From Octopus vulgaris (lineage: Eukaryota): a stretch of 64,000 bases of DNA. The notes under the pieces are model-generated. The model worked only from the letters and a program-made list of their open reading frames with translations. It was not told the DNA's origin and ran no database searches. Below are positions 1-64,000 of this stretch, one piece after another. A program made the position numbers and the translations under genes. The DNA is taken from contig OX597834.1 of the NCBI GenBank assembly GCA_951406725.2, positions 2,046,001 through 2,110,000 on the forward strand, written 5' to 3'. Each line of letters begins with the position of its first letter. Position 1 is the first letter of the stretch.

Positions 1-154
1 CTCCACTCTCAGATCACCTGAAAAGCTCAGGACCCTCTCCTTCGGCCTTTTACTGAATTATACACCCATGTACATACTTACACACAGCACCACACACACA
101 CCTCCTCCTGCAATCATTCTATCCCTCCCTTTTTATTTGTATTTAAATTTTTAA

Positions 155-298
<144 letters not shown>

Positions 299-504
299 TA
301 AGTCTTGAGCAAGTCTCTCTCTATTCCTATCTCCATGTACTGCATGAAATCTTCTCAAACAATTAAAGAGTGACTTTTATAAATGTCTGGACAGAGAAAC
401 CTCAGTAAATTGGCCCCAGTCTATTACTGATGCTGACTAGATAGCAGAAGTGTAGAGGAATGAATAGACCCTAGTGTATAACTGGTACCAATTCAATCTC
501 TAAA

Positions 505-720
505 TATCATTGTTTAACATCCGCTTTCCCTCGTAGCATGGGTTGGACGGTTTGAGATGAAGCTGGGAGCTGTCCAGGCCCCAATTGTTTGTTGTGGCAT
601 GGTTTCTATTACCGATTGCCCTTCCTAATGCCCACCACTTCTTGACAGTGTGTGCTGGATGCTTCTCATGTGCCACCAGCATGGCTGCATCTGCACAGCA
701 CCGGTGCAGCAGCACTGACA
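505..720 (-). mobile_element. Diverged RTE-type 3' tail (others at about 41370-41560, 42220-42415 and 43900-44100)
   Basis: tttaacatccgcttt...gcatgggttggacggttt...gcccttcctaatgcc.accact motif shared with the RTE tails. Confidence 0.65.
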
Positions 721-1278
721 CAGGTTAAATCTTGTTAGACACGCAGTCCTCTTCTCTCATTTATGACAGAGGATCACGACCAATCTGGGGCATCACCTTT
801 TAAGGATGCTTTTGGTTATATTGATCCTGGTATTTATTTCATCTTCCTCAGAATGATGAAACACAAACTTGACTTGGGTCGGATAAACAATAATGCCGGC
901 TCTGGAATTGGTGGTGGTGGTCATGGTGTTGCAGGGCAGGATACTTAGAGTTCTTTTTATTAACAGCTGATTGATGATTGATAAAAATTTAATGACAGAT
1001 GATTAATAAGATGTGATTGGTAAAAGAAGCTTAATGACAGATGATTGATAAAAGATAAAGATTAAAAAGTTAAATGATTGATAAATGATTTACTTTTATA
1101 GTATTGAAAAGAGCCTTTATCTAGAAAACAGATGATTGAAGACTCTTGAAATGAGTTGGGGGTGGGGCAAGGAATGGAAACTAATTCTGTGGAGTGGGCA
1201 TGGCTGGACACGTACTCGTGTCCCTCTCTGTCCTTCCGTCTGCAAATGTCCTAAAAATACTGAGGTGTTCTGTTGCAG

Positions 1279-1345
1279 GAGAAGTACATACAACCATTTA
1301 AGCAGTTGGTTAACGGATGCCAGGAATTTAACAAATCCTAATACG
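1279..1345 (+). CDS. RAB14: Rab14 coding exon (67 nt)
   Basis: ttgcag/gtaag boundaries; [22 protein letters not shown], Rab14-diagnostic; phase matches the previous exon. Confidence 0.96.
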
Positions 1346-2005
1346 GTAAGTGGTGCCAGTCTCTTTTAATTCTTTTACATCTCCACCATCACTGCAAGTT
1401 TTTGTGATTGATTGACCTATGAGAAATAGCAGCCAAATCTCCCTCAAACCACATTTTACTCTCTTATATAAAGGATGCTGTTGATAATTTTGTCCAGGTG
1501 TCTACTATTCTTAAGAGTCAAAGAAGTTTGGTCATGGTTGGAATGATCTTTGTCAATGTAGTTGCTGTATCAGAGTTGGCCTAGGGTTATATAGCACCAC
1601 CCCTTCTCCTGCCCCCCCCCCTCACTCTCTACTGCAATCTGTCTTCTTCTCTGGAAGCTGTCTGTTGTTGAATGTATGTTGAGCTGGGTGTATATAGTAT
1701 CATGTATGTATCTTAGACCTGTACTATGTAGTTGGTGTGGATAACCCCTAGTTAAACCTATGATCAAAGACACTCCAGCCAGGACCATCCTGTTTTAATA
1801 TAGCCATCTGCTTTTCGTCTGTCTTTATGCTCTGAGTTCAAATTCCGCCATGGTCGACTTTGCCTTTCATCCTTTCAGGGGTTTATAAATTAAGTACCAG
1901 TTGCATACTGGGGTCGATCTAATCGACTGCCCCCACCCTCAAATTTCAGGCCTTGTGCCTAAAGTACAAAAGAATATAGCCATTTGCAACTATGTCTTCT
2001 GATGC

Positions 2006-2224
2006 TGTGATTCTCAACCATTTTTCACCTGTGGACCCCTGTGGTTCCTATTTTAGACATTTAAAAAAGTCCCATTATATTTTTAGAATTAAATATTTTT
2101 AGGAATTGTATTGAAAAATATTGTTAAAACATTTTGTTTATTGATGAAGCAGAGTCAATTTATTGCTGATAAATTTTAACAAAAATGGCCCAAGGGCCCG
2201 ATTGACTTCGGTTGAGAATCACTG
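2006..2224. mobile_element. hAT-type MITE
   Basis: ctgtgattctcaacc / ggttgagaatcactg inverted termini. Confidence 0.7.
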
Positions 2225-2602
2225 ATTTCATATGTTCTTCTGTTGGGATGTAATTTGAGAAGGATTTGGCTACTCTTTCTAGCAGGTTGTGTGACTACAT
2301 AAAGATTGTCTTATGCTGGTACAAAACACAAGTTTACATTGAAATACACGTACACAAATTTACATCACAATACTATTCACACACACACACACAGTTCAAT
2401 ATTATTTACATACACACACAGAGTTCACATTATTACTTAACTGCATGCACACACACAACAACAACAAGTTATACTCACAAAAATCCCATTACAGAGCTAT
2501 TAAACACCCGCCCACCCCAATCTGTTGTGTGGGTGTATATTCCACAAAGTTACTTGTAGTTGAAATGTAAACTAATTAATCTCCAATATTTGTATTGATT
2601 AG

Positions 2603-2690
2603 GTTATATTTTTGATTGGCAATAAATCAGATTTAGAAGGACAAAGAGATGTTACATATGAAGAAGCTAAACAGTTCGCTGAAGAAAATG
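2603..2690 (+). CDS. RAB14: Rab14 coding exon (88 nt, G4 NKxD)
   Basis: ttag/gtaag boundaries; [30 protein letters not shown]. Confidence 0.96.
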
Positions 2691-3185
2691 GTAAGTTATT
2701 CCTTCTCTTTAGTGTTGTTGCTGCAAGAGGGGAGAACTATTGCAGCCTCCCTCCCCCCTCCCCCTCTGTTCTGTATGTCAAGTCGTCTCCAATCTTGTGA
2801 CTGGGTTGATTGGCAGTGGGGTGAGGGGTTCTTTGGGGTAAACAGTTTTGAGTATTTGGGGTGATGGACAAATAGTAGTTCACAAAGTAATCCCTTGCTT
2901 GAAAAAACAAATAAGGGTTGGTGATAGCAAGAGCATCTGGCTGTAAAACAGGGTTTTGAATAATATGTTGGTCCAACCCATGGAATAATAGATGTAAAAC
3001 AAACATTTGTATGGCTGTGGGGTCTGTTCACATGCAGGTGTGTGTGTGTGTGTGTGTGTGTGTGCACGCACGTACATATATTCACAGCTAAGCATTCATA
3101 TATACAGTGTGTATATATGGAGAGAGAGAGAGGCAATTACATTCATGTGTATATATGTTAATAGATGATCACTACTATGTGTGTT

Positions 3186-3212
<27 letters not shown>

Positions 3213-3216
<4 letters not shown>

Positions 3217-3436
3217 TCTGTTGTGTCTGGGGAGAGTCATTCTCTTTTAGTGCCTTGTTATTTAACACACTCACCGGTAAAATTTCCTCTTATTTCTTAT
3301 TTTCTAAAATTTTCGTTGCATCTTGCAACCTTTTCAGTAGTCTTGACTAAAAGAGAATGACTCTCCCCAGACACAACAGAATATGCTTCAACATACGAAC
3401 TCATATAAAGAATCTTGCAAACCAAAAACGAAATAT
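3213..3436. mobile_element. Solo Penelope-type terminal-repeat fragment with an inverted segment
   Basis: Same sequence as 22711-22910; 3213-3348 is inverted and 3349-3436 is forward, giving a roughly 35-bp inverted repeat (ttctgttgtgtctggggagagtcattctcttt / aaagagaatgactctccccagacacaacagaa). Confidence 0.7.
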
Positions 3437-3573
3437 TTATAATGTCAGTGTATATATATGTATATAAATAAAACTGTGCTCATTAAAATCTGAAGCAGTG
3501 TACACAATATGTGTACATAATTCACCAGTGATTTGAACCTGTTTCTAATGTTTTGTGACCTCTTCTCTTCCAG

Positions 3574-3604
3574 GTTTAATGTTCCTAGAATGTAGTGCTA
3601 AAAC
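3574..3604 (+). CDS. RAB14: Rab14 micro-exon (31 nt, G5 SAK)
   Basis: ttccag/gtaagt boundaries; (G)LMFLECSAKT; phases 1 and 2 fit the neighbouring exons. Confidence 0.94.
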
Positions 3605-4260
3605 GTAAGTAATCTGTCGTTATCATTGATTATCACTGTTCTTAATTACTGACTGATTCACTGTCACTGTTAATTCACACTGACAGAGACAAGCCTTCTA
3701 TCCATTGGACCAGTTGGTGGTCATTTATTAAAAAGCCAGTCTCTTTTTGGCCCATTTGACCATTTCATCCTACATCTCATTTGTTTGAGTCAGTTTCTTG
3801 TGCCAGCTGGGTTACCCCTGGCCAGTTTCCTCTAATGGTCAGGGAGACTGTTGTATCAGGGGCCCACACATAACGCAGTGTAATGATTCTCCAACCAAGA
3901 CGCTACAACCTGCACACAACACTACTCGCACTGCTACCTTACATCATATACAATACACAACACCACTTATGCTGTTACCCAACACCGGGACATCACAAGG
4001 GAGAACACTTATCCATGCCCTGTGCTTCCCAATAAGCCTTAATGCACTAAAAACGTTTTCCTGGATATACACTGCTGAAAATTAGGGTGCATTTAATACA
4101 CCCTCATTAAATATGGTATGTCCCTTAAGATTAGCTCAATCATTAGAGACAAACACACTCCTCACTTTGTAATGACTCTGAGCATAAGAAAATATTCTTC
4201 TGCTTCAAAGACACGAAAGCTTTAAATTCCTAGTGCTCTGTTTTATACAGTTGTGTGTAT

Positions 4261-5000
4261 CATCATCATCATCATCGTTTAGCGTCCGTTTTCCATGCTA
4301 GCATGGGTTGGACGGTTCTACTGGGGTCTGTGAAGCCAGAAGGCTTCATCAGGCCCAGTCAAATCTGGCAGTGTTTCTACGGCTGGATGCCCTTCCTAAC
4401 GCCAACCACTCCGTGAGTGTAGTGGGTGCTTTTTACGTGCCACCCGCACTGGTGCCAGACAGAGCTGGCAAACGGCCACGAACGGATGGTGCTTTTTATG
4501 TGCCACCGGCACGAGGGCCAGGCGAGGCTGGCAACGGACACGAAACGGGGCGGTGCTGGCAACGGTCGCGAAACGGAAAGTTCTCTTACATGCCACCGGC
4601 ACTGGTAACACATCTGCAATTTCCATTGATCGATTTCCATTCTGATCCTCACTTGCCTCAACGGGTCTTCACAAGCAGAGTTTTGACATGCCACCGGCAC
4701 TGGTAGCACATCCGCAATTTCCATTGATCGATTTCGATTCTGATCCTCACTTGCCTCAACACGTCTTCACAAGTAGAGTTTTGTGTCCCAAGAAGGCAAG
4801 GTATGCATACGTAGGCCGGCTCCATCCCATGTAGAAGGCCACGGGTTATGGACTCACTTGTCCTGCTGGGTCTTCTCGCGCACAGCACACTTCCAGAGGT
4901 CTCGGTCTCTAGTCATTTCCTCAGTGAGACCTAAAGTTCGAAGGTCGTGCTTCACCACCTCGTCCCAGGTTTTCCTGGGTCTGCCTCTTCCACAGGTTCC
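4261..5000 (-). mobile_element. RTE-clade LINE 3' end
   Basis: Reverse strand encodes GTCGRGRPRKTWDEVVKHDLRTLGL, then the shared 3'UTR and (GAT)n tail; near-identical to the 8780-9554 copy. Confidence 0.9.
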
Positions 5001-5233
5001 ATAAATATATATATATATATATAACTATACACACACACACAACTGTATTCATTGATGTTGAATAATTGTAAATGTTGTCCTCGTCTAAATATTACCTCTG
5101 TTTACTAAATTATACCCTGAATTTAGTTATAATTAATTGGAAATTATTTTGCATTTTTTTTTTAAATCTTAAAGTTTATTATGGGGAGGCATTTTCTATC
5201 ATGGTTACTTGGACTATTTATATATATGTGTAT

Positions 5234-5288
<55 letters not shown>

Positions 5289-5536
5289 TACATACTCATA
5301 GTCACACCATCAGTAAATACTCTTAAAATTATTGGAAAATAACTTATCTATTTATTTATCAGGGTAGGCAGTTTATTTTACCCACCCAGGCACCTGGTGT
5401 GTGTGTACATACTTTTCAGCCAATCTTCTAATATTGGCTATAAAAATAGACATGTGGTTTGGTTTGTAGAAAATTGAATCTAATTATTGGTCTATGAAAT
5501 AACGTTTAACAAAGTAATTAATGTGTGTTATTTCAG

Positions 5537-5605
5537 TGGAGAAAATGTAGAGGATGCTTTTCTGGACACAGCTAAAAAAATTTACCAAAATATTCAAGAT
5601 GGAAG
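5537..5605 (+). CDS. RAB14: Rab14 coding exon
   Basis: tttcag/gtaag boundaries; [22 protein letters not shown]. Confidence 0.95.
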
Positions 5606-7899
5606 GTAAGTGACTGTGAATGAATTATTGCAAGTTAGAGTTGATAGGTGGATGTTGTTGTTGCTGTTGTTGTTGTTACTGTTGGAACGTAAGTTCAAAT
5701 ATTGTTAGAAGGATTGGAGTTTTAGATGAAGTTGTATTAACCTTGTTCTGCCCCTGAAGAGTATGAAGCATTTTGGCCCCATCAGGGATTCAATGCGGAT
5801 TTATTTGACATCAAATGGTTTATCCCTGGAACCGTTTGGCACTGAAAATTCTATAAACTTTTAATCCTAACTCCAATAATTTGTTTGTGACGGTTGAACG
5901 AAATATCAAACAGAAAAGAAAATGTTCTCAGGATGGATTTCTGTGCATTTTTGACAAAGTAGAACTTACGAGGAATTACAATGTTTGCACTTTGAGCAGA
6001 AAAAAAAGGGAGAGAGTGAAACCTTAAGATGAATTAAACTACCCTGGTTGCTACAAACACATCTCATTCTGTGTTTATTTTGTGAAGAGGGGAAGTGTTT
6101 GTGGCATTTAATACATTTTCATGTTGCTTTCATTCTCTCTCTTTTTATATTTTGGCATGTTTGCTGCCAGTACCCAAACTATCAGCCAATAATCCCAAAC
6201 TGGTTCCTTGTCCAGTGAGCCATGCCAGATGACCATAAATCCATCATCTCACTCATTGCACTGTCCCTGGGACACATTCAAAAACTACATCAATCCTCCA
6301 TTGCTCAACAAAACTCAACCTCGTAAGTGGCTGAGTATTCCAAAGATGCTATCTGCAAAACTCAGCAGGTCTCTGTATGACAAGGTTGGCTCCTTTCATT
6401 TCCCAGTGCCTTCCATTTTTTATTGTAGTGTAGGTGGCTGAGTATTCCACAGACACTTCTCACAGCATGACACAGTGATCTTTGTGCTGGCCTCTTGAAA
6501 TACACCTCCAACCCATCCTTAGGGCTTCCTCAAGTTTCCCTCACAAGACTTGAGTCAACTTGAAGCCATACTAAAAGACCCTTGACCAAAATGCCATGCT
6601 GTATGATTGAACCCAGCACCTTTCCATTATGAAGTACATCTCCGAACTACTTAGCCCTGCCTCTATCTATTTTGCTTCAAGCACATAAGCGGCCACTCAC
6701 AAGGCTTTGGTCAGTCTGGGGCCTGAGTAGGAAATCCTTACCTCATGTGCCATGCTGTGAGACGGAACCAAAAATCTACAGGGAAGCAAATGGTAGAAAC
6801 TGAAAGAAGCCCATCACACGTGTGTGTGTGGGGGGTCCTTGTCTTAATAATTGTAAATAAGTCACCATCACACGTTTGATGTCCAATTTTCTGTGGAAAA
6901 CCTGTCTGACCCTGGGGAAATATTGTCTTACCTGGAAATAGGTGAGGGTTGGTGACAGGAACAGCACCTGGCCATCAAGACCCTGCCTCAGTGGATTCTA
7001 TCTTCCACCCATAACATCCACTTTTCCTTATGAAAATTAAATAATGTTGATGATGATGATGGTGTTTAGGTATGAGAGGGGGGAGGGGAGTGTCCTTAGT
7101 CACGTTGCCAAAGTGTTTTTGTCTGAAGAAATGCTGTTCTTGTAAAGTTGTAAAGAGTTATTCCCCCTTAATAAGAAATGCAAAATCCAATTCTGGGAGT
7201 TGTCTGTTGCCATAATTGGTTCTACTTTGGATGAGAGAATGGTAAAAAAAAAAGCCATTGGGGATAACTGGAGAAATGGAGCAGCTGTCATGTGAACCCT
7301 GCCAAAAAAAAAAAAAAAAAGAGAGAAATGTCACAATTATTTCCAGATGAAATACAACTATATTGACAACTTTGTTGTTAGTTGAGTAATTATGGAGTGA
7401 CCTGATCGATTAACTTGGACGTGTATGGTGATGGAGGAGGAGGATGCAGTGTCGGGAAATGTTTCAAGTCAATCGATTCTCTGGATAAAAGGATTTGAAG
7501 TCTTTTTAAAAAGTGCAGACATTGAAATAAATTATATTTTATTATTAAATTATAATTAAGTGATTGGAATTGTTTCTGGTTAAGTGAAGGCTGCTGTAGA
7601 TTTAACTGAAAGGTTTATATACCATACCAGAGGTTTCTGATAGATTCTTCTTCCATATTTATCACATCACCTCTAGATTTTATCCTGTTGCTGTTATATT
7701 TCACAATTCTCTCTCCTCCCTGTATGTGTGTGTTTGGAGACACACACACACACACATTCCCGACTCAAAATTCATAACCATTGATTGTGTAATAAATTAT
7801 CTACTCCCTTAGCATTTTAGGAATAATTTTCATTTTATTACAATTTTCTTATCTATACTTTTGATACTTTGAATAATTTTTGAGATGTGTGTGTGTGTA

Positions 7900-7959
<60 letters not shown>

Positions 7960-7961
<2 letters not shown>

Positions 7962-8770
7962 GGGTGTGGTGAATAAACTGTCACTAAATTATGTAAAAAT
8001 GAAAATAACACTGACATCTCATTTTAACAGATATATTTACCAAAATTACATAAAAATATCTTGAAATGCTAAAGAATAAATTTATTCAATGAAATTGCCA
8101 TTGGCTTCAACCACAACCTCCAGATGACTTCGGAATCTCGTGCAACTCTTCTGGATGGTCTCCTTGTTTGTTTAAGTTGTTGAATGTTGCCATAATCCTT
8201 GCCTTCATTTCATCTTTGGTGTTAAAAAGGAGTCTTGTTGGTTTCACGCTCAACTGCACCCCACACATAATAATCAAGGGAGTTGCAGTCTGGGGAGTTA
8301 GGGATGATGTGGTTGCAGAAATTGTGTGAAAGCCATGACTGGGTTCTCCTGCTTGTGTGGCATGGTGCAGAGTCTTGTTGCCAGACATAGGGTCTTCTAG
8401 CAGCCAGCCTAGGGCAGCACCACCTCTTCCAGGCACTTGGCGTAGGTCTCTGTGTTGAGTCTGAGGCCATGTGGGAAGATGAATGTAGGCATAATGTTGC
8501 CATCACTGGTGATCACTTCAAACACCATGATGTTGACTGGATGTTTGATTTTTATCACTCTCAGTACATGTCCTCAGACTGGCACCCAAACACTCTCAAA
8601 TGTTTGTATTGAAGCTTCTGGCACAAATGCCAAGCAATACAGCATGTTGCTTACAAGTTTCTGGCAGAGTGAATTGTGTTATGATGCTGTTTTTTCACTG
8701 ACGGTGCCCTACTGACCCTACTATACTGTGTAGTCAACAAAATGAAAAACAAACAATACACATGCACAAT
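7960..8770 (-). mobile_element. Tc1/mariner DNA transposon remnant
   Basis: Reverse strand: RRPYVWQQDSAPCH...PNSPDCNSLDYYVWGAVERETNK (SPDxNPxD catalytic motif), frameshifted; CAGGGTG terminus next to a TA/CA repeat. Confidence 0.85.
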
Positions 8771-8779
8771 ATATATATA

Positions 8780-9554
8780 TGGATATGTAATGTCAGTGTT
8801 CATACTCGACAGAGTGTAAGTACCTTGAGAGAAAAGTTTGACCTAAGAAGCATCAGTTGTGGTGTGCAAGAGAGACGTTTGCGCTGGTATGGTCATGTGG
8901 CGAGAATGGATGAAGATAGTTGTGAGAAAAAGTGCCACACCCTAATGGTTGAGGGAACCTGTGGAAGAGGCAGACCCAGGAAAACCTGGGACGAGGTGGT
9001 GAAGCACGACCTTCGAACTTTAGGTCTCACCGAGGAAATGACAAGAGACCGAGACCTTTGGAAGTATGCTGTGCACGAGAAGACCCGGCAGGACAAGTCA
9101 GGCCATAACCCATGGCCTCTATCTGGGATGTAGCCAGTCCACTTATGCATTCCTTTCCTTCTTGGGACACAAAACTCTACTCATGAAGACCTGTTGAGGC
9201 AAGTGAAAATCGAAATCGTAATCAATCAACATCAATGGAAATTGCAGCTGTGATACCAGTGTCGGTGGCACGTAAGAGAACCATCTGAACGTGGCCGTTG
9301 CCAGCTCCGCCCCGACTGGCCTCCATGCCGGTGGCACGTAAAAAGCACCATCCGATTGTGGCTGTTTGCCAGCCTCATAAAAAGCACCCACTACACTCTT
9401 GGAGTGGTTGGCGTTAGGAAGGGCATCCAGCTGTAGAAACACTGCCAGATCAGACTAGAGCCTGGTGCAACCTCCTGGCTTCCCAGACCCCAGTTGAACC
9501 ATCCAACCCATGCTAGCATGGAAAACGGACGTTAAACGATGATGATGATGATGA
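8780..9554 (+). mobile_element. RTE-clade LINE 3' end, 5'-truncated, inserted in (AT)n
   Basis: RRLRWYGHVARMDEDSCEKKCHTLMVEGTCGRGRPRKTWDEVVKHDL is a typical RTE ORF C-terminus; 3'UTR; (GAT)n tail. Confidence 0.92.
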
Positions 9555-9821
9555 TATATATATATTTAATTTCAAGACCACAATTCTCAGAAAATATTAA
9601 TACATTATTGAATCTAGAGTAGATATGTTATGAATGTAAGCAACATTTCGAGTTTCCTGCCTTTCTTCAAGGGCAAGTACTGTGTGTGTGTGTGTGTGTA
9701 GCATCTTATGTTCCCGAGTCTTATTAAATGTTTCCCCTGTGATATGAGATGTGAAACTTTACCGTAAATACTTTTTGTTTCTCTGTTGCTTCTTAATGCC
9801 ATTTTCTGTGTCTCTTTGCAG

Positions 9822-9927
9822 TCTTGACCTGAATGCTGCCGAGTCCGGAGTACAGCACAAACCGTCAGCTCCCCGTAATGCTCTTAATACAGACCAAGCC
9901 CCAAGCAAAGAGGGCTGTGGTTGCTAG
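9822..9927 (+). CDS. RAB14: Rab14 terminal coding exon with CXC prenylation motif
   Basis: ttgcag acceptor; [35 protein letters not shown] then TAG at 9925-9927. Confidence 0.95.
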
Positions 9928-10633
9928 CCTTAACAACTAGTGTGCTATCAACGTGGTGTGTAATTACATCAACATAGAAACACTCTTCTACAACTGGACG
10001 ATGAATGAGGACACTTATTGAGTGTGAGTGAGGGAGAGTGTGTGTGTGTGTGTTTGAGTGAGAGAGTGAGTGGGAGTGAGAAAGGATGACAAATTGAACA
10101 ACCATTCCATGTTCTGCCAATGTTGTGTGCAGAAGTTCCCAAATATTGTGGATAGTAGGTGCTAGATGGCGGGGGAAACCAGCAAAACCTGCACTGACCA
10201 GCAACACTGACCACTTCAATGTTGACCTCCTGCAAAATCTTGCTGCTGTCTACGTGTAACTGGGCATCTAGGGACAGCTCTTCAATTTTTGATTTTGTTT
10301 TTTTTTAATCCTTTTATGTGGCTTTTTTGTTTTTGTTTGTTTTTCTTTTGTGTATGTGTGTGTGTGTGTTGTTTATCTTCTTCCCTCTGTGCGTGCATGT
10401 GTGTGTGTGTTCTGTCTAAGCTGGTCAATAGCACCTGCTGGTAATTTGCATATCAAGTCTTTCCAAAAAAAAAAGGAAAAAAAAAGAAAAAATGTTAAAT
10501 TAATTTAGCCCAAACCTGCTGCCATTTTTGTAGAGTCCTGCCTAGTTGTTGTATTAATGCTAACATCCCAGTTAGGAAGCTGAGAGAGAGAGAGAGAGAG
10601 AGATGTGTTGGTCGATGATCCACAATATGTATG

Positions 10634-10670
<37 letters not shown>

Positions 10671-12152
10671 TGCCACCCACCCCAGTCCTCTTCCTCCTCC
10701 TCCTCACAATTAGACGACAACAACTGTAAGCATTTTATCTTTGTTGACTCTCCTCCCCCTCCTAAACAGATTAATATGTTGTAAGTCGTTAAATATAATT
10801 AACTGTGATGTCATCTCTAATACTATATCTGTCTGTCTGTCACATCTCTCCTCTGCCCTTTCCCCCTCCCCCCCCGTCTCAACAACACAACCAATCACAT
10901 CCTCCGCCTCAAAACCGTTCCTTCAATTATATGGAGAAACCGTTCTAATGAGAGGTTTTAATTAATTGTCATTTATTGTTATTTTGTTTTTAATTAGTAA
11001 AGACAAGAAGAGAACCAGTTGTATTATGTTATGTTTCTTTTTTTTTTTTTTTTCAATTTTATTCATATTTATTCTGTCTGGGGTTTATAACTGTGACCTT
11101 TCACCTTTTGTTTGGCTGACATCAAGGTTAGTGAACTTTCTGTGTAAGCTTTGACATTCGTTTCTGATGGAGTTTGTTACACACACACACACACACCCAC
11201 ACCTTACTGCTGAACTTCTTAACAACTTTCCCTGCCGTAAATTCCTTCAGTAATCTCCTTAACACCTCTCCTTGCTCTCCCTAACTCCTCTCCTATATCA
11301 CACTACAGTTTATATAAACCCACAACTTACTGACAAAGAATCCAGTTATTTCTAGATACATTTAAAACGATGGAGGTCTGGTGGGGTGTCAAGAATTTCA
11401 AGTTTTGTCTTTTGTTAGTTTTGGAAACTAAAACAATTCTATTTATTAAAAAAAACTTGTTGAAAATGTTTTATCCTTAGAGTTTCTCTTTCTTGGGGCT
11501 AACTTAACAATTTTTCCTATTTCCCATCTTGAAGAACCCTTATCCCTAATTTACCCCAGTTTTACTTTTCTGTCATTTGGTTGGCTACAGTATCTTTGGA
11601 ATCTAAACTACTTTGCTCTCTTCTGCCTTACACCATTGCAGGCTTCTTTTTCTAATGAAACCTTAATTTTTCTCACACCCCTACTAATTCACCCTACTCC
11701 TTGAACCTTAACATTTGTTTAAGGGTCAGTTTGAAAGTCAACAAATTTTTTTTTAAATGCCCACAAATGTTGTTTATCAGTTGTTTCTGAAACCGTATCT
11801 CAACTGGTATTTTACAATATGTCGATATTGTTTGTGATCTTGGGATCAGTTATTCTAGAAATGATTCTCTTATATTCTCTAGATCACGTTTTCTTTTCTC
11901 TGTAATTCCCTGTGGACAATTCACACCATCCAATCATTTTCCACAAAAGAACCAATACTAATTGTATGTTGAAGGTGTGTGTGTGTGTGGAGGGGAGGAC
12001 TGACCAGTCATGGCAGCCACAAAACCCATTCTCACCATTTCACACCATGAAACTAAATAACCTGTAAAATTAGATTTCAACAAAAGTAGTTCTTTTCTTC
12101 CTTCTTTCTTTTACAAAGGAGTTGGGGGGGGGTCTCTACTCCTTTTCCCCTG

Positions 12153-12191
<39 letters not shown>

Positions 12192-13050
12192 GTTGTTGCT
12201 ATACTGTGATGATGAAATGATGTTTGTGTGTCTTGAGAAAGGTCTGTCACTCACACTCCAATATCCAATCTATAACACTCAATCATACGACACTTCTCAC
12301 TCCAAAAATTACGAAATACATTTTAAAAGGTAACCAAAGCTACTCAGTTCTTTTATATTTGTCTGAGGTTTAGGTCTCTCCATTCCCGACTGTTTGGAGT
12401 CTCCACTCCAAAATGTTAGATTCAGAGCTTCACTCAATATTGTCAAGTTGAGCTTTCCATTCACTCAGGTTAAATGTAGGCCTCTAACTCAGATCCCCCC
12501 CCCCTCCATTAGTCATTCTTGAGAAACATCTGATGATGAAATTCAAACGTTTAAGAAATATTGGAGTCAGACTCTCAGCAATAGGCTTCTTCTCTCTCTC
12601 TCTCTCCAATATTGATATTATTTAATATTGTGTATTTCATAAACTCTGTCCTGCTTGTAAATATTTGTTTGTCCTTGGCAATCTACTTTTTGTTGCCTAG
12701 CAACAAAACTAACCCCAATGTCAGCCATTTTATCTCCACAGATACAGAAAAAAAAGGGTTTCTCTTTGAACCTTCAACATGGACGCAAAGAAGTTTCTCT
12801 ATCTATTCCCCGGCTACTTTCTCTCTCTCTCTCTCTCTCTCTATCTATATCCATACATATACACACACACACACAAATATATAAATCTTATATATTGAAC
12901 ACCGAACAAGGGGGTTTTTTTTCCCACTTCTGTTTGTTTAAATAATTTTTCTTTTGTTTTTCTTTCACTGTAAATTTCTTCTCTTTTTCATTCCAATCTG
13001 CCTAGATAGGAAATTCTTCTTCAATAAAGCATGTCTGACCACAAGGTCAG
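9928..13050 (+). other. Probable long Rab14 3'UTR
   Basis: Follows the stop codon; U-rich and free of the SINE/LINE copies common elsewhere; AATAAA at 13023-13028 (another at 13758-13763). The 3' end is inferred. Confidence 0.45.
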
Positions 13051-16000
13051 CTTGATTTAGGCCAGAAACCTTGTTGTCTTTCATCCGTTTGTCTACAGCC
13101 ACTCTGATGGGGCCGGGGGGGGGGGGTGTTGCATCCACCACCACACCAGTAGGTGGCAGTGCTGCTTGCACCATTGCACACCACCCACATTACAACTGTT
13201 GGCAGCCCACACAAACACCGTGTCCTCCCTCTGCTTCTCTGACCTCCACGACCTCCATCCTCACCGCATCTCACGCAACACAATCATCCAGTCCTTCTTC
13301 ATTTACATCATTTAGTGGTGATCACCTACAAGGATGCCGGGCACTTTCCCTCCATCTGTGACCACCTCTCCTTTCTTACAAATGAGAACACGTTTCACAC
13401 TGGATTTTGACTTCCTTCAAATTTTGGGAGGTCAAAGGCAAAATATTTGACACTAATAGGGTGGAGTCAATAACATGGTTAGATGTACAGAGGTCATTGA
13501 GTGACCTTTTGTGTGTAGAGGTCATTGAATAATCTCTGTATAATGTATTTACTGGAGGTGAGATTTGAACCTGTCACTTTGATGTTTGTGTGATGTCATT
13601 TCTGGTCCCTTGTCACCAGTTTTCTCAATGGGGAAGGAATCTGTTTGAGAATGAGGCAGAGCAACATCTGCTTCACAATGTAGGTGGATGCGTGTGTGTG
13701 TGTGTGTATATATATATAAAGGAGTAAGAAAAGGTTGAAGTTGTCACCACTGCTGGCAATAAAGAGCTTCTCCCTTCAGATTGAAGGGGGCAGAATTGTT
13801 TAATGTGGAATGGGGGACAGGGGATTTATAAAGTGTGACAATAGATAAAGCAAGGATGTGTAATGTCATTATGGATGAACTGAGAGAATCGGGTGTTGTA
13901 AGGAAGTAGAGAGAGAGAGAGAGATGGGATGAGAAAGGGAATAATTCTTGGAGAGAATGGAACTTATGGAGGAGGAGGAAGACTAAGCCAGACTTAGAAT
14001 TGGATTTGTGCCAAGATAGTTGTCACTTTGCCCTAAGATTCAACTTCTGTTATAAGTTGGTTCCTCAATTTCATATCTCTGTAGTTTCTTTTTTCCTACA
14101 CACATTGTTTGCCCTTGTAGCAGTTGGTAATGAAGCCCCTATGCCACTCATTAGCTAATTAATGACTTGCTTTATTATCAGATATTTTCAGCATCTCAGC
14201 AACTAAACCCAATGGCCATTCTGACCCTATAAACAGTCCACTTCAATGGCTGCTCCCCCTCTTCTTCTCAGTTCATTTTACACATTTTTCACACTCAGCC
14301 TCCTCTCTTGAATATTTCCAAGTTTGCCCTCATTTCAAACTTCTTTCCTGAAGGCTGCTTTGCAAGCCAGAACACACCACTTCTCTCTCATCACAAAACC
14401 CTTTTTCCCCTTCTAGCTCTCTCACTGACATATTCTCTGCTACTTCCTTTCCTCCACTCCTCGCTTTTATCAATCCCTACTGTCCCACTGCCAGTTTACT
14501 TTGGAACCAGTCTTGGTCTCATAGACCTTCCCATGTCCCTATCTCACCACCATCACCATCATCATCATCATCATTTAGAACTGCTTGAAACCTATCTTTA
14601 GCAGACCTTCCCTAGGATGTGCCTCTGTCTTTTCATAAGTCACTAATCAATAACCAATAATCAGTTGTGTATTAGGATTTACAACCAAACCATTTCCAAT
14701 TCCTCTTCTTCAGTTGAGAATGAAATTTATCTGGCTTCCGTGATTGGAAATCTGTCCAAGAAGTTGATTGGTTTCCTGAAATTTGTCTTAGCAAATGGTT
14801 AGTTCCTTTTGTAGTATCACAGAACTCCAGAAGCCTCTCTCCCTCCTCATCCCTAGAATCCTAGCAAAATCCACCGTCCAAGTGCAGCCAATAGAACTAG
14901 GATAATGCTGTCTCTTATTTGTTACCAAGGGGTTTGCAACGGGGCCTCATAAAAACCATCTTTTCACTCCTCAATTAATCTTGTCTGTACAACAAACACT
15001 TGTGTCCAAGTTTAATTTTTCTGTCACATATTCTCGATTGTTTAATTAGATTATTCGTTCACTAATGAGTCTTTATGTAAACTAATCCAGACGACTTTGT
15101 CCCCTAGTTCTTTACTTTTGAAGAGTCTTGCCAAGACCCCTTTCTATCGTAGCCCTGGGACATCCACTGTTGGTCGTGCATATTGGAGAAGCTGTGTACT
15201 TTGGTCATTGTTTTATTGCTGGGTTGCCCTTCCTGCCACGACCCATTTCACAGCAGAAGAATTTGAGGAGGGAGGAGGGGTGGAAGGGATAAGAAAGGAG
15301 TCTGGACTAATGGCGGGGGGGGGGGTGTTAAAAGAGAAAGAAAGAAGTGTATTAGATAAATGTAGACTAAGAAGAATGATGAGAGAGGGGGGAATGTAGG
15401 ACAAGTGTCTGTTTGGGTATGTAAGGTTCGACTCATTTGCTGCCTCATCTGTTCTGTCGTCCTCTCTCCTACTCACCATACCACCCACCAATTCTACAAT
15501 TAACAAATGTACCTACCATTAGTCTCCCCACTTCGATTGCATGGAGAGAGACACACACACACGTAAGTGATGGCTGCATGTTGCTTGCGTCAGATCTTTT
15601 TTCTCTCTGATGCCCCTCATTTTCCTGCTTGTCACTCCCTCTTGACACCTCACCCACCCATCTATACTTACTGGCCCTGCTCACCCATTTTGTGGCAGTG
15701 GTAACACACATCCATCAGATTCTCCAGAAGCTTCTATCTCCTCCCTCTTCTTGTTACATGTCATACTAATCCATTTCACCTTTGACCTTTCTCACCACCA
15801 AAACAACAGTTCAACCCATCAACAACAACTTATTTCAAGTCAAACAATTTCAACACCATCAGCTGACACTGGATCCCTCTTTGACCAGGGGACAGTTTCC
15901 TCTATGTGAGATAAATGAAGATGAATGTTTAATAGTTCAATACATGCTACAAATGTTTCAGTAGCATAGCAGTTTATTTGCACTTGGCATATAACAATCA

Positions 16001-16278
16001 TCATTATATATTTGCTAAGTACCTAAATAGCCAGCCACCTCATCAGGGAAGGCAAAAAACATTCGGTATATCTAGTGATTGCCACTTCTTTATGGAAGAA
16101 GGCTATTTCTTCAGTTAGTAGATGCTGTCATGAGATCTCATGTAACCAGCAGCTCTAACTCAAGACAAACAGACTCAACTGCTGATGTTGTTACTAACAT
16201 GCCCAAGCTGAAAAGCGTCAGATTACAATCAAATCCTGTTTATAATTTCTTTTCTGTATACATATATATATAATGTGA

Positions 16279-16535
16279 AGGTGCATGGCTTAGCAGTTAA
16301 GGCATTTGGCTTATGATTGTAAGGTTGTGAGTTCAATTCCCAGTGACGTGTTGTGTCCTTGAGCAAGACACTTTATTTCATGTTGCTCCAGTCCACTCAC
16401 CTGGCAAAAATGAGTTACACCTGTATTTCAAAGGGCTGGCCATGTCACGCTAAATCTCATTAAGGGTCCATGTGTCTAGAGTGCTCAGCCAGTTGTGTGT
16501 TAATTTCATAAGCAAGCTGTTCTGTTGATCATTGG
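16279..16535 (+). mobile_element. tRNA-derived SINE family 2 (copies at about 24195-24470 -, 45855-46165 -, 63238-63460 +)
   Basis: A-box-like tggcttagcagtt, B-box-like gagttcaattcc, body gtgtccttgagcaagacactttatttca..ttgctccagtccactca. Confidence 0.8.
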
Positions 16536-17461
16536 GACCCTAGTACTATAGTTCTTTAGATTTTATTTTAGTCTGGAGGGAAGGGCTAGAGCCCTTGACC
16601 CTTTGCAAGGCCTCTGAGATTAGAGGAGAGAGAGAGAGTAAGGTCCTCTCAGACCAGGAATGTGATCCAAATGCTTATTATAGAGTGAGCTGCACTAAAG
16701 TCACTCCATGGTAGCAAATGGTGGATGAAATGTTCTGCTTAAGATGATAGCAGGATGTAAAGAGGCAGAACTAATACCACAAAGGACCCAGTCCACCATT
16801 GTTGCAGTTTCACCAACCCTAACCCCTTCTCTTGCGGCTTGATACTGTCCACTGAAAGGATGAATGGTAAAGTTGAGACCAAGGTGGGATTTCAACTCAG
16901 AACCAATACTACAAGGTATTTTATTTAAAACCCTTTCGACAATATCACCCCAACGTGGGTCAGTTTACCCAACTGTGCCACAGGGTTGAAAGCTATTCCA
17001 TTGTTATAAAAATAGGGAGCACTAATGAAATAGTTGTGTGGGTGAGTGTAGCTACATCTAGGAGAGGAAGATGTTCCCTCTCTCAGCTGACTTCTCTCTA
17101 CACACACAGTTGACTTAAGACCCCAGGTTCAGTTCTCCCCTTAGGTTATTGCCCTTGGTGTTGATTTTCTACAACACTGAGAGGAAAACCCTTATGGGGG
17201 TCCATCAACTGGCTAGAAATAGCAGCAAAATCTCCCTTGTATCACACGCTATACATGAATTGCTAGAAATAACAACCAAATCCTGCTCAAACCATAGAAG
17301 CAACATAATTCAATGTAGTCTTAGGTATATAAATATATGCAATGGCCATGGCTGGAAAGCATCAAGCAAAAATAATCAAACCTGATTCAACAGTAACCAA
17401 AGTAAAAAAAAAAGAACCTGGATTTCCTCAGAACTCTGGGAGAGATTTAATTGTTTTGGTG

Positions 17462-17647
17462 CTAATACTTGTTTTTGATGGGCCATCTGTGGTCCGCATT
17501 GCGTCGCCTCAATCTCAGCACGTCACCATCGACGTGAATAGCTTGGGCCTTGCTACGGAGGTCGTTGTGGATGTTCATTTTAGCCAGGTTCAGTAAATCG
17601 ATGTTCCTGCTGTTGTCAACAAGGGCATCCAGGAGGATGTTGCTGGC
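17462..17647 (-). CDS. CCDC105: CCDC105/TEKTL1 terminal coding exon
   Basis: ttgccag acceptor; ASNILLDALVDNSRNIDLLNLAKMNIHNDLRSKAQAIHVDGDVLRLRRRNADHRWPIKNKY*; tektin C-terminal DxxxKxxxxxVD..LRxR signature. Confidence 0.87.
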   Translation of the reverse strand, partial: ASNILLDALVDNSRNIDLLNLAKMNIHNDLRSKAQAIHVDGDVLRLRRRNADHRWPIKNKY

Positions 17648-18540
17648 CTGGCAAAGAAAACAAAACACAGGTTCAGGGATCAATCCTTCAGTTTGTTCAC
17701 TGAATTCTGTGGCCATGGGGCTTTGGGTGGGGCGGGGGAGAATACACCCTTTTCCATGTCCTAGTAACAGCAGTTTTCTATGAAATAAATAGAAATAACA
17801 GTTAAACCTTCCTTGTCTTTGAAGAGAAGGACACATTGTAGAATGCAGTCCTAGATGTATTGTGCCAAAGAAAATGACAGGAACCAACTTGTAGCCCTAT
17901 TTGAAACTAATGCACTGGAGAATATAGTCCTAGATACACTATGCCAATGAAGAAGTCAGGAACCAACAATGGGTGTCTCTATATGGTAGCTAAATCTGTT
18001 AGAAATATCAGCTAAGTTTCCCTCCAATCACACTTTGCTGCTTTTCAAGAGAACACATTGGAAATTATAGTCCTTGGTACACTTGTACTAATTGAAAAAA
18101 ATAGGATGGTCATGGGTGGAATAACTTGTTCAGCTCTAACCTGGGGTCAACCATTCTCATTGTGATTAAGGGACAGCCCTTCAGCTATGAGTTGCTATGG
18201 TTACCTTATAAGGGAAAATACTGGTTAAAGCCAGTATTGACATGGCTCAGAGGTTAACAAATTCACTTCACAATCACACACTGCTGGGTTCAATCCTGCT
18301 GCAGAGCATCTTAAATGTTTTCTGCTGAGTCCTTATATTATATTGGTTTGTGGCATAATTCAACAAAGAAAGCACTCCATCTGGTGAGAGCCAAATGTTT
18401 CTGTTCAAGGGTCACAATTCATGTCTTTGGGTGCCACTAATAGTTTCAAACTCTTCCTGCTGAACTAAGAACCTCTCAGCACAAAGAGTGGTCTGCGCCT
18501 GAAGAACGTGTATTGTGATCCTTAAACAGAAATACGTATA

Positions 18541-19069
18541 TCATGACCTTCGAACTTTGGGTCTCACTGAGGAAATGACTAGAGACCGAGACCTCTGGAA
18601 GTATGCTGTGCGCGAGAAGACTCGGCAGGACAAGTGAGACCATAACCCGTGGCCTTCTACATGGGATGTAGCCAGCCCACTTATGCATAACTTCCCTTCT
18701 TGGGACACAAAACTCTACTTGTGAAGACCTGTTGAGTCAAGTGAGGATCAGAATCGAAATCGATCAATGGAAATTGCAGCTGAGTTACTAGTGCCAGTGG
18801 CACGTAAGAGAACCATCCGAATGTGGCCGTTGCCAGCCTCGCCTGGCACGTAAAAAGCACCATCTGTCCATGGCTGTTTGCCAGCTCCGTCTGGCACGTA
18901 AAAAGCACCCACTACACTCACGGAGTGGTTGGCGTTAGGAAAGGCATCCAGCCATAGAAACACTGCCAGATCAGACTGGGCCTGATGCAGCCTTCTGGCT
19001 TCACAGACCCCAGTTGAACCGTCCAACCCATGCTAGCATGGAAAACGGACGCTAAATGATATGATGATG
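18541..19069 (+). mobile_element. RTE-clade LINE 3' end
   Basis: Colinear with 9005-9554 (HDLRTLGLTEEMTRDRDLWKYAVREKT, UTR, GAT tail). Confidence 0.88.
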
Positions 19070-19097
19070 ATATATATATATAATACAGACACACACA

Positions 19098-19865
19098 CAG
19101 GGGTGGGCAAAAGTCATGCACCAAGATTAAAACTTGTAATTATATTTGCACATTTCAAAAACTTTTCAAGACTCTAACTTGAGTAAAGTGTTACCAAATA
19201 AATACACAATATGGAAAGTCAATGAAACAGTTGCATGTGTGAGGCATTGAGAAAATAGACCAGAAGGCCATGTTAGAACAAAACATAATTAATTTGGGCT
19301 GCAATGAGATTAGACAATTGTGCTATGGAGAAGTCTAGGGAGGCCATTGGACTTACTCTTACACGCATAGAAGCATACCATGATAAAGGCAGCAAGAAGT
19401 TTGAACGGGGCCAGTTCTGTCAACAGAGAATAAAGGGATTCACCTTGCGAGCTGAATGTGATCCCATGGTTTATGGTGTTAAGTCAGTGAAATAACACAA
19501 CTATTCATGTTGAAATAATGCCACTGAAAATAGCTGCAAAGTCTTCTGCTAATTGCTGGCTGACCGACTGGAACAGAGATTTGTTTGCTGATGGTCGCAA
19601 CATTGGGGTTGCCTGCTGATGGTCACTGCAAAAAGGTGCACTTTTTTTTTCTTCTTTTGTAGAGATGACAAGGCAATACGATTGGCCACATCATGCATAG
19701 ATGGAAGACCACTACACCAGCAGAAAGCTCCACTGCAGTGCTGTTTTTTCTCAAAGACGGTGCCCAACTGACCCTACTATACTGTGTAGTCAACAAAATC
19801 AAAAACAATGCACGCATGTAAAATTAAGAATATAAAATGGCAACAATTTACCCATTGCACCGTGT
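19098..19865 (-). mobile_element. Tc1/mariner-like remnant(s)
   Basis: CAGGGGTGGGCAAAAGT terminus; 19740-19820 matches 8686-8765 of the Tc1/mariner copy. Confidence 0.55.
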
Positions 19866-20029
19866 GTGTGTGTATATACACACACACACACACACCTACT
19901 CTCAATCTCAGGAATGCAGTAAACCAGTAGTTGTTCCATTGGAACCTGTGACCAGCAAATTTAACAAGTCAACTTATGACCCCTGAAGTGATCCCTAAAT
20001 TTCCCGTTTTACACCAAATACTCTTATAA

Positions 20030-20270
20030 ACAATGTCCATGGCAACATTGGTGATGTTTAGCAACCATTTCTAACGAGCAGTAACTTAGTAACCGTTTCT
20101 ACAGATTGGTAACTAAACAACCGTCTCTAAGGATTAGTTCTGTAGCATTTGTTTCCAAAGCCTTCTGACTTAGCATCCGTTTCCAAGGTCTGTGGGTTGG
20201 TAGCAACTGGATTGGTTACTTAGCAACTGTTTTATAAGGTTCAGAGCATTAGCAAGCACTTCTAAGCCAA
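20030..20270. repeat. Degenerate minisatellite (unit about 28 bp, TTAGCAACCGTTTCTAAG-like core)
   Basis: ttagcaaccatttctaa, ttagtaaccgtttctac, aaacaaccgtctctaag, ttagcatccgtttccaag, ttagcaactgttttataag, ttagcaagcacttctaag. Confidence 0.7.
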
Positions 20271-20739
20271 GTGAACATACGAGAGTTCTGTTTACTCTGG
20301 GATATGAGGCTACACTTTCACATATTAACTTCTCTAGGAAATGTTTGTTTCTCAGCAGTTTGGCAGAGAGCAAGGCTGAGAGAAGTTAGTTGTTGATCAA
20401 CTGGTCAAGGGTTCAAATCAACAGCCAGGTGTTTGTTGCTTTTCTTTTTTTTTTTCTTATGAACTGTGAAGTGTTTCTGGAAAAACGGAACTGGAACATC
20501 TGGGATGTGTTAACAGCCTAACATATCTTCCTTCTTCACCTTGCCCTACCCAGGACAACAAGGAACAACTTGCTAGAAATAGCAGTCTTTTCCCAAATTA
20601 TGTACAAGTACAAATTAGACAATGTAATGGTTGCTATAAAAAAAAGACAGGATGGTCACAACTGGAACATTACGTCTACTGGACCATTGAGTGATGCAGT
20701 GCTGAGATAGAAAGAGGTGGGTTGGTCCCGTCTACTTAC

Positions 20740-20844
20740 ATCTCGAATGTCTTTGGCTCCGGACAAGTCTTGTCCACCATGGCGTTTGTACACCTCCACC
20801 ATTGGTCTGTTGATGCGTTCTCGACAGGTGAGATAGGCCGTACG
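20740..20844 (-). CDS. CCDC105: CCDC105/TEKTL1 coding exon 5 (35 codons)
   Basis: ctcttgcag/gtaag boundaries; RTAYLTCRERINRPMVEVYKRHGGQDLSGAKDIRD, similar to CCDC105 'EKLDRPLVRMYQRHVG'. Confidence 0.85.
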
Positions 20845-21180
20845 CTGCAAGAGAGGAGGAGTTACAGTAGAGTATAGAGAGAGAGGAGGAGGTACAGTTG
20901 CTGAACGTGACTGGAGAACATCTCCAGAGGATGCAGAGAGGTTTGTACGGGGCTGCCAGCAATGGAAAGCACTGGTGGCCCTGGTTGGCTCTACACAAGA
21001 CAACACTTATGGGACCCGGGATGAGCTCGAAGCAAGAAGAGGCAGAACGGTTGATTATAGAGAAAGAAATCTAGTAGGAACAGAGAGTGGAGAGATGTAC
21101 ATCGAATGTGCTTTGTGATACAACCACACCGCTACCATGCTACCACCAATACTATAGTAGAGAGAAATACCATTAAATTA

Positions 21181-22905
21181 GCAAATAGCTAACTATAGAT
21201 TACCCCACTAAGCACCCTAACAATAGACTCCCTGTACTTGATACTGAACTTTGGTTAGAGACTGTGAACAATAGAGTGCATCTCCTCCACTCTTATTACA
21301 TGAAACCTGTAACTTCAAAATATGTTGTTCACAAGAACCCAGCTTTGTCACACAACATGAAAATTAACATACAAATAGCAGACCTTGTTAGAATAATGTG
21401 TCCCCACTATGCGAACCCTGTGAAATGAAGAAACATATACAGAACTTCATGCACCGCATGCAGTTCTCTGGATATGATCAGAAAGATAGGGTTCATGCAT
21501 ACAGGGAGGTTAGAAAGAAATTAGATAACATTATATGTAATGATACCAGTGGTACCTGCCCTAGATATAGAAACAAAGAATGGAATAGAATACAAAGAGC
21601 TTGTGACAAAGCGAACACATGGTATAAAACCAACCAATATCAAGGAGTGATGTTTGTAGAGGCCACAGCCCATGGAGAACTAGCCCGTAGATTTAGAAAA
21701 GCTCTGAAGGAGACCAAACTCTACATTAAAATTGTTGAAAAGCCAGGGAACTCCGTCAGATCACAACTATGTAGGACGTACCCCGTTTAAGAATACCATA
21801 TGCACCAATGATAACTGCATGGTATGTAGGATTAACCCTGGTATTAACTGTAGAACTGGAAATGTAGTTTATAGTATAAGATGCATAGAAGGTGCTTGTA
21901 AGGACATGAACATGATGTACATAGGGGAGACGTGTAGGAGCATTGCGGAATGAATAAATGAACGTCTGAGACAATATGACGACAGAAAACAGTCCTCCAT
22001 ACTCTGCCAACATACCAAAGACCACCATGGAGGCAACTCGGGTCAACTTGACATCCGCATCTTATCCAAACACCCAAAAGACCCAACACTCAGACAAATA
22101 CGGGAGTAGTCCTTATAAATGAAACTTACCCAATATTAAGTAGGAAATATACACAGTAAATACCATACCTCCATACTCACAGTTTATACAGGTAGAGTAG
22201 AATAGTTAGTGGACTTTTTTATGTAGATAAATGTATGTATGTGGGGTGTGAGTGTGTGTGTATGCACTTTTTTTTTCTGTATGTAAGCATTTAGATATGT
22301 AAATAAACAGATCAATATACAGACGGATAGGTTTATAGGTTACAAGAACAGACACATATGGAGACACGGATCCACACATATAAAGATGCACATCCATACA
22401 CACAAACATGGTACATAGTTACATAACACACACACACACACACAGATATGCACACACAAGGAGACAGAGGTGCATACATATACAAACACATGCTCACACA
22501 CACATACATAGAACATACACAAACACGGACAGGCGAGCACATAAATATGCAGGATACGTACATACAGATGCACACATATATACATACATACACATGCAAA
22601 CACACATACATACATTCATGTATGCATGTATAGGCACACACACACACACACACACTGACCCACTCACATGTGCAAAACAAACAAAAGGAACGCAGTGTAA
22701 ATAAGGGACAGAGTCAAGACTATTGAAAAGGTTGCAAGACGCAACGAAAATTTTAGGAAAATAAAAATAAGAAAAAAGTGGAAATTTTACCGGTGAGTGT
22801 GTTAAATAATAAGGCACTTAAAGAGAATGACTCTCCCCAGACACAACAGAAAATGCTTCAACACACAAACTCATATAAAGAATCTTGCAAACCAAATCCA
22901 AAAAC
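21181..22905 (+). mobile_element. 5'-truncated Penelope-like retroelement (RT thumb plus GIY-YIG remnant plus terminal repeat) with 17-bp TSD
   Basis: Degraded ORF: LTIDYPTKHPNNRLPVLDTELW, YYMKPVTSK, NVVYSIRC...YIGETCRSIAE (GIY-YIG), with stops and frameshifts; flanked by GAAATACCATTAAATTA at 21164-21180 and 22906-22922. Confidence 0.85.
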
Positions 22906-22912
22906 GAAATAC

Positions 22913-23008
22913 CATTAAATTATTCTTTGACAATTCGGTTTTGTCTGACAAAATGTTGGCCATTTGTAGTGACTTCCTGTTTTCACCATTATGTATGGAC
23001 AGTTGTTG
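22913..23008 (-). CDS. CCDC105: CCDC105/TEKTL1 coding exon 4 (32 codons; absent from the ORF track)
   Basis: ctctctttcag acceptor and gtattt donor, phase 0/0; QQLSIHNGENRKSLQMANILSDKTELSKNNLM fills the expected gap. Confidence 0.78.
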
Positions 23009-23449
23009 CTGAAAGAGAGAGTCAGAGAGGGCAACAGTTAATGCAAGTGGGGTAACAAAACTGGGTGAATATATTGGCAGTCGTTGGTGAAATACAGATG
23101 TGGGTTAACATTAATAATGGGCTAACAGAAAAGCAAGTGAAATGTTAGGGTAAACAGTTAATACCAGGGTATACATAAAATAATAGGATGGTAGATTAAA
23201 ATTTAATACTGGATTAGATATACGGACAGTCGTGCATGAGACGGGCTAACATTTAAGACCAGGTGGGATGCTTAGGGACATGAATATTATTTTGAATGAT
23301 ATCATTAACCACCAGGGCCCCACTTTTCTTTTTTTTCAAGGTCTCTAAAAGTGTTGTTAAATGGAAGAAGATTAGAGACCTGTTGATGTCAATGATGATG
23401 ATGATGATGATGACACAAAACCAATCCAACAAAAACTCTGCCAACTCAC

Positions 23450-23812
23450 CAATAAATTATTTGTTTCGTTCAGTTTTTTACTCAACCCTTTATTCACTGA
23501 CAGATGAGCAGCATCTTTCAGGCTCCTCATCTTCTTAATTGCGTTCTCAGCTTCCTCACGGTTCTTACAAGACATCTTCATTGCATCCCTTGCCTCTCGC
23601 AATGAAATCTCAACTTCAGGAGTCTTTACCTCAGCCAATTCAATTGGATTCGGCAGGATTGCCCCCAGTTTAGCATTTGCTGTCTGGGGCCGTGGCTTCT
23701 CCTGCCACAATTTCTGAAAATGGATGCTGGCCACAGATTCATTGGTCAACTCCATGACACGACCTCGCTCCTTTAGGGTAGCTTTTAGATTTTTTCGAGC
23801 ATTTTGAAGAAC
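23450..23812 (-). CDS. CCDC105: CCDC105/TEKTL1 coding exon 3 (121 codons)
   Basis: tttcag/gtgag boundaries; VLQNARKNLKATLKERGRVMEL...AAHLSVNKGLSKKLNETNNLL, coiled-coil heptads. Confidence 0.87.
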
Positions 23813-24609
23813 CTGAAATATAAGGATAGATGGAGAAATATGAGGGGTAGATGGAAGAATATAAAGAAAAGTACAAGAGGGAGAAATATGAGGCTGAACA
23901 GAGATTGGCAAAATGAAGTTCTTGACTTTGCATTGTCACGTTTCTATTTATTTCAATTAATTTTAATAATAATAAAGAATTTAGTAAAATAATTTTGTTT
24001 TTATTAAACAGGTGTTTGGAACATAAATTAACATAAAATTTTGATGGAAGGTTTTTAATTCAAATCACTTTAAAACATGAAGTTTGTATCATAGATTCAA
24101 GGGTGATGGTCTCGGGTGGATTAGAAAGAAAAGGATTTAGAGACAAAGGTGGGTAGAATATCACCATAATACACAAGAAAAAGAAAATGACACTGTTGGT
24201 TACGGCGATGATCAATGCTATTGATCCGATCAAAAGAACAACCTGCTCACGAAATTAACAAGTGGCTGAGTACTCCACAGACATATGTACTCCTTAAAGT
24301 AGTTCTCAGGAAGATTCAGTGTGACTTTGAAATACAGGTGTAACTCCTTTTCACCAGCTGGAGCAATGTGGAATAGAGTGTCTTGCCCAAGGACACCACA
24401 TGCCTCTTGGAATTGAACCCACGACCTTACAATCATGAGCCAGATATTCTGATGACTAAGCCACATATCGGCACTAAAAAAAAAAAAAAGGATGAGACAC
24501 TAGAATACCACTGCAACACAATCACTACGCTACCACTGAACTATGACACAACCACTGCAACCACTTGAATTAAATTAACACAAAAAGGGGGAATAAAATT
24601 GCAAATTAC

Positions 24610-24714
24610 TTGGAGACCATCTTGGACAATGTGTAGTTGGACTTCCAGAACTTTCTTGGAATTTACCAAATGTTTCATCTCAGCACAAAGTAAATCATCA
24701 GCTCCATCTCTGTC
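24610..24714 (-). CDS. CCDC105: CCDC105/TEKTL1 coding exon 2 (35 codons)
   Basis: ttgcag/gtaatt boundaries, phase 0/0; DRDGADDLLCAEMKHLVNSKKVLEVQLHIVQDGLQ. Confidence 0.85.
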
Positions 24715-25010
24715 CTGCAATAGAGAATGGCATGGATGGATTGACACATTATTGATTACACACCACATTCTACACATACACACTCAAATGTGTGTGTATA
24801 CTACGGGTTTTTTTTCTTTTTTGCATATCGTACATGTACAAGGCATTTAGAGTTTATTGATGGAAAGAGAAAACTGCCCAGAGGAGATTCTGCGTTTGAG
24901 TGGAACTTACCTTCCACTGGACTCCACATTTGGAAAACATTGCCAAATATATAGAAAAGGAAAAATTATTTTTAAAAACTGAACAATTTACGAACCAACT
25001 TTTCCCATTT

Positions 25011-26043
25011 TGGGTACTACTTGAAAAGAGTGGTCCCGGTGCGTGCATCCGCGCTAGCTAGTCATGACTAGTCGATCCTACAACGGCTACCTAGTAAAGT
25101 AAATAAAACACAAAATAAATAATTTGGATCTTTTCCTTTTGAACGGCAGTTTGCAACACAATTTCTAGTTAACTAAACACTTTTAAACTTCGTATACTGG
25201 TAGAATGTGTTTATAAAACATCATTTTTTCTTGGCTTTATTGAGAAAATTCTATAGTTTGTAACATATTTCCACTTTAATTTCAAGCATTTCGGCAATTT
25301 TAACCAATCACTGGAGTCCATTGAGGTAAACAACATTCCGTGCATAATGAATATGTCCCTCATTTAAGAAACATTATTTACATTTGTGAAGAAAAAAAGA
25401 TACCCTTCCCCCACCCCTAACCCTAAAACAGATTGAAATGCAATAGATCGATACTAGGGTTATAATTATGGGTAACAATTTCATACGACACCGTTACGGA
25501 AAATGGGATTTTTTCTAGCGGTGTCAAATGAAAATGTCTCCCATAATTATAACCCTAGTATCGATCTATTGCATTTCAATCTATTTTAAATTTAGGGTTA
25601 GATTTAGGGGTGGGGGAAGGGTATCTTTTTTTCTTCACAAATGTAAATAAACCCAATCTGTTTCTTAAACAAGGGACATACTCATACAGCACGGTATGTT
25701 GTTTACCTCAATGGACTCCAGCGATTGGTTAAAATTGCTGAAATGCTTGAAATTAAAGTGGAAATATCTTACAAACTATAGAATTTTCTCAATAAAGCCA
25801 AGAAAAAATGATGTTTTATAAACACATTCTACCAGTATACGAAGTTTAAAAGTGTTTAGTTAGCTAGAAATTGTGTTGAAAACTGCCGTTCAAAAGGAAA
25901 AGATCCAATAATTTTTTTACACAAAATAAATATTTTTTTAAAACAAAGTAAATAAAACACAAAGTAAGGATCGACTAGTCACGACGAGCTAGCGGGGATG
26001 CGCGAGTGCGCGCACCGGGACCACTCTTCTTAAGTAGTGCCCA
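25011..26043. mobile_element. Outer MITE with TIRs of about 70 bp, hosting the fold-back element
   Basis: tgggtactacttgaaaagagtggtcccggtgcg...gactagtcgatcct pairs with aggatcgactagtc...cgcaccgggaccactcttcttaagtagtgccca. Confidence 0.85.
25126..25906. mobile_element. Palindromic fold-back MITE (arms about 370 bp) with 8-bp TSD
   Basis: GGATCTTTTCCTTTTGAACGGCAG...CTGCCGTTCAAAAGGAAAAGATCC; arms pair to the centre at about 25505; AATAATTT at 25118-25125 and 25907-25914. Confidence 0.93.
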
Positions 26044-26427
26044 ATTTTGTTTGTACGTATAAATATTGCCATGTTTTCTTGGTTTCAGTGAGAGGCTGTG
26101 GCCATGCTTCAGCATAGCCAGAGACACAAGGAGAAAGCTCCCTTCCACATCATTTCTTTAACCGACATTTGCCAAATTCTTTCTGACGGAAGAGAAAATT
26201 TCGAAGACGCTCAAAGAGTCAGGGGAGATAACCGCAATAAATGAAGTTATGTCCCCTTACATAACTCCACTCTTCGTTAAATGTACACACACGCACGCGC
26301 GCGCGCGCTTTTTGGTGACGTCTTACAAGACACAGGACGATGGTTCGAATCTAAGTAAAGATAAGAAACAGCTAACTTTGAGTGACACCTAGTGGTTGTT
26401 TTATTAAATGTCAGGCAAACCGGCAGA

Positions 26428-26795
26428 GGTAAAGATCATGAACCTTAGCGATTTTGGGGGGTTTTTTGTCTTTTTTATAGGAACCCATTATATCGAGGGA
26501 GGAGATTCCGATTCTGCAAAAATATCTACAATTCAAAATTTAAATACCCAACAACCCACCTCCATAAATTTCTTTAATTTTCACTTTAAAAAAATTTGTG
26601 GGGGAAAATACATAGAAAAATACGGAGATTATGATTCTGGAAAAAAAAAATTCTGTAAAATTTCAATTTTTCAAAAACAAAACGAAAAAATAAAATCAAC
26701 AACCCTCGTCCCCTCCGCCCGAGGACAAGAAGTGAAATGCTTCATGAAGAACATAACCCAACATGTTGTAGTTGAGGGTCTTTGGGAAATTTTTT

Positions 26796-26827
<32 letters not shown>

Positions 26828-27323
26828 CAAAATGACAATTTTTTTTTCTCTTTGGTAATTCGTATTTAGAAAGTTGATCATCGGTTTGGCTGTTGTTTCT
26901 AGCTTGTCAGATTTCCGGTTGGTAACATGTCCGGTTTTCCATTCAGATACTTTTTCCCTCTCCTATTTTATAATTCTATGAATGTGTGAAACATTAGAAG
27001 AGAAAAGAATTTAATTCCACTTCGTGTCATTGGGCGGAGGGGAGAGTGGGGGGGATGTGTGAAAAATTGAAATTTTACCTTTTTTTTCTTTAGTATTTCT
27101 TTTGTATTTTTCTACATATTTTTCTATGCATTTTGCCCCCCCCAAAATTTTTTAAAAATTGAAAATTTAAGAAATTTATGTGGTGGGGGTGAAGGGGAGG
27201 CGTTTAAATTTTGAAATGCAGATTTTTTTTCAGATCCGGAATCTCCACCCTTAATATAGTGTATTCATGTAAAAATAAAACACCCCAAAAATCCCAAAGT
27301 TGGTGCGGTCCATGATCTTTACC
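26428..27323. mobile_element. Non-autonomous long-TIR DNA transposon (Merlin- or MULE-like)
   Basis: GGTAAAGATCATG...CATGATCTTTACC termini; imperfect TIRs of about 200 bp; degenerate 9-bp TSD ACCGGCAGA/ACCACCAGA. Confidence 0.8.
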
Positions 27324-28494
27324 ACCACCAGAAAACCTAGAGGACATGGAGTCCCTACAAGGTAAGTCACCTTGTTAGAAATAACAGCAAAATCAACCAC
27401 AAATCATCGTCTTTAAAAATGTAAAATCTGGTCAGGGGAAGAGAAACAGGGCCCTCAACACCAATTCACGAGAGGAGGAAATTCTCCTTAAGCCAAAAAT
27501 CTTGCCTGGATCCAAGGATAAGGCAGAGTTAATTAAAGTTAAATGCAAACATCTTTCCTCAAGGCTGACTTAAAGCAACGCAACAAGTGGTTTGTTTACA
27601 AATGAAACTAATTCTGTTAGTTACGGAGTGGTGGTCATGGTTGGTAACAACTTCAACTTCTGCTAAAGCGTTTATGTGTTTTTGGTGTTTTGTGAGAGAG
27701 AGCAAACATCTGGTGCACCCAAAGTCCTTTTGTTGAAACAGGATTCACGGGTGAATGGAGATTTGTTTGGCTTTAAACACTTTACTCAGATTACAATCAA
27801 TACTCCAATAATCCACGCCCGGAATAACAAACGTTCTGAGAGATTGTGGATCTGAAGGAGATTGGCCTTCAATGATAGACTGTAGGTAGTGGAACAGGGG
27901 TGAAATGAGGGTAGATAGACAAGTGGTCCACTCTGTTGTCACCCAATTTGACCCCAACACCTGGTCCTTGGGCATCTTTAGCTGGGTCCACTCAGCTGCA
28001 GACATTCGAGTTAAATTTCTGCTCTGAGAAACCCTTCTTCCCACCATCCCCATTCCCACCCTCACCTCACCAACAGTCTTCCAACCCCCACCCCCACCTG
28101 CTGTTCCTCTTCTGATTAATATGCAAGAAATGAAAAAAATCTCTCCACTACATTAAACGCCACCCCCCTCCCCCGCCTTCTGCATCCTGCATTGTGTCTA
28201 CGTCAACCAAGTCAGCTACAAAAATATTCTCCAGTCAAATCACCTGAAATACCAGGATTAAGTTGACCTTCTTCTTTTTTTTTTCCTTTGTGACTAAACA
28301 ATTCTTGGTATTTGAGAAATATTTCCTTTTCTATGTTTTTTTCTTTGCATTTATTTCAAGTTTATAAGAAAAAAATGTCTAAAATGATTTCAAAATTAAT
28401 CGAGCATGAATTTTGCAACAACCATGACAACCTAACATGTTCAGATACTCGTTTGTGTAATAACAAACAACAATAATAATAATAATACCAAGTG

Positions 28495-28757
28495 TGGCTA
28501 ATGCCAGTGCCACCTGACTGGCGCCCGTGCCAGTGGCACGTGAAAAGCACCATTCAAGCATGGCTGATGCTAGTGCCACCTGACTGGCGCCCGTGCCAGT
28601 GGCACGTAAAAAGCACCCATTACACGCTCAGAGTGGTTGGCGTTAGGAAGGGCATCCAGCTGTAGAAACCTTGCCAGATCAGATTGGAGCCTCCTGGTTT
28701 GCCAGCCCTTCGTCAAACTGTCCAACCCATGCCAGCATGGAAAGCAGACGTTAAATG
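28495..28757 (+). mobile_element. RTE LINE 3'UTR fragment
   Basis: gtggcacgtaaaaagcacc and gagtggttggcgttaggaagggcatccagctgtagaaac motifs; internal tandem duplicate of about 70 bp. Confidence 0.8.
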
Positions 28758-29133
28758 ACAATGAATAATAATAATAATAACAATAATAATGGTTTCAAAT
28801 TTTACCACAAAGTCAGCAGCTTTTGGGGAGGGGAAGAGTTGATTACATGACTCAGAAATGCACACCTGCCAAAGACACAGGATATGCAAACACACACAGA
28901 TATATATATGCCCATACATGTACACATCATTATTGAAAAACTTTTCTGTGTAAAACCCAAAGACACAAATGAACAGAGAATCCATATTCAAAATCTGGTT
29001 ATGTTGGGATTTTTATGACAGTTACAAAAATACACACACACAGACAATGATTTTCATGATGCTAAGCATATACAGTCATGTATACACACACACACACACA
29101 TATAAAGAGAGAGAGAGAGAGAGAGAAATGGCC

Positions 29134-29136
<3 letters not shown>

Positions 29137-29204
<68 letters not shown>

Positions 29205-29277
29205 TATACATATATATATATATATATACATATATATATACATATATATACATATATACATATATATATATATATAT
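29137..29277. repeat. (AT)n/(ATAC) compound microsatellite
   Basis: Direct reading. Confidence 0.95.
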
Positions 29278-29627
29278 GCAGAGAGAAGAGGTGGAGAGGG
29301 CAGATGTAGCAGTGTGCCTTTTTAGTTAAGTATTGCTATCCAGCCACATACATTTGGGTTCAATCCCAGTGTGTGGCACTTCAAATATATGTGTCTTCTA
29401 CTATAGCCATAGGCTAACCAAAACCCTCATGTAGCTTTGGCATTTGCCATAATTGATCACTAACCACTAAACCTTTTCTATTTTCTCTCCCTGTTTATTT
29501 CCTCATATTCCTTTCTGCTGAAGAGCATAGGCTCAAAATGTAAAACACTTTCTCACTTCCCGAGCATTAAACATCTTTTGTTGTTTACACACCCATCTTT
29601 GTCTTTTGTTTTTTTGTAAATTCTCAC

Positions 29628-29686
<59 letters not shown>

Positions 29687-30289
29687 GTATGTATACGATG
29701 GACTTTTTTTAGTTTCTATCTATGAAATCCACTCATTAGGCTTTGGTCAGCCCAGGGTTATAGTAGAAGACACTTGCCCAAAGTGCTATGGAGTGGAACT
29801 GAACCAGAAATCATATGGTTGAGAGGCAAACTTCCTACCACACAGCCACGCCTGGTTTATATGTTTTTCTTTTCTTTTTCGTTTTTTGTTGTTGTTTCCA
29901 GTCTGTCAAAAGATGAACTTTTCTAATTTTAAAATGAAATAAAAATAAAAAGAAAGAAGAAAAATTGAGAAAAAACAAAACAAAAAGATTTGACATCCTG
30001 ACTTAGCATCAGCAGCCTTACCGTCCTAATTAGTCAGTGTGGATTGTCATGTATGGACTGTCCTGTGTGAATGAGGGAACAAACAGGATATACTAGTCTA
30101 CTTCGCTGGTGGGTGACCTTTTGGAGTTTGTCAGGTACTGGACGGGGGAGGGATTGGTGCAATCGCTATGGCGACAGAAAACTGCAACAATAATGCTGCT
30201 GCCAAGAATGGAAATTATGCATCATCATCATCATCATTATTTGATGGCAAATAAATGAAATTATTATTATTATTATTATTATTTATTAC

Positions 30290-30722
30290 TTTCCTCTTTG
30301 GCCCAGGCCTCATCAACTTTTTCAAGTTTCACTTGAAAAGGAAGGTGAGAGTAGAGAGGGAAGTGATGTCTGGTAGCAAGTTTATTGAGTGGTGGGCGAA
30401 TGTCGCAAGATTGGCCAGTGTGAAAGGACCAATTCTGAGGATACACCTGTGAGAAATTAAAAGGAAATATAAAAGGAGAAAGGGGCTCTCTACCCCCCTT
30501 TTGACCAGGCTCCTGTGGCTTTTATGGGTTTTTCCACGAGTAACCTTTTGAAGCGCCTCCCCCTATTGGGAGTTTTAGTTGTTACTTACTTTTCGTTGTC
30601 ATCCTGCTTTTGTTCACGGACCTTTTTCAAACGGACAAAACCCTTTGCAACTTTCGTCCTGTGTTTTGTCCCCTTATGTTTTAAATGATTTTTGTTAGCC
30701 CTTGTGGCCAATAAACGAACGA

Positions 30723-30778
<56 letters not shown>
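30290..30778 (+). mobile_element. Tx1/L1-like LINE 3' end with (ATT)n tail
   Basis: ORF end LINFFKFHLKRKVRVEREVMSGSKFIEWWANVARL*, then 3'UTR, AATAAA and (ATT)n; clade assignment recalled, not searched. Confidence 0.6.
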
Positions 30779-30779
<1 letters not shown>

Positions 30780-31007
30780 AGGTGGTGAGCTGGCAGAACC
30801 GTTAGCACACCAGGCAAAATGCTTAGCGGCATTTCTCCTGTCAGAATGTTCTGAGTTCAAATTCTGCTGAGGTCAACTTTGCCTTTCATCCTTTCAGGGT
30901 CAATAAATTGACCCTGAAATACTGGTGTCGATGTAATCAAATAGTCCCCTCCCTCAAAATTTCAGGCCTTGTGCCTATGGTAGAAAGGATTATTATTATT
31001 ATTATTG

Positions 31008-31557
31008 AGAAAGCAGCACATGCCATCAAAGCGACATTGGGGTACAAATATACGAAGCCTAATATACCCATCATGACTACCCGTCTGATAAGGGTATACC
31101 AGGCACAGGCATCACAACCATATGTGCGCGACATGGTGATCTCATATCAAGATAAACAGCACATGACTTTGCAGGTGGGGCCCAGTTAGAATTTTCTTCT
31201 GGTCGAGTAGCCCATCCTGCTCAAAAGGTCCCTGAATAAGGGTTGTCTAAGGATGTTGAACGAACCACCCATGTTTCCAAAGGTAAATTATCCAAACCTC
31301 CAAGAATCCCTCTCAACACATGGCTATGATGCTCCCCCGCTACTTCTGCTCATGATCAGAGAGGCACATATCATCAGCCACTAAGGGACATAATCAACTG
31401 GTTAAGGTCAAACAACTGACAAGCAAATCTGTGGTATTGAGCAGAATATTTGCTGTAGCCCATCTTTTATACCAAGACATGATAACACTTCCAATCAGTT
31501 AAGATTAGAAGCCATGAGAGCCACTGCCTGGTACTGCACCAGAGCATTTATTATTAT
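31008..31557 (+). repeat. Unclassified interspersed element inserted in an (ATT)n tract
   Basis: Non-coding block of about 540 bp bounded on both sides by (ATT)n runs; single copy in the window. Confidence 0.4.
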
Positions 31558-31559
31558 TC

Positions 31560-31599
<40 letters not shown>

Positions 31600-32261
31600 A
31601 AGGTGTAGGAGGGGAGGTGGGCTGTGAATTGGCAGAATCCGGTGGAGCATCCTGTCGTGTTTGTTCCAGTTCTTTATATTCTGAGTTCAAATGTGACCCA
31701 AGTCAACATTATTGCCCATCGGTGGGCAATAAAACAAAGTACCAGTTAAATGCTGGGGGTGAATGCAATCGACTTACCCCCCTCCCCACACAAAATTGCT
31801 GGTCTTGTGCCTTAAATAAAAAAGCAAAATTTATTTCTCAGCTTTTGATGCTGTTTAACCCCAGGTCACCCTCCATCCAGTGACCACTTTTGATAAAAGA
31901 CATTCCAATGATGAGCAGCTTGTGTTTTTTTTTTCCTTTTAATTTGATTTTTTATTATTATATCTGGGAGTACAACTTTGATTAATGTGTCCTTCCTTTT
32001 TGAAAGACGGTAAAGTACAACTGATGGGAATTTAGCTGTGAAAAAGGAAATGGATAATTCAAATCTATGTAGGAGGAGGGAGGGAGGGAGGGAGGAAGAG
32101 AGATAGGGAGGAAGTCATCAGAGGACAGTGGTGGTGGTGGCGGTGGAGTTGATTGTTGTTGTTGTTGTCGTCATTATTGCAGTGGTGGTGGTTGGTGGTG
32201 GTGGTGGTATCATTGTGTTGATTGCAGTGGAGGTGCTGCTGTTGCTGTTGAGTGAAGCAGT

Positions 32262-32625
32262 CTTCGTCCCAGAGCTCGCAAGATGGGAGATGTCCGAAAC
32301 GCGGTCCTTTGCTATTCGTAAGACCCGCAGAAGATAAAGCAGGTCAACCCCCGACACCGAGAGCATCCACAGATGGATGAATGTGCATCCAGGCTCAGCG
32401 GTTGCGTAGGAAGTCAGGGACAAGAAACAGGAAGAAAGAGTAAGAGAAAGTTGGGCGAAAGAGTACAACAGGGGTCACCACCATCCCCTTCCGGAGCCTC
32501 ATGGAGCTTTAGGTGTTTTCGCTCAATAAACACACACAACGCCCAGTCTGGGAATCGAAACCGCGATCCTCCAACCGCGATCCTCCAACCGCGAGTCCGC
32601 TGCCCTAACCACTGGGCCATTGCAC
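32262..32625 (-). mobile_element. tRNA-derived SINE family 3
   Basis: gcaatggcccagtggttagggcagcggactc head and ggtttcgattccc B box; same family as 41760-42066. Confidence 0.8.
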
Positions 32626-33519
32626 CTCCTGCTGCTGCTCAGGGTGGTGTTAATAATAATCCCTGCCCTCGGAGATATATTTCCACACAACTACTGTGTT
32701 TATCCATTGATTAGTTTCGAGAAGTGGGGGACAGAGCCTCACAAATTCCTGCATCTTCCCTACACCTTGTTTGATAAAGTAGGGCAAATGTATGGACTAT
32801 AATTGATAATGTCAACTAATCATGGGAGTAATTAATCATCTGTGAGGAAGGGTGGGCATGGATGGAATCAGGAAGACTGTGTACTTAAAAAGTCACATCA
32901 CAGCTACCTTGCCCTGAGTTTGATCCCACTATCCGGCACTTTACACAAGTGTCTCCTACCTTAACCTTGGGCTGACTAATAAAATTTAATAGACAGAAAT
33001 TCTTTGGAAACCTGTTATTCTGTGTGCTTGTCCTCCTTCCAGCACTTGACAGCCAGTGTTGGTGTGTTTATATCCATGTAACTTAGCAGTTCAGCTATAG
33101 AGTCCAAGAAAATAATTACCAGGCTTTAAAAAAAAAATGTACTGGGTTGATTTGTTTGACTAAAGACTCTTGAAGGCAGTGCTCCAGCATGGCCACAGCC
33201 TAATGAATGAAACAAGTAGCAAGATAGAATATCAAAGAGATATTGATTATCCCAACTGACCTAATTGGGATGTGTCATTAAAAGCACCACAGCACGGTGG
33301 TCAGTGTCTCGAGAGATTCTCTTGGGAGATGAAATTCCATCAACACCAGCAGATGTCACTGTTGTATCACACGGTACCACCCTGAACTGCAGATCATCAC
33401 CAACAGATCGTCAACCACCAAATGCCAGATAGAAAATTCAGTCAAACCACAAATAAATATTTTATTTATCCACAGACAACCAGCTTTACGGGTCATCACT
33501 GTCTGTTTAGCCAGTGTTA

Positions 33520-33870
33520 AAGTAGACAACTGTGCTGGCCATGTGATGTGTATGGATGAGGGCAGCTGTGTAAAGAAGTGCTGATCTCTGTGGAGGGAAC
33601 CCTGTAGTAGAGGTAGACCCAAGAAGAGGTGGTGAAACATGATCTTTGGATTTTGAGTCTCATAGAGGCAAATGATGAGCGACCGAGACCTTTGGCACTA
33701 GGCTTGAGAAGACCAATCAAGCCAAGTGAAATTGTAGTCACGGCTGATGCTGGGGTCACCTAACTGGCACTTGTGCCAGTGGAATGTGAAAGGCACCTTT
33801 TGAGCATTGGATCTCACGGAGGCAAAGCGAACAATGTCAGTGGCACATGACTGTTAGGCCTCATGGAGGC
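33520..33870 (+). mobile_element. Older RTE LINE 3' fragment
   Basis: Degenerate GHVMCMDEGSCVKKC..VEGT..RGRPK..VVKHDL. Confidence 0.75.
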
Positions 33871-34510
33871 AATGACTAATGACAAAGGCTTGACATATAT
33901 ATATATATGCATGTGTGTGTGTGTGTGATGTATATAAATCTATGTATGCAGGGGGCTCTCTAATTGATTCACTGAGTTCTGTGACATCTGCAATTACCAG
34001 ACCAAAATCTTTCAGAGAGGCTGAGAATCAACAACAACAACAGCAACAACAACAACAACACCTGATGTTTGTGACATGATGTATAATGTTGCTGTTGTTG
34101 TTTAATGCAGGATCACGTCTGATCCAGCACCTATGATCAAGATCAATCCACCCATGACCATCCCATCTCTTTCGAGTTTTATCTAAGACAATATCATTTA
34201 ACATGTCCATCCCAGTTTGTGATATGTAGGAGGTATAGCTGCTATTTCTAACAAGTGGATCATCGACCTCTCTTCTACCTTGTGTACTTTTGTGCCGTTC
34301 AAGGCCTTATCTCTTGTCTTTCTACTTTTTTTTATCTTCTACACCAGTTACTGTGTGTATATGTGCAGTCATGGGTATATATGCATGTACAAACAGGTCT
34401 GTACATAAGGGCAAGTATGAGCAAGCAAGCACACACACACACACAAAGCAAACACATGCACAGTAAACTACACACAAACATACACAACACACGTGTGTGT
34501 GTGTGTATAC

Positions 34511-34542
<32 letters not shown>

Positions 34543-35929
34543 AAATATATATATTATATATAGTTCACAGTATGCACACACATATTATACAGTACATACA
34601 CATACATGCATAGTACACACACATGTATAAAACACATACACAGTACATAATACAAACACATACGTGTATAGTACATACACTCGCACACACACACAACAGA
34701 CACACACTCACACATATATACACAACACACAAACAGTGCCCCTCCCACACACACACTGTCTTATAAGAAACAGTGATGTTGTGGCAGTAATCCATTTCCT
34801 GAGAGAAATACTGATATTAAAGTTAATGTCCCTGTAGTTTAAAGGGGAGAGAGAGAAGACAGTCCAGTGTGGTCCCAGTATATAGCTGGTATTGTATTAA
34901 CTGGGATTTGAATTCAGTTGTGTGGGGGCAGAATATACCACACTAGCTATTGTTAATAGGGGGGGACCTGTGGCCAGGATGTAGAGGGCTGAGGTATGGG
35001 CATGTTACAAGGGGTATGGATTTGATGTATTACCCTGGGGTATGTTGTTGGTGCATGGATCTGGTGTGTGGTATTGGGGTATGGATTTCGATTATGGCCC
35101 TGGGGTATGTCCCTGTGATATGTATCTGGTGTATGGCTCTTGGGTATGGCCTTGGTACATGACCCTGGCGTTTGGCCATCAGCTAATTGAGTTGTGTGGA
35201 CATTAACTGGCTTTTTACCTCATCCAACACCAACAACAACAACAATAGCCATTGACAACAGAACCTCACCACCACAAACACCATCATCACCTCCACCTTC
35301 ACCACCACCATCTCCACCACCACTACCACCACCACTACATTCACCATCTCCACCACCATCACCATATACTCACCACTAACAACAATCCAATTAGGTGACC
35401 TGCATGTGGTCTTCAGTCTCCTAGAAACAGCAGCCAAAATTTTTCCAAATTACACTCTGCAACTTTAAAATAATATATGAAGGCCACATTAGGCAGTTTA
35501 ATTATAGATACAGAAAAACACCTAAGAGACAATGGTGGTCATAAGTGGATCGTCTCTGATCATATGCCTGTCCAATCAGTCTCAAACCTAGGGTTAAACA
35601 ACACCACACATGGTAGTGTTTTCTCGCCCCAGCCTCCGTTAATGCTACACAGAAATGGCTTAATTAATCATAATGCTAGAGAGGGATGCAGGGGTGGGAG
35701 AGGAGAAGCAGTAGTAACCCCTTCCACCCGTCTTCCACTTCCTTTCTACATCAGCAGACAAAAGCAACTGTAATCTGATCCGTTTATGCTGCAGTAGGGA
35801 CCAATGTGAACCAATAACTCCCAGTTAGCATCAAAGACTCACTGGAATGGTAAATCTGCTTCTTCACTTCACTGCTTCATCGTTTTTGTCTTGAAATTGC
35901 TAATCCACCAACAAGAATGCTTTCTAATT

Positions 35930-36580
35930 TAGGTGGAAGACCAACAATTTTGAGGGGAGGGGGCAAGGCGATACCATCCACCTCAGTCTTTCACTGCAAC
36001 TGTATTTTAGTAACCCAAAACAATGGAAACCAAAACTGACGCCCACAGGATTTGAACTCAGGATATAATAATAATAAAAAAAACACAGAACAAATACTGC
36101 TAGGAATTTTTTTCCATCTTCTAACAATTCTGCCAGCTTACCATTTTAATAATAAATGCTTGAAATTTTGGCCCAGATCCACAGCAGTTTCTGAGGGGAA
36201 AAGGAAGTTGATTACATCAACCCCCAGTGTCTGACTGGTAATTTATTTTATTGACCCTGAAGGGGATGAAAGACAAAGTCAACTTCAGTGGAATTTGAAC
36301 TCAGAATGTAAAGACAGACAAAATACTGGTAAGCATTTTGTGCCAATAATTCTGCCAGCTCTCCACCTTAATAATAATAATAATAATCCTTTCTACTAAT
36401 GGTATTCGAGGAAGGGATTAAGTATATTAGATCAACCCCAGTGTTCAACTGGTACTTATTTAATCGACTCTGAAAGGATGAAAGGCAAAGTCAACCTTGG
36501 CAGAATTTGAACTCAGAATGTAAAGACAGACAAAAGCATTTCACCCAGCGTTCTACCAATTCTGCCATCTTGCCTCCTTG
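35930..36580 (-). mobile_element. Three tandem copies of the same SINE family (other copies at about 1815-1975, 30780-30990, 31615-31815, 37440-37595 and 58350-58545)
   Basis: Reverse complement of the gagttcaaatt...gcctttcatcc...gtaccag core, repeated. Confidence 0.8.
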
Positions 36581-37009
36581 GCAGGTCCAGAATAGCCAGG
36601 AAAGTAATGGATGGTAGGAAAGAACAATCCCTGAGATAATAGTAATGATGATGATGATGATGATGATACCCTCTGCCAAAGGCACAAAGCCTGGAATCTT
36701 GTGAGGAGAGGAAAAGTCAATTACATCAATCCCAGTGAGTGGATTTGATAGATGGAAACTGAAAGAAGCCCATCGTATGTGTGTGTGTGTCTGTTTTTGT
36801 CTCCCACCATTTCTTGACAATTGTAATTGGTTTGTTTATGTCCCTGTAACTTAGAAGTTCAGCAAAAAGAGGCCAATAGAATAGTTTTGGAGGGCAAAAC
36901 TGTAATCTCTATTGTTGAAAAGATAGGAATCTCAGGAAATTTTTGAAGAAAATGAAACAAACAGAAAAGGGTGGGGTGGGGTGCATACGTGACACGTCCA
37001 CCAGGGTAT

Positions 37010-37225
37010 TTACTCTTTTACTTGTTTCAGTCATTTGACTGTGGCCATGCTGGAGCACAGCCTTTAATCGAGCAACTTGACACCAGGACTTATTCTTTTG
37101 TAAGCCCAGTACTTATTCTATCGGTCTCTTTTGCTGAACCGCTAAGTGACAGGGACATAAACACACAAGCATCGGTTGTCAAGCAATGCTAGGGGGACAA
37201 ACACAGACATACAAACACACACACG

Positions 37226-37256
<31 letters not shown>

Positions 37257-37418
37257 GACGGGCTTCTTTCAGTTTCCGTCTACCAAATCCACTCACAAGG
37301 CTTTGGTCAGCCCGAGGCTATAGCAGAAGACACTTGCCCAAGGTGCCACACAGTGGGACTGAACCCAGAACCATGTGGTTGGTAAACAAGCTACTTACCA
37401 CACAGCCACTCCTGCGCC
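37010..37418 (-). mobile_element. tRNA-derived SINE family 4 with an internal microsatellite (copies at about 62230-62597 -, 29696-29852 -, 39970-40160 +)
   Basis: ggcgcaggagtggctgtgtggtaagtagcttg head, gggttcagtccc B box, gagtggatttggtagacggaaactgaaagaagcccgtc body. Confidence 0.85.
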
Positions 37419-38455
37419 AGTGTGTTAATAATTTTTTTAGCTTCAATGTTCTGAGTTCAAATTCTGCTGAAGTTGACTTTGTCTTTCATCCCTTTTGGGG
37501 CCAGTAAAATAAGTACCAGCCATGCACTGAGGTTGACGTAATTGACTAACCCATCTCCCCTGAAATTGCTGGCCTTGTGCCAGAATTTGAAACCAACATT
37601 TTTACTTTCAATTCGTCATCATAAACTGAAAGGATGTTACGAATATAATCACACCAGCAGCCGACAGTCTATGTGGTCATTCAACCTGTTAGAAATGGCA
37701 GCTAAGTCTCCCTCAAATCATACTGTACCATCTTACAAAATAGAGGGACACACTGATGTGATCCTACAAATACTGTGAAATTAAGATGAGATGATCATAG
37801 TTAGAACGTCTGCTGAATCATGGTCAGCCTAGGGCTAAACAATGGCAACATCTTCATCTTGAGACACCAAAAGAGCCTCTATGTGGTCAGTTGAGCTGCT
37901 AGAAATAACAGCTAAATCTTTTTTCAAATAATCCCCATTATCAACAGGATAGCCACAGTGTGTGCCATCTGAGGCAGCCTGTGACTTTTCTGCATCCTCC
38001 CCCCCCCACCTCTTATACAGTCTTATATTGCAGACTCCAAAGGTGCCACCCTCATAAAAACCGAAAGTGCCCCACCCCCACCCCCGCTTTGGACATTGTA
38101 GTCTTGAGTTCGCTGGGTATTGGAAAAAGATGGGGTAGCCACAGCTGGAATGTCTTTGATCGCAGGTGTGATTAATCTAAAGGCTGACCTGGGGTTAAAT
38201 AACAACAGCAAATATGAAGCAGCAAAGAGCACATTAGATAATGTAGTCTAAGATACACTATACCTGAATAAAAGATGGAATGGTGATGGTCCGTCACACC
38301 AGGAAAGAACGCATTACATAACGTAGCCCTAGATACACTATGTGTGACTAAACGACGGGATGGTCATGGTTGTATTAAGTCCACTAGATTGGGCGTGACC
38401 CAGGGATAAACATAGCACGCCTTCCTTTAAAAATTTTAAAAAAGCGATGTCTCAC

Positions 38456-38848
38456 CAATTCCCGTTCCGGTCGGAATCTCCTGGTCGCCTGGCTCTCCCT
38501 GTTCGTCACGATGTCCTTCCTGATGTAGTCCAGTTCTTTCTCCAGCCTCTCCTTACACCTGGTGCCCGACACAATTTCATAATTCACCTTCACCAACGCC
38601 CGTCTTAATTTCACCGTCACCTCCCTCATTAATCGACAATATTTCAATATAGCATCATTAGCGTGTCGGACGAGGACATCTCTGAGGAAAGGCGACGGGT
38701 CTGTCGACTTTCTGGCAGCCACATATTTCTCAGTTCTCTGCATTATTCCCTGCGACACCTTCATTCCTCGCAAAGTCCTGCTACGCCATTCTTCTGTCCC
38801 AATCGTTAGTTCTGGCATTTTAGCCGAAACCCTTTCTGTTTTATCCAT
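38456..38848 (-). CDS. CCDC105: Tektin-like CCDC105/TEKTL1, coding exon 1 (131 codons)
   Basis: ATG at 38848; ...LEKELDYIRKDIVTNRESQATRRFRPEREL then gtgag donor; resembles CCDC105 '[26 protein letters not shown]' as recalled, with a tektin-like RPxxE motif. Confidence 0.85.
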
Positions 38849-39084
38849 TATTATTATTTATTTTAATTCCTCTTTCGTCTTCTTCCTCTTTCAACTGTTT
38901 CACGTCTTTTTATATTTGAAAATTTTAATTATTTGTTTTGCTTCTTTTTTAATAAATTAAAACTAGTTTAAATAATATTTATAAAGATATAAATTAATAA
39001 ATATAGGAATTTTTTCCGGCATAAAAACGAGTTACAAGAAATATCTTATATATTTATATTTTGAGTCGGACTAAGATGTTTGAC

Positions 39085-39185
39085 AGTCGACATGTTTAGT
39101 TTATTTTTTAGGGAGTCGCGTCGGTATCTTAGCAACAGCTTCAGATAACAGTTCCGCAGAAAGGCTCTTACGTCAACCGTTCGCA
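39085..39185 (-). promoter_or_regulatory. Candidate ciliary-gene promoter of CCDC105 (RFX X-box)
   Basis: GTATCTTAGCAAC at 39124-39136 (X-box-like), TGTTTA forkhead-like site near 39093, MYB-like TAACAG and CAACCG, CRE-like TTACGTCA; relatively CpG-rich patch within AT-rich DNA about 280 bp upstream of the ATG. Confidence 0.5.
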
Positions 39186-39628
39186 CTAACACAGTAAGAA
39201 GAATTAATCAGCCAGAAAACATTGAAATAAAATTTTTAAGAAAATATATTTCATTGAAAGATATAGCAAAATTGCTCTTTTTCATAATATCCGGTTAATG
39301 GTAATTTTTTTAATTTTTTTCTGAGAAAAAAATTATGTTATAAGCAAGAAATGCCAGCTATTCGAGTTGGCGATGTGATTTATGATTAATGACAATGGTG
39401 TTAGATTACGGAGGAAATAAATAAATGGTTTTAGATATATTTATTATTTTCTATTTATTATATATTTTTATAAATACCAACAAGGTTTAATCCATGAAGT
39501 GGATTGTCACGCCATTTCCCATTTCGTATTTAAACGCTCAGTTACTAAACATAGACAATTTCTAAGAATCACATGCATGACTGAACACACACACACACAC
39601 GTACATGCATGGACACACATACAAAGAC

Positions 39629-39672
<44 letters not shown>

Positions 39673-39888
39673 GCACACACAGAAGCTATGTACTGTTAGT
39701 AAGAATGGTAAAACCAGCAAAACTGAGTCATAATTTCTCGCCAAACATGGCAAGTCATTATAAATGTGTGTGTGTGTGCATGATTTTTATGAATATATAT
39801 AAACAAACAAACACACACGCACCATCATCGTCATCATTTAACTTCCGTCTTCCTTACTGGCATCAGTTGGACCAAGAGTGTAACTATA

Positions 39889-39955
<67 letters not shown>

Positions 39956-40446
39956 CTGTGTCTGTGTCTGTTTCTCCCTCTACCATTACTTGACAACTGA
40001 TGTTGGTGTGTTTATGTCCCTGAACTTAGCAGTTTGGCAAAAAGAGACCGATAGAATAAGTACTAGGCTTACAAAGAATAAGTCCTGGGGCTGATTTGTT
40101 CGACTGAAGATGGTGCTCCAGCATGGCCACAGTCAAAATGACTGAAACAAGTAAAAGAATAAAAAAAAATATATACATATATATATATGTACATATATAT
40201 ATATTCCATTTTTTATATATATATATATTTAAATCATAATTTTAATTTTAATTTCATGCAACCAGTTATTGAAAAGACCATTAGTTGAAAGGACCAATGA
40301 AACAAAACTGATTTCAAATGTGTCTCTATCAGTAATTGCATACTTATTCATATAACCTTATTTTTGTTCCATTCTCCGGGAACATGAAACTCTGAGTAAC
40401 AGTTTTCATGATGTCTTTGCAGCTTTATTAATAAAGTGTGTGTGTG

Positions 40447-40478
40447 TAGATAGATAGATAGATAGACAGACTGACAGG

Positions 40479-40570
<92 letters not shown>

Positions 40571-40645
40571 GAGACGGACAGACAGACATAGATTGATAGA
40601 GAAATAGATAGATAGATAGATAGACAGACAGACTGACAGACAGAT
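40447..40645. repeat. (AGAT)n/(AGAC)n tetranucleotide microsatellite
   Basis: Direct reading. Confidence 0.95.
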
Positions 40646-40980
40646 TCAATAACAGTGCTATTGCTGTAATCATTGACAACCACTCATGCTCAACGTATGT
40701 GTTTTTCTTGTACGCTGGTTCACTGCTGTAAACGACCTGAAGGACGTCCCCCCCCCATTAAAACACCTGAAAGTCATAGACAAGTGAGATCTGGTGCAAG
40801 TTGTCTCACCTGCCTGTGACTTTCATCCAGCTCATTTTGAGGCTCAGAGTCTATGGCTGGATGCCCTTCCTGGTGCCAACCCTCACCTGTTTCCAAGGAA
40901 CATAATATTTCCCTCAAGGACAGACAGGTTTTTCACAGAAGATTGAAAATGAAAGATGCCACCTGTATGATGGTGATGCT

Positions 40981-41293
40981 CAGTGGCGGACTGGCCAGGT
41001 TGCCAGCTTGCCCAATGCAAGTGGGCCCCTGCACCATTAGAATCCATATATAGGGGCCCATGTTAGTATCTAAGGGGCCCATCCCCTTAAGTTTGAGAAT
41101 TTTTTATTCACTCCTGGAAGAATGCATTAATTATTTCAGCCTGGCTGTGTTTGTAGACAGGTGAAAAGAATACTTTTAACAAAAAAAAAAATGATAGCAT
41201 TGTAGTTGTGGGTGGGCCCCTCCCTTAGTCTCCTGGGTGGGCCCCTCCCTTAGTCTCCTGGCAACCAAAATTTTTAGACCCAGTCTGCCACAG
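40981..41293. mobile_element. hAT-type MITE with 8-bp TSD
   Basis: TIR CAGTGGCGGACTGG / CCAGTCTGCCACAG; TSD GTGATGCT at 40973-40980 and 41294-41301; internal 25-bp tandem duplicate. Confidence 0.88.
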
Positions 41294-41759
41294 GTGATGC
41301 TTACTTGCAACTAACATAGCTAGGCAAAAAGACAGCAACACTCATGCACACACACACATCTTCATCTTCATCATCATTATCATCATCATCATTTAACGTC
41401 CATTTTCCATGCTGTCATGGGTTGGACAGTTTGACAGGAGTTGAGCAACAGAAGGGCTGTTCAGGTTCCCCGTCTGTTTTGGAATGGTTACTATGGCTGC
41501 ATGCCCTTCCTAATGCCAACCACTTTACAGAGTGTACTGGATGCTTCTACACAGCACCAGTATGGGTGCTTTTTACGAGGCACCAGCATTTACAAGCCTG
41601 CAAGTTTAGGGATGTTCAGCTGGAGGGGTTGCAAGGGATGGGCCAGTATGCAAGGGTAACCATGCCATGTGTATACACATGATGGGATTCTTTCAGTTTC
41701 CGTCCACCAAATCCACTCATAAGGTTTTTGTTGGCTCATGGCTATAGCAAAGGACACTT

Positions 41760-42066
41760 GAGTGGAGGCACATGGCCTAGTGATTAGAGCAGTAGACTCA
41801 TGGTCGAGGGATCGTGGGTTCGAATCTCAGACCAGCCGATGTGTGTGTTTATGAGCAAGACACCTAAGCTCCATGCGGCTCTGGCAGAAGGTAATGGCAA
41901 ACTCCTGCTGACTCTTTCGCCACAACTTTCTCTCACTCTTTCCTCCTGCATCTTTCAGCTCACCTGCGATGGACCGGCATCCCATCCAGGTGGGGAACCT
42001 ATACGCCAAGGAAACCAGAGAAACCGTCCCTCACGAGCCAGGCATGGCTCGAGAAGGAACAAACAA
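41760..42066 (+). mobile_element. SINE family 3 copy nested in an antisense family-4 SINE, 12-bp TSD
   Basis: CAAAGGACACTT at 41748-41759 and 42067-42078; the host SINE resumes (cccaaggtgccatgcagt...) after the insert. Confidence 0.85.
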
Positions 42067-44629
42067 CAAAGGACACTTATCCCAAGGTGCCATGCAGTGA
42101 TATTGAAACTGAATCTATGTGGCTGGGAAGCAAACTTCTTACCACACAGCCACCCCAACATCAATTAAGTTTCATACTAACAAAGTTTTCTGCACTTTGA
42201 AAGCCAGTCCAGATAAAAGGCACCGGTGCTGGTGCCACGTTAAAAGCACGCAGCATGCACTGTAAAGTGGTTGGCATTAGGAAGGGCATCTAGCTGTAGG
42301 GACCAAAGTAAATCAGGCTGGAACTGGGTACAGCTTTCTAGCTTGTCAGCTCTGGTGAAACTGTCCTATCCATGCCAGCTTGGAAAATGAATGTTAAATG
42401 ATGATGGTGATGATGAAATCATTTTGTATCAATTAAAAAGTCAAATCACGGGAAAATTCCATTTTTGTGTGGGTGTGTGCATGTATGCATATGTCTTCTA
42501 ATTTTACTTAGTAAGTCAAGAAGAAGAATTAAAAAAAAAATAATTTGGATTATATTTTTGAAAAATAATTCTCCCGCACACTGTATGTGACATATAAAGG
42601 TTAATGTGATTAAAATATTACAAATATTTCTTGCTAATTTATTCGTCACTGAAAGTCTTGTTTGAATGTCAACTCAAAATGAGATTTTCTTAAATTTTCA
42701 GAGGAACTGTTCTCTTCTAACAATCATTAATCACTCTGAATAATGTCTAAGTAAACTTTGAATCCAATCAATCATTCAAAATTTATCATATTTGGCCAGT
42801 CATTTGCTTGTTACGAAACACGTTGGAGGAGATTTATTCAATTCAAAAGTTAGAAATACAATCCTACAGCGTGTGTTAATTATGGAAGGGTTGATAGATT
42901 TGAGGTTATATTTTAATGATTGTTGTGACATTATGATTGATGTAACTCTGTAATGGAATCACCATTTTAATAACTTCACAACTCAGTCTATATAGTTATA
43001 TTCCTGCTTAATGGTTCCTCCAAATTTGCTGCACATTCAGTCTACAAGCGCAACAATTTCATTTCATTTAAGCTGCTATAGAAAGGACAGGCAGGAGAAT
43101 GTAGTCATTTATAAACCAAGACAGGATTGTCAAAACTGGAACAAACTTTATCAAAGTGTTGTGTGATTAGGACTAATCTTAATGTGTAAAAGAGATTCAG
43201 GAATGTTGCGCCTCACCATTTATAATTCCTTCATTTATATATTCATTTCTTTATACACATATACATAGATAGGCCTTTTGTTCCTTCTTATCAGAAGAGT
43301 GCCAACACTTCATTGCACCTTGCGTGACCATATATATACATGCAAGATGTTCATCCCATCTTCATTCTGTAATCACATTCACAGATACAACGCTTGGAAC
43401 TATCTGTTTCCTGGCATCACCAACTGGGTTGTGGTCTCACGGATTTTACCATGCCTTGTCAGCTGACTTGCTTATTGAATTACACTCATAACAAATGTGC
43501 CATGTAGGACATGCCAGAAGAATAATCTCACAAGTTGCTTGATTGCTCCCAGGTTAACGAGAGTACAGGTGGTTGACCACTCCAGCTCTTGACAGAAGAA
43601 ATCATCCACACTCATTTCAGCTGAATTTCTGCTGGCACTGCACTGAAGTATTCACTGCTTATGGAGTGAATACTTCGGAGCAGTTATCCTCCACTCACTC
43701 TTGCTCATAGACATTACATCTGTTCCTGACAAAACCTCCATAATGCAGAGTTTTCAACCAATACCTTCCACTCATCCACATCCATCTCCAAAGCTTTCAG
43801 ATTGACTTTCATTACATCCTTAAATCATCATCATCATCATCACTGTCATCATCGTCATCATCATCATCCTCGCCATCATTATTATTATCATCATCATCAT
43901 CATTATCATTATTGTGATCATTTAACGGCCATTTCTCAAGCCGGCATCAATCAGATGGTTTCACAGAATCTGGCAAGCCACAGGGGCTGCATTGTGCTTC
44001 AGTGTGGTTCTTTGACAGGGTCTCTGTGGTTGGAAGCCCTTCCTAATACTTTACAGAGTGTGGACTGGGTGCCTATTTTTCTTGTGCCACCGGCACTAGT
44101 GAGGTTGCCGAGTAACTTTGAAGACTGGATGAGGACCAGAAAAGAGAGAAAAGCCCTTGACTAAATGGTGGGAGGGAATATTTGAGAGAAGTGAGGGAGT
44201 GGCTTTATGCCAGCAGTTGGGAGGATAAAATACGATTGAGGGTGACACACTGGTGTCTAGTCAGAGAGAAGGTACCTGGTCACCCACCATACAGGACATA
44301 AAGAGTGGATAGGGGTAGCTGGGAGGAAAATGAAAAGTTAGTGATGGGGTGTCAGAGTGAACCTTGAAGGGGCAACAGAGAATATGGTGTGGAGGGGGGG
44401 GGCAGTGGATCAGGAGAGGGAAGGAGTAGTAGGGTGGGTGGGTATAAGAGTGTGAATGGAGAGTAACAGGTGGTTAGGGGTGGGTGGGGTTGAGATGAAT
44501 GTAGGGAGTGGTGAACAGGAGTGGGGGTGTAACTTGAGAAATATAAGTATGTTGTTGCGCACGTGTGTGACAGAGAAGTTATGCCCTTTTGTTTTTTTCC
44601 CAAGTCAATGCTGCTGTCTCTCTACAGTT

Positions 44630-45075
44630 GTGAGGCCCTGGAGAGACAGAGTACACAACGGAAGACCATATGTCTTCCAACCAGACTCAAGACTAGGACA
44701 ACCCAAGCGTAGATGTGCACCAACCTCCATGATCATGTTCTCCCAGACACATGGCCTCCTGGCTCACCACACCTCAATCCACTGGACTATTTACTTAGGA
44801 GTCTTAGCCAAGGTCAATCAACCCCATCACAACACACAATCTGTCTAATTACATCCAAACTTGAAAAAGATCATCAGATTCAGGCTTGTCAATACTTTTG
44901 ACCCCCTACTTAAACAGCCACTCATGCTAACGGGAGATCCATTGAATAGGTGTAACAAAAGGGGTCCTCAAGGCTATTTGGCTCAATTTGTTTCCAAATG
45001 CAGTTTTTCTTTGATGAGATACAAACTTTTTTTCTAAATTCATTAGAAATAACCTCAAAAATCTGACACATCCTA
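44630..45075 (+). mobile_element. Tc1/mariner transposase remnant
   Basis: GRPYVFQPDS...HVLPDTWPPGSPHLNPLDY motif. Confidence 0.75.
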
Positions 45076-45078
45076 TAC

Positions 45079-45122
<44 letters not shown>

Positions 45123-45384
45123 TAAGCTCACCCAAATACACATAAATAATATACATGAAGAGGTAAGTGGAAAAGAGAGAAGAAAACATGAGATGTAGAT
45201 TGAGGGAGGTGAGGGAGAAAAGGATGGTGGGGTGTATATGTACAGAAATAGAAGAAGGAGAAGATAGAGGGTGAGAAAGGAGATGGGGAGAGCAGAAAGA
45301 AAGAGAAAGGGAACACAGATATAAAGAAGAGATAAAAACTACATAACATGATATATATATGTGTGTGTGTGTGCGTATATATAT

Positions 45385-45416
<32 letters not shown>

Positions 45417-45468
45417 GTGTATGAGTGTATATATATATATGTGTGTGTGTGTGTGTGCGTATATATAT

Positions 45469-45500
<32 letters not shown>

Positions 45501-45523
45501 GTGTATGAGTGTATATATATATA

Positions 45524-45593
<70 letters not shown>

Positions 45594-46482
45594 CAGACAT
45601 GTATATGAGGAGGATATGATGTGGGGAGAGTGGGAGAAACAGCAGCACCAATGCCAACGACCCCAACAGCAGCACTACAGCTGGAGATGACAAACCACTC
45701 CAACACCAACAGCACCAGTGGTGCTGCTGGTCTCATATCCAGTATTAGCAACATCAGCAGCTACATCACCATCGGCAACAGCAGCAATGTGACCAGGGAT
45801 GACTACAGCAACAACAACAACAACAACACCCACAGCACTGATAAATGTTAAATGGCCCTCCGTCAGCTATGATGATGGGAGTTCTAGTTGATGTGAGGAA
45901 TGGAACAGCCTGCTTGTGAAATTAATGTGCAAGTGGCTGAGTACTCCACAAACATGCATGCCCTTAACATATCAGGGAGATTCAGAGTGACACAGAATGT
46001 GACAAGGCTGGCCCCTCGCGAATTACAGGTACACCTCATTTTTGCCAGCTGAGTGGATTGGAGCAGCGGGAAATAAAGTGTCTTGCTCAAGGACACAATT
46101 CACTGTCAGGAATCGAACTCACGACCTTCTGATCATGAACTGAACGCCCAAACCACTGAGCCATGTTGGACACGTTTGTAATGAGTCCAGCTGCACAAGA
46201 TGGTGTCATACCTGACGACTTGAGCAGCAAATATCATTGTCTACAAAAGTAAAGGAGATGCAACAGAGAGAAGAAAGATGAAAGTTACTTCACACTTGAT
46301 GAAGAGTAGAGTTAGTGTTGAAGCGATGCAGTTAAGATTTGTTCTTTTCTTCCTAAAATAACTGCAAGAGAATTACTTAGGAATGAAACACTGTAAGGAC
46401 GATTTGTTGATAGGGAGAAGGTGTTTGACATGGTTCCATGCTCTGTAATGTGGTGGTTGCTAGGGAAACTAAGGGGTCGATC

Positions 46483-46698
46483 AACCCTTTAGCATTTAAA
46501 CTGGCCAAGATATCTTGCCTGTCTTATTACTAAACTGGCCAGCTCTGGCCTCTCACACTAACCCTACAATGTCATTCTAAAAAGCAACAGTTACCTCTTG
46601 AAAATCTCATAGCTACAAGATTAATGCCTGATTAATACAAGACAACGAGAATAAATAAGCATTCCTTATGAAAGAATAATCTGAATTCTTAAGGGTTT
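46483..46698. mobile_element. Small piggyBac-like MITE inside an RTE RT remnant (about 46400-46830)
   Basis: AACCCTT...AAGGGTT termini with TCAA/TTAA-like flanks; the flanks read EKVFDMVPCSVMWW and QVWVHEGSLL, a degenerate RT. Confidence 0.55.
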
Positions 46699-46878
46699 AA
46701 TGGCTTGTGGGGTCTTTGCAAGCTATGTACAGTAATGTAGTCAGCTGAGTGAGGGTCAGTAATGAGAAAAGCAATGAATTTAACATGCAGGTATGGGTTC
46801 ATGAGGGCTCACTCCTCATGATACGACTCCCTTTTTACCTTCTGTTGCTGCTAGTCACCACTCCAGCCTCTGACATCC

Positions 46879-46919
<41 letters not shown>

Positions 46920-47395
46920 TCTCTCTCTTCCTTATCACCAGTCATGTAGTCTCTTCCATTACCCTCTGCCTCTACTGCCTCTCCCATTAAACTCTACCAT
47001 CACTGTCTCTCTCCCATTACTCCTCCTGGGTCTGTCTCTTCCACTTTTCCTTTCTCATTCCTCTCATTCATCTATGACATCCACTCTCTCTTGTTTAGGG
47101 GTCATCTTGTCTCAAACAAACTGCAATAACACAGTGAGCAGTGGTAAGGATCCCTTTTTCTAGTTGCGAAATTCACAGCAACCCCTCTAGTACCAGTGTT
47201 TTGATAAACTGCACCCAGTACACTCTGTAAAATGGTTGGTGTTTGGAAGGGAATCCAGCTGTAGAAGCTAAAGGAGAAAGGAGCCCCGTGGGTGACACAT
47301 GGCTCATGTAGTCAAAGAGGGCCAGAAGACCCGAATAAGACTGGGCTGACCCCTTCAGTCTTTGTTGATGCAGTTCGATGGAAAGTGGATGATGG

Positions 47396-47427
<32 letters not shown>

Positions 47428-47628
47428 ATATATAAACAGAAGAAAGAGACAGAAAAAGCAAGACTCAGAGGAAATATATCTCAAGGTAGGTATCTATGTG
47501 TGTATGTTGGAGGGATAACACACACACACACACACGTATATATAAACTCATATAAACATATGTACATATATGTATGTATACAGATGAGGTATACATACAT
47601 ATATATATATATATACATATACACATGT

Positions 47629-47629
<1 letters not shown>

Positions 47630-47681
<52 letters not shown>

Positions 47682-47706
47682 CAGGCAGACAGACAGACAG
47701 ACAGAC

Positions 47707-47785
<79 letters not shown>

Positions 47786-47790
47786 TAGGC

Positions 47791-47842
<52 letters not shown>
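47630..47842. repeat. (AGAT)n/(AGAC)n tetranucleotide microsatellite
   Basis: Direct reading. Confidence 0.95.
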
Positions 47843-48054
47843 GTAGAAAAGAAAATGATATAAAAAGTGAGAGATAAAGAAAAAATGTTGAGAAAAAGAG
47901 AGATGAGATATAAGATAGAGAAACAGAAAGAAAGAAAGAAAGAAAGAGTGAAAGAGATAAATATAGAGAGAGAGAGAGACAGCGACGTAGAAAGAGAGAG
48001 GCGGGGGGGAGAAGTAGAAAGACAACAAAGACTGGGCGGAAGAATAGAAAAAAA

Positions 48055-48140
48055 GCGAGCGACCTTGACCTTTGAGTTGAATCGAGATCGAGGCTGAGTG
48101 AGTGATGACGTCAGAGAGGGGTGTTAATTGATCAGTTGGA
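48055..48140 (+). promoter_or_regulatory. Candidate core promoter of the taperin-like gene
   Basis: GACCTTGACCTT nuclear-receptor-like half-sites at 48061, palindromic CRE TGACGTCA at 48106-48113, Inr-like TCAGTT at 48132-48137, about 470 bp upstream of the ATG. Confidence 0.5.
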
Positions 48141-48600
48141 GACAGAGACTGGTGGAAGCAGCAGCAGTAGCTAGCAGTAGTAGTCAGATATATACACACA
48201 TATATACACCTCCTCTCTCTTTTTATTTAACTGAACCACCACCACATTGTCGGACTATATATATATATATACACTCACTCTCTCTCAGCCACGGAGACCC
48301 TATTTACTCGGACTTTTATTTATTTCCTCGTTCTTATGAAATTTCCTTCCCTCCTTATCTCGTTTTTCTTCACATCCGACAGTCGAGTGGACGTGTGTGT
48401 TTAATTCATTCTTGCTGTATGTATGCATGTGTGTGTGTGTGATAGTGTGTGAGTGAGTGTGTGAATGTGTGTGCGAGTATGGATGTATGTGTGTGTGAGT
48501 GAGTAATTGGTTCCGGAAAGGAAGAACTGGAATTTTGTGTGTTTTGTTCTGTCTTGAGAAAGGAAAAAAAAAATTAATAATAAAGGGGGAGGGGAAAAAG

Positions 48601-50640
48601 ATGGATGCTATACCCGAATTTCCGAAACTCGTTGTGGAGAAGAAACGTGCGTACGAGGCGGAGGAAAGGGAGCAACAATCTCCCTCCTGTGGTAGAGACA
48701 TTAGTATTGGTGATGGTGTCGTTGGTGTTGATATGAAGTCATCTTCTTCCTCCACTTGTCAGTATTCAACATGGAAACAGAAGCGAAAGCTAAACCACAA
48801 TGACACAAATAGTGGCGGGGCTCAGGTGAAATCCCCAAACTCAAAGTATAGCCCTCATAGCAACGACGGTTCTCTACCATCTCCGGGGATGACTAGTCCG
48901 ATTTCGTTTGCGACCACCACAACGAATTCTGATGGCAGCCGTGATGCGGGAGAGAAGCTGGTCGATGATGATCGCATCATACCAGTCCATGATAATCCGT
49001 TTTTTGTCAAAGACGGCAGGAGAAGTCTGGACAGAAGAGATATGAACGGCTCCTTGGATTACCACAATGACGAAACCATCAACAACCGCCAGGACTTATC
49101 AAATTTCCGAGACGACACGGATATGGAGTACCATCCTGGATCCGGATTTGTTAGCCGTTTAAAGGATAAATTTTCATCATTAGGTGCCAGAGAAGATGTA
49201 ACTGTGTTGCGCCCGAAAAGATCTTCCAGTTTTGAAAATCTGTTGGATGGTAGACCGAAATCACATAATGGTGGGGACTTAGGTCTGACGGACACAAGGC
49301 GGAAATTCCGAGACGGCCGCGCTGTGAGCGTTGAAAATTTGAACCACACCATGGATAAAAGCTCTACTTCTCCAAACCTGGTGCTCGATTTGAAATTAGC
49401 GAAACAAGGAAGTAGCGACAGTGGCAGTGACATTAGGAACACAAACAAAGACCGGGAAACTGTGGTGCCAGAGAAAAGCCCAACAATTCATCCGGTTTCT
49501 CCGTCTCCAAGTTTTGATGCTAAACCCCACATTAGTGTCATATCCGCTGCAGCCAATGATGAAAACAAAAACGTAGATGAATTGCCGAAACCCAATACAG
49601 TTTCGTCGTTTCGAAGTTTATTTGAGAATTCTGCTATGAAACCCAAGGGTAAGACCACACCGGCCCCTGTGAAACCTGTAAATTCTACTACACCTGAAAC
49701 ATTAATATCACCAAATAAAAAAGAAAGTAAAGCTACCCTTGTTGCAACTAAACCTGCACCACCACCACCTCCGAAAGAAAGGAACCACGAAGCATCTGTT
49801 AAAAAACCTGAAGTTGCAAAACGTACGGTGTTGGAACAGAAGAATTCCGGAATTGCTGAAAATAACTCAAGTTCTTTAGAAAAGGACAGTTCCAGTGTTA
49901 AGACAACTGCTAAGCAGGCAACACCAAGTTTACCCCTAACATCACACATTTCATCTTCACCCACTTTAGAGACATCCTCTTCGTCGCAGATTAATCAAGT
50001 ATCGGACTCCAAGAGAGTGGCACCAGTTGTTCCTGCTGAAAATGACCACCACTCGGTGTCTGAAAGTAAAGAAAACACAAGACCGTCTAGTGATACAAAT
50101 GCTGAATTTCATAACCGCGGGCTCCCTTCGATTCTTATGAGAAAAAACACCGATGATTCCGGAGAACTTGGCCAGGTGGTCCTGCGGAAGGTGAAACCTA
50201 GGATCTTGGAAGATGATGACGAACTTAAAGGTAGAATTACTTATTATCCAGCTGGTCTTAACAAAACGACAAATTCTTCGTCTTCCGAAGAACCGACACC
50301 AAAGATGAGGCATCCACCTCTTGTGACAGGCATCAGCGGTATTGGTAACACTGATCTGTGGGGTGAAGAGGACGATGAAGATATTTTCTATGCAGACGGT
50401 GAGGTGATTGAGAAAGATGTGGAAGATAACCGACACATCATTATCACAGACTCTATGTTGAAGAAAAATCCCAATGCGGGTACTTTGACACACTTGGATT
50501 TATCACATCTTACCAATGACGGCGGCCAGGAACACCAGGAAGGCTATATTCCTTCCAAAATTGGGCCTTGTAAGATACAATTCATTGGAGCAAATGTCAA
50601 ACTTGACAGAAGCTGTATAATAAAGAATAAAACATCAAAG
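48601..50640 (+). CDS. Taperin/phostensin (TPRN/PPP1R18)-like PP1- and actin-associated protein, large first coding exon (680 codons); continues after a phase-0 intron
   Basis: Long non-repetitive ORF ending at AAG|gtgagt. N-terminal MDAIPEFPKLVVEKKR resembles the phostensin/taperin IPxWK..LL..KR start; YHPGSGFVSRLKDKF motif; C-terminal IQFIGANVKLDRSCIIKNKTSK resembles taperin IEVIGGYL.L.KSCL.K just before the KISF PP1 motif; S/P/K-rich disordered middle. Confidence 0.75.
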
Positions 50641-52060
50641 GTGAGTGAGTGATTTCAGGGGCCTTGCCCTTTCTTCTTCTATGTACGCTTCTGTGAGTAT
50701 GTGTATAATATATATTTGGGGAAATATATGCATTTGTATGTATTTATAAATATATCTGTATATATGTGTGTATGTTGATGTATGTATATCTTTCTTCTTG
50801 TGTGTGTATATGTATTATGTTCTAGTTTTCATTCTGAAGATCAATTTGATATTTATTTAATAGAGTCACTGTATATCTGTATATATTTTATTGACAATTT
50901 TATCTGTGAATGTAAGACACTGAACATAGTAAATTGCCGGATTAAGCATATTTTCCTATTGACTTACGCCCCCTTTCTTCCAGATTAACCCTCCTCCTTC
51001 AATATTTCCAATAACTATTGTTTAAATACCAGTGATTAAGGCGGCCCCTTGTCATTTATTCCTACCAGTGTTCGGTTTAACTGTTTAATCTTACGTCAGC
51101 TCAGCCCTGGTCCGGTAGGCTATCTACGAAGAAAAACGATTATATTAACCAGACTTCTTTATTTAAGACAGTCCGGTGTAATATTGTCTGTTATTATTAG
51201 CAGGTGGAATGACCACGTCGTAGCTCTGTCTCTCTCTCTCCGGTGCGGGATGTGACTGATGTGTGGACAGCGGTATCACAGTTTCAATTAAGTTGTTAAG
51301 GATGTCTGGAATGGCATGAAGGTCACCGACCCATCCCATTAGACAAAAAGGATAGTGTTGGGACAAACAGAAAATAGTCTCACTTCCTGTTCGCTCCTCT
51401 GATGGCCCTCCCTTCCTAAATCGCTGACCGATCAGCTATTTTGCTGACATTAACTGTGATAATAATCCTCATAATTAGGACCCAACTGATTATAATTGCC
51501 TATAATTAAATCTTATTCCGTCAATCACACACACTGCACCTCTGTTGAACCAGCCAGTGTAGACGTACAACCTGCTAAAAATAACAGTCAAGATTCCCTC
51601 TCAAGTCACGCCACACTATTGAAAAAAGGATGGACATAAGAGTCCAAGACATCTCCCTCTCCTCTAACACGTTCCGGAAAAGTCGGGATAGAATTCTTTT
51701 AATTATAAATCTGCTCGGTCCAGGGACAATTAATAATTGTGTTAATTCTAAAGCAGAAACTCTCTTCCAAGTTAACAGATATCGAGTTCAAATTTAACTT
51801 TAGGTTGTATTCTACCCTTGGACAGCTACATTTTATAACTGCGGGTATGTAACCATTGTGTCTAGAACCAAGTCTACCTCACGGGTTTTAAGGGATCAGC
51901 AAGGACTACTTTATTTATTATGGTTTTCCTTAAATGTTTTTGAAAGGGTAGGCCGTGATTTTGAGAAAGGTTTGGATATTATTTCTAGCGGATCGACCGA
52001 CCGCGTGGAGGCTCTCCATACATGTATGTGTGTGTGTATATATAGTGTGTGTATGCATAC

Positions 52061-52117
<57 letters not shown>

Positions 52118-52544
52118 GTGTATGGGTTATGTACTTTCTATACATTGTGTAAATACAAACACAAACGGCTATATTTGTGTGGATTTGTGTTAATATGTGC
52201 TTTTCCTTCCTTGAGTCTTTATATATGTATATATATAAGCAGTCAAATGTGTGTTTCGTTTATTGTGTGTGATACAGCATTCACACCCTTCCCTCCTTTT
52301 CACAGAAAACACATGACGCATCACTGCTCTCCCCCACTACACACACACACACACACTATATATATATATATAAATAAATAAATATATATATATATGATAT
52401 TACGAGGCGATTCCTGGTAGTTATCACCACAAGCATGCAATAGTATTAAAAATCAAAATAGGGGTACATCCAACATATTACGTACCCTCTTCGCAGTTGT
52501 CTCTCAGTGATATTGCAGATCTATAGTGAACTTTAGTTTCATTT

Positions 52545-52720
<176 letters not shown>

Positions 52721-52949
52721 GTATGTGCATACTTTTCCTTAATTAAGTGTGTTGGTAGTTGAATATGGGTGTATATTTATATGTATGCACTGTGTGTATT
52801 AGTCATAAACTGAGTGCGTGCGGGGAAAAAGTACTTTTATATACGCATATATATATATATATCGGAGGTAAAGTATACGTACACCACCAGTTTTCGGCGT
52901 AACAAAAACCTTAACCCTGACCACCGGGTGTAAGTATTTTTTACCTTCG

Positions 52950-52990
<41 letters not shown>

Positions 52991-53304
52991 TTGTGTGTGT
53001 ATATATATACATACACACAAGTATACATACAAACACACAAGCATATATATGTGTGTACAACGAAATATTCATTGTGCTATAAATTAGAGCTTATTTATTT
53101 GTATGTACAGACACACTCTATATTCTTTAAATTGTGAAATATTTCTCACACACGTTTAATAAAATTATACGAGCAGTCCTCTCTCTTGGACGAACTCTCG
53201 ACACCAGCTTTCCCCCTAGTTATTAACGGCCTTCTAAAGTCTCCCCGGGTTCGTTCTGGGCATATATATATATATTTCGTTTTTGACTCTCTCCAGACAC
53301 AACA

Positions 53305-53346
<42 letters not shown>

Positions 53347-53834
53347 GTACCTTAATAGAGGTTTAACCACTAGGTTTAATTTTCAAAAGCTTATTAAACA
53401 TAGCTGAATTTATTCACAATTTATCTTCACACACGTCGTGTTCTTTAATTAATTATCTCTCTTTCAATATATATATATATATACATCCATATATATATAG
53501 GCTTGTATATGTTTAGGTTTAGCACAGACTAGAGGAAAAAAGAAAAATATATATATAATATCGCTATAGCAGGACGTATTTAATTTAGGTGTGTGCATTT
53601 AATATATAGTAGTATATATTAAATGTAGCAGTGTGTATTAATTTGTAATGGTGTCTATTTAATATGTTGTCATATTTATTTAATATTCGGTGGTGTGTTT
53701 GAAGTTAATCCTTCATGTTGTTGCTTCTGCTCTGGTTTTCCTCGTTCCGCATTCTTGGTTCAGTGTTTAAGAAACACAAAGCTGTTGCACACACACACGC
53801 GCACTTTCCTCTCTCTCATACACACACGCGCACA

Positions 53835-53869
<35 letters not shown>

Positions 53870-54864
53870 ACACACTCCTCTTTCTTTCTCTCTCAATCAT
53901 ACTCATATACCAACAGACGTTTTCCGTTTTACAAACGAGAAAGAGGGAGCACTCAATACATGTTATAGAGTATATATATTTATATGAACGAAGCTGGTGA
54001 GTCAACCAACCAATCGTTACTCAGAGTTTCTCGCGCAATGCGATTCTTCAGGCGACAACAAAACACACACACACCCCCCTATATGTATGTGTATTTATCT
54101 CTTTCATTCAACTTTCTATCCTTGTTCCTGACCTGTGATTCTAAATACACTCAAAGAGAACGAGAACTTGAGAGGACGTTAATGGTTGAAGTGAGTTAAA
54201 ACAGGTTCTGTTTCAAAAAAGGGTCAGGTCTGTAGAATGAGAAGCAGAGAGAGAGAGAGAGAGAGAGATTACCACTACAATCTATATACGACCAGCTACT
54301 ACTGCTATATACTATGTGGTGAGTCTCCCCCCTCCTCCCCCCCTCGACAGTCAATGCAGCATTAAACCCCCCCTTATTCTCTCTCTCCTCCTCCTCCTCT
54401 TTTACTCTCATTCTCTATCTCATAACATTTGTTAACAGTACACATGTGTCAAAGAACATCCCTGCCCCACCCCCCTCTCCCCCCACCCTCTCTGCCACCG
54501 CAATGGCCCCTCTCTCTCCCCCCCACACACACACCGCTCGCCCCTGCTGCTTGTCGGGTTGGTTATATAAGACAGTCGCTCACCCGCCCCTACCACAACC
54601 ATATATCTACCCCAACTCGTTTGGCTGTCTTCTGTTTTTTTTTTAATCTTACCCATTCAACGTCTACCCGGTTCTATTCTCTGACGCCACCCTTTACATA
54701 AAGCCTACACACACAGTTTTTAAATAAAAATATTTTTCTTTTTCTTTTTTTCAAATCGTTGTTTGACTTTCTGTCTTTCATCTTGAATCGATCAAACGAT
54801 TTACTGTTAGTAATACTGAGGTTTATTTTTATCGATCATATCCCTCCCCCCTCCAGAGTTTGTG

Positions 54865-56360
54865 GTTTTGTGAGTTCAGTTACGGTTCTTCATGTTCTAA
54901 GTTCGAATCTCGCCGAGGTCAAATTTGCCCTTTATTCTTTTGAGTCAATAAAATAAAATACCAGTTGCGCACTGGACTAGCCCCTCCCCTCAAAATTCCA
55001 GGCCTTGTGCCTTCTGTAGAATGAATTATTATTGTTATTACTGTGTTGTTTATTGTCCTTAATGCCTTAGGCCCTTGTAGCCAATAAAAAAAATCTCTTA
55101 ATATTATTATTGGCAGAATCGTTAGCATGCTGGGCAAAGCATTTTGTCCATCCTTACGTTCTGAGTTCAAATTCCACTGAAGTCGACTTTGCTTTTCATC
55201 CTTTTGGGGGTCAATGAAATAAGGACTAGTAGAACACTGGGGTCGATTACATCAATCCCAGTGCTCCACTGGTACTTATTATCAGGCCTTTAGTAGAAAG
55301 GATTATTATTATTATTAAGGCAGCGAGCTGGCAGAAACGTTAGCACGCCAGGCAAAATGCGTAGCCATATTTCGTCTGCCATTACATTCTGAGTTCAAAT
55401 TCCGCCAAGGTCGACTTTGCCTTTCATCCTTTCGGGATCAATAAATTAAGTACCAGTTATGCACTGGGGTCGATGTAATCGACTTTATCCGTTTGTCTGT
55501 CCTTGTTTGTCCCCTCTGTGTTTAGCCCCTTGTGGGTAGTAAAGAAATAGGTATTTCGTCTGCCGCTATGTTCTGAATTCAAATTCCGCCAGGGTTGACT
55601 TTGCTTTTCATCCGTTCAGGGTTGATTAAATAAGTACCAGTTATGCACTGGGATCGTTGTAATTGACTTAATCCTGTCTCCCAAATTTGAGGCCTTGTGT
55701 TTCCAGTAGAAAGGATTATTATTATTATTATTGAGGCTTCGAGCTGGCAGAATCCAGATGAATCCAGATGCCAGATGAAATGCTTAAGCAGTGTTTCATC
55801 TGCTGCTACATTCTGAGTTCAAATTCCGCTGAGGTCGACTTTGCCTTTCATCCTTTTGCGGTTGATAAAATTAGTACCAGTTGAACACTGGGGTCGATGT
55901 AATCATCTCATCCCCATCTTCCCCAAACTGTCCTTGTGGCAAAAATTTGAGATAATTATTATTAAGGCCCCAAACTAGCTGAATTGTTGTTTCATTGGCC
56001 AAAATGCTTAGCAGCATTTTTGTAGTCTAAGTTGAAATTCTGTCATGGTCAACTTTGTCTTTCATTCTTTTGAGGTTGATAAAATAAGTACCAGTCATGT
56101 GCTGGGGTCGATTGCGTCAACTTAACCCCACTCACCCTGAATTGCTGGCAGAATCGTTAGCACACTGGGCGAAATGCTTAGTAGTATTTCACCCATCACT
56201 TTGTTCAGAGTTCAAATTCCACTGAGCTTGACTTTGCCTTTCATCCTTTTGGGGTCGATAAATTAAGTACCAGTGAAACACGGGGGGGGGGGATCAATAT
56301 AATCGATTGTTCCCCCCTCCCAAATTTCAGGCCTTGTGCCTTTCGTAGAAAGGATTATTA
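54865..56360 (+). mobile_element. Head-to-tail array of about 7 copies of one tRNA-derived SINE
   Basis: Repeated ggcagaatcgttagca...gttctgagttcaaattccgc.gaggtcgactttgcctttcatcctttcggggtcgataaa..aagtaccagt core, mostly separated by (ATT)n. Confidence 0.9.
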
Positions 56361-57670
56361 AAAGCTAGCTATGCAAGTAGAAGGTTCACTTTCTCAGTCA
56401 GGTTAAGGTCACTACCTAGCGACTTGGATGACTTTAGTTATGTCCCTTTTATGGGTTCAAATCCCACTAGGTTGATAATAATATATTCCAGGAGAGTACT
56501 GTGGGTCAATTGAATTGACAAAGCCTTACTTCAAAATCCTTGCCCTTTGTCGCCTAAGAGTGCCATTTTCGTGTGTGTGTTTGTGTAAGCTCTGTGGTAT
56601 TCTGTGATATATAGTACCTCATGTGTATATATATGAGGTACTGTATATAAGGTGTACAATCGCTGTGTATATAGTTTTGGGGGTTTGGTTATCTACTCAT
56701 TGGTCTCTTTTAATCATTCCCAAGAGACTTTTAATTATGGAGGTTTTACAATGTACCACAGGGCCATACCATTGTATTACCTAACACCATACCACTGGAA
56801 ATCTACCATTTGTTGTATCCCTCTCTGTCACCTACCACTGGGCCATACTACTGTGATAAATCTCCTTCACACCATCTCTTACCCTCCATCATGTGGGCTA
56901 CAGAACTAGGTTGCCACCCACCATCTGCAAACCAACAAGGGGGGACCCCACACCAGCAGTTTCCAAACTTTTACCTTAAGGACTTCTTCTGACAAACCAA
57001 CAATATTTTGTGACCCTTAAAAAAATATTTCATTGGGGACACCCTTGACATTTTATAGATTTTCTTGGAGAAATGGTCCCTGGTTTTTGTTTATAGTAAA
57101 TGCTGTGTTTTGGCCCATATGCCTGTCTATCATATGTTGTGTAACATAAACATTTTGTATTTTACTTTTGTGATCCTTTCAGTGACCAAGTGTAGGTGTT
57201 GACCCTTAGTATCAAGAACTGCTGCTCTATGTAGACTGTTGGCCTCTTAGAAACAACAGTCACATTTGTCACAAATCACACACAGTTATCTTAAAAAAGG
57301 AAGGACATACTAAACAAAGTCTTAGACATAAAATTGATGGGACAGTCAAGGTTGGAACATCAATGGAAAATGACCTGTAGTTCAACAAAATGAACAGTTT
57401 TAGTCACTAACTGCTGTAATAATATCACATTGTGTAATGTAGTCTTTGATACACTATGTCTGAAGAAAGATGGGATGGTCATAACAAGAACGTCTTTGAT
57501 CCTGTCTGTTGGGTCAGCTTAGACATGGAGTTAAGATTCAACAGTTTGCAGTTCTTAACTGTTTTGTTACAATATTTCTGGTTTTAATTAATTTCGAAAA
57601 TAATGAAGAATTTCGTAAAAGAATTTTGTCATTTTTAAGGAAGATTTTGAAGGAAGATTTTAATTTAAAT

Positions 57671-57966
57671 CAGTGGTTCTCAGCTGGGGTCCATATAAGA
57701 TTTTTGGGGGTCCAAGCAAGCAAACTAGTAAATTTGGGATCCACAGTCGTATATGAAGGGTCCACACAATAAGTTTCAATTTTGATGTGTTTTCTGCAAG
57801 AAACAGCTAAATTTCTGGTTCAAACGTTTTACATAATCCAATTTAGAAAGAAGTTTCTATAAAACTGGTTTCTAAACATTGAATGGCTATGGGGGTCCAC
57901 CAGAATGAAATAGTAATCAAAGGGGGTCCATAGGTAAAAAAAAATAATAATGGTTGAGAATTATTG
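57671..57966. mobile_element. hAT-type MITE
   Basis: CAGTGGTTCTCAGC / GGTTGAGAATTATTG termini; TSD ATTTAAAT/ATGTAAAT; related to the 2006-2224 copy. Confidence 0.75.
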
Positions 57967-60712
57967 ATGTAAATCATGACATTTGTCTCTGAGAACCAGG
58001 AGCTTTCTCAGGTGGGTTGGTTATCAAAAAGAGTTGACCTGATGCAAAATTTTTTTTCTTGATGAAAAAATTTGGGGATTGTGGGAGGAAATTTAAGGAA
58101 TTCAGATGGGAAATTGTTTCTGTGTTAAAAAATTCTTTGCTGTTATTCACAAAAGGAAGAAGTTTAATGCTTTGAATAAAGATTTCCATCTCAACCTTGC
58201 AAGGGTCTGTTTAAGATGCTAATTTATTCTTCTTGACATAAAAGAATTGGTTTTACTTGAGAAAATTCTCACAGGTTGCAGTCTTTTGACTATTTGATAC
58301 TTAGTGCCAACAGCTGGGTGATCTAAGATTCTAACTTTCTAGTTTTTTTTGCACGAGGCCAGCAATTTTGAGAGGCATGGGGAAAGTCACTGACATTGAC
58401 CTCTGGTACTTCATTTTGTTGACCCTGAAAGGATGACCGTCAAAATTTACCTTTGGTGGTATTTGAACTCAGAATGTCAAGAACCAGAAGAAATGCTGCC
58501 AAGCATTTTGTCCAGCATGTTAATGGTTCTGCCAACTTGCTGCCTTTGGGTGACTTAGGATTAACCTTTAGCATGCTGTAAGCACACCATGTCACCGAAT
58601 GAGTTTTCTTCCCTGTAGCTGCAGGACAGTGGCATGGGAAACAATTTTAGAGAAAATGCATTGTGCTGCAGGTGAAGCAGAATAAAGTCCTGTCCAGTGG
58701 CCGCAGTGGCCGCAGGGCTTGCTCTCCGATCCTCTTTCTTCTCTAGTTTCTTTATGTTGAATCTAATAATGGACTTACAACACATTTCATTAATTATTCT
58801 TCCACCATTATGGTTTTTAAAACTAATATCTAGGTGGGGCCTTAAACATTTTCAGTGAGGTTATTCTGGTAATTATACAAATCCACCTTTTTATTAATTA
58901 AACATGGAGTTGGAGCCCCCTTATAATAATACCAAGGGCTGATTGCTGTTCCTCATAGAAATACTGGGGCTGTTGTTGTTGTTAAAGTCGCTTTATAATA
59001 CTATCGCTCAAGGTCATTGCTGCTCCTTACCAAAATATAAGGGTCATACTGGGTCCAAACCCTTTTATAATACTACTGAAGTCTACCACTGTTTCTCCTC
59101 ATAGGAATACAAGGGATGTTGTGGTGATCATCCTCTTCATTTGGTTTACATCCATTTTTTTATACTTGCTTTTCCTGTTGTTAACCCTTACCTGTTCTTT
59201 TAAGTAAGGGAGCTCATGTTTCACATGTTTATGAAAGTGCAAAGCAAGGGGACAAGTTGTTGAGAAGAGACGTGACACCACCGACAACACTGCTTGTAGT
59301 GTGTAAAAATGTAAACACAAATCTAGAGAGCAAGCTTCTTTCAGTTTCCTCCTATGAACGTTGGTCAGCTTAGAACCATAGCAAAAGACACTTGGTTCAG
59401 TGTGTTGCACAATGAGACTGACCAGAAAGCCATTTGCCTGAGAAGCAGCCTTCCCAAAAAGTTAAATGCTTTGGCTTACTCAGTGACTGTGGGTTGTTTT
59501 GGTTTACCCTCTCATCCACTCTTAAAACGCAAGCAACATTCAGTAGATTTATTTAAAATGCCCAGCTGGAGCTTCTTTGAAAAAAACTGACATCAGTATC
59601 CATCAATGAAATCAGCATCAGTATCACACGGGAAGCAAAGCCCAGATTCCAAACCTCTGCTGCTTTGTGGCCATCCCCAGCCAATGGAAACACTTCAGCA
59701 ATGGTCATTGAGGAGACAATTGCGAATTGGAACCCTGGACACCGTTCGATGTTATGTACCAATTTGTTGTGGTAACTGCTGAGATGATGCTGGTGGTCAA
59801 ATAGCTTTAACTGTGCTGTCGTTTTGGATCCATCAGTGATGCAGAGAAAGGAGACATACTGCATAGCCAATGGTCTGTCCTCCATACCATGCTGCCAACG
59901 GTTGGGTCACTTCGAACTCCCTATACTTCCAGTAGACAAATTGAACCTTTATCAACCATGGTCATTAATGACGAAGTGAAGAAGAATGAAATTATAGTTG
60001 GCCTCAGCAGAATTTAAACTCCCAACTTAAAGGGCCGAGACACACATTTCAGGTCATTTCATTTGATGCTCTACCGGTTCTGCCAATCTGACGCCAATGG
60101 TATTTAACTTCTATTGTGCATTCTATGTCAGTGGTTTTTAAACCTGTTTCAGTCTGTGGTGCAATGTAGCGGTGCAAAATATGGTTATAGCACACCCATC
60201 AGGTTTTAATATATTTTGTTGTAAGCAAAGGATAAAAGGTGTTCCGGCTGTGACCATCCCATCTTTAATTCAGACACGGTGTATCTAGACTGCTTTATCT
60301 AATGTGTCCTTCCTTCATGTTTATCTCTCATCTCTGATCAAAGGTATTCATCCATTCTCTCAGCAATCATCCCATTCTTGGACTACATTATCTAATGAGG
60401 AGTTAGTTCATTAGTTAAGAAGGTCAGGTGTGTGATACGAAGAAGAATCAGCTGCTATTTCTAGCATGCCCCTAGTGGTTCCCTTGTTGACCAGAGCAAT
60501 TTGTTGGTTTATTTGTTGACCGACTGACACTGTCTCTCGTTCAAAAGGCTACAAACACATTCACTCAGACACACATGCTCTCTCTCTCTCTCTCTCTCAC
60601 TATAGTGTTGGTATACTATGAAGTGACTATACTACACCATACTATTGTATATTATACTGCTACTACACTATCGTTATACTATGGTATCTTGGTACAATAC
60701 GATGCTGCTACT

Positions 60713-60743
<31 letters not shown>

Positions 60744-61719
60744 AACACATGTAGATGTGTGTATGTGCATGTGTGTGTATATATACACACACATGCACAC
60801 TTCTCTTTCTTTCTCTCTTTATATATTTCTGTATATACACAGACCTCTATCTCTCTATCAATATATATACTTACATAAACACATTTATATATACCCTTCT
60901 TTCTCTCTCTCTCTCTCTGTATACATATTGGCACACATATGTAATATACACAGACACACAACCATATGTGTGTTTGTGTATACACTCTGTTGTGAGTGTA
61001 GAAAGAGTTGTAGACCAATTGAGACATTGTTTCATGACTGGCCAATTCTTCTCCATTCTGACATTTGATTGACTGGAGTAAAGATTGTGTGTATACCATA
61101 TATGGTCATGTGTATACACACACACACACACACACACACACTTATATACCTATATATGCATTTATCCAAACACATGTAAATATGTATATACATTTGTACA
61201 TGCACATATTCAACACACACACATCACTGTGTGTGTACACACAAGTATATGCCAGTTGCTGTGTGTGTGTGTGTGTGTGTGTTTGTGTATAAAATGTGTA
61301 TAGCTATAAACACATATACATGTGTACAAATACATGTTAGTTACTGTGTCTATGTGTGGATATTATTGTTACCCACATGTTGCCACATGTTGGCACACAC
61401 ACACACTAGTTATACCATAGGGACTTCACATTTGCTAATATCTCAGTACCATATTATTATTATTATTTATTTTTCCTGTTATTTTTTTGCTTCTTCTTTG
61501 AGTTCAGTCCCCAGGAGAGGGTCACTTAGTGTTTATTGATGCTATGAGCTATGGAACACTAAATACCAATAATATAATACGCTGCCGCCAAGCTGCAGTC
61601 TTTGGACTAAAATTCTACAAGCACCTCCTCTACTTTTTCCCTTCTTCATGGTCATAAAAGAGAGATTACCAATATTTTCTGCTGCTACTGCCATGTTGCA
61701 ATGAATGTTGAATATCTGG

Positions 61720-61756
<37 letters not shown>

Positions 61757-61775
61757 GCTTACTGCATCCATTCTT

Positions 61776-61812
<37 letters not shown>

Positions 61813-62163
61813 TGAAACACAGAGAGAGGGGTGGAGTGGGCTGTCTTCTGCTTCATCCAGTCTTTAGTCTTTCTTTCTCTCTGATTCAGTCAAACAAACA
61901 CACACACACACACAAACGAATATATATTTATATTTATATAATGTACACGTGTGTGTGTGTGTGTACATGTGTATATGTGTATATGTGAATGTATCATCAT
62001 CATTGTAGCATCTGTATTCCATGCTGGCATCAATTGGACATTATATATATATGTATATGTGTGTGTGTGTGTGTGTTTAGTGATGCAAACAGGGAAAACA
62101 GAAGTGAAAGCACAAACATGTTTTTTTTATTAAAAGCAAGTTTTATGTGTTGGCATTTACCAG

Positions 62164-62202
<39 letters not shown>

Positions 62203-62389
62203 CATACGCATATTTTTTTATTCTTTTATTTGTTACAACCATTTGGCTGTGGCCATGCTGGAGCACCGCCTTTAGTCGAACAAATCGGCCCCAGGACTTA
62301 TTCTTTGTAAGCCTAGTACTTATTCTAGTTAAGTAGACGTAAACATTGCCATAATCGGTTGTCAAGTGATGGTGGTGGGGGGCAGGCGA

Positions 62390-62436
<47 letters not shown>

Positions 62437-64000
62437 GATGGGCTTCTTTCAGTTTCCGTCAACCAAATCCACTCACAAGGCTTTGGTCGGCCCGAGGCTA
62501 TAGTAGAAGACACTTGCCCAAGGTGCCACGCAGTGGGACTGAACCTGGAACCATGTGGTTGGTAAGCAAGCTACTTACCACACAGCCACTCTTGCACCTA
62601 TATATATATATAATAATCTTAAATGTGGCCATCCAGCTGGTCGTGTGCTGTTGAAATCATGTTCACTGTCTTCAGTTACCTGATGGCACCAACAGTGGAT
62701 AGAAGTGTGCCAGGGTTGTACGTCAAAGGGGGGGATGGGAAAGAGGGGTGGATCTGAATCACGAAGATGGGATTTGATGTCTCTGAAGACAATATTTTCT
62801 CATATTCAGCTATTTTTGTTGTTTAACCCCAGGTCAGTTGGCATCCACCAAGTTTATGATCCCCATTCCATCCATGACCATCCTGTCTTTTTCTCTTTAT
62901 GCATGGAAGCCCGGCACTCCATTATTCACCTTGTCCTTTTCAAAGACATTAAGGTGTCATCCGAGGGAGAGTTGGGTGCTACTTTTAACTGGTTGAACAA
63001 CCCTGTTGATGCTCGCTTGTCAACTCCTCCCTCTTCTGTTGCTGCTATGACAACTCCAATTACCCTGCATCTACCCACAGCTACTCTGATGTTAACCCAC
63101 CCTCAGCCGTGTGCCCCTCTGCCCACCCGGCAGTGTACAAAATAAACACCGTGTTGGTAGCATGAAAAGAAGCACCCCTTCCATACTGGGAAGTGGTTGG
63201 TGTTAGGAGGGGCCGCTGAAGGAACCCTGCCAAAGTGGAGGCACGTGGTTAAGGGGTCTTGCACTCATGATCATAAGATTCTGGTTTTGATTCCTGGACC
63301 CGGTGACGCATCGTGTTCTTGAGCAAAACACTTCATTTCACATTGCTCCAGTCTGCTCAGCTTGCAAAAATGAGTTAATCCTGCGAAGGACTAATGTCCT
63401 ATCCAGGTGGGGGTGTATACACACCACATAAACCGGGAAACCAGCCCCATGAGTCCATACAACAAAATATTTTGTTTGATGCTCTACTGATTCTATCAAT
63501 TCAGTGTTGCATATTTATAATTATATTGACCAAGTAAATGACTGGTACTCTGTTTTACTGACCTGGGCCGTATTGGATGAAGGTCAACTGCAAACTCAAT
63601 TCAAGCTAAGAGGAGGACATTTTCTCTGGTGCAATACTTATAATGAATTTATTATTATTACATTGTTAGTATCAATAATTAACAACAACAACAACAACAA
63701 TCATAATAATACATAGTCATCTCACGAGATACAAACACTGAATGTTTTTTTTGTTTTCAGAAATGTAAATTGTGGTCCAATGAGAGTGTGACCGGATTAT
63801 ACAAACAGACACACAGACAGACTTGGAACAACTGTTGTTGTTGTTGGTGGTGGTTGTGGTTGTGATGATGGCAGGAATGACTGCGAAAATAATGTTGATG
63901 GTGGTGGTGTCGGTGGGGCAGTGGTGAAATTGGCAGTTGTCGTAGTGCTAATAATTGTGATGATGATGATGATGATGATGACTGCTAATGATGCCAACCA

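Follow-up and report, generated by a model that had tools for sequence, protein, structure and literature searches.

A 5'-truncated Penelope-like element probably inserted at the exon 4 splice donor of a CCDC105-like gene in Octopus vulgaris

Can a retroelement land on a splice donor without destroying the gene, because its target duplication leaves a copy of the donor in place, and does the surplus copy then seed a new intron or exon? A locus of Octopus vulgaris, on which the open-licence literature yielded nothing, raises this question; it lies in a window of 64,000 nucleotides (contig OX597834.1, positions 2,046,001 to 2,110,000, assembly GCA_951406725.2), which was analysed as a whole. An earlier note on this DNA had described a 17-mer, GAAATACCATTAAATTA, bracketing a block of about 1.7 kb within a CCDC105-like gene. 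The pair is indeed exact, its members are spaced 1742 nt apart and, with up to two mismatches allowed, they are the only matches in the window (Table 1), against a chance expectation of 0.02 matches (mean of shuffles) and with two matches in 0 of 100 shuffles. We consider it probable (roughly 85%) that the block is a broken, 5'-truncated Penelope-like element (PLE), lying antisense in intron 4 and likely inserted by target-primed reverse transcription at nicks flanking the splice junction, and that the exon-adjacent donor is the one that is used.

Table 1. Positions in the window of the host gene, the repeated 17-mer and the element (a slash in a sequence marks the splice junction).
Feature	Positions	Strand	Remarks
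CCDC105-like, first coding exon	38450..38848	-	3' limit approximate
CCDC105-like, exon 2	24598..24714	-	limits approximate, tblastn
CCDC105-like, exon 3	23450..23812	-	121 aa
CCDC105-like, exon 4	22913..23008	-	96 nt, 32 aa, phase 0/0
CCDC105-like, exon 5	20740..20844	-	35 aa, phase 0/0; covered by an RNA-like contig
CCDC105-like, last coding exon	17465..17647	-	61 aa
Remainder of the inferred pre-insertion intron 4	20845..21170	-	326 nt; acceptor with 16/20 pyrimidines; second donor at 21170
Left 17-mer	21164..21180	+	on the gene strand TAATTTAATG/GTATTTC, second donor copy, use not seen
Right 17-mer	22906..22922	+	22906-22911 common to the element end; G of the working donor at 22912
Last 10 nt of exon 4, within the right 17-mer	22913..22922
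5'-truncated Penelope-like retroelement	21180..22911	+	antisense to the gene, in intron 4
Broken ORF remnant	21180..22160	+	RT C-terminal part, CX4CX2C linker, GIY-YIG with CCHH
AC-rich 3' region	22200..22660	+	present in other family copies
Pseudo-LTR plus ~60-nt tail	22600..22911	+	5' limit not fixed; predicted ORF start codon at 22827

Exon 3 of the host gene matches the database protein P0001 at 100%. This protein of 415 aa is named CCDC105-like, has a Tektin Pfam domain and presumably plays a role in sperm microtubule doublets. Mapping in the window (five exons by tblastn, exon 5 separately) gave six coding exons, all on the minus strand, and the number four given previously to the exon at the insertion is therefore correct. 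P0001 and the second database entry, P0006, differ in 1 of 415 residues and both read KNNLM/RTAYL at the junction of exons 4 and 5, across which the alignment of the closest homologue (59%) is free of gaps. The evidence supports a CCDC105-like protein of 415 aa that is intact despite the insertion. Intron 4 now measures 2068 nt. Once the element and a single copy of the 17-mer are subtracted, a complete GT-AG intron of 326 nt remains at the same position, so that the proposed growth from about 326 bp to about 2.07 kb is reproduced by computation. In the pre-insertion state the intron would thus have been 326 nt long, and it would have begun with GTATTTCTCTC. Elsewhere in the window, a stop-free frame of 717 codons and low complexity (48499-50649, plus strand) is probably a large exon of another gene. 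We take a fragment at 8110-8512 (minus strand) to resemble a Tc1/mariner transposase and one at 8702-9130 (plus strand) to resemble the 3' end of an RTE-type LINE, both from their motifs.

It could be argued that the two 17-mers match by chance, that they reflect an assembly artefact or that they mark the edges of several unrelated insertions. The left junction is, however, bridged gap-free by 39, 39 and 63 nt in contigs of all three independent DNA-type runs examined (organisms B, C and D, from three studies). These contigs differ from the window in 4 of 620, 4 of 620 and 3 of 445 letters, respectively, and bridge the junction together with a 26-bp deletion that is private to the window copy; B, C and D therefore carry the same insertion. 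For the left junction, which is the one examined, the insertion is thus common to close relatives. No empty site was encountered among the listed loose ends of the DNA-type runs from these three organisms, which would fit this reading, but the chance expectation of 0.02, the continuity of the block as one family element from end to end and the regularity with which this family makes such repeats all speak against it, and we hold it to be highly improbable. In all three DNA-type runs contig depth is very high at 20631-20692 and at about 20941-21002; these short stretches represent small dispersed repeats, the first in intron 5 and the second in intron 4.

The earlier note had seen in the block an RT/GIY-YIG remnant, an AC-rich spacer and a terminal repeat. 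A search of the octopus's own genome with 21181-22200 gave 41 matches, from the best 40 of 2352 candidates scored, at 85-97% when the window is excluded; a second family sample comprised the best 40 of 1025 candidates scored (best BLAST hits). Five copies of this high-copy family (L009, L013, L022, L028 and L030) align continuously over approximately 21187-22911, the AC-rich part included, and the block is therefore one element. Its ends coincide with the family 3' end and with a 5' truncation point, and the family sequence extends 5' beyond the start of the window copy. In the coding part the window copy is 96.5% identical to its closest relative in the family, L002, and 89-93% to the other copies. 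Since what it has in common with L002 is confined to element sequence, a segmental duplication of the host locus was dismissed.

The ORF remnant is broken by two frameshifts and by a TGA in frame, which was not taken as selenocysteine because family copy L037 has Arg there. The YVDD motif of the RT lies upstream of the truncation, so that the remnant comprises only the C-terminal part of the RT, the linker and the GIY-YIG domain. The linker reads CTNDNCMVC (CX4CX2C) in the window copy and in L037, and the GIY-YIG core motifs are present, with two Cys between them and two His downstream (CCHH, read by eye). PLEs of the Neptune/Nematis type have a CX2-5CxxC linker between RT and EN, according to PMC8557442. 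The endonuclease of the octopus element is C-terminal and not, as in Naiad/Chlamys, N-terminal. Under the definitions in PMC8557442, the element is a canonical C-terminal-endonuclease PLE of the Neptune/Nematis type and not a Naiad. Upstream of the RT, the family ORF carries in L032, L042 and L044 an Asn-rich low-complexity insert of variable length, which resembles the N-rich inserts noted for rotifer Penelope elements (PMC3846280).

The terminal repeat is a pseudo-LTR (pLTR): among the 20 loci that were taken at the family's 5' part, seven (L084, L086, L087, L092, L093, L095 and L097) have the 3' end sequence directly upstream of the ORF. Family copies end at one of two positions, about 22850 or 22911, and inverted 5' copies are also present. 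The ORF is predicted to begin within the pLTR and tail, where 22827-22911 would hold its first 28 codons; in the long copies these are in frame with the ORF that follows downstream. Many copies of about 200-400 bp (L050-L078 and L041) consist of the pLTR and an inverted pLTR fragment flanked by repeats of about 12 bp; these short copies resemble MITEs although they are retroelement-made. No hammerhead ribozyme family occurred among the 15 Rfam matches at E<=5, which were only sub-threshold, miRNA-like matches on the AC-rich part; near 22730 a 5-bp hairpin precedes GAAA, but the core there is non-canonical for a hammerhead.

The octopus family shares with Neptune/Nematis PLEs (PMC8557442) the order of RT and C-terminal GIY-YIG, the Zn-finger-like linker, the CCHH residues, 5' truncation, pLTRs, inverted 5' copies, an optional tail and a bias towards (TA)n targets, whereas it differs in its tail (about 60 nt instead of 30-40 nt) and in that no canonical hammerhead was found in the octopus element. 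The (TA)n bias fits Neptune, but Naiads have it too (PMC8557442). The layout of a pLTR plus tail equals that given in PMC3846280 and PMC11167929. Penelope elements of Adineta vaga likewise have the start of the ORF inside the pLTR plus tail, and they have undergone microhomology-mediated internal deletions, comparable to the loss of 26 bp between two TAACT words in the octopus copy; their target duplications are 8-10 bp, whereas the repeats of the octopus family reach greater lengths (10-15 bp, with a mode of 12) and in many cases extend into the 3' end of the element (PMC3846280). The private deletion of the window copy lies near the 5' end of the element; the deleted form was found at the window's own locus only, while the undeleted form was present in 18 of the 29 family loci examined.

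How much of the 17-mer is a target duplication depends on where the element ends. On the 5' side, the family copies have CATCC upstream of AGCAAATAGC, where CATCC is followed by AGCAAATAGCTAACT; since the copies read CATCC there, the window copy begins at 21180, and this A is the one base that it has in common with the left 17-mer. The microhomology of aaatta in a KLANS frame that had been proposed for this junction is thus incorrect, the overlap amounting to 1 nt and the coding frame being QIAN. On the 3' side, the proposed microhomology GAAATA did hold: it is the element's own end and, because the long copies continue with T or A and the window with C, the overlap is exactly 6 nt. A longer 3' match through a CATCAA continuation, seen in two copies, was rejected, as the long copies continue with TAATAAG or AAATAAG. 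Since 6 nt and 1 nt at the two junctions belong equally to the element, the duplication measures between 10 and 17 bp. A target duplication straddling the exon 4 donor, as claimed earlier, is supported, but its length of 17 bp was overstated, only 10 bp being unambiguous. Read in the direction of the gene, exon 4 remains joined to no less than the G of its donor, so that the event equals an intronic insertion at +2 to +8.

For the preferred reading, the first nick would have been made in the gene's sense strand, between donor positions +1 and +7, and the nicked strand would have primed cDNA synthesis at the pLTR tail of the element, whose GAAATA matches the target over 6 nt, either through pairing or through a preference of the endonuclease. 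A second nick 9-10 nt inside exon 4, followed by fill-in, would have duplicated 10-17 bp. Exon 4 would have retained its unchanged donor, TAATTTAATG/GTATTTC, and the insertion may have survived because of this, the allele being tolerated and spreading.

The other copies of the family were inspected for the same pattern. The sample consists of the top-scoring BLAST hits, with 5' limits that are approximate, and the null model is without an AT-rich cut preference. The 3' end runs into (TA)n in 14 of 51 cases; these ends and one call of a simple repeat (L068) were left out of the repeat count. A non-simple flanking direct repeat of 10-15 bp is present at 15 of the 37 non-(TA)n ends, compared to 5 of 1332 controls with swapped flanks, and its length is most often 12 bp (exactly 12 in 8 of 15); L040 showed a 9-bp repeat in one pass and none in the other. 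Microhomology of at least 4 nt at the 3' junction occurs in 5 of the 15 copies vs 6.4% in simulations (binomial p ~0.002). The repeat of 17 bp and overlap of 6 nt in the window fall at the long end of this pattern, 17 bp exceeding the family maximum of 15.

These statistics bear on an alternative in which the donor was rescued by the element: the duplication would be only 10-12 bp, the nick would lie at +1/+2, and most of donor positions +2 to +7 (TATTTC) would derive from the element tail. Subtracting the 6-nt overlap from 17 leaves 11, close to the 12 bp around which the family repeats cluster; GAAATA occurs at 31 of the 51 family ends, more often than any other ending; and PLE priming in vitro can do without homology, since in a Poseidon-clade PLE reverse transcription begins on RNA that is non-homologous to the cut DNA (PMC11167929). 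This alternative does require, however, that 5-6 nt of the original intron coincided with the end of the element, whether accidentally or through target preference, and a 3' match of at least 6 nt was simulated at 0.65%. Moreover, long overlaps recur, as 2 of the 15 repeats (L052 and L064) begin 5 nt inside the element end, and repeat lengths are tighter when the overlap is counted (10-15) than when it is not (5-13). We therefore regard donor rescue as possible, although somewhat unlikely. The tight lengths with the overlap included lean towards the pairing model, whereas the homology-free priming of Poseidon in vitro disfavours pairing as the cause of the 6-nt match. Repeat length and 3' overlap are not correlated (rho 0.14, p 0.61), which does not separate the two priming models, and at this locus both give the same letters at positions +2 to +7, whether these came from the host or from the element. 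The Poseidon element PAc in vitro is like the octopus family in its two RT start sites, which define the tail, and in its AT-rich targets, but it starts on non-homologous RNA, whereas short 3' matches are found in a third of the measurable octopus copies (PMC11167929). Because the antisense tail reads TATTTC, insertion behind a G would give a usable GT donor. An extended version, in which the family pairs with or prefers tail-like targets, the working donor is partly element-derived and donors could be rescued or created elsewhere in the genome, is in our view unlikely.

Under the preferred reading, the donor next to exon 4 is the one in use, and this is what RNA-like data indicate. In run X9, whose RNA status is a guess, one contig of depth 10.6 covers 20739-20845, and its loose end extends beyond this by 96 letters that begin with ATTAAATTATTCTTTGACAATTCGG. 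The continuation ATTAAATTATTCTTTG corresponds to exon 4 from 22914, while the left copy would have continued with ATTAAATTAGCAAAT; the donor at 22912 is therefore used, and the junction of 22913 to 20844 that the earlier note had suggested looking for is seen in one RNA-like contig. The idea that the duplication rebuilt the donor and that the element is spliced out consequently stands as regards the intact protein and the donor used, though not as regards the full 17 bp. The second donor is likewise present where it had been placed, about 1.7 kb downstream, but its use has not been seen.

Use of this second donor, at 21170, would create a cryptic exon from the antisense element or a regulated alternative 5' splice site, with candidates such as a 247-nt poison exon from an AG near 21418 and an 18-nt in-frame microexon. 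Both donors have the same sequence from -10 to +7, one upstream AG is preceded by 14/20 pyrimidines, and the 18-nt candidate is open and in frame. However, of the 13 AG-defined candidate exons of at most about 400 nt for which the second donor would form the 3' limit, 12 contain an in-frame stop, and the open one has 9/20 pyrimidines vs 16-18 at the real acceptors. Read-through from exon 4 reaches a stop at codon 14, both donors are weak (5/9 to the U1 consensus), with 16 other intron GT sites scoring higher, and no joint to 21171 is listed in the one RNA-like run examined, whose contigs drop rare isoforms and cannot show absence. Use of the second donor is thus quite improbable, and the surplus copy, with no strong acceptor close upstream, is likely a silent decoy. 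Exon 4, which is in frame and 96 nt long, is also bracketed by a perfect 17-nt inverted repeat (21835-21851 in the element and 23154-23170 in intron 3). Such a length was reached in 0 of 1000 shuffles and 0 of 276 real 441-nt controls, and the element arm is one base off in 15 of 29 family loci and exact in none. Found after the fact, it may be due to chance; should its arms pair in the pre-mRNA, exon 4 could be skipped more readily.

The earlier suggestion that the insertion may seed a cryptic exon hence finds no backing in the stops of the candidate exons or in the joints listed for one RNA-like run, and the same holds for a new intron, since the old acceptor and 326 nt of the old intron persist. 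The locus resembles introners in that a splice signal lies within the target duplication and the element is removed by splicing, but it adds no intron position, the prior intron and its acceptor being already there, the insert is a retroelement without TIRs, and the duplicated signal is surplus (PMC11282704). Removal of the insert leaves the 326-nt GT-AG intron, so no new intron position has arisen. Intron gain or exonization is not shown by this locus, which is likely an insertion of an ordinary kind that the gene tolerates and neither a new intron nor a new exon. Donors number in the order of 2x10^5 in 2.8 Gb and, given approximately 2000 candidate copies, we estimate that chance alone would place one or two insertions across a donor.

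Within these bounds, the locus illustrates clearly how a splice junction can receive a retroelement and remain unharmed when the target is duplicated. The insertion also provides a presence/absence marker common to close relatives. What is mildly interesting is the microhomology at 3' junctions throughout the family. The reusable result is formed by the junction statistics of the family, with repeats near 12 bp and 3' matches that are short; these statistics are relevant to the priming of Penelope-like elements in vivo.
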